Notes under the pieces: model-generated
Seen by the model: only the letters and a program-made list of their open reading frames with translations
Told to the model about the DNA's origin: nothing
The model's database searches: none
Program-made: the position numbers and the translations under genes
Source: an uncultured Methanosarcinales archaeon
GTDB lineage: Archaea > Nanobdellota > Nanobdellia > Woesearchaeales > UBA9642
Direction: 5' to 3'
Length of the DNA stretch: 56,623 nt
NCBI GenBank assembly: GCA_964545585.1
Contig: CAZJFT010000002.1
Coordinates: 1 to 56,623 of the forward strand
Part shown: positions 1 to 56,623 of the stretch, piece by piece
Layout of the letters: each line of letters starts with the position of its first letter
Numbering within the stretch: the stretch's first letter is position 1

Positions 1-20
1 ACCCAATAAATACAATAGCA

Positions 21-1448
21 ATGACAGGTGCAGGAATAATTCTAATAACAAACATAGCAAAAGGACAAGAAAGACTAGAAGGACACATAACAGATCCGTT
101 ATCACAACAGGGACTAGCAAATAAAAAAATAACACTATACACGTGGCAAAACGAAGAAATAACAGACTCAATAAAAACATGGACAGACATAAACGGACAC
201 TATTTATTCGATAATATAACAGAGGTAGAAGATGAACAATCAACAAACAACAAAGCAATAATACAATACTACGGCAACAAAATATTCACAAACAACTTCA
301 ACGAAAAAACACTAAAGATATACAACGAAATAGGACAAGAAGTAAAGAACATAAAAACAAACAATCCAGAATTAGACATAAACCTAGAAGGACTAGCAAC
401 AGGAAAATACCTAACAGTAGTAGAAATGGACAAAAAACTATATCCAAACATGATAATAAACAATGCAGGAAAAATAATAGGATACAAAAAACTAGAAGAC
501 CACTTGATTGAAGAAAACAAAAGACTAAACAAAATAACAGAAGTCACAGGAACAATAAAAGTAGTAGATTCAACAAATACACATCACTCATATTTTATGA
601 ACATTGGAACGTGGTCTGGTTCAAGAACATTCAACCTAACACTACCACCAGTAATACAATTACAGACACCATTCATAGATCCAGAAGTACCATACCCCAT
701 AGACAACCTGATGGACTTATGGAAATACATGGCAAGAATACAAGGACCAGAACATTACGCACTACACGTAAAAACACGATGGCCAATGGGAATATTTACA
801 GATACAACAAACACGCCACAATCATGGAAACAATACATAAACAATGCAGTAAACACAATAAGAGACTCACTAGGAATAACACCAGACAGCATACTAACAA
901 TAAAAGACCAGTATACGGATCCATCCTCAGGACAAAACTTCAGCGCAGTAAACATATTCTATATGGACAGTACAGAATTCAAAAACCGTTGGGGATACAA
1001 CGCATTCTCAGCAGCATCATTTTACTTCGACGTGGCAACAGAATCATTAACAGGATACGAAATATATCTAAACACAGATAAGATAACAACTTCTATAGAC
1101 GCGCAAAAATACTTATTAAAAGAAATACAAAGATATATAACACAAACATCACATCCAATAAATAATCAAAACTACTTAGGATACACCAATCCAGTAACAG
1201 GACCCGGACCAAAAACAACATACAATGAAGATGAAAGAACACAAATAAGAATGATAAGAAACTTTACACCACACGTATGGCTAAACAGATTCTTCAACCC
1301 AGGACAAGTATACAAGCCAGAAGCGCCAAACGGATACGAAAGAAAAGGACACCTACTAGTACCAAAAGAACAAATAATAAACATAGACGACACAATGTAC
1401 AAGCAAATGACAAAACAATTGGAAGAAAAAGAATTAAGATTCAAATAA
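21..1448 (+). CDS. Secreted or surface protein of unknown function. It has a CarboxypepD_reg-like segment and a beta-sandwich segment resembling T9SS-CTD/FlgD-Ig domains. The frame is open back to position 3, so the true start may lie left of the window.
   Basis: 475-aa ORF. Motifs TDINGHYLFDNI and LKIYNEIGQEVKN..LATGKYLTVVEM. Third codon positions are almost all A or C. Confidence 0.6.
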   Translation: MTGAGIILITNIAKGQERLEGHITDPLSQQGLANKKITLYTWQNEEITDSIKTWTDINGHYLFDNITEVEDEQSTNNKAIIQYYGNKIFTNNFNEKTLKIYNEIGQEVKNIKTNNPELDINLEGLATGKYLTVVEMDKKLYPNMIINNAGKIIGYKKLEDHLIEENKRLNKITEVTGTIKVVDSTNTHHSYFMNIGTWSGSRTFNLTLPPVIQLQTPFIDPEVPYPIDNLMDLWKYMARIQGPEHYALHVKTRWPMGIFTDTTNTPQSWKQYINNAVNTIRDSLGITPDSILTIKDQYTDPSSGQNFSAVNIFYMDSTEFKNRWGYNAFSAASFYFDVATESLTGYEIYLNTDKITTSIDAQKYLLKEIQRYITQTSHPINNQNYLGYTNPVTGPGPKTTYNEDERTQIRMIRNFTPHVWLNRFFNPGQVYKPEAPNGYERKGHLLVPKEQIINIDDTMYKQMTKQLEEKELRFK

Positions 1449-1491
1449 CAAAAATCGTAGATTTTTGGAATTGAAAATTCTTAATTTTCAA
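1449..1491. repeat. 43-nt double-hairpin element, copy 1 (CAAAAATC-gta-GATTTTTG, gaa, TTGAAAATT-ctt-AATTTTCAA). Lies between the convergent ends of the A-rich ORF and dnaJ and is probably a bidirectional terminator.
   Basis: Two adjacent perfect inverted repeats read directly. The reverse complement matches 2638-2680 at about 37 of 43 positions. Confidence 0.75.
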
Positions 1492-1496
1492 ATAAT

Positions 1497-2585
1497 CTAT
1501 TTGAATAATTTCTCAAAGATGTTCTTTGGTTTCTTCTCGATGGAAGAAAACTCATGTATCAATTCTTCTTGTTTTTTAGAAAGCTTTTCTGGAATGTGTA
1601 CTTTGACGCGGACTAATTGATCGCCTGATCCCGGATGGTTGAGATGCTTCACGCCTTTCCCGCGTAATCGCAATATTGTCTCTGGCTGTGTACCTCGAGG
1701 AATCTTCAAGTCGACTTTTCCATCTAAAGTGGGTACTTCTATAGTATCTCCAAGTATTGCTTGCCCTATTGTTATTGGAACTTCTAATATTATGTCATCA
1801 TCTTCTCTTGCAAAGAATTCGTGTGATTCTACAGATATCACCACGTATAGATCTCCTGATTCCCCGTTCTTCACTGCTTCGCCTTCGCCTTTCAATCGCA
1901 ATTGCGCCCCAGTATCCACGCCTGCAGGTATTGCAACTTCTAATTTCTTCTTCTTGTGCAACACTCCCTCGCCGTCGCATTCTGAGCAGACGTTCTTTAT
2001 TATCTCTCCCCTGCCTGAGCATTTCTTGCATGTGACTGTTGATTGGAATATTCCGAATGGTGTCCTCTGTGTTACTTTCTTCACTCCTCGACCAGTGCAT
2101 TCATTGCATGTCTCGAAGTCGTCTCCTCCGCGGCCTTTGCATGAGGGGCATGTCTCTGGCTTCTCTAATTTTATCTCTTTCTTGACGCCTGTCGCTGCTT
2201 CATTGAGTGTTATCTCTATGTCATATCGCATGTCTCTCCCGCGGCCTCGCCTTGTCCTTCCGGATTGTCCTCCGCCGAAGAACATCTCGAACAGGTCTCC
2301 AAAATCCATATCTTCAAAATCGAATCCTGAGAAGTCCCTTGAGAAGTTCTGATGGTACCTCCTCTCGAAGTCTGAACCGAATTGATCGTACTGTCTCCTT
2401 TTAGAATCATCTCCAAGGACTGATGCCGCCTCGTTTATCTCCTTGAATTTTTCCGCTGCATTAGAATCCTTATTCACGTCAGGATGATACTGCTTTGCTA
2501 ATCTCTTATAAGCTGACTTGATCTCTTCCTTAGAAGCATTCTTCTCCACACCTAATATTTTATAGTAGTCTTTGTTGTCAGCCAT
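1497..2585 (-). CDS. dnaJ: Chaperone DnaJ (Hsp40), type I
   Basis: J domain YYKILGV..HPD, G/F-rich linker, and four CxxCxGxG zinc-finger repeats ([32 protein letters not shown]). Confidence 0.97.
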
Positions 2586-2637
2586 ATGAATCCTGAATTA
2601 TATATCATATTAAAAATTTAATTAAAAAAAATTATTA

Positions 2638-2680
2638 TTGAAAATTATTAATTTTCAATTCCAAAAATTTTTAATTTTTG
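2638..2680. repeat. 43-nt double-hairpin element, copy 2 (TTGAAAATT-att-AATTTTCAA, ttc, CAAAAATT-ttt-AATTTTTG). Lies between the dnaK stop and the dnaJ promoter, inverted relative to copy 1.
   Basis: Read directly. Relative to copy 1 the second stem carries a compensatory C:G to T:A change. Confidence 0.75.
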
Positions 2681-4540
2681 TTATTTCTTTTTCTTCTTTG
2701 GAGCATCTTCTTTCTCTGTGTATTCTGCATCGACGACATTGTCATCCTTCGGAGCCTCAGTGTTTTCAGGTTGAGGATTCTCTGCCTGTGCTTTTGAGAC
2801 TTTCTCATATAGCTCGATGCTTAATTCCTGCACTTTCTTGTTTATGTGCTCCATCTTTGATTTTATCTCGGGCACATTTTTCTCTTCGAGCAATTTCTTC
2901 AAACCTTCAATCTCTGTCTTAACGCTTTCAATCTTTGAATGATCGACTTTACCTTTCATGTCCTCGAACAATCTCTCTGATGTATACACTAATGCATCTG
3001 CCTGATTGATGACTTCTATCTCTTCTTTCTTCTTCTTGTCCTCTTCTGCATGCACCTCTGCTTCCTTCTTCATCCGCTCTATCTCTTCATCCGAAAGTTT
3101 TTGTGAAGCAGTTATTCTTATCGATTGTTCCTTTCCTGTCCCCAGGTCTTTTGCAGCCACATGGACTATTCCATTAGCGTCTATATCGAATGATACTTCG
3201 ATCTGCGGTATCCCACGAGGTGCAGGAGGTATTCCAATCAAATCGAATCTTCCAAGGCTCTTATTGTCAAATGCCATAGGCCTCTCTCCCTGCAATACAT
3301 GGATTGTGACTGCATTCTGTCCGTCTGCTGCAGTGCTGAATATCTGAGATTTCTTAGTCGGGATTGTAGTATTCCTGTCTATGAGTTTCGTGAATACTCC
3401 TCCAAGAGTTTCAATACCAAGACTTAATGGTGTAACGTCAAGCAACAATACATCTTTGACTTCTCCTGCAAGGACTCCGCCTTGTATCGCTGCGCCTAAT
3501 GCGACGCATTCCATCGGATCGACTCCTCTCTCAACCTTCTTCCCTGTCACTTCCTCGACGAATTTCTGGACTATAGGCATCCTTGTCGGGCCGCCTACCA
3601 ATATTATCTTCTCTATGTCTTTCGCCGATATTTTTGCATCAGAAAGTGCCTGCTCGACTGGATGCTTGCACCTCTTTATTATCGGCTCAATTATCTGCTC
3701 AAGCTTTGCCCTTGTCAATTTCATGTTGAAATGTTTCGGTCCATCTTGATTTGCTGTGATGTATGGCAAGTTTATATCTGTGTCCATGACTGTTGATAAT
3801 TCTATCTTCGCCTTCTCTGCAGCCTCTATCAGTCTCTGCATCGCCACCTTATCTTTTGTCAGGTCTACTCCTTCTGTCTTCTTGAATTCCTTAACAAGAT
3901 GATCGACCAATGCATTGTCCATATCTGTTCCGCCTAATTGCGTGTCTCCGCTTGTAGACTTGACTTCGAATACTCCTTCCTCGAATTCCATTATCGTGAC
4001 ATCAAGCGTTCCACCACCTAAGTCGAAGACCAATACTTTATGTGCATGTGTCTTATCAAGTCCATATGATAATGCTGCGGCTGTCGGCTCATTTATTATC
4101 CTTACCACTTCAAGGCCCGCTATTGTCCCCGCATCTTTTGTTGCCTGTCTCTGATTGTCATCGAAATATGCAGGCACCGTTATGACTGCTTTTTCTACTT
4201 TCTCTCCTAAGAATGCTTCTGCATCCCTTTTTATCTTCTGCAATATGTATGCAGATATCTGTTGTGGAGTATGCTCTTTTCCAGATATCTTATACTTGTG
4301 GCTCGTTCCCATCTTCCTCTTCGCCGCAGTTATTGTCGCTTCTGGATTGCTCACTGCCTGCCTCCTTGCAGGTTCCCCGACGAGCAATTCTCCTTGCTTC
4401 GTGAATGCCACAACACTAGGGAATGCTTTCCCATACATCGTCATCCCCTCTGCTGAAGGGATTATCTTAGGTTTTCCACCTTCCAATACAGCTGCTGCGC
4501 TGTTTGATGTTCCTAAGTCAATACCAATAATTTTACTCAT
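2681..4540 (-). CDS. dnaK: Chaperone DnaK (Hsp70)
   Basis: [19 protein letters not shown], and full-length Hsp70 architecture (619 aa). GGAGGAAG RBS upstream. Confidence 0.98.
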
Positions 4541-4590
4541 TTTAATCTTCCTCCTAAATTCTAAGTGTTCTTTTAATTTATTTTTTTATT

Positions 4591-4962
4591 CTAACCAAAA
4601 TATGATGGCACGTCATGGCTTATTGCGTCCTGTTTCTTTGTCAGTTTCTGCAATTCCTGTTCTGCCTTCCTTATCGGCGCTGGCAGTTCTATATTGCCAT
4701 ATTCCAATTCGTATCGTGATATAGCATCGTTCAATACTTTCGCGAATTGCTTTATCTGGAATGGTTCTATCAATATCACGTTATGTTTCATGACGAACGT
4801 CTTGCTTCCATCCTGATTTCGCATGTCCACTCGCGGGCTTATGTTCTTGAAATCGAACGCGAATTGTGCAGGACCAAATGTTATGCTCATCTCATTCGCG
4901 AAGAATGAATCTCCATCGTTTATCGCAAAATTCAGTTTATTCATTGTTTCCTCTTCAGCCAT
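4591..4962 (-). CDS. DUF3467-like protein
   Basis: 123 aa. Pattern FANEMSITFGPAQFAFDF ... ILIEPFQIKQFAKVLNDAISRYELEYGNI matches my recollection of the DUF3467 family signature. Confidence 0.7.
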   Translation of the reverse strand: MAEEETMNKLNFAINDGDSFFANEMSITFGPAQFAFDFKNISPRVDMRNQDGSKTFVMKHNVILIEPFQIKQFAKVLNDAISRYELEYGNIELPAPIRKAEQELQKLTKKQDAISHDVPSYFG

Positions 4963-4974
4963 TTTTATCCTCCT

Positions 4975-5283
4975 TCATCCTCCCTGGGCTAATTTCCTTA
5001 GTTCTTCTACTCTTTCATGTGTCAGCACTTTCTTCGAGCCTGACTCTATATGTACTGCCTCTAAAAACTTTATCAGCTTGTTTATGTTGAAATTATCTCT
5101 TTCCTCTATGCTTCCTAACGCTTCATAAAGGTTGAAATCTGTAGTTGTTATGTTCACTTCCGTGCCTCTGCACATTATGAGTGTGTCTATCTGTTCTGAC
5201 TTGTTAAGGAAGTATTTGAGTATGGCCTCTGATGTAAGGTAGAATGTTTGTTTTGCATCAGTCATTTTTTTCCTCCTCGACAC
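4975..5283 (-). CDS. Hypothetical protein (102 aa) between grpE and the DUF3467 gene. An alternative start at Met7 (5265) reduces the overlap with grpE.
   Basis: ORF on the operon strand. No recognisable motif. Confidence 0.5.
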   Translation of the reverse strand: MSRRKKMTDAKQTFYLTSEAILKYFLNKSEQIDTLIMCRGTEVNITTTDFNLYEALGSIEERDNFNINKLIKFLEAVHIESGSKKVLTHERVEELRKLAQGG

Positions 5284-5824
5284 CTTCCTGTTTATGTCTT
5301 GTTATCATCACTTTTGAATGCCTTAACACCATCTCGTTCAGCATGTATCCTTTCTGGAATTCCTGCAATATAATATCCTCTTCTCCATCTGTCTCTTTCA
5401 CGAGCAACACTTCATGCTTGTATGGATCGAATCTTTTCTCTTTTGTGTCTATCATTCGCAGGCCTTGCTCTTTGAGTATGCCGAACAGCTGCGCATATAT
5501 CATCTCCAGTCCTTTCTTGAACTTGTTCATCTCTTCGCTTTCGCCATTACTGTTCTTTATCGCTAACTCAAAGCTATCAAGCACCGGGAGCAGATTTTTT
5601 ATCAATCCTGCATTCGCATTCTTTATCAGTTGTATGTTCTCTTTCTCCTGCCTTTTCTTGTAGTTCTCGAATTCTGCCTGCAATCTTTTTAATGTGTCTG
5701 TCAATTCATCAAATTGGGCTTGCGTTATGCATTGATTATTAGGTTCTTCAATAGTATCTATTTGCTGCTTTTCTTGTTCCTTAGACATTTCCTGTTTTTT
5801 TTTCATCAAAACACCCATGCTCAT
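5258..5824 (-). CDS. grpE: Nucleotide exchange factor GrpE
   Basis: LKRLQAEFENYKKR, LPVLDSFELA, and a C-terminal beta domain FDPYKHEV. The start may be one of the downstream Met codons. Confidence 0.93.
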   Translation of the reverse strand: MSMGVLMKKKQEMSKEQEKQQIDTIEEPNNQCITQAQFDELTDTLKRLQAEFENYKKRQEKENIQLIKNANAGLIKNLLPVLDSFELAIKNSNGESEEMNKFKKGLEMIYAQLFGILKEQGLRMIDTKEKRFDPYKHEVLLVKETDGEEDIILQEFQKGYMLNEMVLRHSKVMITRHKQEGVEEEKND

Positions 5825-6009
5825 AGTTGATTTAAGTTCAACAATTAAGGGATAACATCAACTAATATTTAAAGTTTATGAAAATTAAAATAATTATTTA
5901 CAATATAGAAAATAAATATATACATTATAAAAATAATAACATCAACATTGATTAAAAGAATAACAAAAAAAAAGAAAAATAAATTATCTATCTAGAATCG
6001 TGAAGTTTC

Positions 6010-6171
6010 TTAGAATCTCTTGTGTTTCTGATAGCATTCTCTGCAATAAACTGGCTTACCTTCTGTTGGCTTGAAAGGGACTTCTGTCTCTTTGCCACAA
6101 TCTGAGCAAGTTGCTTTATGCATTTCTCTTGGACCAAAGTTCCTAGGTCCTGACCTAAAATTTCTTTCCAT
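6010..6171 (-). CDS. Small CxxC-x17-CxxC zinc-ribbon protein (53 aa)
   Basis: CSDCGKETEVPFKPTEGKPVYCRECY. GGAGG lies 5 nt upstream of the internal ATG at 6171, so the 88-aa track ORF is trimmed to this start. Confidence 0.75.
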   Translation of the reverse strand: MERNFRSGPRNFGPREMHKATCSDCGKETEVPFKPTEGKPVYCRECYQKHKRF

Positions 6172-6310
6172 TTTTTCCTCCGCGAGGTTTACGAGAAGTA
6201 GATATCCGTTATATTCGATTTTGGTCTCGTATTCGTTATATATACTTGGGTTCGTAAAAACCCCTTCGTTAAGCACAAGAAAAGATAATCAGTATATAAA
6301 AGTGACGGTT

Positions 6311-7066
6311 TTACACCCACTGCTTCAATGCTTCTTCTTCGATGAAGTGGAGTTTGCCAGGGATTATCATGCAATGCAATGGCTTCCCGAAATCATGCTT
6401 GAGAAGGTCTTTTGCTTTGCCATACTTGATGTGAAAGTCTCCGCCTATCCTTGCACATCCTACGACCATTGTGTTCTCATCAAACACCCCATCTCCTCGT
6501 GCAGCATTTATCTCAAGAAGATATTGTATTCCTAGATTTACTGTCACGAATCTTTGCTCTACAGGACGCAGATCCAATAGAACCAAAGTATGCAATCCCA
6601 TCTCCTTGTTCAGTTTAAGCACGTCATAATATGTTTCAGGCTTGAACCCCTTCTCAGGGAATGGTATTGACGTGGTCTTCCCGAACTTATACAATTCAAG
6701 TCCTACAACACCTATTGCGTTCATTATTGACGCGTTATGTATGAATTCACATCGTATCCCTTGTGACTTTGCACGCAACATCATGTCAGTATGTGTTGTC
6801 GCTCCAAAAATATCCCCTATGACTAGGAATGCGACATCATCTTCTTTTGCATCTACTATTATATCGTTCGCTCTTCTCTCAACCATTGCCCTGTCTGCAA
6901 GAATTATCTTCTTGCCATAGAATTCTTCTAATGTAGACAACGACACGTGAAGTATTGAAGTATAACTCTCGATATAGACGTGCTTGCATCTCTTCACAGC
7001 CTCTAACCCTTTGACTGTGATATCCTTCTCGTCATTAAGTCCAATGCCAATAAAGTATAATGTCAT
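6311..7066 (-). CDS. dph5: Diphthine synthase
   Basis: MTLYFIGIGL..DITVKGLEAV..VYIESYTS, a tetrapyrrole-methylase fold typical of Dph5/DphB. Confidence 0.93.
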   Translation of the reverse strand: MTLYFIGIGLNDEKDITVKGLEAVKRCKHVYIESYTSILHVSLSTLEEFYGKKIILADRAMVERRANDIIVDAKEDDVAFLVIGDIFGATTHTDMMLRAKSQGIRCEFIHNASIMNAIGVVGLELYKFGKTTSIPFPEKGFKPETYYDVLKLNKEMGLHTLVLLDLRPVEQRFVTVNLGIQYLLEINAARGDGVFDENTMVVGCARIGGDFHIKYGKAKDLLKHDFGKPLHCMIIPGKLHFIEEEALKQWV

Positions 7067-7087
7067 TGTTAAAGGAATAAATGTTGG

Positions 7088-7095
7088 TTTATAAA
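7088..7095 (-). promoter_or_regulatory. TATA box TTTATAAA, 22 nt upstream of the dph5 ATG (leaderless)
   Basis: Exact palindromic octamer, with spacing identical to other genes in the window. Confidence 0.6.
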
Positions 7096-7119
7096 GTTAA
7101 TAGAAAAATATAGTAAGAA

Positions 7120-8007
7120 TCAGTTCTTCATCGTTCTCTGCAATATCAAGAGGTCTTCTGTGGTTAATTTCTTTCCTGTTTTTAATTTCTCTTTGACCTC
7201 TTCATCCTTATGTTTAAGGATTTCCTGGTTTGCCTTATCGACGTCTTCTTTCAATTGTACATTGTTCTCATGCAATGTCTTCCTCAACTCATCAATCTTT
7301 GCATTCCTCTTGTCGAGCTCTTCAGTTATGCCATGCATCTCTCCCTTTATTGCACCTATCTTCTCTTCAAATTCATTCTCTTTCTTCTTCAGCTCATCAA
7401 TCTCTTTGCTTGACTCTATCAATTCAACATGATGCTTCTGGCTCTCCTTTGCAGAGACTTGAACTATCTTTTTCGTCATGTCAAGTTGCGCCCTCAAATC
7501 TCTTATCTCCCTGAACTTGTCATCAAGCTTCCTGTTCAAGTCATTTATGGATTTTGAGCTTTCATACTGCTTCTTCATTTTCGAGAGCACTTTCATCAAT
7601 TCCTTCTCCTTCTCAAAACTCAAGCCCTCTGTCTCTATCTTGAACTCTAATGCTTTTATGTTGCGCTTTAGCATCATTGGATCGCTAACGCCAAGCTTTT
7701 CAAGCATCTTCTTCTTCTCGTCCTTCAGCTTAGTTATCTCTGCATCTAGAACATTGACCCTTGACTCCATCTCTTCCTTCGTCAATTTGGTGTTCTTTAC
7801 AACCCCAGTCAATGAATCACGCTTATGCTTGTTGTCCTGTGCATTCCTTATCCTAGAATAAATGTCAGAGCCTATCTTTCTTTTCTCCCTGAACAAGTCT
7901 TCCTTCTTCCTATCAAGAGCATTAAGTTTTACTCTCAAGTCCTTTACTTCAGACTTCAAAGAATTCATCTCATTCATCAAGTTCTTTATCTCTGATTCAC
8001 TCAACAT
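7120..8007 (-). CDS. Archaeal coiled-coil protein (COG1340-like)
   Basis: 295 aa, K/E-rich heptad-like sequence throughout. Sits next to the ribosomal stalk genes. Confidence 0.65.
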   Translation of the reverse strand: MLSESEIKNLMNEMNSLKSEVKDLRVKLNALDRKKEDLFREKRKIGSDIYSRIRNAQDNKHKRDSLTGVVKNTKLTKEEMESRVNVLDAEITKLKDEKKKMLEKLGVSDPMMLKRNIKALEFKIETEGLSFEKEKELMKVLSKMKKQYESSKSINDLNRKLDDKFREIRDLRAQLDMTKKIVQVSAKESQKHHVELIESSKEIDELKKKENEFEEKIGAIKGEMHGITEELDKRNAKIDELRKTLHENNVQLKEDVDKANQEILKHKDEEVKEKLKTGKKLTTEDLLILQRTMKN

Positions 8008-8051
8008 TCTTTAGCCTCTATACAAAAATATGTAAAAAAGTTTAAAAAAAT

Positions 8052-8360
8052 TTATCCGAACAAAGCGCTCAGGCCTGCTGCTGACTGCTCTTCAGCCTGC
8101 TTCTCTTCTTTCTTGTCTTCCTTCTTTGCTTCTGCCTTATGCTCTGCATGCGCTGCTGGTGCTGCTGCTACTGGTCCTGCCATGACTGCCGCATTCTTGA
8201 TTGCCTCGTCTATATTGACGCCTTCCAATGCTGCAACCAATGCCTTGACTCTTCCATCATCTGCCTTCACGCCTGCTGCCTCTAAGACTTTCTTCACTGA
8301 AGCCTCGTCTACCTTGTGGCCTGCCTTGTGCAATAACATTGCCGCATATACGTATTCCAT
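8052..8360 (-). CDS. rpl12: Ribosomal stalk protein P1 (aL12)
   Basis: [14 protein letters not shown]..., an Ala-rich hinge, and an acidic tail ending GLSALFG. Confidence 0.96.
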
Positions 8361-8410
8361 TTTTACCCTCCTTAAAACATAATATTGTTTATTTCTTCTT
8401 TATATTTTTA

Positions 8411-9283
8411 TCACAAATTCGCAGCATCCTTAACGGATTCTGCTTGAGCGTTCGCCTTGGCGATTATCTGCTCGACAACCAAGTCTGCAAGTATGTCTCT
8501 CTCTATTGCTATGGCTTTTGCATCCCTGAATGATTTCTGCACGAGCAATTCTATAGTGTCCCTGCTTGGATATGCTATGTCCACTGCGAGGTTCATTGCT
8601 TCAGCTGCTGCAGTCCTCAATTTCTGCATGAACACATCCTCATCGATGTCTAGCACATCCTTCGACAGTATCTCTCCATTCTCATACACTGCAACCAAGT
8701 CCAGTCCAATCTCCATCGGCTCTATGCCTAGCCTCAATAATAATGATGCAAGCTGTGGCTTTATCACATCGCCCTTCTTTGCTACATGCGCATCTTCCTT
8801 TATAGCGACTTTCCCTGCCTCAATGCCTGCTTTTATCCTCAACATTCCAAGCTCTCCGATTATCGGTCCTGGAGCGAATGGCGTCGGGCCTGCAGGTATA
8901 GTTATATCCTTTGGCGTCACTTGACCAGGCTTTATTGCTGCTGGACTCTTTGACTTCTTTATTATCTTGAAAAGCTTGAACGGATTCTCCTTAGTGAGAA
9001 GCAATGCCGGCATCCCGCCAAGATACTCATTCATCTTGTCGATGTTAGGCTTGCCTGATTCCTTGAATGCTTCCTTGATAAGGTTCTTCTTCGCCATCCT
9101 TATCGTTGCATCCTTCCTTAATTTGCCTTTCATCACCTGCAATTGTTTTGCAGGGAGATTCTCTAAGTTAAGAAGTGCAACTATCGGATACTCATTCAAT
9201 AATTTCTTCAATTCATTGACTGTCTTAGTCTTTGATTCAGGAACATGTTTCGCTTTCCTTATGGTGGATTTGTGCTCCGTCAT
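8411..9283 (-). CDS. rplP0: Ribosomal protein uL10 (P0)
   Basis: 290 aa. N-terminal L10 domain followed by a P0 extension. Position is between uL1 and P1. Confidence 0.93.
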   Translation of the reverse strand: MTEHKSTIRKAKHVPESKTKTVNELKKLLNEYPIVALLNLENLPAKQLQVMKGKLRKDATIRMAKKNLIKEAFKESGKPNIDKMNEYLGGMPALLLTKENPFKLFKIIKKSKSPAAIKPGQVTPKDITIPAGPTPFAPGPIIGELGMLRIKAGIEAGKVAIKEDAHVAKKGDVIKPQLASLLLRLGIEPMEIGLDLVAVYENGEILSKDVLDIDEDVFMQKLRTAAAEAMNLAVDIAYPSRDTIELLVQKSFRDAKAIAIERDILADLVVEQIIAKANAQAESVKDAANL

Positions 9284-9284
9284 T

Positions 9285-9941
9285 TTACACCTCCACCTTC
9301 ACTGCCTTGCCCATTGTCGTCTTTATGAACATATTCTTCAGATTGTTCCTTTCCTTTGGCAAGTGGTGAATCAATTGATCATATACTAAGTATAAGTTGT
9401 CTGCAAGCTGCTCATTAGTCATGTCCTCTCTTCCTATGCATAACTGCACTAATGGCTTGTTCCTTGCAAGGACCCTTATAGTCTTCTGAAGCCTGTCATA
9501 TAATGGCTTGATGTTTGTCTTCGGAGCGATGACGCATCCTGCTTTCGGGTTAGGCATCTTGTTCTTCGGTCCAAGTGTCCTTCCAAATGTTCCTGCTATC
9601 TTGCTCATTATTGTCGATTGTGCGATGAAATAATCGTTCTGTTTCGCAAGCTTCTTTATCCTCTTCTTGTCTTTTGCATACTCTTCGAACTGCAATAACG
9701 GGATGACGACATCACATGCTGCTTTCGCCTCTTCAACCATGTCTACATCTACGAATGCTGCAACGTTCTTCTTCTTTCCAGTATTGTGTGGAAGCACTAC
9801 ATAAAAGTCAAGCTGGTGTTCTGGCTTCTTGAAATCAAGATCCTGCAGGTTTATCACTACATCTACTGCCTGCACGAACTTCCTCTGCGGAGAAGCCTCT
9901 CTCAACTTCTTTATCATATCTAAAGCATCTTTTTTGTCCAT
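9285..9941 (-). CDS. rpl1: Ribosomal protein uL1
   Basis: L1 family sequence. Start moved to MDKKDAL because GGAGGG lies 6 nt upstream. Confidence 0.92.
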   Translation of the reverse strand: MDKKDALDMIKKLREASPQRKFVQAVDVVINLQDLDFKKPEHQLDFYVVLPHNTGKKKNVAAFVDVDMVEEAKAACDVVIPLLQFEEYAKDKKRIKKLAKQNDYFIAQSTIMSKIAGTFGRTLGPKNKMPNPKAGCVIAPKTNIKPLYDRLQKTIRVLARNKPLVQLCIGREDMTNEQLADNLYLVYDQLIHHLPKERNNLKNMFIKTTMGKAVKVEV

Positions 9942-10079
9942 TTTCGCCCTCCTACAAGCGTAGTTAAACATTCAGCCTCTAAGAATGGACTGAATGCCTA
10001 ATGGGTATGATAAGGGGAAAAAAGATTTATTTATAAAGTTGATTGTTTGTTGCCAGATTGTTTTTTAAGCCATTAGAAT

Positions 10080-10712
10080 TCAATAATTCTTCAGATAATC
10101 CCTTCCATGGTGCTTCTCAAATCCGCGTATGATGAAGAGTATTATCGCTGCGAGCATCCCTCCCCATATGTCGAATATCATGTCCCACCATGCATCATAC
10201 ACTTGAAGGTCTGATCCTGATGGTGCAAGCCCGTCGCCTACGCTGAACAAGCTTTCAGAATATATTCCCAGATATCTTGTACCAACGAACTCGTTCACTT
10301 CATGCAATAGATTAAACCCGAGCATGACCATGAATGCTAGCACAATATGCTTCACTATACGCTCTTTTGAATGTGCAATCAATATATAGAATATCACGAT
10401 AGTTACGACCATGCTGTTCAGGAAGTGTGTCCATTTATCATACCCCAAACCGAACCATGACATGCTGAATAGCTCAAACAGCACACCCATGTTATGGAAA
10501 TAAAATGGGATGAACCCTAACACTATGACTGCAGGGTTCAATGGATATTTCTGTTCCAACAGATAGAATAATCCTATCGCCGCGAGACAGAACACGTTGT
10601 CCATGACGAATTGCGGCTTGAAAATCATCGCATATACAAGGAAGAACGTCTGTATCGATGCGCCTATTATGAATGTGTTCCTTCTTATCTTATGCATGTC
10701 AGTCATCATCAC
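10080..10712 (-). CDS. Multi-pass membrane protein, unknown function
   Basis: 210 aa with about 6 hydrophobic helices. Confidence 0.55.
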   Translation of the reverse strand: MMMTDMHKIRRNTFIIGASIQTFFLVYAMIFKPQFVMDNVFCLAAIGLFYLLEQKYPLNPAVIVLGFIPFYFHNMGVLFELFSMSWFGLGYDKWTHFLNSMVVTIVIFYILIAHSKERIVKHIVLAFMVMLGFNLLHEVNEFVGTRYLGIYSESLFSVGDGLAPSGSDLQVYDAWWDMIFDIWGGMLAAIILFIIRGFEKHHGRDYLKNY

Positions 10713-10779
10713 AAATACCCTTGACCATTTATATATTTTTATATTGATATTATATTTTCAAGAAAAAACATTTAAACAC

Positions 10780-13161
10780 ATGGATAATATATTCAATATG
10801 AATAAGAGAGTGAAGGTCGCATTGTTGTCTTTCATGCTTATAGTTATAGTGATAGCAGCATTCTATACATATAGGCGGTTGAACCTGATGATTAAAGAGG
10901 ACATAATACTTGAGATAGAGGACAATTATGAGTCCGCATGGCTCAAATACGGCGAATCTTATGAGTTCAAGACTGAAGTGGAAATAAACAATTATTGGTT
11001 ATGCACTGCTGTCTGCGAACAAGAAATAATGGATATACATAGCGGAGAGATATTATTTAATGAGACATTTTATGTCACAAACAACAAAAAAAGGACCGCA
11101 ACCATAGATATATACCCTCATAAGGGTTATGGACAATCAATTTATCAGTATGAGATAAAATGCCAGAACATCCCGTCAAGCAGATGCCCTGCGTCAAATG
11201 ATACATATGTGCGCAAGAATACCTTGATAATAAATCATGAGCCTAATGATCTGCAAAAAGCTTTGATAGACGAATCCATACATTTATTTGACAACATCTC
11301 ACATAATGTTGCACATGCTGAATTGAATATCGACAACGCCACCAACATATTGTATAATGTAGATGTAAATTTCAAGGAGTACACCAAGAAAGAGGCGTCA
11401 AGATATTCAAGCATATTAAAAAACCTGAATGATGCAGAGGAGGACATATTTCTAGAATGGAAAAAAGATGAATACGAGAATGCCTATGAAAAGATAAATT
11501 ATATCTATGATTCTAGCAAAGAATTATTCGCTAACACTTCAGAATTGCTAGACGACATAAGAAGAACAGTAGATAAACACAACACAATCGTAAATATGCA
11601 CAGGAGCAACCTGTATAAGGCTTCGATTATCAAGGAAATGCTAAAATATTATCCTGGAAAAATAGACGAGTTCAGGAATGATGCTATGACAAGTCTCCAA
11701 TTGGTCAACATAAACACAGTCAAGATGAATAAGCTTAGCGACTATGATGCACTACTTAGAGAAGCACAATTAGAGGGAACAAGTATCGACTACACGATGA
11801 GATTGTTTAATCAAAAGACCGAACAGACAAGACCTGATTATGCCGATCTCTATCTTGCCGATGCATTATCGTGCGTCGTACTCGGATGCAATCAGACACC
11901 AATCAATCATTCCATTGATGGGATCGATGATGCCAAGAACAGGTGTGTTTTATATGATGGCATAATTCCCAGATTCATCGAGGCCCAAAACATCACCGCA
12001 GGCAACAGGGATAGATATAATGGATCGCTGCAATATTTTGATATAAGAGAAAAAAGACATATGATGGCAATGCTCGATGATTTCAAAGCTAACGACAGCA
12101 TCATCAATGAAAGAATCATGAGATACATATCAAACATCAATGAATCGATAAACGCAATAAATGATTCGAATATTATTTTTCTCGATGATGCTTCAATCAG
12201 CGGACCATATTATTCCTTGAGATTCCAGCCGATGATAGATGTGCTTAACAATATCTCGGCCTACTGTGGAAGACCATCACAAAACTTCTCATTCGATGAT
12301 TACAATATCTATGAGCAGGTAATCCCTGAATTCAACCAGCCATTGGATATAACCAAAATTTCTCAGCCGATAAAAAAATGTTGTTTCTTCGGCGAGTGCA
12401 AGCAATGCGGAACTGACAAGAAGAATCCTATAGTGTTGCTGCATGGACACTCTTTCAACCAGAAGAATTCTGCATATCAAAGCACAGACATATTCAACGG
12501 ATTGGAACCACGGCTCGTATCGGAAGGATATGTGAGCTTAGGGATATGGAAACCGTATTCGGAACAGAGGAATGCGATACAGGAGAATGCAATATTCAAA
12601 CCTACATATTATATAACGACTTATATTGATGTGCTAGGAACAAGCACGATACAATCCAAGGACGAAAGCATCGAAGAATATGCTGATAGGCTGAAAGATA
12701 CAATAGATAACATAAAGCTCATCACAGGAAGCGATAAAGTCGACATCGTAGCACACTCAATGGGAGGATTGGTGACTAGAAGATATATACAAGAATACGG
12801 TCCTTATGACATAGACAACCTCATTCTTATAGGTACACCAAACAACGGGATAACAGACAGGGTCTATAGTATCTGCAAGATTTTTGGTAATGAGAAAGAA
12901 TGCGATGAGATGCATCAAGGATCAGAATTTATGAAAAAACTGAATGAAAGCTATCCGATGCCAAAGACATCTTTGATAATAGGCAAGGGCTGTGACATGC
13001 AAGGCAAGGACGGAGATGGTGTTGTAACAGTAGAAAGTTCTAAATTAGGCAATTACAAGACGTACTACATCGAAGGAAATTGCACTAGCGCATCATTCTT
13101 ACATAATTCCATGCTCAATAGGGAAGATGTCTCGAAAAGGATAATCAACATCATTGATTAA
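10780..13161 (+). CDS. Large membrane-anchored or secreted protein with a C-terminal alpha/beta-hydrolase (lipase/PGAP1-like esterase) domain
   Basis: N-terminal TM helix VALLSFMLIVIVIAAF. C-terminal PIVLLHGHS, the nucleophile elbow AHSMGG, and LILIGTPNNG. Start trimmed to 10780 to avoid overlapping the divergent gene. Confidence 0.75.
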   Translation: MDNIFNMNKRVKVALLSFMLIVIVIAAFYTYRRLNLMIKEDIILEIEDNYESAWLKYGESYEFKTEVEINNYWLCTAVCEQEIMDIHSGEILFNETFYVTNNKKRTATIDIYPHKGYGQSIYQYEIKCQNIPSSRCPASNDTYVRKNTLIINHEPNDLQKALIDESIHLFDNISHNVAHAELNIDNATNILYNVDVNFKEYTKKEASRYSSILKNLNDAEEDIFLEWKKDEYENAYEKINYIYDSSKELFANTSELLDDIRRTVDKHNTIVNMHRSNLYKASIIKEMLKYYPGKIDEFRNDAMTSLQLVNINTVKMNKLSDYDALLREAQLEGTSIDYTMRLFNQKTEQTRPDYADLYLADALSCVVLGCNQTPINHSIDGIDDAKNRCVLYDGIIPRFIEAQNITAGNRDRYNGSLQYFDIREKRHMMAMLDDFKANDSIINERIMRYISNINESINAINDSNIIFLDDASISGPYYSLRFQPMIDVLNNISAYCGRPSQNFSFDDYNIYEQVIPEFNQPLDITKISQPIKKCCFFGECKQCGTDKKNPIVLLHGHSFNQKNSAYQSTDIFNGLEPRLVSEGYVSLGIWKPYSEQRNAIQENAIFKPTYYITTYIDVLGTSTIQSKDESIEEYADRLKDTIDNIKLITGSDKVDIVAHSMGGLVTRRYIQEYGPYDIDNLILIGTPNNGITDRVYSICKIFGNEKECDEMHQGSEFMKKLNESYPMPKTSLIIGKGCDMQGKDGDGVVTVESSKLGNYKTYYIEGNCTSASFLHNSMLNREDVSKRIINIID

Positions 13162-13195
13162 AAAAATATTGATTAAAAAAATATTGATTAAAAAA
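13152..13195. repeat. Three tandem copies of a 15-nt unit (T/C)ATTGATTAAAAAAA
   Basis: Read directly. The first copy contains the stop codon of the preceding CDS. On the minus strand it gives three T7 tracts right after the tRNA-Ser 3' end. Confidence 0.85.
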
Positions 13196-13332
13196 CGCCC
13201 AGACCCGGACTTTCTCACTGGCGTTCGAAGCATTGCCGCTCTCGCGCCAATATTTGAACCGGGAAACCTTTCGGAAACGGTTTTCTGTCTACGATTCGAG
13301 ACCGTCGCAGTACCAGATTGTGCCATCTGAGC
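13196..13332 (-). tRNA. tRNA-Ser(CGA) with two introns: about 12 nt at 37/38 and about 43 nt in the T-loop/T-stem junction
   Basis: Colinear with tRNA-Ser(TGA) at 29998..30079 except for two insertions. Acceptor stem GCTCAGA/TCTGGGC and a long variable arm. No CCA encoded. Confidence 0.8.
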
Positions 13333-13355
13333 ATATTGGGATGAAACATATCCTA

Positions 13356-13363
13356 TTTATAAT
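13356..13363 (-). promoter_or_regulatory. TATA-like box (TTTATAAT on the plus strand), 24 nt upstream of the tRNA-Ser(CGA) 5' end
   Basis: Sequence and spacing match the other tRNA promoters here. Confidence 0.5.
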
Positions 13364-13414
13364 TATTATTGATAAAAAGCTTAAATTTAAAAGATATTAT
13401 TAATTCGCGACTGT

Positions 13415-13996
13415 ATGATAGTGGAAGTCGACCCTAAATTAATCGATTACGACGCAAAAGTCCAGGAGTGGTGTTTATTGCCATACCCAAAGCACACCCA
13501 TGGATGTCCAAATTATGGGAAGCATAGAAGCTTGAAAGGTATTCGAAAAGATGTTCGACCACGCGTCATAAGAGAATGCCCGCCGACAGATATGGCGCTC
13601 GACAAAATATTTGATTTCTCTAGACAATTATTCATCATATACACAAAATACCCTGTTGGGGAAGATGCTGATGAAAGGATGAGAACCAATACAAAATTAA
13701 AGACTAACGCAGAATTTTATAACGTAAGATATTGGCAGGATAGGGCAAGAAGACTGATATATGATGAAGTCACAGCATTTCTAGATAATAATCCTGACAC
13801 TATCGCTGATTTATGTCCTGAGACTCATGGTGTGAATCACCATACAACAATGAGCAAATTAGGCATAAAACTCAAATGGGGTGAATGGCCCCCAAACCAT
13901 TCAATAGACAACATAGTCTATCAGGTTTGCATGGGAGGTTACCCTGCTAATGAGAAATATCTTATTGGAAGAAAAATTCTCGGAAGAACAGAATAA
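13415..13996 (+). CDS. Hypothetical protein with the Cys/His motif HTHGCPNYGK...RECPP
   Basis: 193-aa ORF. I do not recognise a family. Confidence 0.55.
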   Translation: MIVEVDPKLIDYDAKVQEWCLLPYPKHTHGCPNYGKHRSLKGIRKDVRPRVIRECPPTDMALDKIFDFSRQLFIIYTKYPVGEDADERMRTNTKLKTNAEFYNVRYWQDRARRLIYDEVTAFLDNNPDTIADLCPETHGVNHHTTMSKLGIKLKWGEWPPNHSIDNIVYQVCMGGYPANEKYLIGRKILGRTE

Positions 13997-13998
13997 TA

Positions 13999-14089
13999 TG
14001 CGATAGCCGGGATTCGAACCCGGGTCTCAAGCTCTTTCCATTCTTATAGAATGTGGGAAGCTCGAATTCTGCCGCTATACTACTATCGC
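13999..14089 (-). tRNA. tRNA-Gly(CCC) with an intron of about 20 nt at 37/38
   Basis: Acceptor stem GCGATAG/CTATCGC, T arm CCGGG-TTCGAAT-CCCGG, and anticodon stem CGAGC/GCTTG enclosing TTCCCA + intron + A. Confidence 0.85.
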
Positions 14090-14142
14090 ATAATATTTGA
14101 AAATTGATTAATTTTATATATTTGTTGGATTAGGTTGATAGT

Positions 14143-14724
14143 ATGATTGATTTGAAGGATAGATTGCTAATTATCACAGCTAATCTAGTTGCAATGTTTA
14201 TGGCGTATTATTATCAAAGTATCGCTTTAATATTGCTCCTATACTGGATAGAAAATGCTATAATAGGAGTATTCAACATATTGCGCATGGCTTCATGCGG
14301 TCAGAATCCGGTCGGGAAGCTATTGTTCATACCATTCTTCTTCATGCACTACGGGATATTCATGGTCGCGCATTTCATATTCCTGGTGTTCCTTTTAGGA
14401 TGGATTGGAGAGGGCAATGTGATGAATTTTTCAGGCATAGCCACAATAATAATAGGCGTGATTGCCATGATAATCACTCATGGTATGAGATTCATAATAG
14501 AAGAGACTGCTGGAGCATTGAAGAACAGATCGCCTCACGAGTTCATATTCAACCCTTATCCTAGAATAATAGTGATGCACTTAACAATAATATTGGGCTC
14601 TTTGATGTATTTCGGATTGGACAAGCCATTCTATATAATATTTTTGATGATTGCATTGAAGACACTCATAGAATTATACATGGAGAATATCCAGATTTGG
14701 AATCCGACTGTAAGAAGGATATAG
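14143..14724 (+). CDS. Multi-pass membrane protein, unknown function
   Basis: 193 aa with 5-6 hydrophobic helices. Confidence 0.6.
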   Translation: MIDLKDRLLIITANLVAMFMAYYYQSIALILLLYWIENAIIGVFNILRMASCGQNPVGKLLFIPFFFMHYGIFMVAHFIFLVFLLGWIGEGNVMNFSGIATIIIGVIAMIITHGMRFIIEETAGALKNRSPHEFIFNPYPRIIVMHLTIILGSLMYFGLDKPFYIIFLMIALKTLIELYMENIQIWNPTVRRI

Positions 14725-14750
14725 AGGTGTAAAATATAGAGGTGTAAAAT
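14721..14750. repeat. Perfect tandem duplication of the 15-nt unit ATAGAGGTGTAAAAT
   Basis: Copy 1 carries the TAG stop of the upstream gene. Copy 2 carries the GAGGTG RBS and the first two bases of the next ATG. Confidence 0.85.
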
Positions 14751-14970
14751 GGATACGAAAGATTCGATGTTTGTTCTGGCGATTGTAGGCATAGTCGCCA
14801 TTGTAGGAGTGATAATATTGGTCACGGGGACTAAAGCGTCAATAACTCAAGACATGGCAGGAGAGGCGATAGTCGTTGCTGAACAAGCATCCCTTGAAGG
14901 ATATGGCAATGCATATGCGTGCCTCGATTCTTACGGAAATTTATACAGGAGCGAGAATCCCTGTAGATGA
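14749..14970 (+). CDS. Small N-terminally anchored protein (73 aa)
   Basis: GAGGTG RBS. TM helix FVLAIVGIVAIVGVIILV. Two Cys in the C-terminal part. Confidence 0.55.
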   Translation: MDTKDSMFVLAIVGIVAIVGVIILVTGTKASITQDMAGEAIVVAEQASLEGYGNAYACLDSYGNLYRSENPCR

Positions 14971-15001
14971 TGATTATGAAATAATTCTATGACACGATAA
15001 A

Positions 15002-15337
15002 ATGAGAGGCAAAGGCACTGTTTTAGAGAATTGTCCGTTCTGCGGAAGACAGGCTATAGTCATGAATCCGCAAGGTGTCGCCGTATGCACAAGCCATAGG
15101 GATGCATATCTCGAGCTGAAATGTGTCTGCGGACAGCCTCTTGATGTTTTGAAAGGAAAATATGGCACTTATTGCAATTGCTTAAGATGCGGCAACATAT
15201 CCCTGAAGAAGGCTCTTGACATCAATGACACATTGAGAGCGATGCCGAGCCTGAATGTTCAGTCAAAGAATTCTGATATGAGATCTAAACAGCCTAAAGA
15301 CGTCGTAGTCAGGTCTGATGAGCTTGATTTCATGTGA
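15002..15337 (+). CDS. Zinc-ribbon protein (topoisomerase-type C4 finger-like)
   Basis: CPFCG..CTSH and CVCGQPLDVLKGKYGTYCNCLRCG. Confidence 0.55.
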   Translation: MRGKGTVLENCPFCGRQAIVMNPQGVAVCTSHRDAYLELKCVCGQPLDVLKGKYGTYCNCLRCGNISLKKALDINDTLRAMPSLNVQSKNSDMRSKQPKDVVVRSDELDFM

Positions 15338-15372
15338 AAAAATATATAAAGCAATAACAGATATGGTTTAAA

Positions 15373-16218
15373 ATGGATGTAATGATTGCTGCACAGAAGA
15401 ATGAGATCACTGAGCATCTTATCTATACTGCTCTTGCAAGGAAATCGAAGGATAAACACAATAAAAATGTCCTCGAAGAATTGGCTTCTGATGAATTGAA
15501 GCATTACAACATCCTAAAGAGACATACTAAAGTGGATGTAAAACCGAAGCGTTTCAAGATATGGCTTTATTCTTTCCTTGCATCATTATTCGGGATAGCT
15601 TTCACAATAAGATTGATGGAACGCGGAGAGGAATATGCACAGCAACTTTATTCTGCACAGAAAGATAAGGATTTCAAAGTGTTGCTTGTCGATGAGCATA
15701 AGCATGAGAATAAGCTTATTGATATTTTGAAGGATTCGAAGGTCGAATATGCCGGGTCTATAGTCCTAGGATTGAACGATGCACTGGTTGAGCTTACAGG
15801 AGCATTGGCAGGATTGAGCCTTGCAATCGCTAATGGAAAGCTTATTGCTGTAATAGGAGGCATCACAGGTTTTGCTGCAGCGATGTCCATGGCCGCATCA
15901 TCTTATCTCTCTTCTAAGGAAGAGAAAGACGGCAAGGATGCATTCAAGGGTGCGACATATACTGGTGTAGCATACCTTTTCACTGTCGCACTGCTCATAA
16001 TGCCTTTCATATTCATAAGCAACGTTTTCATGGCGATGGGCATCATGATAATTACGACAATATTGATAATAGCGTTCTACACATTCTATATCTCAACTGC
16101 AAAAAACACGAAATTCTGGCCTAAATTCATAGAAATGGCATTGATATCATTGACCGTCGCTGCGATAAGCTTCATAATAGGATGGATTGTCAGGATGTAT
16201 ATAGGAATTGACACATAA
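15373..16218 (+). CDS. VIT1/CCC1-family Fe/Mn transporter with an N-terminal ferritin-like domain
   Basis: EITEHLIY..DELKHY..DEHKHE (ferritin-like), then GLNDALVELTGALAGLS and C-terminal TM helices. Confidence 0.85.
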   Translation: MDVMIAAQKNEITEHLIYTALARKSKDKHNKNVLEELASDELKHYNILKRHTKVDVKPKRFKIWLYSFLASLFGIAFTIRLMERGEEYAQQLYSAQKDKDFKVLLVDEHKHENKLIDILKDSKVEYAGSIVLGLNDALVELTGALAGLSLAIANGKLIAVIGGITGFAAAMSMAASSYLSSKEEKDGKDAFKGATYTGVAYLFTVALLIMPFIFISNVFMAMGIMIITTILIIAFYTFYISTAKNTKFWPKFIEMALISLTVAAISFIIGWIVRMYIGIDT

Positions 16219-16250
16219 CCATTAACTTTTTATAATAATGTTCTCATGAT

Positions 16251-16895
16251 ATGATTATGATTTTCAGGTTGAAGCAATGGTATAATAATTGGAAGATAGA
16301 ACTTTCTGAACATAAATATCTTATATTTCTATCCCTGCTTTTCTTGCTGTTTGCAAACATAATAAACTACCATGCTGGAAATTATGTCGATACTGTAGAT
16401 GCTGTACCTGTAAAAGATATAATACTTGATAATATACCCACTATAAACTTTGAATATATATTCAGTTACGGCATGATACTGTTCCTTTCTGTCCTCTTGT
16501 TTTACGTGCTTTTCTTCAGGGTGAAGCAGTTCCATTCTGTAGCCTTCAGTTTCAGCGTTCTGATATTCGTAAGGAGTTTCTTCATAACATTAACACATCT
16601 CGGCAAGCCTGCCGATGCCGCAATAATGACGAATCTGCCAGGGATTTATCAGGCATTGAATTTCCATAATGATTTATTTTTTTCAGGTCATGCAGCTTTG
16701 CCATTCATGGCATTCCTATTGTTCAGGAAGGAGAAGATAGGGGTTTTCTTCCTTTTCATGACCATAGTCTTATCATTTACAGTATTAGTAATGCATGTGC
16801 ATTACAGCATAGATGTATTCGCAGCATTCTTTATAACATATGCTCTTTACAAATCTAGCCAATGGTTTAGCGAGAAATATTTCCATAAGAAATGA
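16251..16895 (+). CDS. PAP2_C / sphingomyelin-synthase-like membrane phosphotransferase
   Basis: FFSGHAALP and HVHYSIDVFAAFFITYALY match the SMS D3/D4 motifs (SGH; HYxxDV). Confidence 0.7.
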   Translation: MIMIFRLKQWYNNWKIELSEHKYLIFLSLLFLLFANIINYHAGNYVDTVDAVPVKDIILDNIPTINFEYIFSYGMILFLSVLLFYVLFFRVKQFHSVAFSFSVLIFVRSFFITLTHLGKPADAAIMTNLPGIYQALNFHNDLFFSGHAALPFMAFLLFRKEKIGVFFLFMTIVLSFTVLVMHVHYSIDVFAAFFITYALYKSSQWFSEKYFHKK

Positions 16896-16999
16896 TGCTC
16901 CATAGAATGTATCATAGTTATGATTCATCCTAAAAATGATGATAAAAAAATTCTCAAAATTTATAAAAAGAGGATTTCAAGTCTTATAAGAGGTGAGTG

Positions 17000-19645
17000 A
17001 TGTTGCATAGTGGATTAACAAGCAAAGAGGCTGAGGAATTGCTTTCTAAATATGGCAGGAATGAGCTTAAGCAGTCAAAGCATAATACCCCTTTGAGGAT
17101 ACTCCTTCGTCAGATAACGACTAATCCAGTGATATATCTGATGCTTGGCGCGTTGATCATCTCGCTTGTTGTGGGCAAAGTCGCCACTGCATATGTTGTC
17201 CTTGGAGTAATACTGATAGTCATTGGCGTAGGTTTCTTCCAGGAATTCAAGGCCGAGCGTTCTATAGAGGCATTGAAGCAGATGATAACATCCATATCCA
17301 CCGTCAGGAGAGACAATAAGGAGAAAGAGATAGATACGCGGGAAATAGTCCCTGGCGACATAATAATATTGCGTACAGGAGACAGGGTTCCTGCAGATTG
17401 CATAATAATCGATGAGAAAGAGCTTACTGTTGACGAATCATTGCTCACTGGAGAATCCAAGGAAGTCAAGAAGACGACGGGAAAGAATGATTCTGATAAG
17501 AAGGATTCTGAAAGCAAAAAAGACTTGAATTTCACACAGGATAACATGGTATATATGGGCACGTTCGTTATCACAGGTAAATGCACTGTAAAGGCAGTCC
17601 ATACAGGGATGAACACCAAGTTCGGAGGGATTGCTCAGAGCATCTCCGCTGTTGAGAAGGAATTGCCATTGCAGAAAAAAGTCAATGTTCTAATCAAGCA
17701 GTTGATATTCCTTGCGATAATAGTCTCCATAATCACAGGCATAATAATGCTTTTTGACAATGCTCCATTGACATACGATGAGATAATAGATATACTCATA
17801 GTCGTCCTTGCATTGTCTATAGCCGCATTCCCTGAAGGTTTCCCTGTCGTCCTGATAACTGCGTTGGCGAATGGCGCTTACAGGATGGCCAAGAAGAATG
17901 CGATAATCAACAGGATGTCTATAATAGAGACTCTCGGCGAGACTACTGTTATATGCTCCGATAAGACTGGCACGATAACTACTGGTCAGATGACTGTGAG
18001 CAACATATTTGCAGATGACAAGATGTTCGATGTCAAGGTTTCGGAGAACGAATTCCATAGCGACATATACCTAAAGGATGAGAAGGTCTTGCTCAAAGAC
18101 AATAATGTCCTCAAAGCATTAGTCAATACTGCTGTATTGTGTAATGATGCACAGATAGAGCGTAAAGACGAGAATATAATGATAGGGTCGCCTACTGAGA
18201 AAGCATTGATATCATTAGGAGCAAAGCTAAGCGTGTATAAAGAAGATTTCGAGTATACGCGTATAGATGAGAAGCCATTCAGCTCAGAGCGCAAGATGAT
18301 GAGCGTCATAGTAAAGGAAGGCAAGAAAACACGAATATATTCTAAAGGTGCACCCGATATCTTGCTCAAAAAATGCAAGTATATACTCAAGTCTGATGGC
18401 GTCAAGACATTGGGTGAGAATGAGCGTAAGAGAATATTGAATAAGGTCGACTCTATGTCTAATCAGAGTCTCAGGAATATCGCATTGGCATACAATGACA
18501 TAAAGGATGCTGCGGATAAGGATGCGGAAGATGGATTGATATTTTTAGGGATTGCGGGAATGAAAGACCCTCCAAGACCAGAAGTCAAGGAAGCTATCGA
18601 GTTATGTAATACTGCAGGAATAACTGTAAAGATGATTACTGGAGACAGCATAGAGACAGCTAAAGCGATAGCTGCAGAGATAGGATTGAAAGGCGAGATA
18701 TTGTCAGGACAGGATCTTGATGCATTGACTGATGATGAATTGTCAAAGGTCGTTGGGAAGACTGCGATATTCGCGAGAGTTAGGCCTGAACATAAGCTCA
18801 GGATTGTGCGTGCATTGAAGAGCAATGGAGAAGTGGTCACGATGACTGGAGATGGAGTCAATGATGCTCCTGCACTCAAGGAAGCGCACATAGGCGTAGC
18901 GATGGGTAAGAATGGCACAGATGTCTCTAGAGAAGCGGCAGACATGACATTGAAGGACGATAAGTTCTCAACAATAGTCGATGCCATCAGCGAAGGCAGG
19001 ACAATATTCATGAATATACAGAAATTCTCCGCTTATCAGATATCTATAAATATAGCACAATTATTCCTTATTGCGATAGCGATAATGCTCGGATTACCGC
19101 TCCCACTTCTTGCCATACAGATACTCTTCATGAACATACTCTCTGATGAGATAACGGCAATAAGCCTCGTTTTCAACCCGAGCGCAAAAGACGTCATGAA
19201 CATCCCGCCTAGGAGAAGATCTAAGATAGTGACCACTCCAGTATTGTCATTCCTGCTCATGTCAGGAGTGCTCATGACTATAGGGGCGACGATAATGTTC
19301 TATTTCACGATCAAGGTATTGGAGTTCGAGATAATCGAGGCAAGGACTACACTGTTCGTATTAATGACATTGTTTGCAGTGTTCAATGCTTTCAATTTCA
19401 GATCTTTCAGGAAGCTAGTCATGATAAGGTCCCCGTTCATAAACAAATACCTGTTCTATGCCGCACTGCTTTCGATATCATTGACTGTCGTTGCTATATA
19501 CACGCCTATCAATTCACTTTTCAGTCTTACACCTATAGGGTTCACCGCATGGGTATTCTCATTATTGATGGCATTGCTGCTCGTTGTCATAGTAGACAAC
19601 ATGAAGATAATAAACAACAAATACAAGTTCTTCAATGATACGTGA
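17000..19645 (+). CDS. P-type ATPase, type II (Ca2+-transporting)
   Basis: PEGFP, CSDKTGTITTG, MITGD, TGDGVNDAPALK. AGGTGA RBS precedes the ATG at 17000. Confidence 0.93.
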   Translation: MLHSGLTSKEAEELLSKYGRNELKQSKHNTPLRILLRQITTNPVIYLMLGALIISLVVGKVATAYVVLGVILIVIGVGFFQEFKAERSIEALKQMITSISTVRRDNKEKEIDTREIVPGDIIILRTGDRVPADCIIIDEKELTVDESLLTGESKEVKKTTGKNDSDKKDSESKKDLNFTQDNMVYMGTFVITGKCTVKAVHTGMNTKFGGIAQSISAVEKELPLQKKVNVLIKQLIFLAIIVSIITGIIMLFDNAPLTYDEIIDILIVVLALSIAAFPEGFPVVLITALANGAYRMAKKNAIINRMSIIETLGETTVICSDKTGTITTGQMTVSNIFADDKMFDVKVSENEFHSDIYLKDEKVLLKDNNVLKALVNTAVLCNDAQIERKDENIMIGSPTEKALISLGAKLSVYKEDFEYTRIDEKPFSSERKMMSVIVKEGKKTRIYSKGAPDILLKKCKYILKSDGVKTLGENERKRILNKVDSMSNQSLRNIALAYNDIKDAADKDAEDGLIFLGIAGMKDPPRPEVKEAIELCNTAGITVKMITGDSIETAKAIAAEIGLKGEILSGQDLDALTDDELSKVVGKTAIFARVRPEHKLRIVRALKSNGEVVTMTGDGVNDAPALKEAHIGVAMGKNGTDVSREAADMTLKDDKFSTIVDAISEGRTIFMNIQKFSAYQISINIAQLFLIAIAIMLGLPLPLLAIQILFMNILSDEITAISLVFNPSAKDVMNIPPRRRSKIVTTPVLSFLLMSGVLMTIGATIMFYFTIKVLEFEIIEARTTLFVLMTLFAVFNAFNFRSFRKLVMIRSPFINKYLFYAALLSISLTVVAIYTPINSLFSLTPIGFTAWVFSLLMALLLVVIVDNMKIINNKYKFFNDT

Positions 19646-19720
19646 GAATGTAAGAATCGAAATATTAAGAATCATACTCTCCACAGATATTTTAGAATTG
19701 GTATATTATCACAATATACT

Positions 19721-20233
19721 TCACTGAATATCAAATTTTTTTGATAGTAAATCCAAAAAAACAGAAGAGGCGTCATAGTTCTTGTGCATATTCTCCGTTG
19801 ATGAGATGAATGACTGCACTTCTCTTGTGTTGTCTCCGCCAACCTCTTGAAGTTTTTCATAGAATGATTCATATTCCGAAAAATCCTTGTGGATAGAAAC
19901 TATTATCATCGTCATGCTGGCAAGGCCCACACCATTAGAGAATCTTATCACATAAGGCAATTTTTTTATCCAATCAAAGACTTTCTTCATTTCTGTTTTC
20001 TTTGAAAAATCATCCCATCTGAAGAAAGTGGTTGCCATGACGTTCAACCCTAAATCGGCAAAATTCAGCAATAAGGTATATCTCTTGATATATCTCTTTT
20101 CAAGCCGCTTCCTAATCTTGAGGACGGTTGGGCGGGATGTGCCTACCTTCCGTGCCATCTCCTGATCACTTATCTTAGAATTCTTGCATAATTCTATCAG
20201 AACCTGTCTTTCGCGCGTGGTTAAGATATCCAT
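19721..20233 (-). CDS. Lrp/AsnC-family transcriptional regulator
   Basis: N-terminal HTH (LIELCKNSKISDQEMARKVGTSRPTVLKIRKRLE) followed by a RAM-like C-terminal domain. Confidence 0.8.
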   Translation of the reverse strand: MDILTTRERQVLIELCKNSKISDQEMARKVGTSRPTVLKIRKRLEKRYIKRYTLLLNFADLGLNVMATTFFRWDDFSKKTEMKKVFDWIKKLPYVIRFSNGVGLASMTMIIVSIHKDFSEYESFYEKLQEVGGDNTREVQSFISSTENMHKNYDASSVFLDLLSKKFDIQ

Positions 20234-20437
20234 AACAAATGTATAGCTGCTTAATTTATAAATTTTTTGACAAAATATAAAAAAATTATAAAATATTTAT
20301 ATTAAATAGAAATATTTTTTTATTAAATTTCAAATTGTTAAATTTATAAATTATATTTTAACATATAGTATCTTTCCGTGATGACGGCAGAGACATAAGT
20401 ATATATAATTCAACCACTAAATATTATTGAGGTGATT

Positions 20438-20518
20438 ATGATGGAAATAATTGAATCGCTTATGAATTGCAGAGACTTCAGATATTTTGATGATGATAAA
20501 ATGGAGGTGGGAGCATGA
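20438..20518 (+). CDS. Micro-ORF 1 (26 aa, MMEIIESLMNCRDFRYFDDDKMEVGA)
   Basis: GAGGTGA RBS. Its stop overlaps the next start (ATGA). Below the ORF-track length cutoff. Confidence 0.35.
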   Translation: MMEIIESLMNCRDFRYFDDDKMEVGA

Positions 20519-20670
20519 AAAGATTTTATTGGGAAAGTGACGAATGGTATGTAGACAAGTATGGACAGTTAAAATTAAGAGAGACGTACGATGACGAAAT
20601 AGAGATGACTGTGTTAAGGCCCATTTACATCGAGGAAGAATTAGGATACGCGTTGGAAGAGGTGAAATGA
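20515..20670 (+). CDS. Micro-ORF 2 (51 aa, acidic, MKRFYWESDEWYVDKYGQ...)
   Basis: GGAGGTGGGAGC immediately upstream. ATGA overlaps at both ends. Confidence 0.45.
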   Translation: MKRFYWESDEWYVDKYGQLKLRETYDDEIEMTVLRPIYIEEELGYALEEVK

Positions 20671-20795
20671 TGAATCCAAAAAAACTAGCATTCATTAGGT
20701 ATCAAGGGGAACAAGAGAAGAAAATCTTGAGGGAACAACAGAGAATAAAAGAGGTAATATCCCTTGAAAACCTGCAGCAACAAGCCATCAGTTGA
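20667..20795 (+). CDS. Micro-ORF 3 (42 aa, basic/helical, MMNPKKLAFIRYQGEQEKK...)
   Basis: GAGGTGAA upstream. ATGA coupling to micro-ORF 2. Confidence 0.45.
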   Translation: MMNPKKLAFIRYQGEQEKKILREQQRIKEVISLENLQQQAIS

Positions 20796-20849
20796 TTTGA
20801 TAAAGGAATATTTTTATATTTTTCTATACTAGGATAAACCGGTGATTGA

Positions 20850-20924
20850 TGCTCCCTCCGGGATTTGAACCCGGGTCACAGCCGTGAGAGGGCTGTATGA
20901 TTGGCCGGACTACACTAAAGGAGC
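20850..20924 (-). tRNA. tRNA-Glu(CTC)
   Basis: Cloverleaf: acceptor GCTCCTT/AGGGAGC, anticodon arm CAGCC-CTCTCAC-GGCTG, T arm CCGGG-TTCAAAT-CCCGG. Confidence 0.88.
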
Positions 20925-20957
20925 GCCTTTAATTCGAATATCAGAACTAAAAGTTTG

Positions 20958-20965
20958 TTTATAAA
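20958..20965 (-). promoter_or_regulatory. TATA box TTTATAAA upstream of tRNA-Glu
   Basis: Exact octamer 34 nt from the mature 5' end. Confidence 0.5.
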
Positions 20966-20967
20966 GA

Positions 20968-21900
20968 TTATTCTTTGTCTGCTGTGAATCGGAATTTTTC
21001 TTTATCATCTTCAATATCATTTTTTTTTGTTTTCTCCGCATAATCGTTCCCATACATCAATCCTAAGACGTACTCTGCCAACCCTTTGGCTTCACTCCTG
21101 TATGGCTCAGGTATTCTGTCTACTATGAATCCTGCGTCTTGGAATCGTCCATGTCCTGCATTATATGATATTATAAGTCTATATTGCTGTGTTTTTCTTG
21201 TTGCTTTCTTATAGTACGGATCATTTGCTTTATGGAATCTATCTAAGAACTGGAGGTGTGAAATCCCGGCGAATGAGTTGTTATGAGGAACATATGCAAG
21301 GGCATCTCTTTTTGAGTAAGGGAGATTAGCAAATTGCGGGAAATAATCATCGAATGTACTCTGCAATGTCTGATATAAGCTCTTTGCGCCTGTCGGACTT
21401 GTTGCCATGTGATCATATGCTGATTCTCCTTTCGGCAAAGATATGGCTAATTCTAATGTTACTGGGCCTGTAGGTTTCAATCCTTGGTACTGTGTGTGCA
21501 TTATTGGGAACATTTTATGGAATCTTTTTTTAAGCGTCTTTGTCGGTGTCAGCTTATTGTAAAGACGTGGCCCTGTCAATTCTATTATCTCATCTATTGT
21601 GTAATCTCTTATATCCATTATAGGTGTGGTTATTTTTGGTCCAGTATACACGTTTTCCAAATTGCCAGAAATAGTATTGCGTTCTATAGGTGAGAATAAT
21701 CCGCTGAAATAATCATCAATAGACTTTGCTGTTTCATCAAAGAATTTTGTAATGTCAAATCCATCTTTTTTTCCTTTTATGTCTTTTGCGTATGAATTAT
21801 TGGGTTTTCCGATGAATGAATTCACTATCATCCAAGTCGTGAATGTACTCAGAACTACATCTTTGACTATACTTTTATTATCTATTTTCTTTTTAGCCAT
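20968..21900 (-). CDS. Lytic transglycosylase (SLT/GH23)-like secreted protein, paralog 1
   Basis: GESAYDHMATSPTGAKSLYQT (the E-S...S..GA..L.Q motif) and SYNAGHG. N-terminal hydrophobic segment followed by NSFIGKPNNSY. Confidence 0.7.
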   Translation of the reverse strand: MAKKKIDNKSIVKDVVLSTFTTWMIVNSFIGKPNNSYAKDIKGKKDGFDITKFFDETAKSIDDYFSGLFSPIERNTISGNLENVYTGPKITTPIMDIRDYTIDEIIELTGPRLYNKLTPTKTLKKRFHKMFPIMHTQYQGLKPTGPVTLELAISLPKGESAYDHMATSPTGAKSLYQTLQSTFDDYFPQFANLPYSKRDALAYVPHNNSFAGISHLQFLDRFHKANDPYYKKATRKTQQYRLIISYNAGHGRFQDAGFIVDRIPEPYRSEAKGLAEYVLGLMYGNDYAEKTKKNDIEDDKEKFRFTADKE

Positions 21901-22041
21901 ATAAACCCCTAAAATTCACTATTACTTAGGAACTACGTTTTTTTTATAAACGTTTCGGATTTATTCTAGCATTAAACTATCACAAAATATTTCTTATCAA
22001 TAAGTAGTAAAATATATAAAATACTCTTTTTTCCTGACAGC

Positions 22042-22539
22042 ATGAAAGAATTATCCGATACGGTAATCAAACAATATGGGAATATAAAGCTATATAGCGA
22101 TAGGATAGAAATCGAAAATAAATCAACAACTATCACAAAAACAGAATCCCAGATAATGTTAACACTCATGAATTCTCCAGAAGAGGCCGTTTCTAGAGAA
22201 GAACTATATAGCAAAGCCTGGCCTGGAATCATAGTCTTGGATAATACCGTAAACGTCCACATATCAAGACTGAAAAAGAAATTAGGCGAATACGGGCATA
22301 TAATAAAATCTGCATCTAAGAGAGGATATCTCTTAACTCTCAATCCTCAAAAAATAATTTTATCTCCGATAGAGCAGAAAATTATTGACTATATGAAAAG
22401 CGTTCCAGAAACACCTACACAGAAAATGATAAAAAAAGAGATGGAGAAGTTCGGATATTCCAGAGATACAACACATGTAATGTTACATCATCTTAAGAAT
22501 AAAATCAATGGGAAAAATATCAATGAACATATTGCATAA
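22042..22539 (+). CDS. Receiver-less OmpR/PhoB-type winged-helix DNA-binding protein with an extra C-terminal HTH-like segment
   Basis: ITKTESQIMLTLMNSPEEAVSREELYSKAW...TVNVHISRLKKKL...KRGYLL matches the trans_reg_C pattern. Confidence 0.7.
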   Translation: MKELSDTVIKQYGNIKLYSDRIEIENKSTTITKTESQIMLTLMNSPEEAVSREELYSKAWPGIIVLDNTVNVHISRLKKKLGEYGHIIKSASKRGYLLTLNPQKIILSPIEQKIIDYMKSVPETPTQKMIKKEMEKFGYSRDTTHVMLHHLKNKINGKNINEHIA

Positions 22540-22544
22540 TAAAA

Positions 22545-23057
22545 TCACAACATCTTCCCAAGAATGAACACGTCCTCATATTTTCCATCATCAAGAAATA
22601 GCCCTTGCTCTCTTCTGCCCTCTATCTTGAACCCTAGCTTCTCAGCAACCCGGAGCGATGCAGCATTGTTCACTGAAGCCTCAGCATCGAGCCTCTTCAG
22701 TTTATTCTTCTTCGCTTCCTTGATCAATGCTTCGACCAGCATCGTAGCTATGCCTTTATTCATATAGCCCTGCCTAACGAACCATCCGCATTCTGCACGA
22801 TGCTGCATCTTCGAGAACTTATGACGCGTATATATGCTTAACCCCACCACCTTTTTTCCATATAACGCAAGCAATGTAGCGCCATTCTTCAAAGAGAGTT
22901 TCTTGTCTATAAGTTCAGGATTCGCTATCAGGAAGAATTTGTTATTGCACGCATAACGATTTACACATTCCTTGCAATTATTATCGCAAGATTCGTTCAT
23001 GCATTCCATTATTGCCTTTCCATCACCAGGAATAGCTTTTCTTATCGAAATATTCAT
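22545..23057 (-). CDS. GNAT-family N-acetyltransferase
   Basis: VRQGYMNKGIATMLVEALIKEAK (the Q/RxxGxG/A motif) and NNAASLRVAEKLGFKIEG. Confidence 0.85.
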   Translation of the reverse strand: MNISIRKAIPGDGKAIMECMNESCDNNCKECVNRYACNNKFFLIANPELIDKKLSLKNGATLLALYGKKVVGLSIYTRHKFSKMQHRAECGWFVRQGYMNKGIATMLVEALIKEAKKNKLKRLDAEASVNNAASLRVAEKLGFKIEGRREQGLFLDDGKYEDVFILGKML

Positions 23058-23093
23058 GTAGAAAATTAATATAGGTGCAGGTAATATTTATAC

Positions 23094-23792
23094 TTAACGA
23101 TTATATTCAGGGATTTCTAAACGCACTATGTTGTTCTGATGCTGGTATGCGTCATATATCCTCATGTCCTCTAAAAGTGTCCTGTTTCTCATTCTACTAA
23201 CATAATCTCTCGTCTCTTTAGGCATCTCATCTATGTTCCATCCTGCTCTCATCAATCTGCCCTGCCCACCATTATATGCTGCATTCATCAGGTCTTGTTT
23301 ATGTTCTATGGGCAATTGGTCGAATCCAGGATAATTCTGCCTCAAGAAAATATCGACCTTATTTATATGATGAAGACTTGCCTTCCCATTCAGCAATGGA
23401 TCATAAGCATTATCGAAATGCGCATTCATGACGTCATTCCATGAGGGCGCCATAATCTGCCATAATCCTCTTGCACCGACTGGACTTGTCGCATTAGGAT
23501 TATCGCCGCTCTCTACATAGCTTCTTGCCATCTGCACAGACATAGGGATGTAATCAGGGACTTTTATATCTGAATATACTTTCTCGATAACATCCATCAA
23601 TTCAGAATAGTCCATGGCTTTAGGCGATTTCTTCTCGATAAATACCGATGCCTTGGGCTTGAATGCGTCTTCGGAGAATATATCTCCATATAAGAATCTT
23701 GAATCATATGATTTGTTCGGACTGCCAGCTAATGAATTCGCCACTAATATGACTAATGCACTGTCCTTCATTAGATTCATCAGCCTTTTCAT
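23094..23792 (-). CDS. Lytic transglycosylase (SLT/GH23)-like secreted protein, paralog 2
   Basis: YVESGDNPNATSPVGARGLWQIM and AAYNGGQGRL. N-terminal hydrophobic segment followed by NSLAGSPNKSY. Confidence 0.8.
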   Translation of the reverse strand: MKRLMNLMKDSALVILVANSLAGSPNKSYDSRFLYGDIFSEDAFKPKASVFIEKKSPKAMDYSELMDVIEKVYSDIKVPDYIPMSVQMARSYVESGDNPNATSPVGARGLWQIMAPSWNDVMNAHFDNAYDPLLNGKASLHHINKVDIFLRQNYPGFDQLPIEHKQDLMNAAYNGGQGRLMRAGWNIDEMPKETRDYVSRMRNRTLLEDMRIYDAYQHQNNIVRLEIPEYNR

Positions 23793-24096
23793 CTCTAATT
23801 AATCCTATATATGACACCATAGTAATTCCACTATATGGATGTCTCTTCATATCATCGTATGAATTCTTTTTCGTGTTGTCTTGTTTGTTTGCTAGTTGCA
23901 ATCCCACCACTATCGCATAGTTTTTCTACTATTGACAGCATATCGCTGTCATGACGCGAAATCGTATGATAATCACCTAGATGCTTATTGGAAAAATAAG
24001 TCATTTATAAAATTTATGAATCCATAAACATATCTGGTATAAAAAGTATATTTTATAAATGATGGACGCAATGAATAATTAAATGCCATCATAATA

Positions 24097-24104
24097 TTTA
24101 TAAA
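24097..24104 (+). promoter_or_regulatory. TATA box TTTATAAA, 55 nt upstream of the FDP-OFOR ATG. An AGAGGTG RBS lies in between.
   Basis: Exact octamer. It is one of three copies within 24004-24104. Confidence 0.5.
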
Positions 24105-24158
24105 GATGTTTTGGGAATATACTTTATTGGTGGGAAGTTCTCAAAAAAAGAGGTGTAG

Positions 24159-27068
24159 ATGGATAGGCGAGAGATAAGAAAAAACGTGTACTCAGTCGGC
24201 GCAATAGATTGGGACAGGAGATATTTCGATGAGATAATATATCTTCCTGATGGCACAAGCTATAATTCTTACCTTATAATAGGAAGCGAAAAGACTGCAC
24301 TGATAGATACCGTCGACCCTACAAAGTCAGATTTGCTCGTCGAGAATCTTGCGGGCATACAAAAGATAGATTACATAATATCCAATCATGCCGAGCAGGA
24401 TCATTCAGGAAGCATACCTTTGATGCTTGAAATGTATCCTATGGCAAAAGTGGTATGCAATGATCTTGACAAGAAGATGCTTATGGATGAGCATGTAATA
24501 GATGAATCCAGATTCATTGTAATCAAGGATTATGAGACCCTTAGCTTAGGCGACAAGACATTACAGTTCATCTTCACCCCATGGGTCCATTGGCCTGAGA
24601 CGATGTGCACATATCTCATTGAGGACAAGATACTGTTCACATGCGATTTCTTCGGAAGCCATTTAGCGACTAGTGAGATGTATGCTGACATGCAATCAAT
24701 ATATCTGCCTGCCAAGAGGTATTATTCTGAGATAATGATGCCATTTGCGAGCATAATAGTAAAAAATCTTGAAAAAGTTAAGAAGCTTGATTTAGATGTC
24801 ATAGCGCCGAGCCATGGTCCAATGTATACTGATCCGAGATATCCTATAGGATTATATGATGATTGGACATCAAAAAATGTGAAGCCTAAGGCCGTAATAA
24901 TATATGTTTCAATGCATGGAAGCACAAGGAAGATGGTGCAATACTTGACCGCGCAACTGATGCGCAAAGGCATGATTGTCGAGGAATATAATGCTTTTGA
25001 TGCTGATGCGGGGAAGATAGCGATGGATCTTATCGACGCATCCACATTGATTGTTGCAAGCCCATCATTTCTTGGGGGATTGCATCCGAAGATAGCATCA
25101 ATAGTGTATCTTGCGAACTCATTGCATCCTAAGACAAGGATATTGGCATACATGGGCTCTTACGAGTGGGGCAGCAGTGTCATTGAACAAATAAAACAGA
25201 TGACGAGCAATTTCAATGCCCAAATGATAGACCCATTCCAGGTCAAGGGATTGATGAAACAGGACAAATATGGAATGATGGATGCATTCGCAGATTCTAT
25301 AATACAAAAAAATCTTGACCAAGGGATACTCAAAAAAGATGTCCATCATGAATCAATCCCCTATATCAAAGATGTGAAGATAGTCTTATGTGGAGAAGCA
25401 GGACAAGGAATTGATTCCATATCCGACTTCTTGACCAAATTGTTCAAAGATGAAGGATATAATATTTTTGCTACAAAAGAATACATGTCAAGAGTCCGCG
25501 GAGGAGAAAATTCTACAACTATACGGATAAGCTCGAGGCCTGTAGAAGGATACAGTGACAGCATAGACATCCTCATCCCATTGGACAAGGGAGCCATCGG
25601 GCACTTATCGAATAGGATATCAGAAAATACCATAATCATAGGAGACAAGTCGACAATCAATGATGTCCAGAAGAGTAAGTACAGGTTCTTTGACGTCCCG
25701 ATAATAGATATCGCATCGAGGACTGGTGCAAAGATATTCGCTAATACTGTGGCTGCAGGCGTAATCCTTGGGATGTTCAATGCAGATATAGAAAGATTCA
25801 ATGTGCTCTTAAGGAATAAATTTTCTGACAAACCACAGGATGTTATTGAAAAGAATATCACTGCAGCAAAAAGAGGATATGATGAGGGCCGAAGGATAAT
25901 CAGTGAGCATAAAGAACTGCTTGAAATGACACGAATAGACAAGGATCCTTCAGTCCATGACCAGATGCTGATGTATGGCGCTGAAAGCATCGGTCTTGGA
26001 GCGATCGCTGGCGGATGCAATTTCATCTCTGCATACCCTATGTCTCCATCGACAGGAGTATTGTCATATCTAGCATCTAAGAAAGATGATTTTGGCATAA
26101 TAGTAGAACAGGCAGAAGATGAGATATCAGCAATAAACATGGCCATCGGCGCATGGTATGCTGGCGCAAGGGCTATCGCTAACAGTTCAGGCGGAGGATT
26201 CGCACTCATGACAGAGGGGGTCAGTCTTGCAGGGATGATAGAGAGCCCATTAGTGATACACATTGCGCAAAGACCGGGTCCTGCTACAGGACTTCCCACC
26301 AGAACAGCTCAAGAGGATCTGGAATTAGCATTATATGCAGGGCATGGAGAATTCTGCAGGATAATATACGCTCCAGGGAATGCATTGCAAGGGTTTTATT
26401 TGACTCAAAAAGCATTCAATATGGCAGCAAAATATCAGATTCCGGTATTTGTATTGACCGACCAATACTTCATGGACACATTGCATAACGTTGCACCGAT
26501 TGATGTAAACGGGATAGTCGTCGAGGAACATATAATTGAGACTCCTGAAGTGTATCAAAGATATAAGATGACTGACAATGGGATAACACCAAGAGGAATT
26601 CCGGGATACGGGAAAGGATTTGTATGTGTAGATAGCGATGAGCATGATGAATCAGGCCATATAACAGAGAGCATGGATGTCAGGAATATCATGATGGAAA
26701 AGAGACATAAGCGATATGATGCATTAGTTGAAGAATCATTGATGCCTTCCATGTTTGGAGGAGAAAATTATTCCATCCTCATAATCAGTTGGGGCACCAC
26801 ATTTGGAAGCGTCAAGGAGGCTGTGCAGAAGATTGACAGGAACGATATCATGTATATGCATTTCTCCCAAGTCTATCCTTTACATCCGAAGACTGCTTCA
26901 TGGATTAGGAAAGCGAGAAAGACTATTGTCGTAGAGAACAATTCTACAGGACAATTCTCTAAACTTATAAGGAGAGAGACAGGGTTGGATACTTATAAGA
27001 TACTGAAAGATGATGGGATGCCTTTCAGTGTCGAAGAATTGATGGGAAAGATATTGAAAATGGCATGA
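24159..27068 (+). CDS. Fusion protein: flavodiiron protein (metallo-beta-lactamase + flavodoxin domains) joined to the 2-oxoacid:ferredoxin oxidoreductase gamma-alpha (KorA-type) subunit
   Basis: Residues 1-395 carry NHAEQDH, WVHW, CDFFGSH, APSHG and IIYVSMHGSTRKM. Residues 405-969 carry KIVLCGEAGQG, RVRGGE, SAYPMSPSTG and GGGFALMTEG. Single uninterrupted frame. Confidence 0.85.
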   Translation: MDRREIRKNVYSVGAIDWDRRYFDEIIYLPDGTSYNSYLIIGSEKTALIDTVDPTKSDLLVENLAGIQKIDYIISNHAEQDHSGSIPLMLEMYPMAKVVCNDLDKKMLMDEHVIDESRFIVIKDYETLSLGDKTLQFIFTPWVHWPETMCTYLIEDKILFTCDFFGSHLATSEMYADMQSIYLPAKRYYSEIMMPFASIIVKNLEKVKKLDLDVIAPSHGPMYTDPRYPIGLYDDWTSKNVKPKAVIIYVSMHGSTRKMVQYLTAQLMRKGMIVEEYNAFDADAGKIAMDLIDASTLIVASPSFLGGLHPKIASIVYLANSLHPKTRILAYMGSYEWGSSVIEQIKQMTSNFNAQMIDPFQVKGLMKQDKYGMMDAFADSIIQKNLDQGILKKDVHHESIPYIKDVKIVLCGEAGQGIDSISDFLTKLFKDEGYNIFATKEYMSRVRGGENSTTIRISSRPVEGYSDSIDILIPLDKGAIGHLSNRISENTIIIGDKSTINDVQKSKYRFFDVPIIDIASRTGAKIFANTVAAGVILGMFNADIERFNVLLRNKFSDKPQDVIEKNITAAKRGYDEGRRIISEHKELLEMTRIDKDPSVHDQMLMYGAESIGLGAIAGGCNFISAYPMSPSTGVLSYLASKKDDFGIIVEQAEDEISAINMAIGAWYAGARAIANSSGGGFALMTEGVSLAGMIESPLVIHIAQRPGPATGLPTRTAQEDLELALYAGHGEFCRIIYAPGNALQGFYLTQKAFNMAAKYQIPVFVLTDQYFMDTLHNVAPIDVNGIVVEEHIIETPEVYQRYKMTDNGITPRGIPGYGKGFVCVDSDEHDESGHITESMDVRNIMMEKRHKRYDALVEESLMPSMFGGENYSILIISWGTTFGSVKEAVQKIDRNDIMYMHFSQVYPLHPKTASWIRKARKTIVVENNSTGQFSKLIRRETGLDTYKILKDDGMPFSVEELMGKILKMA

Positions 27069-27090
27069 TGAGGAGTGTTGAACAGATAAA

Positions 27091-28632
27091 ATGACATTTG
27101 AGATCGATCATAAGGATATAGCATGGTGTCCTGGATGCGGGAATTTCAGCATCATCGCGATAGTTAAGAAAGCATTGGAAGAGCTGGCGCTTGACCCGAA
27201 GAATGTTGTTCTAGTCTCAGGCATCGGGCAGGCAGCGAAGCTTCCACAGTACTTGAATACTAATTATTTCAATGGATTGCATGGGAGGGCGCTCCCCCCA
27301 GCGACTGCTATAAAAGTAGCCAACCCGAACCTTCAAGTCATAGTCACTAGCGGTGACGGTGATATGTATGGTGAAGGTGGGAATCATTTCATACATGCTA
27401 TAAGAAGAAATCCTAACATCACAGTCATTGTGCATAATAATATGGTGTATGGTCTGACGAAAGGACAGGCAAGCCCGACGAGCCAGAAAGGCATGAAGAC
27501 CCCTGTGCAGATATCTGGAGTATTCCTTGAGCCATTCAATCCTATTGCCGTGGCTGTAGCGCTTGATGCATCATTCGTCGCCAGGACTACAGTGAATGAC
27601 TTGGAGCATGCAAAAGATATAGTGAAGAAAGCAATATTGCATAAAGGATTTGCTTTGGTGGACATATTCCAGCCTTGCGTCACATTCAATAAAATAAATA
27701 CATATGACTGGTACAAGGAGCATTCTTATTATCTTGAGAATGAATTCGATCCTCATAATAAGGGATGGGCATTCGCTAAGGCAATAGAGACTGAGAAGAT
27801 GCCGTTAGGGATAATATATCTCAATGAGAAGCCAGTGTTTGATGAAATGATAGGCACTTATGATAATGATAAGAATCCGTTGTTCAAGAGGAAACTTGAC
27901 AGGGAGAAATTGAAATCATTAATCGGCAAGAAGAACATTTTTGCTGTAAGAGTCATCAGCATAAATAAAGAGACTCATGATGTTTTCACGATAACTACAG
28001 AGAAGCCATTCTCATTCATCCCAGGCCAGTATGTTATGATAGGTAATGGAAAGAATATAAACAAGAAGGATTCCATACCTATAACTATAGCCAGTTCTCC
28101 TGAAGAGAGCGTATTAAGATTCACCATAAAAGATTTAGGAGGATACAGCAGGGAACTCATCAATTCCAAGCCCGGGGACATATTCACTATAAGCAGGCCT
28201 GTCGGCGAATCATACAATTTTGATGTAGCAAAAAATTATGTCATGCTATCTGGAGGCTCAGGCGTAACACCATTCCTAAGCATACTTCGGCACGTCAAAG
28301 ACACAGGTTTGAAGAATAATATAATAGTGATAAACAGCAACTGCTCATACAATGACATAATATGCAGGGAGGAGCTTGATGCATTAAGCAAGGACAATAT
28401 CTATATAATGAATGCACTTGACAGATATGATGATGAGTGGAAAGGGGAGAGAGGATACATCAATAAGGACATGATACTTCGTTACGTCAATAAGGATAGG
28501 CTTAATGAGTATACATGGATGCTGTGCGGACCTCCAGGAATGGTTAATTCTCTAGAGAAGACATTGAAGGAACTCGGAGTGAAGGATATAAGGAGAGATA
28601 ATTGGGAGATAGCAGCGAAGTGCGAGAGATGA
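27091..28632 (+). CDS. Fusion protein: OFOR beta (KorB-type TPP/[4Fe-4S]) subunit joined to a ferredoxin-NADP-reductase-like FAD/NAD(P)-binding module
   Basis: Residues 1-280 carry [31 protein letters not shown] and FQPCVTFN. Residues 285-513 carry [18 protein letters not shown] and LCGPPGM. Confidence 0.85.
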
Positions 28633-28657
28633 TAAATCTCAATTAATAGAATATTTC

Positions 28658-28912
28658 TTAGAATCGTATCTTTACCGTGCCAGATTTTATCTTGCATTGG
28701 CACATAGACCTGTAATTGCCGTCAAAATTGAGCTCTAATTCGCGGTCGTTCTTCGGCTCAAGATTTTCCATGCCCTCAACGACCTCTACCTTGCACGTGC
28801 CGCACACACCCTGCCTGCATCCGAAAGGCACGCCTAACTCTTCTGCAGCATTCATTGTTGGTGAGCCATCTGGAAGCTCGACCTCTTTGCTATCAGTTTT
28901 TAGTATTGCCAT
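28658..28912 (-). CDS. Plant-type [2Fe-2S] ferredoxin (84 aa)
   Basis: C32-x4-C37-x2-C40 ... C71 (GCRQGVCGTCKV ... SMCQC). Confidence 0.85.
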   Translation of the reverse strand: MAILKTDSKEVELPDGSPTMNAAEELGVPFGCRQGVCGTCKVEVVEGMENLEPKNDRELELNFDGNYRSMCQCKIKSGTVKIRF

Positions 28913-28951
28913 GATAAAAAAAATAAAGAAAGTGATATATAAAATTACCGA

Positions 28952-29791
28952 TTAGTTAAGGCCGCCTAGGTCGCCTACTAATTGTATCATTTGTTTAGGT
29001 TTCGAAATTATATAATCAGGATTTGCCTTCCTCAATCGCTCCTCAGACTCATAACCCCAAGTGACGGCAACTACAGCAATATCATAATATGCATCAGCAA
29101 ACTTCACTTTTCGATAAGAATCGACGCCTGTTTTAGTGTCTTCGAAAGCGAGTATCCTATGAGGATGAATGCCTAGACGTAAACATGCGAGCATGGAAGA
29201 GTATCCATTGGGCTTTTCGAGGCTTTTGACGATATCCTCTTTCAATATTGTCTTCAGTGCCGCAAAATCATCGAACCTGATGCCTTTTTTCTTAGCCTCT
29301 CCATTTGTGACATACTCATAAATATCGTTCTTTGTGACTATGCTATCAACAAGATTCGTCAAACCTGCTTTTTCCAACGGTAATTCTACATCAGGCCAAG
29401 ATTTTGTTGTGTTATACGCTATCCTTAGTGCCGTCGTTCTTCCATTATGCACTCTGCTGCGTTTATGTATATTTTTAATTACGCTCGGAATACCAAGTAT
29501 CGGAAGTATCTCGACTGTCCTATTATACTTAGTGAACTCAGGCCATATCTTTGCAGCATGTTTTTCAAAATCAACACCTATCATGGTGTACAATCCTCTC
29601 ATACCATGATTCTCATAATGATCATTATATTCTTCTAAGAATTCTGGACAAAATTTCTGCCATTTGAAATGTCCTTCAAATGTATCGGCAGCATATTTCA
29701 ACCAATTGAACTGCGGAACCATGCTATTAAGGAAAGTCCCATCAATATCACAAATAATGCCTTGAATAGGTGTGTCTCTAACGTCTATCAT
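28952..29791 (-). CDS. HAD-superfamily hydrolase
   Basis: ICDIDGTFLN (DxDGT motif) and a late FEDTKTGVDS. Confidence 0.7.
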   Translation of the reverse strand: MIDVRDTPIQGIICDIDGTFLNSMVPQFNWLKYAADTFEGHFKWQKFCPEFLEEYNDHYENHGMRGLYTMIGVDFEKHAAKIWPEFTKYNRTVEILPILGIPSVIKNIHKRSRVHNGRTTALRIAYNTTKSWPDVELPLEKAGLTNLVDSIVTKNDIYEYVTNGEAKKKGIRFDDFAALKTILKEDIVKSLEKPNGYSSMLACLRLGIHPHRILAFEDTKTGVDSYRKVKFADAYYDIAVVAVTWGYESEERLRKANPDYIISKPKQMIQLVGDLGGLN

Positions 29792-29879
29792 TTGTCCCCC
29801 TTACACACCTCTTTTTTGACTTAACGGGCCATGGACAATCTCATTTCATTCGAAGCCCCATGTCCGTTCGCTTCGCTCA

Positions 29880-29953
29880 CGGGCCATGGGAGATTTGAAC
29901 TCCCGACCAACAGATTAAGAGTCTGCTGCGCTACCAGGCTGCGCTAATGGCCC
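29880..29953 (-). tRNA. tRNA-Lys(CTT)
   Basis: Acceptor GGGCCAT/ATGGCCC, anticodon arm GCAGA-CTCTTAA-TCTGT, T arm GGGAG-TTCAAAT-CTCCC. Confidence 0.88.
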
Positions 29954-29997
29954 AAATTGTTTTAGGATTAAAACACTTTTTTTAAATTTATTGTTAT

Positions 29998-30079
29998 CGC
30001 CCGGACCCGGATTTGAACCGGGAAACCTTTCGGAACCGGCTCTCAAGGCCGGCGCAGTACCAGATTGTGCCATCCGGGC
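29998..30079 (-). tRNA. tRNA-Ser(TGA), intronless, with a long variable arm
   Basis: Acceptor GCCCGGA/TCCGGGC, anticodon arm CCGGC-CTTGAGA-GCCGG, variable arm TTCCGAAAGGTTTCC. Confidence 0.9.
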
Positions 30080-30103
30080 ATCGTTTGAAGAAAAAAAGTT
30101 TGA

Positions 30104-30111
30104 TTTATAAA
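30104..30111. promoter_or_regulatory. Palindromic TATA box TTTATAAA shared by tRNA-Ser(TGA) (25 nt on the minus side) and a leaderless small ORF (22 nt on the plus side)
   Basis: Exact octamer with symmetric spacing to both divergent genes. Confidence 0.55.
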
Positions 30112-30132
30112 GTTTCAGATAATGCTAATAGT

Positions 30133-30357
30133 ATGAAGAGAAAATATGACCCGTCACATAAGGATTTCATGCTTCCATTCTTGCTGTTAATCCTCGGGAC
30201 TGTAATGATGTATTCAACTTTATGGATAGATATTTCGGCATTACGTGCAATCCTTATAGTTTCAGGAATAATATTAATATTGTATGGTGTTACGCGGATA
30301 ATACGCATTTTCCTAAAGATATTTCTCCAGGAGATGAAGGATTGGTTAATTATTTAG
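30133..30357 (+). CDS. Small membrane protein (74 aa)
   Basis: Track ORF trimmed so it no longer overlaps the tRNA. Two TM helices. Confidence 0.5.
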   Translation: MKRKYDPSHKDFMLPFLLLILGTVMMYSTLWIDISALRAILIVSGIILILYGVTRIIRIFLKIFLQEMKDWLII

Positions 30358-30688
30358 AATAAGATCTTGATCCGGAATAATTAGCATTGCTGCTTTTTTT
30401 TGAAGAGTTAGCATAAGAAAGAGTAAAATTCAGACCGGAATAAGGAGTGGATGGATTTCGATATAGGGTCATCGATTTTCCTTTGTTGTATGAATCCTTC
30501 AATTTTGAATATCTTCCAGCCACGAATGAAAGGAATGACTTATAGGTGTCTGAAACTTTTTTTGCGGAAGATTTTTCTGACTTAATGGATTTTTCCAATT
30601 CTGAATCCTCGTCTAATCTTCCATCTAATGAGCACATTTCACAAATTACAAGGAATGAATCTTTCCCACATTTTATGCATTTGCGCAT
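30350..30688 (-). CDS. Hypothetical protein with an N-terminal CxxC..CxxC zinc ribbon and a Ser/Lys-rich tail
   Basis: MRKCIKCGKDSFLVICEMC. Confidence 0.45.
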   Translation of the reverse strand: MRKCIKCGKDSFLVICEMCSLDGRLDEDSELEKSIKSEKSSAKKVSDTYKSFLSFVAGRYSKLKDSYNKGKSMTLYRNPSTPYSGLNFTLSYANSSKKSSNANYSGSRSYSK

Positions 30689-30783
30689 ATTATATGATAT
30701 GGATATTCCTTTAAGAACATTGCTATAAAAAAACCGGAAGATTTACGGAAATATTAATAAATACGTCTCAGATTACTATATTA

Positions 30784-31128
30784 ATGCGACAAATTCCACA
30801 ATTATTAAAAAAGACAGGCATCAGCCAGGATTATTCCAACCAATACGTGGCTTTAATACAGCACTTTAACAAAAACAACATCTCTAAGGTCATTGAAATA
30901 ATAAATAAGAGGAGTGTAAAAAAATACGCAGAGTTATTTCCTCCTGACGAATATATTCATGATTACGATGAAAAAATCAAGAGAAAGATTGAAGCACTCG
31001 ATGAGTTTGCCAAGATAATGAATAAAGATTTTTCTTCTGAAGAGACTTTTGATAAAGAAAGATTTAAGGAAATAATAAATGAAGTTTATGGGATAATATA
31101 TGGAGAAGAAAGGAAGATATATCAATAA
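30784..31128 (+). CDS. Hypothetical protein (114 aa)
   Basis: ORF only. Confidence 0.45.
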   Translation: MRQIPQLLKKTGISQDYSNQYVALIQHFNKNNISKVIEIINKRSVKKYAELFPPDEYIHDYDEKIKRKIEALDEFAKIMNKDFSSEETFDKERFKEIINEVYGIIYGEERKIYQ

Positions 31129-31135
31129 TTAAAAC

Positions 31136-31254
31136 TGTGGGTGGCGAGATTTGAACTCGCGACTTCCACGTTACCCAATTCATTGCCCATTGCTGGACTC
31201 ATCGCTCAAAGCGTTTATGAGCGTGGCAATCTAACCAGGCTGAGTTACACCCAC
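31136..31254 (-). tRNA. tRNA with a CAT anticodon (elongator Met or Ile2) and an intron of about 44 nt at 37/38
   Basis: Acceptor GTGGGTG/CACCCAC, anticodon stem CCACG/CGTGG enclosing CTCATA + intron + A, T arm GCGAG-TTCAAAT-CTCGC. Confidence 0.8.
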
Positions 31255-31280
31255 GTAACGATTTTAGAAAAAAATATTGC

Positions 31281-31288
31281 TTTATAAA
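31281..31288 (-). promoter_or_regulatory. TATA box TTTATAAA, 27 nt upstream of tRNA(CAT)
   Basis: Exact octamer. Confidence 0.55.
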
Positions 31289-31289
31289 G

Positions 31290-32288
31290 TTATGCCTGCT
31301 CTTCTGCCTTCTCTTCTAATGATTTTAAGTATTTCAGTGTCTTTTCGCATATCTCTTTAGCTTCTTTGTGGTATTCTGTAACTGGATCCTTGTCGTTTCT
31401 TGCAAGCACTTCAAGCACTGTATCTCCTAGTTTCCTGAATACTGGAAGTTTTCCTATGTGTAGCTTCACTACATCTGTCTCTTTCTGCTCCATTTGAAGA
31501 AGCTTGTCCATTATGTTATGAAGCACTCCCTGCAGCTTATGTTTCTCTTCATCCTTGAATTCTGCCGTTATCTCTGAGAATGCATTATACCATTCGGGAT
31601 CGATCTTTAATTTATCCCTTACTTCTGGAGATGCACCTCTCTTGTCTGAATATACCCTTCCTATGACGAAGTTTATCGCCTTGCATTTGTCCTCTATACC
31701 TCTTAATGTAACATTAAAGTTCTCTTTTGAAACTACAAGCTCTTTAGCTGCCTGCAATTCCTCTTTTGCCTCGTCAAGTTTTGTATGCGCATCTTCTAGC
31801 GTCTTCTTTGTATGATGTAATTGTTCTTTTACTGAATCGAGCTCTTGCTTTAATGCGTGGACGTGATGCGCTTGATGTTCATGCTCAATCTCTTTTTGAT
31901 GTGCCTTGCGCTCTTCTCTCCGTTCACGCATCTTATCTGCACCCTTCCCTACGCCGATTATTAACAATATGAAGATGTTTATCACGTATGATATCAATAT
32001 GTTTATCACAGCCACAGCAGGGCCGTCTGTCATGTTGAGCACCTTGAATGTCTTGGTGTACCATATCGCAAGGAATATCAATGGGAATATTACTGGCATG
32101 ATCCATAATAGTATCGCATCAACTTCTATCCTCAACAAATAAAATAAAGATATTATGAACAACAACAGCGGTAATGTCGCGACGAACACTATGAATATGC
32201 TTGTCTCTGTCAAAAGCGACAATAATAGAAGCGTTCCGACGTATAATATTGTAGCCACAGCCATAGCTGCATTCTCAACAATTCTCAT
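31290..32288 (-). CDS. Membrane protein with 4 N-terminal TM helices, a His-rich linker and a long cytoplasmic coiled coil
   Basis: 332 aa, with HQKEIEHEHQAHHVH. Confidence 0.6.
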   Translation of the reverse strand: MRIVENAAMAVATILYVGTLLLLSLLTETSIFIVFVATLPLLLFIISLFYLLRIEVDAILLWIMPVIFPLIFLAIWYTKTFKVLNMTDGPAVAVINILISYVINIFILLIIGVGKGADKMRERREERKAHQKEIEHEHQAHHVHALKQELDSVKEQLHHTKKTLEDAHTKLDEAKEELQAAKELVVSKENFNVTLRGIEDKCKAINFVIGRVYSDKRGASPEVRDKLKIDPEWYNAFSEITAEFKDEEKHKLQGVLHNIMDKLLQMEQKETDVVKLHIGKLPVFRKLGDTVLEVLARNDKDPVTEYHKEAKEICEKTLKYLKSLEEKAEEQA

Positions 32289-32310
32289 ATTTATATCATA
32301 GAAAGAGCGA

Positions 32311-32318
32311 TTTATAAA
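32311..32318 (-). promoter_or_regulatory. TATA box TTTATAAA, 23 nt upstream of the ATG at 32288 (leaderless)
   Basis: Exact octamer. Confidence 0.55.
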
Positions 32319-32322
32319 TGTT

Positions 32323-32712
32323 TTATTTTTTAGTCAGTTTTTCATGCATTTCCTGTAATTCTTCTTTAGTAGCAGACTTTGACTTGCATGGATCTAGATC
32401 ATTGACATTGTTTATTGGAACTAGATGGAGATGGAGATGTGGTACAGAAATGCCTTCAATTGCTAATCCGACTCTGGAAGCGCCTGTCGCGCTCTTGATT
32501 TTAGAGGATAACATTTTTGCTATCAACATTATCTCAATATAATCCTTATTATTATAATCGAATACATAATTATGATGTTTCTTAGGTATTAATAATGTAT
32601 GTCCGGGAAATATTGGGTTTATATCCAGGAATGCATAGAATTTATCATCTTCCCACACCTTATACGATGGAATCTCTCCCTTGATTATCTTACAGAATAT
32701 ACATTCGCTCAT
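32323..32712 (-). CDS. HIT (histidine triad) family protein
   Basis: CIFCKII.GEIP and HLHLHLVP. Confidence 0.9.
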   Translation of the reverse strand: MSECIFCKIIKGEIPSYKVWEDDKFYAFLDINPIFPGHTLLIPKKHHNYVFDYNNKDYIEIMLIAKMLSSKIKSATGASRVGLAIEGISVPHLHLHLVPINNVNDLDPCKSKSATKEELQEMHEKLTKK

Positions 32713-33356
32713 TTGTCCTCTTCAGACTTCAACAATGCTTTAAGGTCTTCCAATGAGTGTATCTTTTCAGGATAATCCTGCCGGTTCATCCTGTCAAGCA
32801 ATATTGTCCTTATCCCTGCTTTGGATGCGGGTATCATGTCTGAATCGATGCTGTCACCTATCATGACTGCCTCTTCAGGATTTATCTCTAAATCCTTCAT
32901 TATGTTCTTGAAGAATTCAGGATTAGTCTTAAGCATCCCCACATCGCATGACAAGTATATATGATTGAAATGGTTCTGCAGTTCAAACTTTGTTATCATG
33001 TCTTTAGTGAAACAGTCTATATTAGCCACGAGTACAAGTATATATTCTTTCTTTAATTCTTCCAATAAAGGGACTGTCTCTTGGAATGGCCTGCTCAACA
33101 GCTTATTCTTGTTCCACATACCTATCAATCTTTCTGTCAATTCTGGAGTTATCCTGACGTTGAATGCCTCTGCCACGGATTTGAATCCTTCAGCAAGGCT
33201 CGTATGCGGAGTCGTCATCAGAGTAGTCTCGAACAATGGCACATAATCATGAAATTCTTTCCTTATCCCAAGAATGAATCTTACCTGCTTAGTCGGACTA
33301 GGAAATATACCGTTCTCCATCAATGTTCCTTGCAGATCGAATATTATCGCTTTCAT
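32709..33356 (-). CDS. HAD-superfamily hydrolase. Motif I reads DLQGT, so the second Asp is replaced by Gln.
   Basis: IIFDLQGTL and MIGDSIDSDMIPASKAG. 4-nt overlap with the HIT gene. Confidence 0.75.
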   Translation of the reverse strand: MKAIIFDLQGTLMENGIFPSPTKQVRFILGIRKEFHDYVPLFETTLMTTPHTSLAEGFKSVAEAFNVRITPELTERLIGMWNKNKLLSRPFQETVPLLEELKKEYILVLVANIDCFTKDMITKFELQNHFNHIYLSCDVGMLKTNPEFFKNIMKDLEINPEEAVMIGDSIDSDMIPASKAGIRTILLDRMNRQDYPEKIHSLEDLKALLKSEEDK

Positions 33357-33419
33357 TTAACCCCCTTACTTAACAGAAAATGTCGATGTTTTTAAAGTTT
33401 TTCCAATATTTTTCAGATA

Positions 33420-34229
33420 TCAACGCAGATTCATCATCTCTAAGGCATTCTTAGGAATCTCTTTGAGTATCTGGTCATGAATTTTTCCATTTGATACAAT
33501 GAATGATTTGTCCCATTGCAATCCTTGTTTGGAGTAATCTAGATGAGCATTATAAAAATCTGTTATTTTCCCACCTGCTTCTTCTAATATTATTGTTGGT
33601 GCGGCAGTATCCCACTTACTCGGTAAAGAAGAATTATTTACATAGAAATCTATCTCTCCTTCTGCGACACTGCAGAGTCTGACACCTAAACTGCCAAGTA
33701 TCTTGCTCCTGCATTTCAGTTTACTATCTAATATTACGTCTAGGAAGTTCGGCTTCCTGAATGGTCTCACAACTCTTGAAGAATGACTGAGTCTTTCCGT
33801 GCTAGAAACATAAATTCTTTTCTTCTCTCCTTTATGGATCAACCATGCACCCTTCCCTTTTTCTGCATAATATAATTTGTCATGCAATGGCACATATACA
33901 ACACCGAACACTATCTCTTTATCCATCATCAATCCTATCATAGTGCAGAAATCTTTGCTCTTGTTCAGGAATCCTATCGTTCCATCCAATGGGTCCACAA
34001 TCCACGTTGGTTTGGAAAGATCCATATCCTTATCTTCGGATTCTTCAGATAATATCTGATATCCATATTTCTTAAGACTGTCACATATGTACTTGTTCGC
34101 TTCGAGGTCTGCGGTAGAGACCGGACTATAACTATTAGGATCCTTATTCCTTATCTCAACTTTCTTCCCATGATAGCTTACAAGTATCTCCCCTGCATGT
34201 TTCGCTATCTCAATGACATCCTCGTACAT
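33420..34229 (-). CDS. Inositol monophosphatase / FBPase / CysQ-family phosphatase
   Basis: EESEDK, WIVDPLDGT, WDTAAPTIILEEAGG. Confidence 0.85.
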   Translation of the reverse strand: MYEDVIEIAKHAGEILVSYHGKKVEIRNKDPNSYSPVSTADLEANKYICDSLKKYGYQILSEESEDKDMDLSKPTWIVDPLDGTIGFLNKSKDFCTMIGLMMDKEIVFGVVYVPLHDKLYYAEKGKGAWLIHKGEKKRIYVSSTERLSHSSRVVRPFRKPNFLDVILDSKLKCRSKILGSLGVRLCSVAEGEIDFYVNNSSLPSKWDTAAPTIILEEAGGKITDFYNAHLDYSKQGLQWDKSFIVSNGKIHDQILKEIPKNALEMMNLR

Positions 34230-34301
34230 GATAATCCAGAAAACTGCATATTTATTAAGATTATGAATAGAAAAAGTAAATCATGAATATAAAAATAGAT
34301 A

Positions 34302-34374
34302 TGGACTGGCCGGGAATCGAACCCGGAGTCTCTCCGTTGCGAACGGAGCATATTAACCATTCTACTACCAGCCC
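34302..34374 (-). tRNA. tRNA-Ala(CGC)
   Basis: 73-nt canonical cloverleaf with the G3:U70 Ala identity pair and anticodon loop TTCGCAA. Confidence 0.9.
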
Positions 34375-34398
34375 ATGCCTTCGAGAAGTAAAATAAAG

Positions 34399-34406
34399 TT
34401 TATAAA
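34399..34406. promoter_or_regulatory. Palindromic TATA box TTTATAAA shared by tRNA-Ala (25 nt) and leaderless gltX (23 nt)
   Basis: Exact octamer with symmetric spacing. Confidence 0.55.
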
Positions 34407-34428
34407 CCTTCTCCTATTCTTTTGATGC

Positions 34429-36153
34429 ATGGATGTCGAGCAGCTGAAAACAATAATCAGGAAGCATGCATTAGCTAATGCCCTCAAATTCGGCAAGGCA
34501 AGCCCTGGCCCGGTGATCGCGAAGATAATCGCCGAGGCTCCTGAAGTTAAGCAGTTCATGAAGACTGTTTCTTTCGAGACTAATGAGATTCTTGGAGAGA
34601 TAAATTCTATGGAATTAGAGGATATACAGAAAGAATTGGAAAATAATTTTCCTGAAATGCTCGAGAAGAAAGAGAGAGAGAAGAGAGATGATTTGAAGGA
34701 TTTAGATGGCGTCGATAAAGAGAAAGGCGTCATAATGCGTTTCGCTCCTTCACCGTCTGGACCTATGCATTTAGGGCATGCAATAACTGGCGGATTGACG
34801 GCATTATATGTAAAGAAATATGGTGGAAAATTCATTTTAAGGATAGAGGATACCAACAGCGACAATATCGATTTAGAATCATATGAACTTCTTCCTAAAG
34901 ACGGTGAATGGATATTCGGAAATGTTTCTGAAGTGTGGATACAGTCCGACAGGATGAATATATATTATGATTACATAAAGAAATTTATCGACTTGAACGC
35001 ATGTTATGTATGCACGTGCAGCCAAGAACAATTCAAGAAGTATTCTGATGAGATGAAAGATTGCCCGTGCAGGAAATTAGGTATTGCCGAGAACATAGAC
35101 AGATGGAAAAAGATGTTAGACGTAAATCAATTTAAGGAAGGTGATGCGGTGTTGCGTTTCAAGACGGACATGCAGCATAATAATCCTGCGATGAGAGACT
35201 TCCCTCTTGCAAGGATAAATGATTCAGAACATCCTAGGGTAGGAAAAAAATATCGCGTATGGCCGTTGATGAACCTTTCCGTATGTGTCGACGATATAGA
35301 AGCAGGGATGACTCATATAATACGTGCAAAGGACCATGCAGATAATGCGAAAAGGCAGGAGATGATGTATGCTGCATTAGGAATAAAGGATAAGTTCCCT
35401 AAGACATATTTCGTCGGCAGATATAATTTCGAAGGATTGGAATTAAGTGCCTCCAAGACGAGAACGAAGATAAAGGAAGGTACTTATTGGGGATGGGATG
35501 ATATAAGGCTTCCTTTCCTTCAGGCATTGAAGAGAAGAGGATATCAGCCAGAGGCATTATTGAGATATACGATGCTCACAGGGATATCTCCCGTCGACAA
35601 GACAGTGTCTGCAGAAGAATTCTTCAAGACGATAAATTCTTTCAACAAGGAGATTGTCGACCCTAAAGCCAAGAGATTCTTCATGATGCACGACTATGAG
35701 AAGATAACAATTCATAATGCACCTCATCAAGAATTGAAGATAAGGATGCATCCTAACAATGACATGTATGGCGACAGGGAATTAGAGGTGGAGGACGAGT
35801 TCTTGATACAGAGAAACGATTTGAGGGAATTGAAAGAAGGAGAGCTTTATAGGTTTATGGATTGCTTGAATTTCAAAAAAATAGGTGGCATCTTTGAATT
35901 CGACTCATTGGATTATGATGTCTTCAAGTCACAAGGTAAGAAGATCATGCATTTCCTTCCAGCATATGGAAATATTGATATAGAAATATTGATGGATGAT
36001 GCCACAACGATAAAGGGCATTGCTGAACATTCCATTAAACAATTGCACGTCGGAGATATAATTCAGTTCGAAAGGTTCGGATTCTGCAGGCTCGACGCTG
36101 TGGAAAAAAAAGAAGGAAACAAATTATACAAGTTCTGGTTCACACATAAGTAG
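34429..36153 (+). CDS. gltX: Glutamyl-tRNA synthetase, archaeal type
   Basis: RFAPSPSGPMHLGHA (HIGH motif) and LSASKT (KMSKS-like). The N-terminal helical extension is typical of archaeal GluRS. Confidence 0.93.
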   Translation: MDVEQLKTIIRKHALANALKFGKASPGPVIAKIIAEAPEVKQFMKTVSFETNEILGEINSMELEDIQKELENNFPEMLEKKEREKRDDLKDLDGVDKEKGVIMRFAPSPSGPMHLGHAITGGLTALYVKKYGGKFILRIEDTNSDNIDLESYELLPKDGEWIFGNVSEVWIQSDRMNIYYDYIKKFIDLNACYVCTCSQEQFKKYSDEMKDCPCRKLGIAENIDRWKKMLDVNQFKEGDAVLRFKTDMQHNNPAMRDFPLARINDSEHPRVGKKYRVWPLMNLSVCVDDIEAGMTHIIRAKDHADNAKRQEMMYAALGIKDKFPKTYFVGRYNFEGLELSASKTRTKIKEGTYWGWDDIRLPFLQALKRRGYQPEALLRYTMLTGISPVDKTVSAEEFFKTINSFNKEIVDPKAKRFFMMHDYEKITIHNAPHQELKIRMHPNNDMYGDRELEVEDEFLIQRNDLRELKEGELYRFMDCLNFKKIGGIFEFDSLDYDVFKSQGKKIMHFLPAYGNIDIEILMDDATTIKGIAEHSIKQLHVGDIIQFERFGFCRLDAVEKKEGNKLYKFWFTHK

Positions 36154-36159
36154 AAGATA

Positions 36160-36552
36160 CTATTTTCTTATTCCTTCGACTCTTCCATGCCTTACATCTG
36201 ATCCATAGTCAGTGCTCACTATCCCTGCTGAATTAGACCTTATCTCATATTTGAATTGACCTTCATACGCTATTGTAGTGTCATCTACATTGAATAGCTT
36301 GTAAGCCTCTTCTGGGAGCATCTCGACGTATATTATGTCGCTCTTTACTTTTCCGCCATCTGGAGAGAATATCGTCGTCTTTGTCGGCTCGAAATTCTGT
36401 GGGAATCCTTTGTAGACTTCTGGATCGTCCCTTATTGTCCGATCATATATTACCTTTCCGAGACCGCCCACCATAAATAATGTTCCGCCAAGTATTACTG
36501 CAGGCCTGACATAATCCTTATATATTTTTGAAACTTTATTTTCTATATTCAT
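36160..36552 (-). CDS. Hypothetical N-terminally anchored protein (130 aa)
   Basis: TM helix AVILGGTLFMVGGLG. Confidence 0.5.
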   Translation of the reverse strand: MNIENKVSKIYKDYVRPAVILGGTLFMVGGLGKVIYDRTIRDDPEVYKGFPQNFEPTKTTIFSPDGGKVKSDIIYVEMLPEEAYKLFNVDDTTIAYEGQFKYEIRSNSAGIVSTDYGSDVRHGRVEGIRK

Positions 36553-36718
36553 TTTAAACCCCTTATTTCATTATAAAAACTTTAGTTTGTTTATAAATTT
36601 TACGATTATGTAGCTACTTATAAGTGACTATATAACTATGATTGTTTTATGATAAGTTTTAAATAATATCAGCACAAGAAGAGCAGAAAAGACATGTATA
36701 GGTCATCGAGGTGTCAAA

Positions 36719-36892
36719 ATGGGATCAGATTGGATAATAGTCAAGTCGAAGATAAAAGAGATTGCGGGACAATACAACGTATCAGGAGACTTCCCTGAAG
36801 TTTTGAACGAGAAAGTGAAACAGATGGTCCAGGACGCAATCAAGAGAGCAGAAGCGAACAACAGAAAAACAGTCATGGGTCGGGACATATAA
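36719..36892 (+). CDS. Small histone-fold-like (DUF1931-like) protein, 57 aa. Not in the supplied ORF track.
   Basis: MGSDWIIVKSKIKEIAGQYNVSGDFPEVLNEKVKQMVQDAIKRAEANNRKTVMGRDI. GAGGTG RBS 7 nt upstream. The NNRKTV..RDI end resembles histone-fold proteins. Confidence 0.6.
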   Translation: MGSDWIIVKSKIKEIAGQYNVSGDFPEVLNEKVKQMVQDAIKRAEANNRKTVMGRDI

Positions 36893-36896
36893 GAAA

Positions 36897-37250
36897 TTAA
36901 TAATAACTTTTTTGGTCAATCATCCTTTTCAACTGCATAATCTTATTCTCAATACGATAGATGAAATCAGTATTATCGCCAGACTCCTTCAGCTTCTCAA
37001 ATATCTCCTCCACGGCAGCCAACTCTTTCTTCAATTCGATTATTTTCGGATTATCGACGACCTCCTCAATCGTCTGCTCTATAGTCTTAGGTTTCTGCAT
37101 CACTATAGGCTTCACAGTATCATAAGAAGTCCGCTCAAGAGGAGATAGGACTGGCTTTTTTGGAGCTAAAGCCTGCTGTTGCCGCTCCTCTTTCAAGGCT
37201 TTCGCAGACAACGAAAGGTTCACAAATAAATCCTTAGTCAAGCTTATCAT
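36897..37250 (-). CDS. Hypothetical coiled-coil protein (117 aa)
   Basis: ORF only, on the same strand as and adjacent to the Q/P-rich protein. Confidence 0.5.
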   Translation of the reverse strand: MISLTKDLFVNLSLSAKALKEERQQQALAPKKPVLSPLERTSYDTVKPIVMQKPKTIEQTIEEVVDNPKIIELKKELAAVEEIFEKLKESGDNTDFIYRIENKIMQLKRMIDQKSYY

Positions 37251-37269
37251 TATATTATCCTATGTCATA

Positions 37270-38028
37270 TTATCCTATGAATCCTAGAAATTTTTTCTTC
37301 CTCTGCTCAGGGAGCATGTCCATCTGCTGAGTGTCAAGGCCTTCTAAAGGCGGAAGACTGTTCATGCTGTCTAATGGAGGCAACGGAGCGAAATCAGGTG
37401 CCTGATTCATCTGAGGCCTCTGCAACTGTTGAGGCTGCATACCCTGCTGTGGTCTTTGTTGTGCAAACTGTTGCTGCATAGGCTGCTGCATAGGAGCGGA
37501 CTGCTGGAATTGTGGATTCTGCATAGGCTGCTGCATAGGAGCGGACTGCTGGAAAGGCTGACGCTGCTGGAATGGTTGCGGATTGAATTGAGGCAACGGA
37601 GCCATCTGCTGCACAGGCTGTGGTCCAGGACGTGGTATTTGAGGATTCTGTATGATTATAGGACCGACATCAGGTATAGGTAACGCATTCTCGTCATGAG
37701 TTACATCTTGTTGAGGATTATCTCCTGTGCCCACCTTGTCATGTATCGAGACTAAAGCTTTTGCTATAGTCTCATTCTGATCTAGAATCTGATTAAGCTT
37801 CTCTATCGGCTTGCTCTCATTGTATTCATCTATTATATCCTGCTGTGCATCCTCAAGAATTGCTATGAGCTTGTTCATAGTGTTGTTCAATCGCTCTATG
37901 CTCTTCTGCAAATCCTGTCCCCTATCAGATTCACCATAAGGATTTCTTTTCAATGCGTTAAGCTCTTTCTTGAGTTTCTCAACTTCCTTCTTAGGCATGA
38001 GCTCATAATCAGAATCATCATCAACCAT
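37270..38028 (-). CDS. Protein with an N-terminal coiled coil and a C-terminal Gln/Pro-rich low-complexity half
   Basis: 252 aa, with FQQSAPMQQPMQ occurring twice. Encoded partly by a perfect 36-nt direct repeat (37474-37509 and 37519-37554). Confidence 0.65.
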   Translation of the reverse strand: MVDDDSDYELMPKKEVEKLKKELNALKRNPYGESDRGQDLQKSIERLNNTMNKLIAILEDAQQDIIDEYNESKPIEKLNQILDQNETIAKALVSIHDKVGTGDNPQQDVTHDENALPIPDVGPIIIQNPQIPRPGPQPVQQMAPLPQFNPQPFQQRQPFQQSAPMQQPMQNPQFQQSAPMQQPMQQQFAQQRPQQGMQPQQLQRPQMNQAPDFAPLPPLDSMNSLPPLEGLDTQQMDMLPEQRKKKFLGFIG

Positions 38029-38097
38029 ACACTACACCCCTTTTTAGAGGATACCGGAATAGAAGTTTATATAGTTTTCTGTTTTAAAAAGTATAAC

Positions 38098-38105
38098 TTT
38101 AAATA
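38098..38105 (+). promoter_or_regulatory. TATA box TTTAAATA, 22 nt upstream of the serS ATG (leaderless)
   Basis: Sequence and spacing. Confidence 0.5.
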
Positions 38106-38126
38106 TTAGCATTTTATACTTTTAAC

Positions 38127-39407
38127 ATGATTGACATCAAATTGATTAGGGAGAATCCTGACCTGATAAGGGATAATATAAAGAGAAAATTCCAGGACAA
38201 CAAACTGCAATTAGTTGACGAGCTCTTAGGACTTGACAAGAATATTAGGGAATTGAAAGGCAAAGCGGATTCCTTGAGGCATAAACGCAACACTTTGAGC
38301 GAGAGCATAAACCAGTTGAAGAAGGAAGGGAAAGACATCAAGCCGATCCTTGAAGAGGTGAAGAGCATCCCACAGAAGATCAAGGATATTGAATCAGATA
38401 TGGCTGTCCTTGAAGAAGAATTCAATTCTAAAATTATGCAGATACCAAACATTATGCATGAATCAGTCCCTGCAGGAAAGGATGCGTCTGAGAATGTTGA
38501 GGAGTCAAGACATGGACATTATAGGATGCTTGATTTTGAGGTGAAGAGCCATGTTGAGATTGCTGAATCGCTCGGCGTCGCTGATTTTGAGAGCAGCGCA
38601 AGGACTTCAGGGAATGGATTCTATTACTTAGAGGGTGATCTCGCATTGCTCAATCAGGCATTGATACGCTTTGGTATAGATAAGATGGTAAGCAAGGGAT
38701 TCCTTTACGTCGAGACTCCATTGATGCTTAATGATTCCGTGATAAAGAACGTTACAGACCTGCATGACATGAGCAATCAGATATTCAAGATACAGGATGA
38801 AGAGCTGTACTTGATAGGGACGAGCGAGCATTCTCTTATCGGCAGGCATATCGGCACAGTGATTGATGAGGATAGGCTTCCTATAAAGCATACGTCATAT
38901 TCTATGTGTTTCAGGAAGGAGATAGGGAGCCATGGCATTGACGAAAAAGGCCTTTTCAGGACACATCAGTTCAATAAGATCGAGATGGTTGTCCTGTGCA
39001 AGCCTGAAGATTCGATGCGATTCTATGAAGAGATGAAAGGCATAACTGTAGAGATATTCACAGAATTAGATATTCCTATAAGAGTGTTGCAGATATGTTC
39101 TGGAGACTTAGGCGACTTGAAGCATTGTCAAGTTGACATTGAGGCATGGTCTCCTAGAAAGAAAGAATATTTCGAGGTCGGAAGCTGTTCTAATCTTACT
39201 GATGCTCAGGCGAGGAGATTGAACATAAGATATCAGGACAAGAACAACAACAGGGCATACGTCCATACATTGAACAATACAGCAATAGCCACTTCTAGGG
39301 CGATGGTTGCCATCCTTGAGAACTTCCAGAACCCGGACGGCACTGTAGACATCCCTAAAGCATTGCATAAATACATGCATGGGAAGAAAAAGATAGAGAA
39401 GAGATAG
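38127..39407 (+). CDS. serS: Seryl-tRNA synthetase
   Basis: N-terminal coiled-coil arm MIDIKLIRENPD.. plus class II motifs (FRKEIGSHG, RTHQFNKIEMV, GSCSN). Confidence 0.95.
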   Translation: MIDIKLIRENPDLIRDNIKRKFQDNKLQLVDELLGLDKNIRELKGKADSLRHKRNTLSESINQLKKEGKDIKPILEEVKSIPQKIKDIESDMAVLEEEFNSKIMQIPNIMHESVPAGKDASENVEESRHGHYRMLDFEVKSHVEIAESLGVADFESSARTSGNGFYYLEGDLALLNQALIRFGIDKMVSKGFLYVETPLMLNDSVIKNVTDLHDMSNQIFKIQDEELYLIGTSEHSLIGRHIGTVIDEDRLPIKHTSYSMCFRKEIGSHGIDEKGLFRTHQFNKIEMVVLCKPEDSMRFYEEMKGITVEIFTELDIPIRVLQICSGDLGDLKHCQVDIEAWSPRKKEYFEVGSCSNLTDAQARRLNIRYQDKNNNRAYVHTLNNTAIATSRAMVAILENFQNPDGTVDIPKALHKYMHGKKKIEKR

Positions 39408-39443
39408 TTGTTGTCACTTTCCGGTTAAGACAAAAACGTAAAA

Positions 39444-39451
39444 TTTATAAA
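39444..39451 (+). promoter_or_regulatory. TATA box TTTATAAA, 22 nt upstream of the ATG at 39473 (leaderless)
   Basis: Exact octamer. Confidence 0.55.
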
Positions 39452-39472
39452 TAAGTATTTCTGAATAATCGC

Positions 39473-40321
39473 ATGAAAACAAATATTAGTTCAAAAACGA
39501 TAGTTTCAGAAGATAATGTAAAAATTCACTATTGGATAAACTATCGTAATGGAATGGATAAAAAATTCAAGTTTCTGCACCCGGCCTCATCTATGAACCA
39601 CACTGCATTAGAACCGTTAGAGCATATGATGAATAAGGAGAATATACCGACAATCACTCTCGATCCGAGAGGAACAGGATATTCGCAAACACCCATCAGC
39701 AAAGGATATTTCAGTCTTGATTCATACACTAAAGATATAGAGAAAATCCTGAAAGCAGAAGGTATCGAGAAGCCAGATTTCATCGGACATAGCATGGGAT
39801 TCATGCCCATAGTAAACTACACAGCAAATACAGAAAATGGCAATAAAATATTCGGCATAGGCGCATCATATCATTTCCCGGACACGACTGCAAACAAGGC
39901 AGTGTTCCACATCTTCAATAGGGCATTAAGGTATAATGAAATATTAGGCAGCGCTGCCACAGGCATATGGCATAATATGAATAATGAATTGAGACCATAT
40001 AACGACCAATCAAAGATTTCACAAGGAAAGAACTCGTATATAGCATTCGTAGATGTTCCGATAAAGGAAGCCATAAACCATTGCGTAAGCGGTATAGAGA
40101 TAAATAAATGGAATATTAGTGAACAATTGAAAAAAATAGAAAGCCAAATCATATTGATTTACGGAAAAAAAGATATTGCAGTAGTTCCTGAAAAAGCTGG
40201 TTCAAAGATCCTTGAAATGACTCAGAATTCTAGTATATATAAAATAGACGGTGGACATGACTTGCCTATGAAGAAGCCAGAAAAAATATTAGAAATAATA
40301 AAAAAATACGATTTACTCTAA
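39473..40321 (+). CDS. Alpha/beta-fold hydrolase
   Basis: Nucleophile elbow IGHSMGF and a late GGHDLP. Confidence 0.8.
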   Translation: MKTNISSKTIVSEDNVKIHYWINYRNGMDKKFKFLHPASSMNHTALEPLEHMMNKENIPTITLDPRGTGYSQTPISKGYFSLDSYTKDIEKILKAEGIEKPDFIGHSMGFMPIVNYTANTENGNKIFGIGASYHFPDTTANKAVFHIFNRALRYNEILGSAATGIWHNMNNELRPYNDQSKISQGKNSYIAFVDVPIKEAINHCVSGIEINKWNISEQLKKIESQIILIYGKKDIAVVPEKAGSKILEMTQNSSIYKIDGGHDLPMKKPEKILEIIKKYDLL

Positions 40322-40326
40322 GGTGC

Positions 40327-40710
40327 CTACCAATCGAACTTCTTGTTCAAGGAATCCTTTATGAGCTTGTCTGCGCCTAGCTGATCGTCATGGACTATTG
40401 TCTGCTTGCCGCAGTATGGACATTTCTCTACATGCTGTGATTCCTTCCTTGAGAACTTGTATTTGCAGTTTGTGCATATGAACTTTATCATCTTCTCTGA
40501 TTTAGTCGTCTCTGTCTTCTTTCTCGGACCTGAGAATGGCTGGTTCTCTACAGCTTTCTTCTGTATTGTCGTCTCTGAGCTTAATGAGGCGCCCTTCTTT
40601 GCACAATCAACACATATCATGTGCTCGCCATCATCTGCTGGCCTCATGTTGTGCATCAATGATTTCCTTCCGCATGATCGGCATATAATCAACAAATTGT
40701 CATCATTCAT
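40327..40710 (-). CDS. Double zinc-ribbon protein
   Basis: CRSCG..CVDC and CTNCKYKF..CPYCG. Confidence 0.6.
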   Translation of the reverse strand: MNDDNLLIICRSCGRKSLMHNMRPADDGEHMICVDCAKKGASLSSETTIQKKAVENQPFSGPRKKTETTKSEKMIKFICTNCKYKFSRKESQHVEKCPYCGKQTIVHDDQLGADKLIKDSLNKKFDW

Positions 40711-40793
40711 AATTTCACCACTCGAAAAGCATATCTATCAGTTTATATTTTTTTCTATTGAGCGTATCTGATATTCAAAATCAATATTCAAAA

Positions 40794-41597
40794 TCATATC
40801 TTCTCTTTTATCTTTCCGGCGTATTCTCTTATATTCTCTATTGCGATTATCACTTTAGGGCTTTTCATGTCTGAGTGCTCTATATTGTGTGCTATTTTTT
40901 CTGTTGTGTCTAGTATGTAATGCATCCAGAATTCTGTGCTCTTGTCCTTCCAGGATATATTGTGCTTCTCCATGAACAGTATGAATCTTTCCAGTTTGTG
41001 CAGTGAGTCCTCTATGTTCTCTGTAAGCATCAAGTATTGCATCTTTGATATCCTGTGCCGGTGCAGGTTTTTCTCGGAGAAAAGGTTTTCCACATCTAGG
41101 AATACCACATATAGTCCGTCTATTGTCGATTCTACCTCTTTTATCGTTATTTCCTTCCTTTTTGTAGCGTATTCATGCATGAGCCTGTCTGAGTCTGTCC
41201 TGAATACTGACATCATGAGCATCAACGTATTAATTTTCTTGTCTTGATGGTGCGCCACATGATAATGGGGATGCACATATTTCATTATTATCTTGTCTGC
41301 CAGTATGAACAGCAATATGCAGCTTATGGCTAATTGTATATATACTGCTATCGCTACTATCCCTTCATGCGCTATCATCCCAAGCCCGAATATCAATGCT
41401 ATAATCAGGCTTGCATATAATCCGTTGAAAAACCCTAAGAATGTGAATGATACTGTCTGCCCGTTTATCGCAATCGTATTGTATGAGGATAATGCCCAAT
41501 ATGTTGCCCCGAATATGAATATGGAGAGTATCCATGCTATAAGGAATTTCGTGAATGAGGTCTCTCTTATGAACTGAAATAATCCTTTTTTTGGCAT
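40794..41597 (-). CDS. Membrane protein (3-4 TM helices) with a cytoplasmic helical domain, unknown function
   Basis: 267-aa ORF with a leaderless-type promoter. Confidence 0.55.
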   Translation of the reverse strand: MPKKGLFQFIRETSFTKFLIAWILSIFIFGATYWALSSYNTIAINGQTVSFTFLGFFNGLYASLIIALIFGLGMIAHEGIVAIAVYIQLAISCILLFILADKIIMKYVHPHYHVAHHQDKKINTLMLMMSVFRTDSDRLMHEYATKRKEITIKEVESTIDGLYVVFLDVENLFSEKNLHRHRISKMQYLMLTENIEDSLHKLERFILFMEKHNISWKDKSTEFWMHYILDTTEKIAHNIEHSDMKSPKVIIAIENIREYAGKIKEKI

Positions 41598-41618
41598 GTT
41601 TCTCTAACACTCATGGAA

Positions 41619-41626
41619 TTTATAAA
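41619..41626 (-). promoter_or_regulatory. TATA box TTTATAAA, 22 nt upstream of the ATG at 41597 (leaderless)
   Basis: Exact octamer. Confidence 0.55.
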
Positions 41627-41829
41627 TGTTCTTTTCAGATAGTTCGCATATATTTTTCACACATTGAAATAATAAATTGAGCACGCAATAGACACAGATT
41701 GAACTTAAATAAGCATAAATCGAAACCTTTATATATAAGAACATACTTTAATCTATCCTAGTATACATAAAACTACACCAAAGAGGCGATTTAGAGAGTT
41801 AAAGACATAAAAACATAACGGAAAAGAAG

Positions 41830-43605
41830 TTGGGAAGCATGGAGCAAGAACTTATTACATTAGGAATATTATTCGTATTCGCGCTTATAGGCGGAATACT
41901 CGCAGCAAGATTCAAGCAACCGATGCTCATGGGACTACTTCTTGTAGGCGCATTGATCGGACCGCACGCATTCGGGTTGATACATGAAGAGCACCTGATG
42001 GAATCAATGATAGAATTCGGTGCGATACTGATATTATTCATACTAGGATTAGAGTTCGATATCCCAAAACTGAAGAAACTAGGATTGAAATCAATACTTA
42101 TAGCATTCCTTAACAGCGCAATATTGACATTCGTAGGATTCACTGTTGCGACATTTCTCGGATTCAATGTCACAGCATCATTATTCTTAGGAGTGATACT
42201 CGCATTCGGAAGCACAGTAGTAATAGTTAAAGTCTTAGAGAATAAAGGAATGATGGATCGTCAAGAGGTACCGCTCTTGATTGCAGTTCTGATAATAGAG
42301 GATATAATAGCAGTCATGGTAATAACATTCTTCTCAGGAGTGCAGGACAAAAGCAAAGGATTGCTCGGAAACATAGAATCACTGATAATATCCATGTGCA
42401 TACTCATATTGGCATATATATTATTCATCAAATTCATCAAGCCACTATTGACATACGTATTGAAAGGCAATAGTTCAGAAGAGATAATGACATTCACAGC
42501 ACTTGCTATGTGTGCAGGATTCGCATACTTCGCATATTACCTGCATCTTTCGCCTGCTGTAGGAGCATTCCTTGCAGGATCGATAGTCGCATCACTGCCT
42601 AATGCAAAGGGTTTCGAGCATGCGATGTCACCATACAACATAATAATCAGCTCGTTCTTCTTCATAGCCATAGGCACATTGATAGATTTCACAGCAATAC
42701 TCGACAACATAATGGTGATACTCGTATTTGTTTTAGTTGTAATAATAACGAAGATAACAGCATTCTCCGGAATGGTATATTTTTTCGCAAATATAAGAGG
42801 AGACAAGATGTTCTTCTCCAGCATAGCGATGTTCTCAGTAGGAGAATTCTCGTTGCTTGTAGCTAAGGAAAGCCTGAAATTCGATATTGGAGTCGACATA
42901 ATCAGCATAGCTGCGGCAATAATAGCAATTTCAGCAGTAGTCATGTCATTGACAATAAACTATTCAGACAGGATATATCAGCCTGCAGTCGAAAGGCTTC
43001 CATGGAAGATAAGGAAAAGCATGGACAAATTCGCAGAATACATCAAGGCAGTGACTGAAGAGCTCGACCTAGACAATAAGTACAGCAGAGGATTGAAGAG
43101 GACATTAGGCAAGGCATTATTGACATTCATGGGATTGTTGCTAATAATATTCGGTTACAGGAAGATTATGCCATTAATAGATGCATCACCAGCAGCGAAC
43201 ATATTCATATACGCGACCGTACTCGTATTGTTCGGCGGGGTCTTGTTCCATTTCATAATGGTCATGAGAAAAGTCTTGACTGCAATTGCAGAGGTATTCG
43301 ACAATGCAACAAACACTAAAAGCGTCCATCAAAGCAGGAAGATAGTCAAGAGGGCATTCATTGGCTCAGGAATATTAGCTATAGCATTATTATGGCCATT
43401 CGTCATGTTCCTGTTCAATATGAGTCCAGGATTTTTAGCAGTGTCATTCGGCCTATTGTCTGTCTCGATATGGCAATTCTATAAGATAAGCCAATCGATG
43501 CATGATAATTTAGATGGTATGAAAGATAAATACCACGTATTCGTGCATTACAACAATAAGCCAGAAACGAGCAGCAAGAATTTTAACAGTGGATGGAAGT
43601 TCTAG
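41830..43605 (+). CDS. Cation:proton antiporter (CPA2/Kef-type Na+/H+ exchanger family) with an extra C-terminal membrane region
   Basis: About 12 TM helices. N-terminus LGILFVFALIGGILAARFKQPMLMGLLLVGALIGPHAFGLI. Confidence 0.8.
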   Translation: MGSMEQELITLGILFVFALIGGILAARFKQPMLMGLLLVGALIGPHAFGLIHEEHLMESMIEFGAILILFILGLEFDIPKLKKLGLKSILIAFLNSAILTFVGFTVATFLGFNVTASLFLGVILAFGSTVVIVKVLENKGMMDRQEVPLLIAVLIIEDIIAVMVITFFSGVQDKSKGLLGNIESLIISMCILILAYILFIKFIKPLLTYVLKGNSSEEIMTFTALAMCAGFAYFAYYLHLSPAVGAFLAGSIVASLPNAKGFEHAMSPYNIIISSFFFIAIGTLIDFTAILDNIMVILVFVLVVIITKITAFSGMVYFFANIRGDKMFFSSIAMFSVGEFSLLVAKESLKFDIGVDIISIAAAIIAISAVVMSLTINYSDRIYQPAVERLPWKIRKSMDKFAEYIKAVTEELDLDNKYSRGLKRTLGKALLTFMGLLLIIFGYRKIMPLIDASPAANIFIYATVLVLFGGVLFHFIMVMRKVLTAIAEVFDNATNTKSVHQSRKIVKRAFIGSGILAIALLWPFVMFLFNMSPGFLAVSFGLLSVSIWQFYKISQSMHDNLDGMKDKYHVFVHYNNKPETSSKNFNSGWKF

Positions 43606-43670
43606 AATTTTTTCTAGAATTTTTTTCTTCCTAATTTTTTTATGGACATCTCTTATTATACAAACACCTC

Positions 43671-45662
43671 TTATTCTATGAACATCTCATGTATCAATTC
43701 TATATAAGTGGCAATACTCCATGCCTGGCAGAAACACCCTCCTGGTTCAAGCCGTGATATGCTCGACAATTCAGAAGAGTATCCGATGAATCCTTTGAAA
43801 AGCATATCCTCTGTCGATGCGTCAAGCATCCTCTTTATGTATGGAAAATATTTCTCCTTGTTAAGACGATGAAGACATATCGCAGCGATGTTATTCACAT
43901 AGAACCATGAATCTCCACGATGATAGCTCCTGTTATCCTGTCCAGTATAATTAGGTTGATAGAGATGATTATCCTTGTCTATTGTGGACAATCCTCCTCC
44001 CGAACTTTCACTGTTAGCCTTTCCTTCTTTGTCAATTGTCCTATCTATATCCCACCCATTCCATAATCTTGGTAGTGCATTGTCGAATGCTAATCCCCAT
44101 TCTTCATGCTTCAAAAGCTCAGGATATAAGTAATATGCAAGGAATATGTTAGGTCTTGTTATGTCTGCATTGTTGCAGTTCCATCCATCATTCAAGTAAC
44201 CATTCACCAAGAAACGTTCACGCACCAGCATGGCAGTCTCACGCTCAAGCTTCCTGTAATCCAACTCCGTATCTGTGATGTTTATAAGTTTATCATGCTT
44301 TTTCACGAACTTGTTCGCGAGCAGATGGTTCAACAGGTTCATAAGATTCAGCATGCACAAGAATGCGCATTGTATCTCTATCCTGAACCCTTCACGCACG
44401 TCCCCTCCATAATCTGTGTCCATCCACGTCTCAAGGGCATCATTGTGTATTAATCCATCGACATAGTGATTGTTCATCAACTGCCTTATCGCAAAATTCA
44501 GCCTTTCACGTATGTATTTGAGTTCGTACAGGCTGAAATAGTTTAAATCTGCATCCTGCTCTTCAAGAAGCAGCACGATATCCTTTATCCTCCTGAAGAG
44601 CCAACCTACAGAATCTGCACTCCCTAATCCGGAAGGGCCATCTTTTGTGTATATGTTTGGTAATCGTCCATTAGGCATTATTGAGTTGATATGCCTTTCG
44701 ATAACTTCTTTGACGAATTCTTTTTTTCCCTCTAGGATCAATGCCTTCAATGATAATAGCTCATCTCTTGACCAGTACTGGAAGAACCAGGGCAGGCCCG
44801 CCCATAATCCATTCAATGCTACTGATCTTATCATCAATCCATCTATTGCATGCAATGCATTGACATATCCGAAAGCGAATTCCTTCCCTGAAACCTGCGA
44901 TATAGCATATTTCATCCCTAGATGTTTTTCAGAGTATGATTCATGTATATCGCTTATAAGTGAGGCATTCTTCTTTACGTCCATAAGCTTGCCCAATGCA
45001 TCTGCCTTGCTATCTGCGAATGAGAATATAAGACGTGTCTTGCTCTTGGATGATAATCGCAATGCATGATATACATAGAATTCTGACCGCGAATTCCTTG
45101 AGCGATCATAGCCGTACTCCTTTCTTATCCATTTCGATGGCAATTCATAATGCTCTCCCATACCCCCTATAACCATGTATTTGGAGTAAGATTTGTCCTT
45201 GAGGGAATTATCCTTATACTTATTATAGTCTATCATCAACGAATCATCTATCTTATGTATCCTGTATTCCCTGCCTTTATCATCATAATCATGTATCCAC
45301 CTGAAATCAAGCTCTACGTCTATGCTTATATCATCCTGTGATTCGACGTCATATATCAGCCCGTTCTTGACGAGCGTGAATTTCTCATAATACCCGTCAT
45401 ATAATCTCTCGACATAATTGAAACCGTTCACTATCTCATAAGGCACTTTCTTGCCGGAATCTCCTGAAAGATATATGTTATCTATAGTCTTGAACATCAT
45501 CCCATCTATGTTCAATAAGTATCCGGAATAATTACTTATTGAATGCTGCGGATTTGCAGGTATAGAAAAATAATTGCCCAACTTGCTCAACAGGAAGATG
45601 GAAAGATTCCTATCATCACATTCCTTAGAAAAATTTTCCGACAACGTATGTGTTACTTTCAT
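43671..45662 (-). CDS. Amylo-alpha-1,6-glucosidase (GDE_C/GH133-like glycogen debranching enzyme)
   Basis: 663 aa. (alpha/alpha)6-type C-terminal region ending ...GCFCQAWSIATYIEL. Confidence 0.75.
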   Translation of the reverse strand: MKVTHTLSENFSKECDDRNLSIFLLSKLGNYFSIPANPQHSISNYSGYLLNIDGMMFKTIDNIYLSGDSGKKVPYEIVNGFNYVERLYDGYYEKFTLVKNGLIYDVESQDDISIDVELDFRWIHDYDDKGREYRIHKIDDSLMIDYNKYKDNSLKDKSYSKYMVIGGMGEHYELPSKWIRKEYGYDRSRNSRSEFYVYHALRLSSKSKTRLIFSFADSKADALGKLMDVKKNASLISDIHESYSEKHLGMKYAISQVSGKEFAFGYVNALHAIDGLMIRSVALNGLWAGLPWFFQYWSRDELLSLKALILEGKKEFVKEVIERHINSIMPNGRLPNIYTKDGPSGLGSADSVGWLFRRIKDIVLLLEEQDADLNYFSLYELKYIRERLNFAIRQLMNNHYVDGLIHNDALETWMDTDYGGDVREGFRIEIQCAFLCMLNLMNLLNHLLANKFVKKHDKLINITDTELDYRKLERETAMLVRERFLVNGYLNDGWNCNNADITRPNIFLAYYLYPELLKHEEWGLAFDNALPRLWNGWDIDRTIDKEGKANSESSGGGLSTIDKDNHLYQPNYTGQDNRSYHRGDSWFYVNNIAAICLHRLNKEKYFPYIKRMLDASTEDMLFKGFIGYSSELSSISRLEPGGCFCQAWSIATYIELIHEMFIE

Positions 45663-45676
45663 GATATGATTCTCGC

Positions 45677-46684
45677 CTAAGAATTATCCTCATAATTCTC
45701 ATGCATCTGAGAGCTCGCTCCAAGATTTATCTTCTTGAAGCCGCCATTCATCACAGAATCCTGTCCTATAGTCGAATCTTTAATGTTGACTGAGTTTAGT
45801 CGTGCATTATCATCTATTATGCTGTTGCTCACTATGCTGTCCTTTATCACTGCACCAGGCGCTATTGAGACGAATGGCCCTATCACAGAATTTTCTATAA
45901 CAACATTCTTGTCTATCGATACAGGATTTATTATCACTGAATTCTTTGCCTTGGATTTTATCTCATGATCCTTCTTGAGCAACACACGGTTTGTCTCCAA
46001 CAATGTCTCGAATGTTCCGCAGTCCAGCCATTGCTTCACTTCTGGTGCATAGAATCTTTTTCCTGACTTTACCATCAATGCCAAAGCATCCGTGAAGAAA
46101 TATTCATTGTTAAGCATTATCTTATTCTCGAACAGGTATTCTATCGCCCTGAACATTGCCCATGAATCCTTTACATAATACATCCCTATGTTAGCAAGCT
46201 TGGATATTGGCTCTTTAGGTTTCTCGACCATCTGTGTTATAACTCCATTAGCATCAGTCACTACCACTCCGAACCTCTGATAATCCTCGACTTCCCTGAC
46301 CCATATCAATCCGTCAACATTCTTATCGCTTATCGCTTTCTTGAATTTCTTGAAGTCTATATCGAACAATGTGTCTGAGAACAATACTATGACGTCCTCA
46401 TTGACATATTCTTTTGCAAGATAGACTGCTGCACCATGACCATTCATCTTTTCCTGTGGTATGAATCTCGTCTTGAAAGGGTATTTTTCCTTGACGAACT
46501 GCTCAATCTTCTCTTTCATCGGACCAGTTATGAATATGACTTCAGAGAATTTTACAGGCTTGAAACTGTCAAGTATGTGCTGAAGTATTGGCTTGCCTGC
46601 AACATTGAGCAATGGTTTAGGTTTAGTGTACGTATGAGGTCTTAGTCTCGATCCATATCCTGCCAGCGGTATTATAAGTTTCAT
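45677..46684 (-). CDS. Sugar-1-phosphate nucleotidylyltransferase with a C-terminal left-handed beta-helix
   Basis: MKLIIPLAGYGSRLRPHTYTKPKPLL. GGAGG RBS upstream of the ATG at 46684. Hexapeptide-like repeats in the C-terminus. Confidence 0.88.
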   Translation of the reverse strand: MKLIIPLAGYGSRLRPHTYTKPKPLLNVAGKPILQHILDSFKPVKFSEVIFITGPMKEKIEQFVKEKYPFKTRFIPQEKMNGHGAAVYLAKEYVNEDVIVLFSDTLFDIDFKKFKKAISDKNVDGLIWVREVEDYQRFGVVVTDANGVITQMVEKPKEPISKLANIGMYYVKDSWAMFRAIEYLFENKIMLNNEYFFTDALALMVKSGKRFYAPEVKQWLDCGTFETLLETNRVLLKKDHEIKSKAKNSVIINPVSIDKNVVIENSVIGPFVSIAPGAVIKDSIVSNSIIDDNARLNSVNIKDSTIGQDSVMNGGFKKINLGASSQMHENYEDNS

Positions 46685-46698
46685 TATACTCCTCCGTA

Positions 46699-48477
46699 TT
46701 ATTGTTTTACCCTCTCTACAGCCATATTGTGTGCATTCAGATAATTCTGTATGAGCAATTCCCAATCTGCATATCCTGACAATGATTTCGCTTTCAGCTT
46801 GCAATTGACCCTGTCTGAATGTTCCATATTCAAGAACCTAATAAGGACATTGCAGAAGTCATTCACTACTTCACTTTCCGGCCTCTTGAAACGCTCCAAC
46901 ACCATTATTCCTTTATTCTCTGGATTCTGCGTCTTTATGTAACGGCCGAACCCAGACATATCAGTGGTCAAAGACGGCACTCCTAGAGCTGCGCTCTCCA
47001 GAGGCGTATACCCCCATGGCTCATAATAGCTGGGGAATAGTCCAAGATGGCATCCTATCATTACATCATAATGCGTGAGATCTATGAATCCATCCATGCC
47101 ATCAAGATATACTGGCTCTATTATAACTTTGACAGGATCCTCTTTCCTATTCAACAGGCCATTCTCTCTCAATGCGACTATAACAGGATTGTTCTCATCC
47201 ATGTTATGTGTAGATAGTGGCGGTTCGCCCTCTCTGGAGAATGCGACTATGTCTTTCTTTATTTCTTTTACGAATGACTCAGTGAATAATTCTCCAACCT
47301 GGTCCTTCTTCGATATGAAATCATAAGTTATCTTCTTTAGTATCTCCGGACTATTTGTGAACACATAATTCTTTATATGCATGTAATAATTCTTGTTCTC
47401 CAGGACATCTAATCTTATGCCGTACTGTTGCATCGGCACCCAGAATATCATCGACAATGTCTTTCCACTCTTCTCATTCTTTAAGCGCTGGTTCAACATG
47501 CCTAATGATTTTATTATAAGGTCATATCCCTTGTTTCGGTATTCGAATCTTCCGACGGTGTAAGCTATCAAATTATGGTTCACGTCGAAAGTATAATATG
47601 GGAAAAAATAATAAGTCAAGAACTCACGTATCTTATCTCTAGACGTGATGTGTTTTATGCTGACCTCTTCAAAACTAGGAAATTTCTCCAGGTCCAAACC
47701 ATTCAACACGAGTACATCAGGTTTTCTTCCTAAGAATCTTTCAGACTCTATGCCGGTTATCTCAGATACTGTCGTGAATACATGTGCATTCTTAGCAGTA
47801 GCAGATTCTGTATGGTGCTTTGCTTCTATGTTATTTAAGTATATCTCATAGCCGATGTTTATGCTCTCGAGATAGCCATATATATCTACACCTTTTGAGC
47901 TTAGTGTTCTTCCTAGCACTGTGGCGTGTGTAGTGAACACTGTGGCCACATCAGGACAATACTTCCGTAGATACAATAGTCCGAATCCTGATAGCCATTC
48001 ATGGAAATGCCCGACTATCCTCTTGTCTTTCAATGCATTCCTCTGCAGCTTCTCTATCAACATCCCGACTGCATAAGACCATATCGATGGTTCTTCAAAG
48101 TCCCATCCTGCACGTATAGAATCTATTTTGTAGTATTCCCAGAATTTTCCTTTTATCTCGTTTTTTCTTGCAAGAAGCCCGTTCGATTCTATTAGTATAG
48201 TGTATGGTTTGCCTTTTATCTCGAGCCACTTGCCATAATGGCATATCACTCCCTCATTTCTCAATTCATCGAATACTTTCTTGAAATCTTCTGGAGGATC
48301 CATAGATACGAAGTCGACCTTGACATTGTGTTCAAAATATGGGCCTACCAAGAAATAATTCTTATATAATCGCATCATCTCAGATGATTTGCTTTTTATG
48401 ACTGTATATATCCCGCCTACTTTGTTGCATACTTCCCATGATACTTCAAAAACATAATCTGCTTTCACTTCTTCCAT
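46699..48477 (-). CDS. Glycogen synthase, GT3 (animal/fungal-type) family
   Basis: YVFEVSWEVCNKVGGIYTVIKSK..NYFLVGPY closely parallels the N-terminus of eukaryotic glycogen synthase (FEVAWEVANKVGGIYTV...YFLVGPY). Confidence 0.85.
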   Translation of the reverse strand: MEEVKADYVFEVSWEVCNKVGGIYTVIKSKSSEMMRLYKNYFLVGPYFEHNVKVDFVSMDPPEDFKKVFDELRNEGVICHYGKWLEIKGKPYTILIESNGLLARKNEIKGKFWEYYKIDSIRAGWDFEEPSIWSYAVGMLIEKLQRNALKDKRIVGHFHEWLSGFGLLYLRKYCPDVATVFTTHATVLGRTLSSKGVDIYGYLESINIGYEIYLNNIEAKHHTESATAKNAHVFTTVSEITGIESERFLGRKPDVLVLNGLDLEKFPSFEEVSIKHITSRDKIREFLTYYFFPYYTFDVNHNLIAYTVGRFEYRNKGYDLIIKSLGMLNQRLKNEKSGKTLSMIFWVPMQQYGIRLDVLENKNYYMHIKNYVFTNSPEILKKITYDFISKKDQVGELFTESFVKEIKKDIVAFSREGEPPLSTHNMDENNPVIVALRENGLLNRKEDPVKVIIEPVYLDGMDGFIDLTHYDVMIGCHLGLFPSYYEPWGYTPLESAALGVPSLTTDMSGFGRYIKTQNPENKGIMVLERFKRPESEVVNDFCNVLIRFLNMEHSDRVNCKLKAKSLSGYADWELLIQNYLNAHNMAVERVKQ

Positions 48478-48556
48478 TTTTATTTCTTCCTCGTCTGCAT
48501 AAATTTTTATCCAATAAAAAAATTATTTTTTATTATACGAATTATGCAAATTTATT

Positions 48557-49249
48557 TTATAATACGAATTTATATACGATGATTGCAATTATTGCAAATA
48601 TCACAATACAGTAAAGCAATATCCAAGAGATATTTCCTCCGGTAATGGTGCTTGTGCCATTTTTGGCATCACTGGCAACATGCTTTCTCTTATTGAATTG
48701 ATACCATTTCCTTAATGGATTGTTATTATTTTTATCTTTGTCCGGTCCATTATTTATCTCTTTAATCTCTTTATATGTATGGACTTCAGGCAGTTTCTTT
48801 GAATCCTCCACCTTATCTTTCCTTCTGAACCATCTCTTCTTTTCTGGAGCAGGGAGCATCTCATGATGTCCGGGTTCTGGAAGTTTCTCTATAGGCTTCC
48901 TGACTTCAACAAAAGGATTCTTTTCAACAGGACTTAATATTTTTAACAAAGATTTCTTTCCATTCGAAGCATCATTCAATGATGATCTAGAACTATTCTC
49001 AATTTTTATCTTGTTGCTTATGAGCTCTTTAGTCTTCGGAAATAAGATGGTCGATCGTAATGATGAAGCAAGTTCCTTGTCTAGGAGCACGTATTCTATC
49101 CAATTAGCGAAATCATTCTTGCTTGTATTGACGAACCTCTCGAAATCCTGCTGTCCGATATTCTCAAGCATTGAAGAAAGCTCCAATAGGTTCTTTGCTC
49201 TTCTCCCATCATGGAATACGAACTCCTTCTCATAAGGAGCATTTATCAT
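48557..49249 (-). CDS. Tail-anchored protein carrying the NDFANW domain (paralog A)
   Basis: EFVFHDGRRAKNLLELSSMLENIGQQDFERFVNTSKNDFANWIEYVL. C-terminal TM helix. GGGGTGAG RBS precedes the chosen start. Confidence 0.6.
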   Translation of the reverse strand: MINAPYEKEFVFHDGRRAKNLLELSSMLENIGQQDFERFVNTSKNDFANWIEYVLLDKELASSLRSTILFPKTKELISNKIKIENSSRSSLNDASNGKKSLLKILSPVEKNPFVEVRKPIEKLPEPGHHEMLPAPEKKRWFRRKDKVEDSKKLPEVHTYKEIKEINNGPDKDKNNNNPLRKWYQFNKRKHVASDAKNGTSTITGGNISWILLYCIVIFAIIAIIVYKFVL

Positions 49250-49322
49250 TCTCTCACCCCTTTTTTTACACAAAAATAATTAAAATCGATGTAAAAAAAA
49301 AATTAATCTATTAAAGTCGATA

Positions 49323-49673
49323 TCATTCGCATAATCCTTCAAGCTTATGGAACAGATGTTTGTATAATAATGCCATCATCTCATGCCTAGACTTGGAGTG
49401 CCTTATTCTCTCTGCAAGCTCCTCCTCCCCAAATACGTCTCTGACCCAATTGGCGAAGTCGTTTCTCTCACTAGTGACATGATAATAGAACACATCATCT
49501 CCCACAGTCTCAAGCAGGGCGGCCAACTCCTTATAGTCCTTTATAGTGTTGCCATTACATAAGACAAAATATTTTTCTGGAGAAAGCTCGATGAATATCG
49601 ACTTCTTCTTAGCAGTCTTCTTTATTTTAGGTTCTTTTACTTCTGTTGTCGTTCCGGCCTTTTTCCTTGGCAT
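49323..49673 (-). CDS. Small protein carrying the NDFANW domain (paralog B)
   Basis: YFVLCNGNTIKDYKELAALLETVGDDVFYYHVTSERNDFANWVRDVF. AGAGGTGAG RBS. Confidence 0.6.
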   Translation of the reverse strand: MPRKKAGTTTEVKEPKIKKTAKKKSIFIELSPEKYFVLCNGNTIKDYKELAALLETVGDDVFYYHVTSERNDFANWVRDVFGEEELAERIRHSKSRHEMMALLYKHLFHKLEGLCE

Positions 49674-49732
49674 AAGCTCACCTCTTTAATGAAAAACAGT
49701 TTTCTGATTTTTTCCAATTATTGACTATCATT

Positions 49733-50992
49733 TCAATTGTTGATTATCAATGTCGGCTTGTCTGTTATCTGATGCTTTTTCTTCATCTCATAAAGCATGT
49801 TCCGGTCTTGCAATATCGTCTTTATACGTATTATGATATCATTCATTATGTTCATGAAATTTATGTATGACTCGTATGGCGTTTCGTATGGACTGAAATA
49901 CTTGTGCACGTCTCCATCGTTGAAGTATTTTGTGCACATATAATAGAAATGATCTGAAGTGGTCAATTTCCTCCAATCCTCTAGAAGCCTCTTGTCGTTT
50001 ATCTCCTTAACATGTTTCTCCAGCATATATATTTCATTCAATGCCGAATCCTGCATGCTATTGCCTCTCCATGCGCTCAAATCTCGCTCGACATCTGCCC
50101 AGCTCATGAAATTATGTATGTCGAGCTCTGCAACCGGTTCATAATCCGCAAGTTCTGATGGTGTCAAGAATTTGGTGTGCGGATTCTTGAACAATTGCTC
50201 CGGAAGATGGCTTAAGAACCTGAATATCCCCGTATCTTCCCATTGGTGCTCGCCGAATGTCTCATAATCCATGAATAGGTTCACTGAATGCCCAGCATTG
50301 TTATGTATCCAATGCGCAAACTTCTCCGCAGTCAATGGATGATCCTTCCAAGATTTCTGTCCGAACCTGAATGCGACGTCATCGCTCAGCTTATAGTTCT
50401 TCAGCAATAGTTTTATGTTCCCTGCAGTCTTTGCTGTATACACATAATTAGGACTCCTCCAATCAAGAACATGGTCTGCCCCTTCTGCAAGTATCGCCTT
50501 ATAACCCATGTCCTGTACGGTGTTTGCAAGCTCATTGTTGAATATCAATTCTGTATTCCTGAAAACCTTCGGCTCCTGACCGAATAATTCTTTTATCATC
50601 TCTGCATGAAGTTTTACCTGCTCTTTGAACTCATGTTTGCTGTACAGATATGACAATGAATGATAATATGTCTCCGAAAGGAATTCCACATTCCCCGTAT
50701 CTGCAAGCTTTTGGAAACTATGCAATGTCTCTGGACTGTATTTCTTGAATTGTTCTAGCGCAGTCCCTGTTATACTGTATGATATCTTGAACTGCCTGTC
50801 TTTGTTCTTGTACTTGTTTATCAATTCGAGCATTAGTTTGTTTGTCGGCAGATAGCATTTCTTTGCTACCTTATGCAATATTTCCATATTCTTGTGCTCA
50901 TCAAAATAGTTAGAATTATGTCCTACATCGAATATCCTATATCTTGCCATTCTGTATGGTTGATGCACCTGGAAATAAAAGCATACGTTCAT
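49733..50992 (-). CDS. Glycoside hydrolase family 57 (alpha-amylase / branching-enzyme-like)
   Basis: MNVCFYFQVHQPYR and ETFGEHQWE. GGTGAG precedes the ATG at 50992. Confidence 0.85.
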   Translation of the reverse strand: MNVCFYFQVHQPYRMARYRIFDVGHNSNYFDEHKNMEILHKVAKKCYLPTNKLMLELINKYKNKDRQFKISYSITGTALEQFKKYSPETLHSFQKLADTGNVEFLSETYYHSLSYLYSKHEFKEQVKLHAEMIKELFGQEPKVFRNTELIFNNELANTVQDMGYKAILAEGADHVLDWRSPNYVYTAKTAGNIKLLLKNYKLSDDVAFRFGQKSWKDHPLTAEKFAHWIHNNAGHSVNLFMDYETFGEHQWEDTGIFRFLSHLPEQLFKNPHTKFLTPSELADYEPVAELDIHNFMSWADVERDLSAWRGNSMQDSALNEIYMLEKHVKEINDKRLLEDWRKLTTSDHFYYMCTKYFNDGDVHKYFSPYETPYESYINFMNIMNDIIIRIKTILQDRNMLYEMKKKHQITDKPTLIINN

Positions 50993-51003
50993 TTTATTCT
51001 CAC

Positions 51004-52299
51004 CTACCAATGTCCTCCATGTCTCACTTTTACAGCCAAAGGCATCAATCTATGGTATAGGTCTATGCATTTCTGTGCCGGGACGTCCCATGTCAATGTT
51101 TTTGCTTCCTGATATCCTCTGTTTGTCAGTTCTATATGTAATGGACTGTAATTGAGCAGTGCAAGTATCTTGTTCGCCATCTCATCAGTGTCCCAGAAAT
51201 CTACTTTTAGTGTGTGATTTAGCACTTCTGAAACTCCTGACTGTTTGCTCACTATTGTCGGCGTACGTTTCATCATTGCCTCTAATGGCACTACACCGAA
51301 TGGCTCTGATACTGATGGCATAACGAATACGTCCGCCATCGAATAGAATTTTTCAGCATCCTCTCTAGTATAGAATCCGTGGAATATGAATTTGTCCGCT
51401 ATACCTAAGTGTGCCGCAAGGTCTATCATCCTGTTCAGCATGTCTCCTGACCCTGCCATTATGAATTTGACATCATCCCTATACTCGCACACCTTCTTTG
51501 CTGCATGTACAAAATACTCGGGCCCTTTCTGCAGCGTCACCCTTCCTGCAAACAGGACTATCTTGTTGTATTTCTTGATGTCTGAGATGTAATCCATGCC
51601 TTCATCCATCTCAATGTTCGCGTTGTGTACGACAAATATTTTTTCTGCAGGTATCCCATAATGGGATATGCACATGTTCTTTATAAGATTACTGACGACA
51701 ATGATGCCGTCTGCTTTCTGCATCCCTAATTTTTCAATCTCATATAGCTGTTGGTTCACCCCTGCACCGCCTGATTTGTTGAACTCCGTTATATGCACAT
51801 GAACAACTAATGGCTTTCCGGTCAATTCCTTCAAGGCTATTGCTGCAGGGAATGTTGTCCAGTCATGTGCATGTATTATGTCGAAATCCTCTTCCATGGC
51901 TAGCAGTTTTACTTTCTCTGCAAACCTATAGACCTCTTGGAGAAGATTCGCGCCATATAGCTTGAACGTGTTATCCTTGCCTACTGTTGAGTCTCCTTCT
52001 TTCATACCTAATTGTTTGAGCTCCAATTGTTTAAGCTGTTGCATATACTCTTCTGGACTCATGTATGCACTAAGAAGCGAGCTTATCTTTCTCACTTGTA
52101 TCCTTGAATTAGGTATGAGGTTGTCTGCTGCAAGAAGCCTTACATGACCAGAATGCAGATCTTTAGGACCATATGGCATGACATATGTCACTTGTATATC
52201 ATTTCTTTTAGAAAAAGCCTTTGTCAATTCATAGCAGACCATCCCTACCCCGCCTGCGAAGAATGGAGGGAACTCCCAGCCTAGCATAAGTACTTTCAA
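51004..52299 (-). CDS. Glycogen synthase / glycosyltransferase (archaeal GT5/GT4-type, GT-B fold)
   Basis: MKVLMLGWEFPPFFAGGVG and SEPFGVVPLEAM. Apparent TTG start 4 nt after GAGGTGA. Confidence 0.85.
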   Translation of the reverse strand: MKVLMLGWEFPPFFAGGVGMVCYELTKAFSKRNDIQVTYVMPYGPKDLHSGHVRLLAADNLIPNSRIQVRKISSLLSAYMSPEEYMQQLKQLELKQLGMKEGDSTVGKDNTFKLYGANLLQEVYRFAEKVKLLAMEEDFDIIHAHDWTTFPAAIALKELTGKPLVVHVHITEFNKSGGAGVNQQLYEIEKLGMQKADGIIVVSNLIKNMCISHYGIPAEKIFVVHNANIEMDEGMDYISDIKKYNKIVLFAGRVTLQKGPEYFVHAAKKVCEYRDDVKFIMAGSGDMLNRMIDLAAHLGIADKFIFHGFYTREDAEKFYSMADVFVMPSVSEPFGVVPLEAMMKRTPTIVSKQSGVSEVLNHTLKVDFWDTDEMANKILALLNYSPLHIELTNRGYQEAKTLTWDVPAQKCIDLYHRLMPLAVKVRHGGHW

Positions 52300-52748
52300 A
52301 AAATCACCTCAAGGATCGTTTGAGAACATGAACAACCATAATTTTTTCTAGCGTCCATATTTCATTCATACCCTCTTTTTTTATAGTAAATTTTTATAGC
52401 AACACACATATAATGAAAACTATAATGCCAATATGGCCATAAATATATTTAATAAGGCCTATTACACCAATCACCATCAGTTTTTAAATTACTCGCACTA
52501 GTAGTATAAAAATGTTGTGTTTTTTTTATCTTTTTTTTGGTTATTTTTATTGAAATTTTGATGTTTTTTGAGGATTTTTCTTGCTTTAATTAAAATATTT
52601 TTTGTGCTCATTTTTAAGAAATTCACGCACAAAAAAACATATTAAAAAAAATAATTATTAAATAATTTAAGTTTTAACTTTAATAATTAATTTAAAGAAT
52701 AAATAAAAAATGATAAACTTTTTATAGTAGTCACAACAATAACAAAAG

Positions 52749-53417
52749 ATGCAAGAGATACCGGACATCTTCAACAACAACAGGTGGGCGATTCTTAAAG
52801 AGCTGTCCAAAGGAGAACAGTCCGCGACTGATTTGGCAGAAACGCTCAAAACAAGCGTATCAAACATAACACAGCAGCTTAAACTGTTAGAAGCGTACAA
52901 TATAATCATTAAACGGAAGTCTGATGAGAAGGCTGTAGGAAAGCCGAAGACAATATATAAGATAAAAGATGAATTCGTATATGCAGCTATGCTCAAGAAC
53001 GGGAGGGCAGAGAAGAGGTTGTTCAAGCTTGAAGGGTTCAATGGGTTCATCCATAATATGATATTCACGACTGGCCCTGATGATTCATTCTACATACTTA
53101 AATTCATGCTTAAGCATGAAGAGGTCCTTAAGAGATGCAAAGCATTCGGATTCATAAGATCGACAAGAGACGCTGTCGAATTGTTCATCCTTACAGAACA
53201 CGTTGACGATATAAGGGCAAGGTTCAGCAATCTTTTCATAGAAGATATGAATGGAAAGACGAAGAAGATAATCAATTGGACACATAATGAATGGGAGATA
53301 AATGATGGATTCAACAGGAAAGACAAGTATTTCCTAGACATGCTCTGGAACGTCCAGATATTGTATGATCCTAATAAGATACTTGAAAAGGCTGTCGAGC
53401 GGAGAAAGGCTATATGA
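52749..53417 (+). CDS. ArsR-type winged-helix transcriptional regulator with a C-terminal domain of unknown function
   Basis: RWAILKELSKGEQSATDLAETLKTSVSNITQQLKLLEAYNII. Confidence 0.75.
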   Translation: MQEIPDIFNNNRWAILKELSKGEQSATDLAETLKTSVSNITQQLKLLEAYNIIIKRKSDEKAVGKPKTIYKIKDEFVYAAMLKNGRAEKRLFKLEGFNGFIHNMIFTTGPDDSFYILKFMLKHEEVLKRCKAFGFIRSTRDAVELFILTEHVDDIRARFSNLFIEDMNGKTKKIINWTHNEWEINDGFNRKDKYFLDMLWNVQILYDPNKILEKAVERRKAI

Positions 53418-53725
53418 ACTACGTAGACATACTTGATAAATTGGAAGAGCATGACCTTGAATTGTTCGAGAAAGACTTGAAAGAGGGATATGTACAGAAG
53501 TATGTTGAGCGGAAAAAGGAGTTCTTCAAAGTCAAAGATAAGTCTTGTCCGGTATGCGGTAATGGCGTAAAAGAGGATTGTTTTGTGCTTATATGGGGTG
53601 AGCCGAGCATAAGAAAAAAGGCACACTTCTGCGGCACCGATTGCCTTAATTATTTCTTGGAGCATTTCATACAGAAAAAAATAAAAACAGGCAAAGAAAC
53701 CGCTAAGGGCAGGATAAGAGATTAA
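53414..53725 (+). CDS. TRASH-like zinc/metal-binding protein
   Basis: CPVCG-x24-FCGTDC (CxxC...CxxxC). 4-nt overlap with the ArsR gene. Confidence 0.6.
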   Translation: MNYVDILDKLEEHDLELFEKDLKEGYVQKYVERKKEFFKVKDKSCPVCGNGVKEDCFVLIWGEPSIRKKAHFCGTDCLNYFLEHFIQKKIKTGKETAKGRIRD

Positions 53726-53729
53726 TAGA

Positions 53730-53957
53730 GTGATGTATATGCCATTAAGAGAATTAAGATCAATATATGAGAAAAGAAAGGCGAATCTTGTTGAGCTTCT
53801 AGAGAAAAATCCAAGACTTGACCCCGCAAGACAGCACCAGATATATGGAGCAATATGCGAGATTGACATACTGCTAAAGACGATTGAGCATCTGAGGGAC
53901 CAGGAGATAAATGATAATTACAAGCTTGATAGAAAGGCAAAACGTATAAATGATTAG
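53730..53957 (+). CDS. Small helical protein paralogous to the N-terminal extension of the downstream rubrerythrin. The start is possibly at 53739.
   Basis: MPLRELRSIYEKRKANLVELL...AICEIDILLKTIEHLRDQEINDNYKLD aligns with MPLRQLKSLYEKRQQTLNALL...ALAEIDSFLKAIDTFRDQEIEDNRKLD. Confidence 0.6.
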   Translation: MMYMPLRELRSIYEKRKANLVELLEKNPRLDPARQHQIYGAICEIDILLKTIEHLRDQEINDNYKLDRKAKRIND

Positions 53958-53998
53958 ATATTCCTAAAACATGAATAAATGAGAAAAAAGGTGCCGAT

Positions 53999-54775
53999 AT
54001 GCCATTAAGACAATTGAAATCATTATATGAGAAGAGGCAGCAGACATTGAATGCGCTGCTTAAGGACAGGAAGATAACCTCTAAGAGGAGAGATGAGATA
54101 CATGGCGCGTTGGCCGAGATAGATAGTTTCTTGAAGGCAATAGATACTTTCAGAGATCAAGAGATCGAGGATAATAGGAAGCTTGATGAAAAGACCAATC
54201 TTGATGTGAGCAAGAGCATATTCAAGAGCATCCATGAGAAGATGAAGTCAAGGTTCGATTCGAGCCAGACAAGGAAGAATCTTGTGCTGTTGTTTCTGAA
54301 GAAGACTGAGACAACAATCAGGTATGAGTTCTATGCGAAACTTGCGAAGAATGAGGGTTATGAGAGCATAGCGCATGTCTTCAAGGAATTCTCTGAGAAT
54401 GAAAAAGAGCATGCACGTATCCTTTTCAAGTATCTCGGATGGGATATGAAGACTAAGAACAATATAATGGAAGCTGCAGACATAGAGCGACAATGCCATT
54501 CGAAGATGTATGATGAGTTCGAGGACACGGCGATGAAGGAACGTTTCAAGGATATTGCAGAATTCATCAAGGAACTATCAGAGATAGAGGCAGAGCATGA
54601 GAAGAAATTCTTGAGATTGATGAAGATTATGCATGACAACAAGGTATTCAATGCAGACATGATTGTCAGGTGGAGATGCAGGAACTGCGGCTATGTATCA
54701 GATGCAAAGGAAGCCCCAAAAAAGTGCAAGGTCTGCAAGAAGACGCAGGCATTCTTCGAAGTGCATAAGGAATAA
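53999..54775 (+). CDS. Rubrerythrin with an N-terminal extension of about 70 aa
   Basis: Ferritin-like EFYAK..EKEHA and E..AEHEKKF, then a rubredoxin-like CRNCG..CKVC. AGGTG RBS. Confidence 0.88.
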   Translation: MPLRQLKSLYEKRQQTLNALLKDRKITSKRRDEIHGALAEIDSFLKAIDTFRDQEIEDNRKLDEKTNLDVSKSIFKSIHEKMKSRFDSSQTRKNLVLLFLKKTETTIRYEFYAKLAKNEGYESIAHVFKEFSENEKEHARILFKYLGWDMKTKNNIMEAADIERQCHSKMYDEFEDTAMKERFKDIAEFIKELSEIEAEHEKKFLRLMKIMHDNKVFNADMIVRWRCRNCGYVSDAKEAPKKCKVCKKTQAFFEVHKE

Positions 54776-54799
54776 TCTATCTAATAAAATATTATTATT

Positions 54800-56353
54800 C
54801 TAATTTCCTTTTATTTCTTCCCAATTCATCCTTCCATGGAGCAGTTCTCTTAGAATATGTCTTAAATGCTCTTTATGTATCCTTTTCTGCCCTTCACTGT
54901 CTCGATCACGTATCGTCACAGTAGAATCCTTAAGCGTATCATAATCAATAGTTATGCAGTATGGCGTCCCTGATTCATCTTCTCGAAGATAACGCTTGCC
55001 TATTGATCCAGAGATGTCGTATCTTGATGTGAATTCTTTTTCTAGATCTTCAAATATCTTCTGTGCCTCTTCTGCAAGGCCGTCTTTCTTCACTAGAGGG
55101 AACACTGCAACTTTAACTGGCGCCATGTGCGGAGGTATCTTGAACTTTGTCTTTCCTTCTTTCTCTGCGATTCTTTCATAAAACATGTCAAGCAATGCGA
55201 ATGTCGGCCTGTCGCTGCCGAATGCTATCTCTATTATGTTAGGGATCTCTTTCTTCTCTTGAGCGTTTGATTGCTCATTGAATGCTACAAGCTCCTTTCC
55301 TGATTTGTTTGCATGCTGTTTCAGGTCATAATCTGTCCTGTCATGCACTCCGCAGACTTCAAACCATCCGAAGCTCTTCAGTTTCAACTCTATGTCCCAT
55401 GCATCGTCTGCATAGAATGCCTTCTCATCAGGGTAATGTTGCCGTAATCGTATCTTATCTTCTGGTATGCCTATCTTCCTGAATAAGTTATAGGCAATAT
55501 ATACTGCCCACGCGTATGCCTTGTTCTTAAAGTGTCCTTGCTCGAGTGCTTCATGGACCCTGATTTTTATCGGATTCTCATCCTTCTCTTGCAATTGCCA
55601 CGGCCATAATGGGATTGTTTCATGCTCTACTTCAATGTATCTCTCGAAATCATTTTTTTGGTCTTTGAACAGGAATATCTGCGCTTCTGCCTGTGTGAAT
55701 TCTCTGCTTCTCAAAACATGCTGTCTTGGAGAAATCTCGTTCCTGTATGCTTTCCCTATCTGGAACACTGCATATGGCAGTTTTTTCCTGAAGAATTCTG
55801 TGTATCTTATGAATGGGAGGTATGTTGTCGTCGCTGTTTCTGGCCTATTGTATGCTTCAGTATTCAAGCCGATTGTTGTCTTCATCATCAATGTATGTTT
55901 CTTTATTTCACGATTGAAATCGCCTTTGCAGCTCGGACATCTTATCTTGTTTTTATCCATGAATTCCAACAATTCTTCATCTGTCTTATGATCAAAATTC
56001 TCGTCGGGAAATAGTTCTGAGAAAAGATTATCTGCCCTGAAGTTTGATTTGCATTTGCTGCACGTTATTACAGGGTCTGTGAATCCACCTAGATGCCCTG
56101 ATGCCTCCCATACTTCTTTCTGCATCACTGTCGGGCATTCGACTTCCCAGAATCCATTCTTTGTGTAAAGTTTCCGTATCTCATTCTCTACATTGTTTTT
56201 CAAGAGTTTCCCGAGGGGCGCATACGTATAGAATCCTGCAAGCCCGCCGTATATCTCTGGCTCTGGACCCCATATGAATCCTTTCTGCTGCATGAAACTT
56301 ATAAGCTCGTCATAGTATTGTTTCGATGATTTTATGTCTTTATTGTCAGCCAT
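54800..56353 (-). CDS. glyS: Glycyl-tRNA synthetase (archaeal/eukaryotic alpha2 type)
   Basis: EIYGGLAGFYTYAPLG and GKAYRNEISPRQHVLRSREFTQAE, plus a C-terminal anticodon-binding domain. Confidence 0.95.
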   Translation of the reverse strand: MADNKDIKSSKQYYDELISFMQQKGFIWGPEPEIYGGLAGFYTYAPLGKLLKNNVENEIRKLYTKNGFWEVECPTVMQKEVWEASGHLGGFTDPVITCSKCKSNFRADNLFSELFPDENFDHKTDEELLEFMDKNKIRCPSCKGDFNREIKKHTLMMKTTIGLNTEAYNRPETATTTYLPFIRYTEFFRKKLPYAVFQIGKAYRNEISPRQHVLRSREFTQAEAQIFLFKDQKNDFERYIEVEHETIPLWPWQLQEKDENPIKIRVHEALEQGHFKNKAYAWAVYIAYNLFRKIGIPEDKIRLRQHYPDEKAFYADDAWDIELKLKSFGWFEVCGVHDRTDYDLKQHANKSGKELVAFNEQSNAQEKKEIPNIIEIAFGSDRPTFALLDMFYERIAEKEGKTKFKIPPHMAPVKVAVFPLVKKDGLAEEAQKIFEDLEKEFTSRYDISGSIGKRYLREDESGTPYCITIDYDTLKDSTVTIRDRDSEGQKRIHKEHLRHILRELLHGRMNWEEIKGN

Positions 56354-56423
56354 TTTTCTTATCTTCCATTTTATTCTTTTTCAGATTAATGAATTATTTA
56401 AAAAGTTATCACTTAATTTTTTA

Positions 56424-56623
56424 TCATTTATTCACTGCATACATTATGTGCTGGACTTCACTGCCCCAGCTGAATTCTCCTTTTTTCTTCTCTATCTTAT
56501 GGATTTTTATCTCTCCAAGCGATACTCCTTTCTTAAGATGGTAATATATCAGCCTCATCGATACTTTATGATGATGCTTTATGTACTCTTGATAGAGTTG
56601 ATACCCGTGCATAGGTCCTTCTT
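56424..56623 (-). CDS. PadR-like winged-helix regulator. Partial: the frame stays open to the right window edge.
   Basis: (EGP)MHGYQLYQEY...RLIYYHLKKGVSLGEI resembles the PadR pattern. Confidence 0.55.
   Translation of the reverse strand, partial: EGPMHGYQLYQEYIKHHHKVSMRLIYYHLKKGVSLGEIKIHKIEKKKGEFSWGSEVQHIMYAVNK

Follow-up and report, generated by a model that had tools for sequence, protein, structure and literature searches.

The analysed stretch of DNA (56,623 nucleotides; hereafter the window) comes from a Woesearchaeota-type DPANN archaeon and encodes what is probably a vertically inherited module of two small, exported family-1 lytic transglycosylases, SLT1 and SLT2, that act on bacterial peptidoglycan. 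SLT1 (20968..21900, minus strand) is a divergent 310-aa SLT paralogue of type A, and SLT2 (23094..23792, minus strand) is a small, 232-aa GH23 lytic transglycosylase of the family-1 type. Between them lie a receiver-less wHTH regulator of the OmpR/PhoB type (22042..22539, plus strand, 165 aa) and a GNAT N-acetyltransferase (22545..23057, minus strand, 170 aa), and the locus is flanked by a tRNA-Glu(CTC) gene (20850..20924) on one side and by FDP-OFOR fusion genes (24159..28632) on the other. An earlier note on this DNA had described the same four genes, and all of its coordinates and strands, as well as both flanks, were recovered. Its identification of the middle genes also stood, with Pfam matches to Trans_reg_C (E=3e-17) without a receiver and to Acetyltransf_1 (E=4e-14). 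The archaeal setting that it had assumed is borne out by marker genes on the contig, namely a P0-type L10 with an RL10P insert, DUF7121, and a gltX_arch GluRS above the cut-off (profile matches); moreover, two over-long tRNA genes (93 and 119 nt) were interpreted as intron-containing.

Both proteins are GH23/SLT family members with conserved catalytic residues. The Pfam SLT profile (PF01464; gathering cut-off, 21.3 bits) was cleared by SLT1 (E=4e-9, 36.5 bits) as well as by SLT2 (E=8.5e-12, 45.1 bits), and SLT is the sole Pfam domain in either one; most of the 150 nearest representatives have a length of 170-280 aa. SLT1 and SLT2 are homologous to each other (BLASTP, 25% over 143 aa, E=4e-14; hhalign probability, 98.6%). 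The SLT signature previously read in both reading frames proved to be a family trait: in an alignment of 23 members, E-S, S-x-x-G-A-x-x-L-x-Q, Y-N-x-G, and a C-terminal Tyr were invariant in 23 of 23, the invariant positions (SLT1 exceptions noted) being S103, G106, A107, L110, Q112, Y173, N174, and G176. In a profile alignment, the invariant glutamate of the family (E94 in SLT2; codon GAG, 23513..23511) falls on residue 478 of E. coli Slt70, the catalytic Glu478 of that enzyme. In SLT1, Glu159 (codon GAA, 21426..21424) is invariant in all eight orthologues. A lysozyme-like all-alpha fold is predicted for SLT2 only, the AF2 model of which (core pLDDT, 85-96) had as its top Foldseek matches MltC (4cfo; E=2e-4, TMq 0.49), MltE, Slt, MltF, phi6 lysin, and g-type lysozymes. 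Its structural matches were thus lytic transglycosylases and g-type lysozymes only, at ∼16-21% identity to solved structures; the AF2 model of SLT1 was poor (pLDDT 45).

The two proteins resemble E. coli Slt70, MltC, and MltE/EmtA (CAZy GH23) in (i) the E-S, S-x-x-G-A-x-G-L-x-Q, and A-Y-N-x-G motifs and the C-terminal Tyr, and (ii) for SLT2 only, the predicted catalytic-domain fold. The likeness to MltE extends to a Ser at Glu+9, which matches the distance between E64 and S73 as read from the MltE mutant entries 6ghy and 6gi3, and to a small single-domain protein with an N-terminal targeting signal. Unlike the bacterial family-1 enzymes, however, SLT1 and SLT2 are encoded in an archaeon expected to lack murein and belong to a group that mostly lacks a lipobox Cys, and SLT1 has an extra region of ∼85 aa without a known homologue. 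A machine-specific transglycosylase (VirB1, FlgJ-type) or a phage endolysin was considered as an assignment and rejected, as no such genes occur in the window or in the syntenic loci, and phage and viral matches reach at most 39% and cover the catalytic core only.

SLT1 and SLT2 are apparently exported, as the earlier note had proposed, and both have export-type N-termini by hydropathy. The signal-like segment spans residues 1-23 in SLT2 (nt 23792..23724) and residues 1-31 in SLT1, where it is followed by the ∼85-aa region and then by the SLT domain. All members have a basic n-region and a hydrophobic run of 12-14 residues ending in S-L-A-G-(S/T/A)-P, with a KD19 of 1.1-1.5, below the usual level of a transmembrane helix; these signal-peptide calls were made by a hydropathy heuristic alone. 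The N-terminal motif NS(F/L)xG(K/S)PN(N/K)SY, once taken for a distinct sorting module, is real in the two window paralogues, but its PN-SY part is not conserved in the orthologues, which keep only the basic n-region, K-D, a short hydrophobic run, and a Gly. The motif reads as the final part of a Sec-type signal peptide and not as a module of its own, and signal-like N-termini are found throughout the 150 nearest representatives of the wider small-SLT family. A class III (pilin-type) site is improbable: several members, the two window proteins among them, carry Ser or Val in place of the Gly that follows K-D. A lipobox Cys occurs in only 14 of 182 wider-family sequences and is missing from most clade members. 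In many members a Pro directly follows the hydrophobic run, which is unusual beside a signal-peptidase site and counts against our reading.

The locus is not an islet of recent transfer; we read it as a chromosomal module passed on by vertical inheritance. At least 10 related lineages, some of them named Woesearchaeota MAGs, keep SLT2 and GNAT in the same chromosomal neighborhood; this holds in relatives down to 47% identity (SLT2 orthologues, 47-81%), and no related locus that we examined lacked SLT2 or its synteny. Both genes are of normal composition (GC3), and the "islet" of the earlier note did not survive comparison. A bacterial origin, which the earlier note held probable, could not be shown: no bacterial donor was identified, and the nearest family members with readable context sit on archaeal-type contigs. 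Nor is the duplication recent, SLT1 and SLT2 being anciently diverged paralogues. The linkage to a regulator and a GNAT, on the other hand, recurs across relatives and is no coincidence, since the full SLT2-GNAT-wHTH-SLT1 order is found in three of the eight lineages with SLT1 (the window, L007, and L099), with both divergent promoters kept. The tRNA-Glu neighbor is also kept in L007 and L011. SLT2 and GNAT form the stable half of the module, and SLT1 and wHTH, both with low GC3 (0.32 and 0.33, respectively), form its variable half.

In the stable half, GNAT is co-oriented with SLT2 and begins 36 nt downstream of it, and it follows SLT2 after a spacer of 15-54 nt in loci L001, L003, L007, L009, L011, L012, L015, L099, and L100. 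The protein is 82-91% identical between relatives; it is cytoplasmic, with a Cys-rich N-terminal segment and no signal peptide, and its best PDB match is an uncharacterized GNAT (2i79). A link to AmpG was not found, as the MFS genes beside SLT2 in L006 and L009 had Tet/drug-efflux models as their best matches and no AmpG match, and the window locus has no MFS gene.

In the variable half, wHTH runs toward GNAT, with 5 nt between the two stop codons, and away from SLT1. Its Trans_reg_C domain (residues 27-98) is followed by a second small C-terminal helical segment. With Trans_reg_C only, no Response_reg match in Pfam or NCBIfam, and a length of 165 aa, it is an orphan OmpR-type wHTH and not a response regulator. 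It is like the orphan OmpR/PhoB regulators (ToxR/CadC-like, SARP-like) in its full-domain Trans_reg_C and in the classic local-regulator layout, divergent from a likely target; it differs from them in being archaeal, with a short second helical segment and no receiver, transmembrane segment, or BTAD. In L099 (40% identity) and L007 (27% identity), a homologue is found at the same position and in the same direction, and the L001, L011, L012/13, and L100 loci have none; wHTH is very fast-evolving (27-40% identity between orthologues) and often lost. A TATA-like element, AGTAGTAAAATATATAAAA (22003..22020, plus strand), lies 22-39 nt upstream of its ATG and is a likely promoter; read on the minus strand, its block TTTTATATATTTTACTACT is invariant in the window, L099, and L007. 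The SLT1 promoter and leader, TCCGAAACGTTTATAAAAAAAACGTAGTTCCTAAGTAATAGTGAATTTTAGGGGTTTAT, directly followed by ATG (21901..21959, minus strand), read as a BRE/TATA and then a leader with a GGGG ribosome-binding-like run. This region is nearly invariant in the window, L001, L011, L012, L007, and L099, even at ∼40% SLT1 protein identity, and an exact 17-mer of it occurs once in the window.

Behind this promoter, the same slot holds one of two SLT1 forms, type A or type B, that are ∼40% identical. Every one of the eight SLT1 orthologues, type B included, keeps G-E-S and Y-N-x-G-x-G unchanged. However, a Ser replaces the near-invariant Gly of G-L-x-Q in the window SLT1, and the type B groove motif is degenerate (S-Y-S-D-V-I-G-L-A-Q), with marginal Pfam SLT scores (21.4, 22.0, and 17.0 bits); a part of the SLT1 proteins may hence have little or no activity.

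We propose that SLT1 and SLT2, each made with an N-terminal Sec-type signal, would arrive at the cell surface or in the medium and there cut the beta-1,4 MurNAc-GlcNAc bond of bacterial peptidoglycan by Glu-catalyzed intramolecular transglycosylation, as do Slt70, MltC, and MltE. SLT2 would be the conserved, constitutive enzyme, probably co-transcribed with the cytoplasmic GNAT; SLT1 would be the fast-evolving paralogue, with ∼85 additional residues in its N-terminal part and a separate, strongly conserved promoter, and wHTH, divergently paired with SLT1 in some lineages including that of the window, probably controls it. The pair may serve to open or grip the walls of bacteria, be they partners or prey, or to free wall fragments from bacterial debris. 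Bacterial murein, the target named in the earlier note, is the most plausible substrate. The lytic transglycosylase reaction requires the C6-OH of MurNAc, which the talosaminuronic acid of pseudomurein lacks; the known reaction could therefore not run on pseudomurein, which counts against that substrate without excluding it. Two further findings weigh against our proposal: (i) SLT2 is housekeeping-like in its synteny, whereas archaeal peptidoglycan-hydrolase weapons are patchy (PMC12352652), and (ii) a Pfam and NCBIfam search at E<=1 found no cell-wall-binding domain (LysM, PG_binding, SH3, etc.) in SLT1 or SLT2.

The latter finding would equally suit a non-murein substrate, such as chitin-like beta-1,4-GlcNAc polymers, the glycocalyx or N-glycans of an archaeal host, or an exopolysaccharide, used for attachment or feeding. 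Chitin-oligomer-bound GH23 structures are among the Foldseek matches (4hjy, MltE-chitopentaose; 4dqj, phi6 lysin-chitotetraose), genes of glycan metabolism are abundant in the window (glycogen synthase, GH57, and GDE), and the known hosts of DPANN are archaea (PMC8204110). We nevertheless consider such a substrate unlikely: the family-1 lytic transglycosylase motif set is invariant, a second carboxylate as in g-type lysozymes and GH23 chitinases is not conserved (position 97 varies in the 23-sequence alignment), and the closest structural neighbors of SLT2 are all murein enzymes. It is also quite doubtful that one or both proteins, SLT1 above all, chiefly bind a glycan for docking, with catalysis weak or lost and with SLT1 variation setting partner specificity. 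The dimorphism of SLT1 behind an invariant promoter and signal peptide, its G-to-S change and degenerate type B motif with marginal Pfam scores, its extra N-terminal region of unknown fold, and the attachment role also proposed by Castelle et al. (PMC8204110) all fit such an adhesin or sensor; SLT2, however, is fully canonical, and the invariance of G-E-S and Y-N-x-G-x-G throughout the SLT1 orthologues would favor retained catalysis.

SLT2 does look like a housekeeping gene: it is never missing, lies on the chromosome in synteny with genes of central metabolism, and has a normal composition, and as a small membrane-proximal enzyme it resembles the bacterial Mlt proteins. Remodeling of an own wall, in which both proteins would be autolysins serving growth and division, like bacterial Slt and Mlt enzymes, in an archaeon or clade with a murein-like glycan of its own, is nonetheless very unlikely: murein synthesis is not known from archaea, and no Mur ligase, MraY, MurG, or PBP genes lie within the 56-kb window, the only part of the genome visible. 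In the literature searched, murein synthesis in Woesearchaeota is unreported, and the sole mention of "peptidoglycan biosynthesis" concerns co-occurring bacteria (PMC9723730). Least probable is a mobile-element, viral, or contaminant origin (a provirus or plasmid endolysin, a VirB1-like transglycosylase, or a mis-assembled bacterial fragment). Phage endolysins often carry SLT domains, a tRNA gene adjoins the locus, GC3 is lower in SLT1 and wHTH, and one homologue was deposited under the name of a CPR bacterium. Yet the same order recurs among archaeal housekeeping genes in >10 independent assemblies, the window contains no phage, conjugation, or pilus genes, viral and phage similarity is confined to the core as noted above, and the tRNA-Glu is a conserved neighbor. 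Furthermore, the 58-kb contig of the "WWE3" homologue shares its FDP-OFOR, HAD, SLT2, and GNAT neighbors with the window and L011.

Action on bacterial walls, our preferred reading, agrees with earlier proposals in which archaea of this kind live attached to bacteria or feed on them. No established host is known for any Woesearchaeota, and whether some DPANN archaea have bacterial rather than archaeal hosts is an open question in the field. Murein hydrolases in DPANN have been reported before, as the earlier note stated: Castelle et al. (2021) described fam00969, a family of giant SLT-domain proteins (extracellular, up to ∼3,000 aa) in Woesearchaeota and Pacearchaeota (PMC8204110), and Vigneron et al. 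(2022) a GH23 "large lytic murein transglycosylase" in Woesearchaeota (PMC9723730). AR20 of Castelle et al. (2015) is reportedly another of these giant proteins. That Woesearchaeota use GH23 enzymes to attack bacteria or to attach to them has also been proposed (PMC8204110; PMC9723730; PMC10936187). SLT1 and SLT2 share with the giant proteins a phylum-level host group, the catalytic domain, and a proposed role in binding or degrading bacterial walls (episymbiosis or predation), but they differ from fam00969, as that family is described, in being proteins of 232 and 310 aa that are roughly signal plus SLT and not large and multidomain, and from the giants in forming a conserved SLT2-GNAT-(wHTH)-SLT1 module in fixed chromosomal synteny. 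Strock et al. (2025) showed experimentally in haloarchaea that archaeal peptidoglycan hydrolases kill bacteria, and found Nanoarchaeota rich in such genes, with more than one per genome occurring; their survey demanded a catalytic plus a wall-binding domain, the tested examples were M23 peptidases and not GH23, and the genes were patchy and biased to plasmids or small contigs (PMC12352652). SLT1 and SLT2 are likewise archaeal, predicted to be secreted, and putatively aimed at bacterial peptidoglycan; unlike those hydrolases, they have no wall-binding domain, and SLT2 is chromosomal, syntenic, and always present. Surveys like that of 2025, the design of which excluded the small single-domain class, therefore undercount it.

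New here are the small-protein form and the gene arrangement; the principle is already published, and the gain is therefore incremental. At 232 and 310 aa, the enzymes are easily expressed and lend themselves far better than the giant SLT proteins to zymograms, muropeptide analysis, and substrate-range tests, and the contrast between stable SLT2 and GNAT and variable SLT1 and wHTH suggests where any partner specificity would reside. A fuller version, which we hold to be rather unlikely, is a regulated host-interaction system of bacteria-dwelling Woesearchaeota, in which SLT2 would open the wall, a wHTH-switched dimorphic SLT1 would set the host range, and GNAT would process imported wall amino sugars or D-amino-acid peptides; if true, it would offer a genetic handle on cross-domain archaeon-bacterium episymbiosis.

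The region upstream of SLT2 is also structured. Its proximal part (23793..23840, minus strand) contains two direct repeats of ∼24 nt, CATATAGTGGAATTACTATGGTGT and CATATATAGGATTAATTAGAG, to which we would ascribe a putative function, and a TATA-like box ∼24 nt before the SLT2 ATG; the repeat unit has two copies in the window and three in L001 and L003. Between the OFOR operon and SLT2 lies a conserved non-coding block (23835..24011, minus strand) with its own TTTATAAAT box at 24003..24011, followed by ∼150 nt of near-invariant sequence in an alignment of six loci. The block showed no Rfam match, no covariation, and a weak fold, and an overlapping 50-aa ORF is not conserved in the six loci. Its sequence blocks occur once in the window, and it would represent a long SLT2 leader or else a small RNA.

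The four open reading frames that the earlier note had placed between tRNA-Glu(CTC) (20850..20924) and the FDP-OFOR operon of fused flavodiiron/oxidoreductase genes (24159..28632) are exact at their coordinates. The outer two, SLT1 (20968..21900, minus strand, 310 aa) and SLT2 (23094..23792, minus strand, 232 aa), had been read as lytic transglycosylases (GH23/SLT), and both exceed the gathering cut-off of Pfam SLT (PF01464; 21.3 bits), with 36.5 bits (E=4e-9) and 45.1 bits (E=8.5e-12), respectively. The middle two are, as proposed, a receiver-less winged-helix regulator (wHTH; 22042..22539, plus strand, 165 aa; Trans_reg_C, E=3e-17) and an N-acetyltransferase (GNAT; 22545..23057, minus strand, 170 aa; GNAT match, E=4e-14). 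SLT1 and SLT2 are homologous (25% identity over 143 aa, E=4e-14; profile-profile probability 98.6%). The window carries an archaeal/eukaryotic-type P0 (L10 with an RL10P insert) and DUF7121; its GluRS passes the archaeal equivalog gltX_arch; and two over-long tRNA genes, of 93 nt (13998..14090) and 119 nt (31136..31254, found by Rfam and missed by ARAGORN), probably contain introns. Its gene order is that of contigs from MAGs named Candidatus Woesearchaeota. Judged from these features, the archaeal source is sound, and it is best placed in a Woesearchaeota-type DPANN lineage.

Across 23 aligned family members, twelve residues are invariant, namely (SLT2 numbering) E94, S95, S103, G106, A107, L110, Q112, N135, Y173, N174, G176, and Y197. 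The catalytic Glu named in the earlier note does align: the SLT2-clade profile puts it on residue 478 of E. coli Slt70 (1QSA), the catalytic Glu of that enzyme. The AlphaFold model of SLT2 is confident in its core (pLDDT 85-96, residues ~60-210), and Foldseek matched it to MltC, MltE, Slt, Cj0843, MltF, the phi6 lysin, and g-type lysozymes and to nothing else. No second carboxylate of the lysozyme/chitinase type is conserved among the 23 members, and position 97 varies. On the strength of the invariant motifs, the Slt70 alignment, the fold matches, and the lack of a conserved second carboxylate, SLT2 is predicted to be a canonical family-1 lytic transglycosylase. In SLT1, G-E-S and Y-N-x-G-x-G are kept in all eight orthologues, and the near-invariant Gly of G-L-x-Q is replaced by Ser in the window protein; its structure model is poor (pLDDT 45), too low for a structure search. 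SLT2 also has a C-terminal tail, NN(I/V)V-R(L/M)(E/D)(I/V)P-x-Y-N-R (residues ~217-232; 23094..23140), which lies outside the SLT fold, is modeled with low confidence, and is kept in orthologues down to ~57% identity. The best PDB matches of the GNAT protein are uncharacterised; ahead of its acetyltransferase fold, residues ~18-37 (22950..23005) form a Cys-rich C-x4-C-x3-C-x2-C-x5-C segment, which may be a metal-binding insertion.

Both SLT proteins begin with a basic stretch, K-D, a moderately hydrophobic run of 12-14 residues, and Gly, with Kyte-Doolittle 19-residue means of 1.1-1.5, below the usual transmembrane level. The shared N-terminal module described earlier thus stands in its hydrophobic pattern, which is common to both proteins and is all that orthologues keep of it, but not in its PN(N/K)SY part, which is limited to the window and close relatives. 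Nor does it read as a new sorting module: nearly all of the 150 nearest wider-family representatives have a signal-like N-terminus, with the hydrophobic run ending in a small residue and Pro. The motif may instead close a Sec-type signal peptide as its c-region, or belong to a signal anchor that stays uncleaved. A relic lipobox (L-A-G-C changed to L-A-G-S) was not supported, a lipobox-like Cys being present in only 14 of 182 family sequences. A class III (pilin-type) signal was rejected as well: some SLT2 orthologues have K-D-G-hydrophobic, but the Gly is not conserved, the position after K-D being Ser in window SLT2 and Val in window SLT1.

We compared the window with related loci from other assemblies (L numbers). 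In independent assemblies at 47-81% SLT2 identity (L001/2, L003-5, L007, L009, L011, L012-14, L015/16, L099, and L100/101), SLT2 adjoins the FDP-OFOR operon and is followed by GNAT 15-54 nt downstream; in L006, SLT2 lies beside the OFOR operon without GNAT. The syntenic loci also have flanking genes in common (P-type ATPase, lipase-like protein, L1/P0, PAP2, and VIT1), and tRNA-Glu follows SLT1 in L007 and L011 as well. The GC3 values of SLT2 (0.43) and GNAT (0.48) are ordinary compared with 0.43-0.53 in 17 other genes. The idea of an islet fails on this synteny, composition, and recurrent tRNA neighbor, and the locus is vertically inherited.

Conservation is uneven across the module. Between the window and its relatives, identity is 80-95% for the OFOR subunits, 90-92% for the P-type ATPase, 82-91% for GNAT, and 71-81% for SLT2. 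SLT1 occupies its slot in two forms that are ~40% identical to each other, type A (window and L001; 72% identity within the type) and type B (L011, L012/13, and L007; ~79%), the latter barely reaching Pfam significance. Conservation extends across both types in the promoter and the first ~40 residues. SLT1 and wHTH, the pair within the module that diverges fast, have a GC3 of 0.32-0.33 (20968..22539), compared with 0.43-0.53 in all 19 other genes measured. Since SLT1 is not clearly the sister of SLT2 within the wider family, their duplication is old.

Our word-indexed protein search found no homologues of the wHTH protein. When the L007 ORFs were scanned with Pfam and the called genes of L099 inspected, each locus proved to have a Trans_reg_C gene that matches the window's in slot and orientation and encodes a protein 27% (L007) or 40% (L099) identical to the window's regulator, and we rejected a window-specific insertion or orphan. 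The four-gene arrangement is thus real and recurrent. The regulator is absent from L001, L011, and L012; its presence in three of the eight SLT1-bearing lineages indicates that it is ancestral and was repeatedly lost.

Both divergent putative promoters are conserved in the window, L007, and L099. That of wHTH reads TTTTATATATTTTACTACT in all three; that of SLT1, with its leader (TCCGAAACGTTTATAAAAAAA...TTCCTA...ATAGTGAAT..TTAGGGG), is nearly invariant in every lineage with sequence examined (window, L001, L007, L011, L012, and L099). A sigma-70 and terminator scan was uninformative, the source being an archaeon. Between SLT2 and the FDP-OFOR operon lies a non-coding block (23835..24011, minus strand), ~150 nt of it near-invariant behind a TTTATAAAT box of its own (CATCTGGTGATTTTCATACGATTTCGCGTC...GCGATAGTGGTGGGATTGCAACTAGCAAAC...TCATACGATGA); it is kept in six loci and exceeds the coding sequence of SLT2 in conservation. 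As a structured RNA it had no Rfam match, no covariation, and a weak fold, and an overlapping 50-aa ORF is not conserved; the block is either a long leader or a small RNA. Immediately upstream of the SLT2 start are ~24-nt direct repeats (TCATATAGTGGATT...; 23793..23840, minus strand), with two copies in the window and three each in L001 and L003. Their ATAGTG(G)AATT core is also found in the conserved SLT1 leader. The upstream regions of SLT1 and SLT2 share this as a single exact match, which is not significant (21 of 100 shuffles matched); as a lead only, the core may be a shared operator.

An exhaustive profile search collected 1,826 representatives of clusters at E<=1e-3, of which 333 reach E<=1e-10; most have 170-280 aa. 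The few family members with a name or readable context are archaeal: one is named as a "Nanoarchaeota archaeon" protein, the contig of L017 encodes an archaeal ThrRS editing domain, and that of L018 a non-discriminating (archaeal-type) AspRS. Phage and viral SLT proteins match the catalytic core only, at <=39% identity. No bacterial donor was found, with nearly no named clusters and a GTDB scan that returned only four archaeal-labelled genomes; metagenome scans with SLT1 peptide patterns and the SLT1 promoter sequence gave no matches. That the genes are probably of bacterial origin, as the earlier note put it, may still be reasonably supposed from the overall distribution of the domain. At L017:9585-11669, on a 257-kb archaeal contig, the family member (P0020) is a distant one whose context is unlike the window's: small ORFs (137, 123, 100, and 104 aa) without Pfam matches are tightly packed around it.

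In the most likely reading, which we favor with moderate confidence, both proteins would be exported enzymes that cut bacterial peptidoglycan. SLT2 would be the constant enzyme, and SLT1 a variable, separately promoted paralogue that wHTH would control in the lineages that have it. Lytic transglycosylases depend on the C6 hydroxyl of MurNAc for their reaction; the talosaminuronic acid of pseudomurein does not have this group, and this argues against pseudomurein as the substrate. GH23 enzymes do bind chitin oligomers, and the SLT proteins have no PG-binding domain, as would suit a non-murein GlcNAc glycan, a substrate that we nevertheless consider unlikely. A role as an adhesin, which would concern mainly SLT1, seems rather unlikely too. 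Remodeling of the organism's own wall is quite improbable, mur genes being absent from the window (56 kb of the genome), and a mobile or contaminant origin, contradicted by the synteny, is extremely so.

The concept of SLT/GH23 enzymes directed against bacterial walls is already known. Such genes have repeatedly been reported in Woesearchaeota and Pacearchaeota and seen as a means of attachment to bacterial walls or of their degradation (Castelle et al. 2021, PMC8204110; Vigneron et al. 2022, PMC9723730; PMC10936187); Castelle et al. 2021 in turn cite Rinke 2013 and Castelle 2015. Those reports stress large proteins, up to ~3,000 aa long, whereas the window's are small and single-domain. Strock et al. 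2025 (PMC12352652) found that archaeal PG hydrolases can kill bacteria, having analysed only modular enzymes with wall-binding domains, patchy and plasmid-biased in distribution; the window's proteins, in contrast, are single-domain, chromosomal, and syntenic. As far as our searches show, there is no earlier description of the small-protein form, of the conserved SLT2-GNAT-(wHTH)-SLT1 module, or of the two forms of SLT1. The observation of the earlier note is confirmed, and its interpretation partly supported.

Several neighboring genes were considered and set aside. MFS genes beside SLT2 in L006 and L009 are of the Tet/efflux type, and an AmpG-like muropeptide permease was rejected. A ~306-aa L006 protein, considered as a diverged SLT1, is pLGIC-like instead; near the SLT2 locus of two Woesearchaeota MAGs, such proteins (L006:12238-13158 and L009:8724-9650) weakly match both halves of a pentameric ligand-gated ion channel (Neur_chan_LBD and Neur_chan_memb). 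The 412-420-aa proteins of L003-L005 are likewise unrelated to SLT1. They fill its slot after GNAT (L003:11755-12993 and L005:3559-4821), have no Pfam match, and in L003 and L005 are followed by an N6_N4 DNA methyltransferase gene; an integrated element may have taken the place of SLT1 there. L004 (MEWA01000037.1) is labelled candidate division WWE3 bacterium RIFOXYC1_FULL_39_7, and its SLT2 is identical to a protein on the 58-kb contig L003, whose FDP-OFOR, HAD, SLT2, and GNAT neighbors are common to the window and L011. L007 and L010 are TPA MAGs labelled uncultured Methanosarcinales archaeon, and L007 has the whole module and promoter in common with the window. These three are probably mis-binned or mislabelled DPANN contigs, whose taxonomic labels look wrong. 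Within 24159..28632, a 969-aa fusion joins flavodiiron-type ODP/metallo-beta-lactamase, flavodoxin-like, and 2-oxoacid:ferredoxin oxidoreductase (OFOR) gamma and alpha domains, and the next gene encodes a 513-aa fusion of the OFOR beta subunit with an FAD/NAD(P)-binding reductase; both unusual fusions are conserved across the clade, with orthologues in L001, L003, L006, L011, and L012.

Follow-up and report, generated by a model that had tools for sequence, protein, structure and literature searches.

Organization of the locus and domain composition

The window, which is the whole stretch of 56,623 nucleotides analysed here, is one metagenomic contig, and its host is a Woesearchaeota-like DPANN archaeon. 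Gene 1 (24159..27068, + strand) is a single unbroken frame of 969 amino acids without internal stops. It encodes a complete flavodiiron protein (FDP) joined through a short disordered linker to the KorA-type alpha subunit of a 2-oxoacid:ferredoxin oxidoreductase (OFOR). Gene 2 (27091..28632, + strand, 513 amino acids) starts 22 nt past the stop of gene 1 and encodes KorB joined to an FNR-like module. Gene 3 (28658..28912, − strand, 84 amino acids) is convergent, lies 25 nt past the stop of gene 2 and encodes a plant-type 2Fe-2S ferredoxin (Fer2). These ORFs, their spacing and their motifs were all found as described in a first-pass annotation of the sequence. The domain scans proposed there were run with Pfam and gave ODP/Lactamase_B, Flavodoxin (weak), POR and POR_N in this order for gene 1, TPP_enzyme_C, PFO_beta_C, FAD_binding_8 (weak) and NAD_binding_1 for gene 2, and Fer2 for gene 3. 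Domain E-values of 1e-26 to 1e-188 exclude chance for the 969-residue ORF.

The metallo-beta-lactamase-like diiron domain of the FDP comprises residues 1-235 of gene 1 (24159..24863, + strand), with Pfam matches at residues 33-220 to ODP (92 bits) and Lactamase_B (45 bits). The diiron ligands are H77-x-E79-x-D81-H82, H144 (WVHWP), D163 (TCDFFG) and H219 (APSHG), and the conservation of these seven residues is at least 90% among 20 fused homologs. Compared with locus L092, this domain has a pN of 0.07 and a pS of 0.69. The flavodoxin-like FMN domain follows at residues 236-395 (24864..25343, + strand) and contains IIYVSMHGSTRKM at residues 247-259. Its Pfam Flavodoxin match (residues 246-363) is weak and below the cutoff. 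In a PDB sequence search residues 1-404 matched Moorella FprA (1ycf, E=4e-62) and the methanogen F420H2 oxidase (2ohh, E=9e-60), and the alignment to solved FDPs runs on through the flavodoxin domain, where the motifs SMHGST(R/K)KM and SxEWG are kept in the fused homologs. The modelled FDP half matched solved FDPs with TMt values of 0.84-0.90.

The KorA part occupies residues 413-969 and the stop codon (25395..27068, + strand). Pfam places POR at residues 414-575 (112 bits) and POR_N at residues 614-846 (175 bits), and the NCBIfam model TIGR03710 covers residues 405-965 with 625 bits (cutoff 483). The fold matches the MmOGOR alpha subunit (6n2n_A, TMt 0.86), and identity to unfused KorA proteins is 55-59%. 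A gamma-like POR domain comes first in this part, followed by the POR_N/alpha domains. Residues 1-270 of gene 2 (27091..27900, + strand) form the TPP-binding OFOR beta subunit, as indicated by PRK11869 of NCBIfam (residues 5-282, 476 bits, cutoff 438), a match to 5b46_B (E=1e-69) and a GDGD motif at residues 88-91. The first-pass assignment as a KorB-type TPP/[4Fe-4S] subunit needs one qualification: of the four canonical [4Fe-4S] cysteines only C13, C16 and C196 are present, and the third is replaced by Gln47 (SGIGQ). This three-cysteine site is common to the entire clade.

A short linker and the FNR-like two-domain module make up residues 271-513 of gene 2 with the stop codon (27901..28632, + strand). 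The module was modelled as a flavin barrel and an NAD(P)-binding domain with pLDDT above 90, and its fold matches cytochrome b5 reductase, NqrF and BenC. It carries GGSGVTP (388-394) and CGPPGM (479-484) and is matched by NAD_binding_1 (70 bits) and, weakly, by FAD_binding_8 (24 bits). Flavin binding is only putative because the canonical RxY(S/T) motif is absent; IPITIAS is found at residues 329-335. Gene 3 matches Pfam Fer2 with 51 bits, and its Cys32, Cys37, Cys40 and Cys71 are invariant. It aligns collinearly with the Fer2 domain found at the C-terminus of KorB-FNR-Fer2 proteins, at 52-64% identity.

Recurrence and rearrangement in related genomes

The FDP-KorA fusion was found in about 20 protein clusters of 44-86% identity, mostly from Woesearchaeota/Nanoarchaeota, in independent assemblies from four sources (NCBI, JGI, ENA and Logan). 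Both fusions recur in related genomes, a point on which the first-pass annotation had made its reading depend. Every module is under purifying selection, with pN far below pS in each domain. Since equivalent fused ORFs with conserved synteny and without internal stops recur across these independent assemblies, an assembly or frameshift artefact is refuted for practical purposes, and a decaying pseudogene fusion, against which the pN and pS values also speak, is no more credible.

Fer2 adjoins the fusion, convergently or divergently, or is fused as KorB-FNR-Fer2 in 13 of the 13 FDP-KorA loci examined (the window, L001, L003, L005, L007, L008, L009, L010, L014, L092, L130, L131 and L132); the covalent form is carried by distant relatives. 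It follows that the system is unlikely to be ferredoxin-independent, as had been proposed from the window, and Fer2 looks like an obligatory carrier. Seen from the side of Fer2, however, many loci that carry a ferredoxin of this clade have neither FDP nor OFOR within 8 kb, so Fer2 may be general-purpose rather than dedicated.

Three kinds of loss were observed, each in one lineage only. L008 and L096-098 keep FDP-KorA, a plain KorB of 283 amino acids and Fer2, and the FNR module is absent, which leaves OFOR as the sole visible donor there. In L091, a single contig, FDP and FNR are fused directly (P0241) and Fer2 is retained, without OFOR. The halves of P0241 are 55% identical to FDP-KorA and 50% identical to KorB-FNR of L014, so that P0241 seems to have arisen when KorA and KorB were deleted in frame; its FNR half is 46% identical to the FNR module of gene 2. 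L004, placed within the fused clade, has lost both FDP and Fer2 and kept OFOR, and its FNR is decayed, with the flavin barrel lost and the motifs degenerate. Within the sample examined, FDP and Fer2 are always together, and OFOR and FNR are each dispensable. The FNR module had been read as a pyridine-nucleotide branch of the complex. In L091, members of these FDP and FNR clades are joined directly, with Fer2 alongside and no OFOR; the module thus probably brings electrons from NAD(P)H to the FDP no less than it takes them away from OFOR.

KorB-FNR(-Fer2) is the commonest form of fusion. Further FDP-FNR and FDP-Fer2-FNR fusions were found (P0243, P0321). An unfused link between OFOR and FDP is seen in the bacterial locus L041 (Rbr-KorA-KorB-FDP-flavodoxin); L011 has KorA-Rbr-KorB close to an FDP, and L103 has Fer2-KorA-KorB on one strand. 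The gene neighbourhoods contain peroxiredoxin, a TrxR-like reductase, Ogg/HhH-GPD glycosylases, rubrerythrin and photolyases, in agreement with the role in oxidative stress suggested earlier. Genes for 2-hydroxyacid dehydrogenase or malic enzyme adjoin the operon in L005, L007 and L010.

Proposed electron routes and their alternatives

On balance, the three genes probably form one modular redox system in which Fer2 feeds the FDP and can draw its own electrons from 2-oxoacid oxidation or from NAD(P)H. Its parts would be the two-subunit OFOR KorA/KorB, a complete O2/NO-reducing FDP attached N-terminally to KorA, an NAD(P)(H) module of the FNR type at the C-terminus of KorB, and a dedicated small Fer2 acting as a one-electron hub. 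By the first route, the iron-sulfur cluster of KorB would reduce Fer2 while a 2-oxoacid, probably pyruvate, is oxidatively decarboxylated to acyl-CoA; by the second, NAD(P)H would reduce Fer2 through the flavin of FNR. Fer2 would then reduce the FMN of the FDP, whose diiron site would convert O2 to water or NO to N2O. When O2 is absent, the 2-oxoacid could give its electrons to NAD(P)+ by way of Fer2 and FNR, and the system would act as a PNO-like electron sink.

This last route may instead be the main one, with the complex working as a PNO-like 2-oxoacid:NAD(P)+ oxidoreductase for fermentative redox balance and the FDP as a local O2 guard with rare flux. PNO is a known fusion of OFOR to an NADP reductase, electrons flow thermodynamically downhill from a 2-oxoacid to NAD(P)+, and both the prevalence of KorB-FNR(-Fer2) and the dehydrogenase and malic enzyme genes beside the operon agree with such a function. 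We consider it unlikely, however: OFOR persists in L004 although FDP and Fer2 are gone and FNR is decayed, FNR and Fer2 remained with the FDP in L091 when OFOR was lost, and FNR is missing from L008-type loci. These patterns tie FNR and Fer2 more to the FDP than to OFOR.

A rigid, ferredoxin-independent (alpha-beta)2 complex, in which the [4Fe-4S] cluster of KorB reduces FMN and the FNR flavin directly and the Fer2 gene is incidental, is rather improbable. The FDP/KorA linker of the window (residues 396-412; 25344..25394, + strand) has only about 17 residues, genes 1 and 2 are 22 nt apart and overlap in some relatives, and FDP and OFOR are both obligate dimers, which makes co-assembly conceivable. 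Against this, the linker varies about tenfold in length among homologs, between about 17 and about 220 residues, evolves near-neutrally (dN/dS 0.7-0.9) and is modelled as disordered, with pLDDT under 50 for residues 394-401, and the AF2 models (pTM 0.53-0.57) have no defined inter-domain packing and give inter-domain geometry without confidence. The "hard-wired" assembly of the first-pass annotation is hence not upheld. The constant presence of Fer2, covalently fused in distant loci and retained beside the FDP-FNR protein of L091 despite the absence of OFOR, also argues against direct wiring, though direct [4Fe-4S]-to-FMN transfer may occur in short-linker forms such as the window.

It is doubtful that FNR and Fer2 alone serve as an NAD(P)H-dependent reductase chain of the FDP, with OFOR co-localised for protection or co-regulation and feeding another ferredoxin. 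Diiron enzymes classically have FNR-Fer2 modules as their reductases (BenC, MmoC, PaaE and Hcr are among the NCBIfam matches), an FDP-FNR and Fer2 unit exists without OFOR, and P0243 and P0321 are of similar build. But L008-type loci combine FDP-KorA, KorB and Fer2 without FNR, the covalent FDP/KorA fusion has been kept over deep divergence (44% identity), and bacteria carry unfused KorAB-FDP operons.

The arrangement probably lets the cell send metabolic electrons straight to oxygen. The likely benefits are an O2 scavenger tethered beside an O2-labile enzyme and a soluble outlet for low-potential electrons in a cell without a respiratory chain.

Relation to known systems

In Trichomonas, the hydrogenosomal FDP reportedly receives electrons from pyruvate or NADH through a [2Fe-2S] ferredoxin (work attributed to Smutna et al., 2009). 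The FDP-KorA/KorB-FNR/Fer2 arrangement is recurring yet undescribed in the literature searched, in which no paper was found that links flavodiiron proteins to these archaea or to korA. As the first-pass annotation had supposed, the architecture lies outside the described FDP classes A-H (PMC6033852, PMC9364112). Class F FDPs are a self-sufficient precedent (PMC6033852, PMC9364112), and an FDP-ferredoxin fusion in Stygiella is another precedent (PMC4989108). The system is no new category; its nearest known kinds are the self-sufficient FDPs and the PNO-like OFOR fusions.

Anatomy of the fusion genes

Gene 1 (24159..27068, + strand) is an uninterrupted ORF of 969 aa in which a flavodiiron protein (FDP) is fused to KorA, the alpha subunit of a 2-oxoacid:ferredoxin oxidoreductase (OFOR). 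Gene 2 (27091..28632, +) starts 22 nt past gene 1 and is a 513-aa ORF that joins KorB, the OFOR beta subunit, to a module resembling ferredoxin-NADP+ reductase (FNR). Gene 3 (28658..28912, −) is convergent and encodes an 84-aa 2Fe-2S ferredoxin (Fer2). The Pfam matches in gene 1 were ODP/Lactamase_B (33-220), a weak flavodoxin (246-363), POR (414-575) and POR_N (614-846), those in gene 2 were TPP_enzyme_C, PFO_beta_C, NAD_binding_1 (strong) and FAD_binding_8 (weak), and gene 3 matched Fer2 with 51 bits against a cutoff of 21. In NCBIfam, residues 405-965 of gene 1 correspond to TIGR03710 (2-oxoacid:acceptor oxidoreductase alpha; 625 bits, cutoff 483) and residues 5-282 of gene 2 to PRK11869 (OFOR beta; 476 bits, cutoff 438). 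ORF calls, Pfam and NCBIfam thus bear out the ORFs, both fusions and the domain order described in the first-pass annotation, and inspection of the sequence found all the motifs it cited where it had placed them.

The N-terminal 400 residues of gene 1 match the solved FDPs Moorella FprA (1ycf, E=4e-62) and methanogen F420H2 oxidase (2ohh, E=9e-60), and the modelled FDP half superposes on FDPs with TMt 0.84-0.90. All seven diiron ligands (H77, E79, D81, H82, H144, D163 and H219) align with the ligand motifs of 1ycf and 2ohh; these ligands and the FMN-site motifs are at least 90% conserved in 20 fused FDP-KorA homologs. In the FMN domain the alignment with solved FDPs reaches residues 344-381, and the Pfam flavodoxin matches alone fall below cutoff. 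The Pfam label 'ODP' raised the candidate of an ODP-type oxygen sensor, which was rejected on the E-values (1e-62 for solved FDPs vs 1e-7 for ODPs) and on the presence of a flavodoxin domain. A preference for O2 or NO read from second-sphere residues was set aside as unreliable; in our own reading, E. coli D52/S262 appear to correspond to D53/H253.

The KorA half contains both POR (gamma-like) and POR_N (alpha) domains and matches the fold of 6n2n_A (TMt 0.86). KorB carries the TPP/Mg-binding motif GDGD at 88-91 and matches 5b46_B (E=1e-69). Its only cluster cysteines are C13, C16 and C196, and the third canonical Cys is replaced by Gln47 in the motif SGIGQ (gene 2 residues 43-47, window 27217-27231; also in the homologous proteins P0121-P0240). 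The Cys of SGIGC is present in all four solved KorB structures (5b46, 5b48, 6n2n and 8ys5). SGIGQ was found in 120/120 nearest KorB homologs, unfused bacterial ones included, and 59 of the 103 unfused homologs have just three cysteines in the whole protein. The window KorB is thus one member of an extensive OFOR clade whose cluster site has three cysteines.

In the FNR module the NAD(P)-binding Rossmann motifs GGSGVTP (388-394) and CGPPGM (479-484) are in place, and NAD_binding_1 scored 70 bits. The flavin barrel is predicted with pLDDT >90 and its fold matches b5R, NqrF and BenC, with a weak FAD_binding_8 match (24 bits) and a GxxS motif, GGYS, at 350-353. At the RxY(S/T) position stands IPITIAS (residues 329-335, window 28075-28095). 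The clade consensus is IPxT. Arg and Tyr are both replaced, although the NAD motifs and the fold are intact, and the flavin-binding mode of the module is uncertain. The C-x4-C-x2-C...C ligands of Fer2 (C32, C37, C40 and C71) show no variation among the 10 sequences compared.

Recurrence, linker and genomic setting

The FDP-KorA fusion was found in ∼20 clusters (90% identity clustering), 44-86% identical to the window protein, from NCBI, JGI, ENA and Logan assemblies. The KorB-FNR fusion is likewise recurrent. With these clusters from four assembly sources, the fusions on which the first-pass annotation built are confirmed to recur in related genomes. When the FDP domain was searched exhaustively with HMMER against 1.8 billion cluster representatives, the fused family collapsed to two representatives at 50% identity (P0009 and P0020); the fused FDP-KorA family is therefore rare but deep. 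Against close relatives all modules showed pN of 0.07-0.2 with pS saturated, and the FDP-KorA linker (15-17 codons) was the sole near-neutral segment, with dN/dS of 0.7-0.9. An assembly artefact or frameshift as the origin of the fusions was ruled out by the recurrence in independent assemblies together with dN/dS. At one homologous locus (L009 8928-10496, MAG GCA_053576955.1) the KorB-FNR gene starts with TTG; its true ORF is 522 aa, and through gene-calling truncation it is annotated as a 232-aa 'ferredoxin--NADP reductase' (P0390).

The linker between FDP and KorA is ∼17 residues long in the window protein and consists of ∼60-220 acidic, low-complexity residues in P0008, P0016, P0017 and P0019-P0021. 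In the AF2 model of gene 1 the FDP and KorA halves are confident and the linker is disordered (pLDDT <50 at 394-401; pTM 0.57); in that of gene 2 the FNR module has pLDDT >90 and the whole chain a pTM of 0.53. No solved structure covering both halves of either protein was found, TMq peaking at 0.52 (gene 1) and 0.46 (gene 2). Because the linker is disordered and variable, pTM is low and no solved match spans two halves, we take the extra modules to be held by a tether and not docked in a rigid arrangement.

Many anaerobic bacteria and archaea have relatives of the FDP domain, which falls in a widespread subfamily of class A; identity is 51-58% among the matches listed in a GTDB genome scan. 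Among the matches listed when the scan was made with the FDP-domain alignment, class-A FDPs and one fused locus, L014, were present. The 80 class-A FDP loci listed include some that place FDP with OFOR subunits: bacterial L041 (609-5608) has rubrerythrin-KorA-KorB-FDP-flavodoxin on one strand, L011 (5992-12202) has FDP near KorA-rubrerythrin-KorB, and L018 has FDP near KorAB. A further locus, L103, has Fer2-KorA-KorB on one strand. Gene order argues that the OFOR-FDP link is older than the fusion. The bacterial operons L041 and L011 also tie this KorAB type to oxidative-stress proteins. The neighbours of the archaeal operons encode peroxiredoxin, a TrxR-like reductase, Ogg/HhH-GPD glycosylases, 2-hydroxyacid dehydrogenase, malic enzyme and photolyases. 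Two photolyase-family genes adjoin the operon at L131 (7970-10891), and a gene for an O2-dependent acyl-ACP-desaturase-like protein (FA_desaturase_2) adjoins the FDP-less operon at L004 (9186-10241), a hint that these archaea encounter light and oxygen.

The host is archaeal: ribosomal proteins L10P and L1 are of archaeal type, synteny is shared with Woesearchaeota MAGs, and tRNAs probably contain introns. Two tRNA genes are long, 119 nt at 31136-31254 (−) and 91 nt at 13999-14089 (−); the former was detected by Rfam and missed by ARAGORN. Two SLT-domain (lytic transglycosylase) proteins are encoded on this archaeal contig at 20968-21900 (−) and 23094-23792 (−), the second directly upstream of FDP-KorA and syntenic in L001, L004 and L009; the pair may serve a DPANN episymbiont in breaking down peptidoglycan. 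A single protein at 15373-16218 (+) joins a rubrerythrin/ferritin-like N-terminus to a VIT1 iron-transporter domain. A glycogen metabolism cluster at 43671-52299 (−), comprising debranching enzyme (GDE_C), glycogen synthase, GH57 and a GT4/starch-synthase-like enzyme, is a likely source of the OFOR's pyruvate.

Fer2, natural deletion variants and the proposed electron path

Fer2 is present at 13/13 distinct FDP-KorA loci. It is convergent downstream in the window, L001, L008, L009 and L092, divergent upstream in L014, L130, L131 and L132, and fused in L003, L005, L007 and L010. In distant relatives it forms the C-terminus of KorB-FNR (P0129-P0132 and P0134-P0136; 631-715 aa), and the free ferredoxins of 84 aa align collinearly with these fused domains at 52-64% identity. 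This association points to the neighbouring Fer2 as part of the FDP-OFOR system. Two-subunit OFORs of the KorAB type carry out CoA-dependent oxidative decarboxylation of 2-oxoacids with a ferredoxin as acceptor, a part for which Fer2, conserved next to or within the operon genes, is the candidate here. Searched from the Fer2 side, the majority of Fer2-clade genes adjoin no FDP or OFOR, so Fer2 may serve several partners, and the view that it is 'dedicated' to the system is only partly upheld by gene context. At three loci without a nearby FDP or OFOR (L099 7986-8850, L100 2934-3894 and L101 8001-8850) a Fer2-clade gene is directly followed by a 1-Cys peroxiredoxin gene. Where Fer2 is not fused, KorB-FNR and FDP-FNR proteins finish with a short C-terminal stretch that bears a conserved Cys (window 28615-28629, P0122-P0124, P0127, P0241 and the L009 KorB-FNR), in the versions AAKCER, ASKCEK, PGKCDITK, GRCER, CGN and TCCAR.

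Natural deletions divide the system further. The window and most other loci have FDP fused to KorA, FNR on KorB, and Fer2. At L008 and L096-098 FDP-KorA is accompanied by a plain 283-aa KorB and Fer2, with no FNR. At L091 the OFOR is missing, FDP and FNR form one protein (P0241, 135-2491), and a Fer2 gene lies next to it in divergent orientation. Compared with L014, P0241 shares 55% identity with FDP-KorA in one half and 50% with KorB-FNR in the other, and its FNR carries the same unusual motif, NIPLTIASSP; from its sequence, P0241 looks like the product of an in-frame deletion of KorA and KorB. L004 has an OFOR but neither FDP nor Fer2; its KorA nests within the fused clade, and its decayed FNR is without the flavin barrel and has degenerate motifs (ADSG, SGPF). 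Further FDP fusions are a second type of FDP-FNR (P0243) and FDP-Fer2-FNR (P0321). A word-indexed search with the FNR module alone recovered free-standing FNR relatives in DPANN and no KorB-FNR fusions, and is unsuited to a census of architectures. In the sampled loci FDP and Fer2 are always together, and OFOR and FNR are each dispensable. The pattern is as would be expected if Fer2 were the direct reductant of FDP, with OFOR and FNR as alternative Fer2 reductases.

On this basis the TPP site would oxidise a 2-oxoacid with CoA, and the KorB cluster would hand the electrons to Fer2. From Fer2 they would pass to the FMN of the FDP, held nearby by its tether, and the FDP diiron site would use them to turn O2 into water or NO into N2O. 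As a second feed, NAD(P)H could reach Fer2 through the FNR module, and under anoxia the FNR branch might be reversed and act as a sink like that of pyruvate:NADP+ oxidoreductase (PNO). Known FDPs reduce O2 or NO as head-to-tail homodimers, in which each FMN lies beside the diiron site of the partner chain. Every step of the proposed chain is downhill; textbook potentials are about −500 mV (2-oxoacid couple), −400 mV (2Fe-2S ferredoxins), −320 mV (NAD(P)) and +820 mV (O2). We give this scheme, with Fer2 as the hub between OFOR or NAD(P)H and FDP, somewhat better than an even chance.

A mainly PNO-like role, with FDP as a guard, would suit the fusion of FNR to KorB and is judged unlikely; the FNR-less loci keep FDP-KorA and Fer2. 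The first-pass annotation had proposed a ferredoxin-independent complex hard-wired from 2-oxoacid to O2 or NO. The short FDP-KorA linker of the window protein agrees with such direct wiring; independence of ferredoxin is hard to square with the adjacent or fused Fer2 at all 13 FDP-KorA loci, and hard-wiring with a linker that is variable in length, near-neutral and disordered in the model and with pTM of 0.53-0.57. We consider the reading unsupported and quite improbable. That FNR, Fer2 and FDP are the sole chain and the OFOR is just co-localised would fit L091, is at odds with the loci that have OFOR and no FNR, and seems to us very unlikely.

A wider physiological reading of the Fer2-hub scheme, in which the system would do more than detoxify, is offered tentatively, at clearly less than even chances. 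The genes would specify a soluble, membrane-independent terminal oxidase pathway that couples 2-oxoacid oxidation via a dedicated Fer2 to four-electron reduction of O2 to water. O2 would then be the sink for acetyl-CoA formation, and hence for substrate-level ATP, in ultra-small DPANN archaea without respiratory chains, with redox state kept in balance through an NAD(P)(H) port that works in both directions. If true, the system would found an FDP class of its own, add a physiological type to the known OFORs, and help explain the persistence of 'fermentative' DPANN in oxic or sunlit habitats.

To our knowledge, NAD(P)H, F420H2 or rubredoxin is the electron donor of all described multidomain FDPs, and their added modules are only rubredoxin, NROR and flavin-reductase. 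FDP-KorA would be the first FDP system with a primary metabolic electron source built in, and would extend the FDP classification. For the OFOR field it would show how nature can deal both with the enzyme's sensitivity to oxygen and with its need for an electron acceptor, and it exposes a large three-Cys KorB clade. For DPANN it provides a specific mechanism, open to experiment, by which organisms with minimal genomes could tolerate oxygen and balance redox. The modular variants, which differ in whether FNR and OFOR are present and in whether Fer2 is free or fused, form a natural deletion series for dissecting the electron pathway.

Comparison with described systems

FDP classes A-H consist of the core alone or of the core with C-terminal rubredoxin, short rubredoxin, NROR and/or flavin-reductase-like domains (PMC6033852, PMC9364112). 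Gene 1 satisfies the FDP core definition and fits none of these classes, its C-terminal extension being POR and POR_N (KorA); this agrees with the first-pass annotation, which knew of no such fusion among the described FDP classes. The fusion types of P0241, P0243 and P0321 are likewise outside classes A-H. The literature searched contained no paper pairing 'flavodiiron' with DPANN lineages or with korA, and DPANN genomics papers treat korA and korB as ordinary OFOR genes, with FDP unmentioned. The FDP-KorA/KorB-FNR architecture is genuine and conserved, and it is apparently undescribed. The system is made of familiar modules and follows a familiar logic, an FDP fused to its own electron supply.

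Class F FDPs (Clostridioides difficile CD1623; Trichomonas vaginalis FDPF) similarly have an FDP core covalently joined to an iron-sulfur carrier and a pyridine-nucleotide flavoreductase, and are self-sufficient water-forming oxidases (PMC6033852, PMC9364112). However, they are single chains with a short rubredoxin and NROR, a flavoprotein with two dinucleotide-binding domains, and NADH is their sole donor. In the window system the C-terminal partner is KorA, a catabolic TPP enzyme, the carrier is 2Fe-2S, the flavoreductase is FNR-type, and two or three polypeptides are involved. In the Trichomonas hydrogenosome, electrons reportedly pass from PFOR or NADH dehydrogenase to a [2Fe-2S] ferredoxin, FDP and O2 (Smutna et al. 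2009). The proposed logic is the same, from pyruvate oxidation or NADH through a 2Fe-2S ferredoxin to FDP as terminal oxidase, but there the proteins are separate, in a eukaryotic organelle, and PFOR is a homodimeric single chain with its own ferredoxin domain. The FDP of Stygiella incarcerata is also genetically joined to a ferredoxin as presumed donor, whereas this ferredoxin is C-terminal on the FDP itself, in a eukaryote, with no OFOR or FNR fusion (PMC4989108).

PNO of Euglena and Cryptosporidium resembles the window system in carrying a pyridine-nucleotide flavoreductase covalently attached to a 2-oxoacid oxidoreductase, which makes a free ferredoxin pool unneeded. Unlike it, PNO is one chain of PFOR and an FMN+FAD module of NADPH-cytochrome P450 reductase type, with no oxygen-reducing domain, while in the window an FNR-only module sits on the beta subunit of a two-subunit KorAB, with no flavodoxin on that chain and a 2Fe-2S ferredoxin added. 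The window system is not a member of PNO, although it may work in a PNO-like way. StOFOR of Sulfolobus tokodaii (5b46/5b48) and MmOGOR of Magnetococcus (6n2n) share the alpha (gamma+alpha)/beta layout, the TPP motif, the one cluster site, which is located in beta, and the lack of a delta ferredoxin subunit; they have four cluster cysteines and no extra domains, whereas the window clade has Gln for the third Cys together with FDP and FNR extensions. NCBIfam and fold matches relate the FNR module to BenC, MmoC, PaaE and Hcr, in which an FNR-like flavin/NAD module and a plant-type 2Fe-2S domain deliver single electrons to diiron or Rieske oxygenases, hybrid-cluster protein or another metal-centre enzyme. 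In contrast, the window FNR is attached to KorB, its flavin motif is non-canonical, and its presumed acceptor is FDP.
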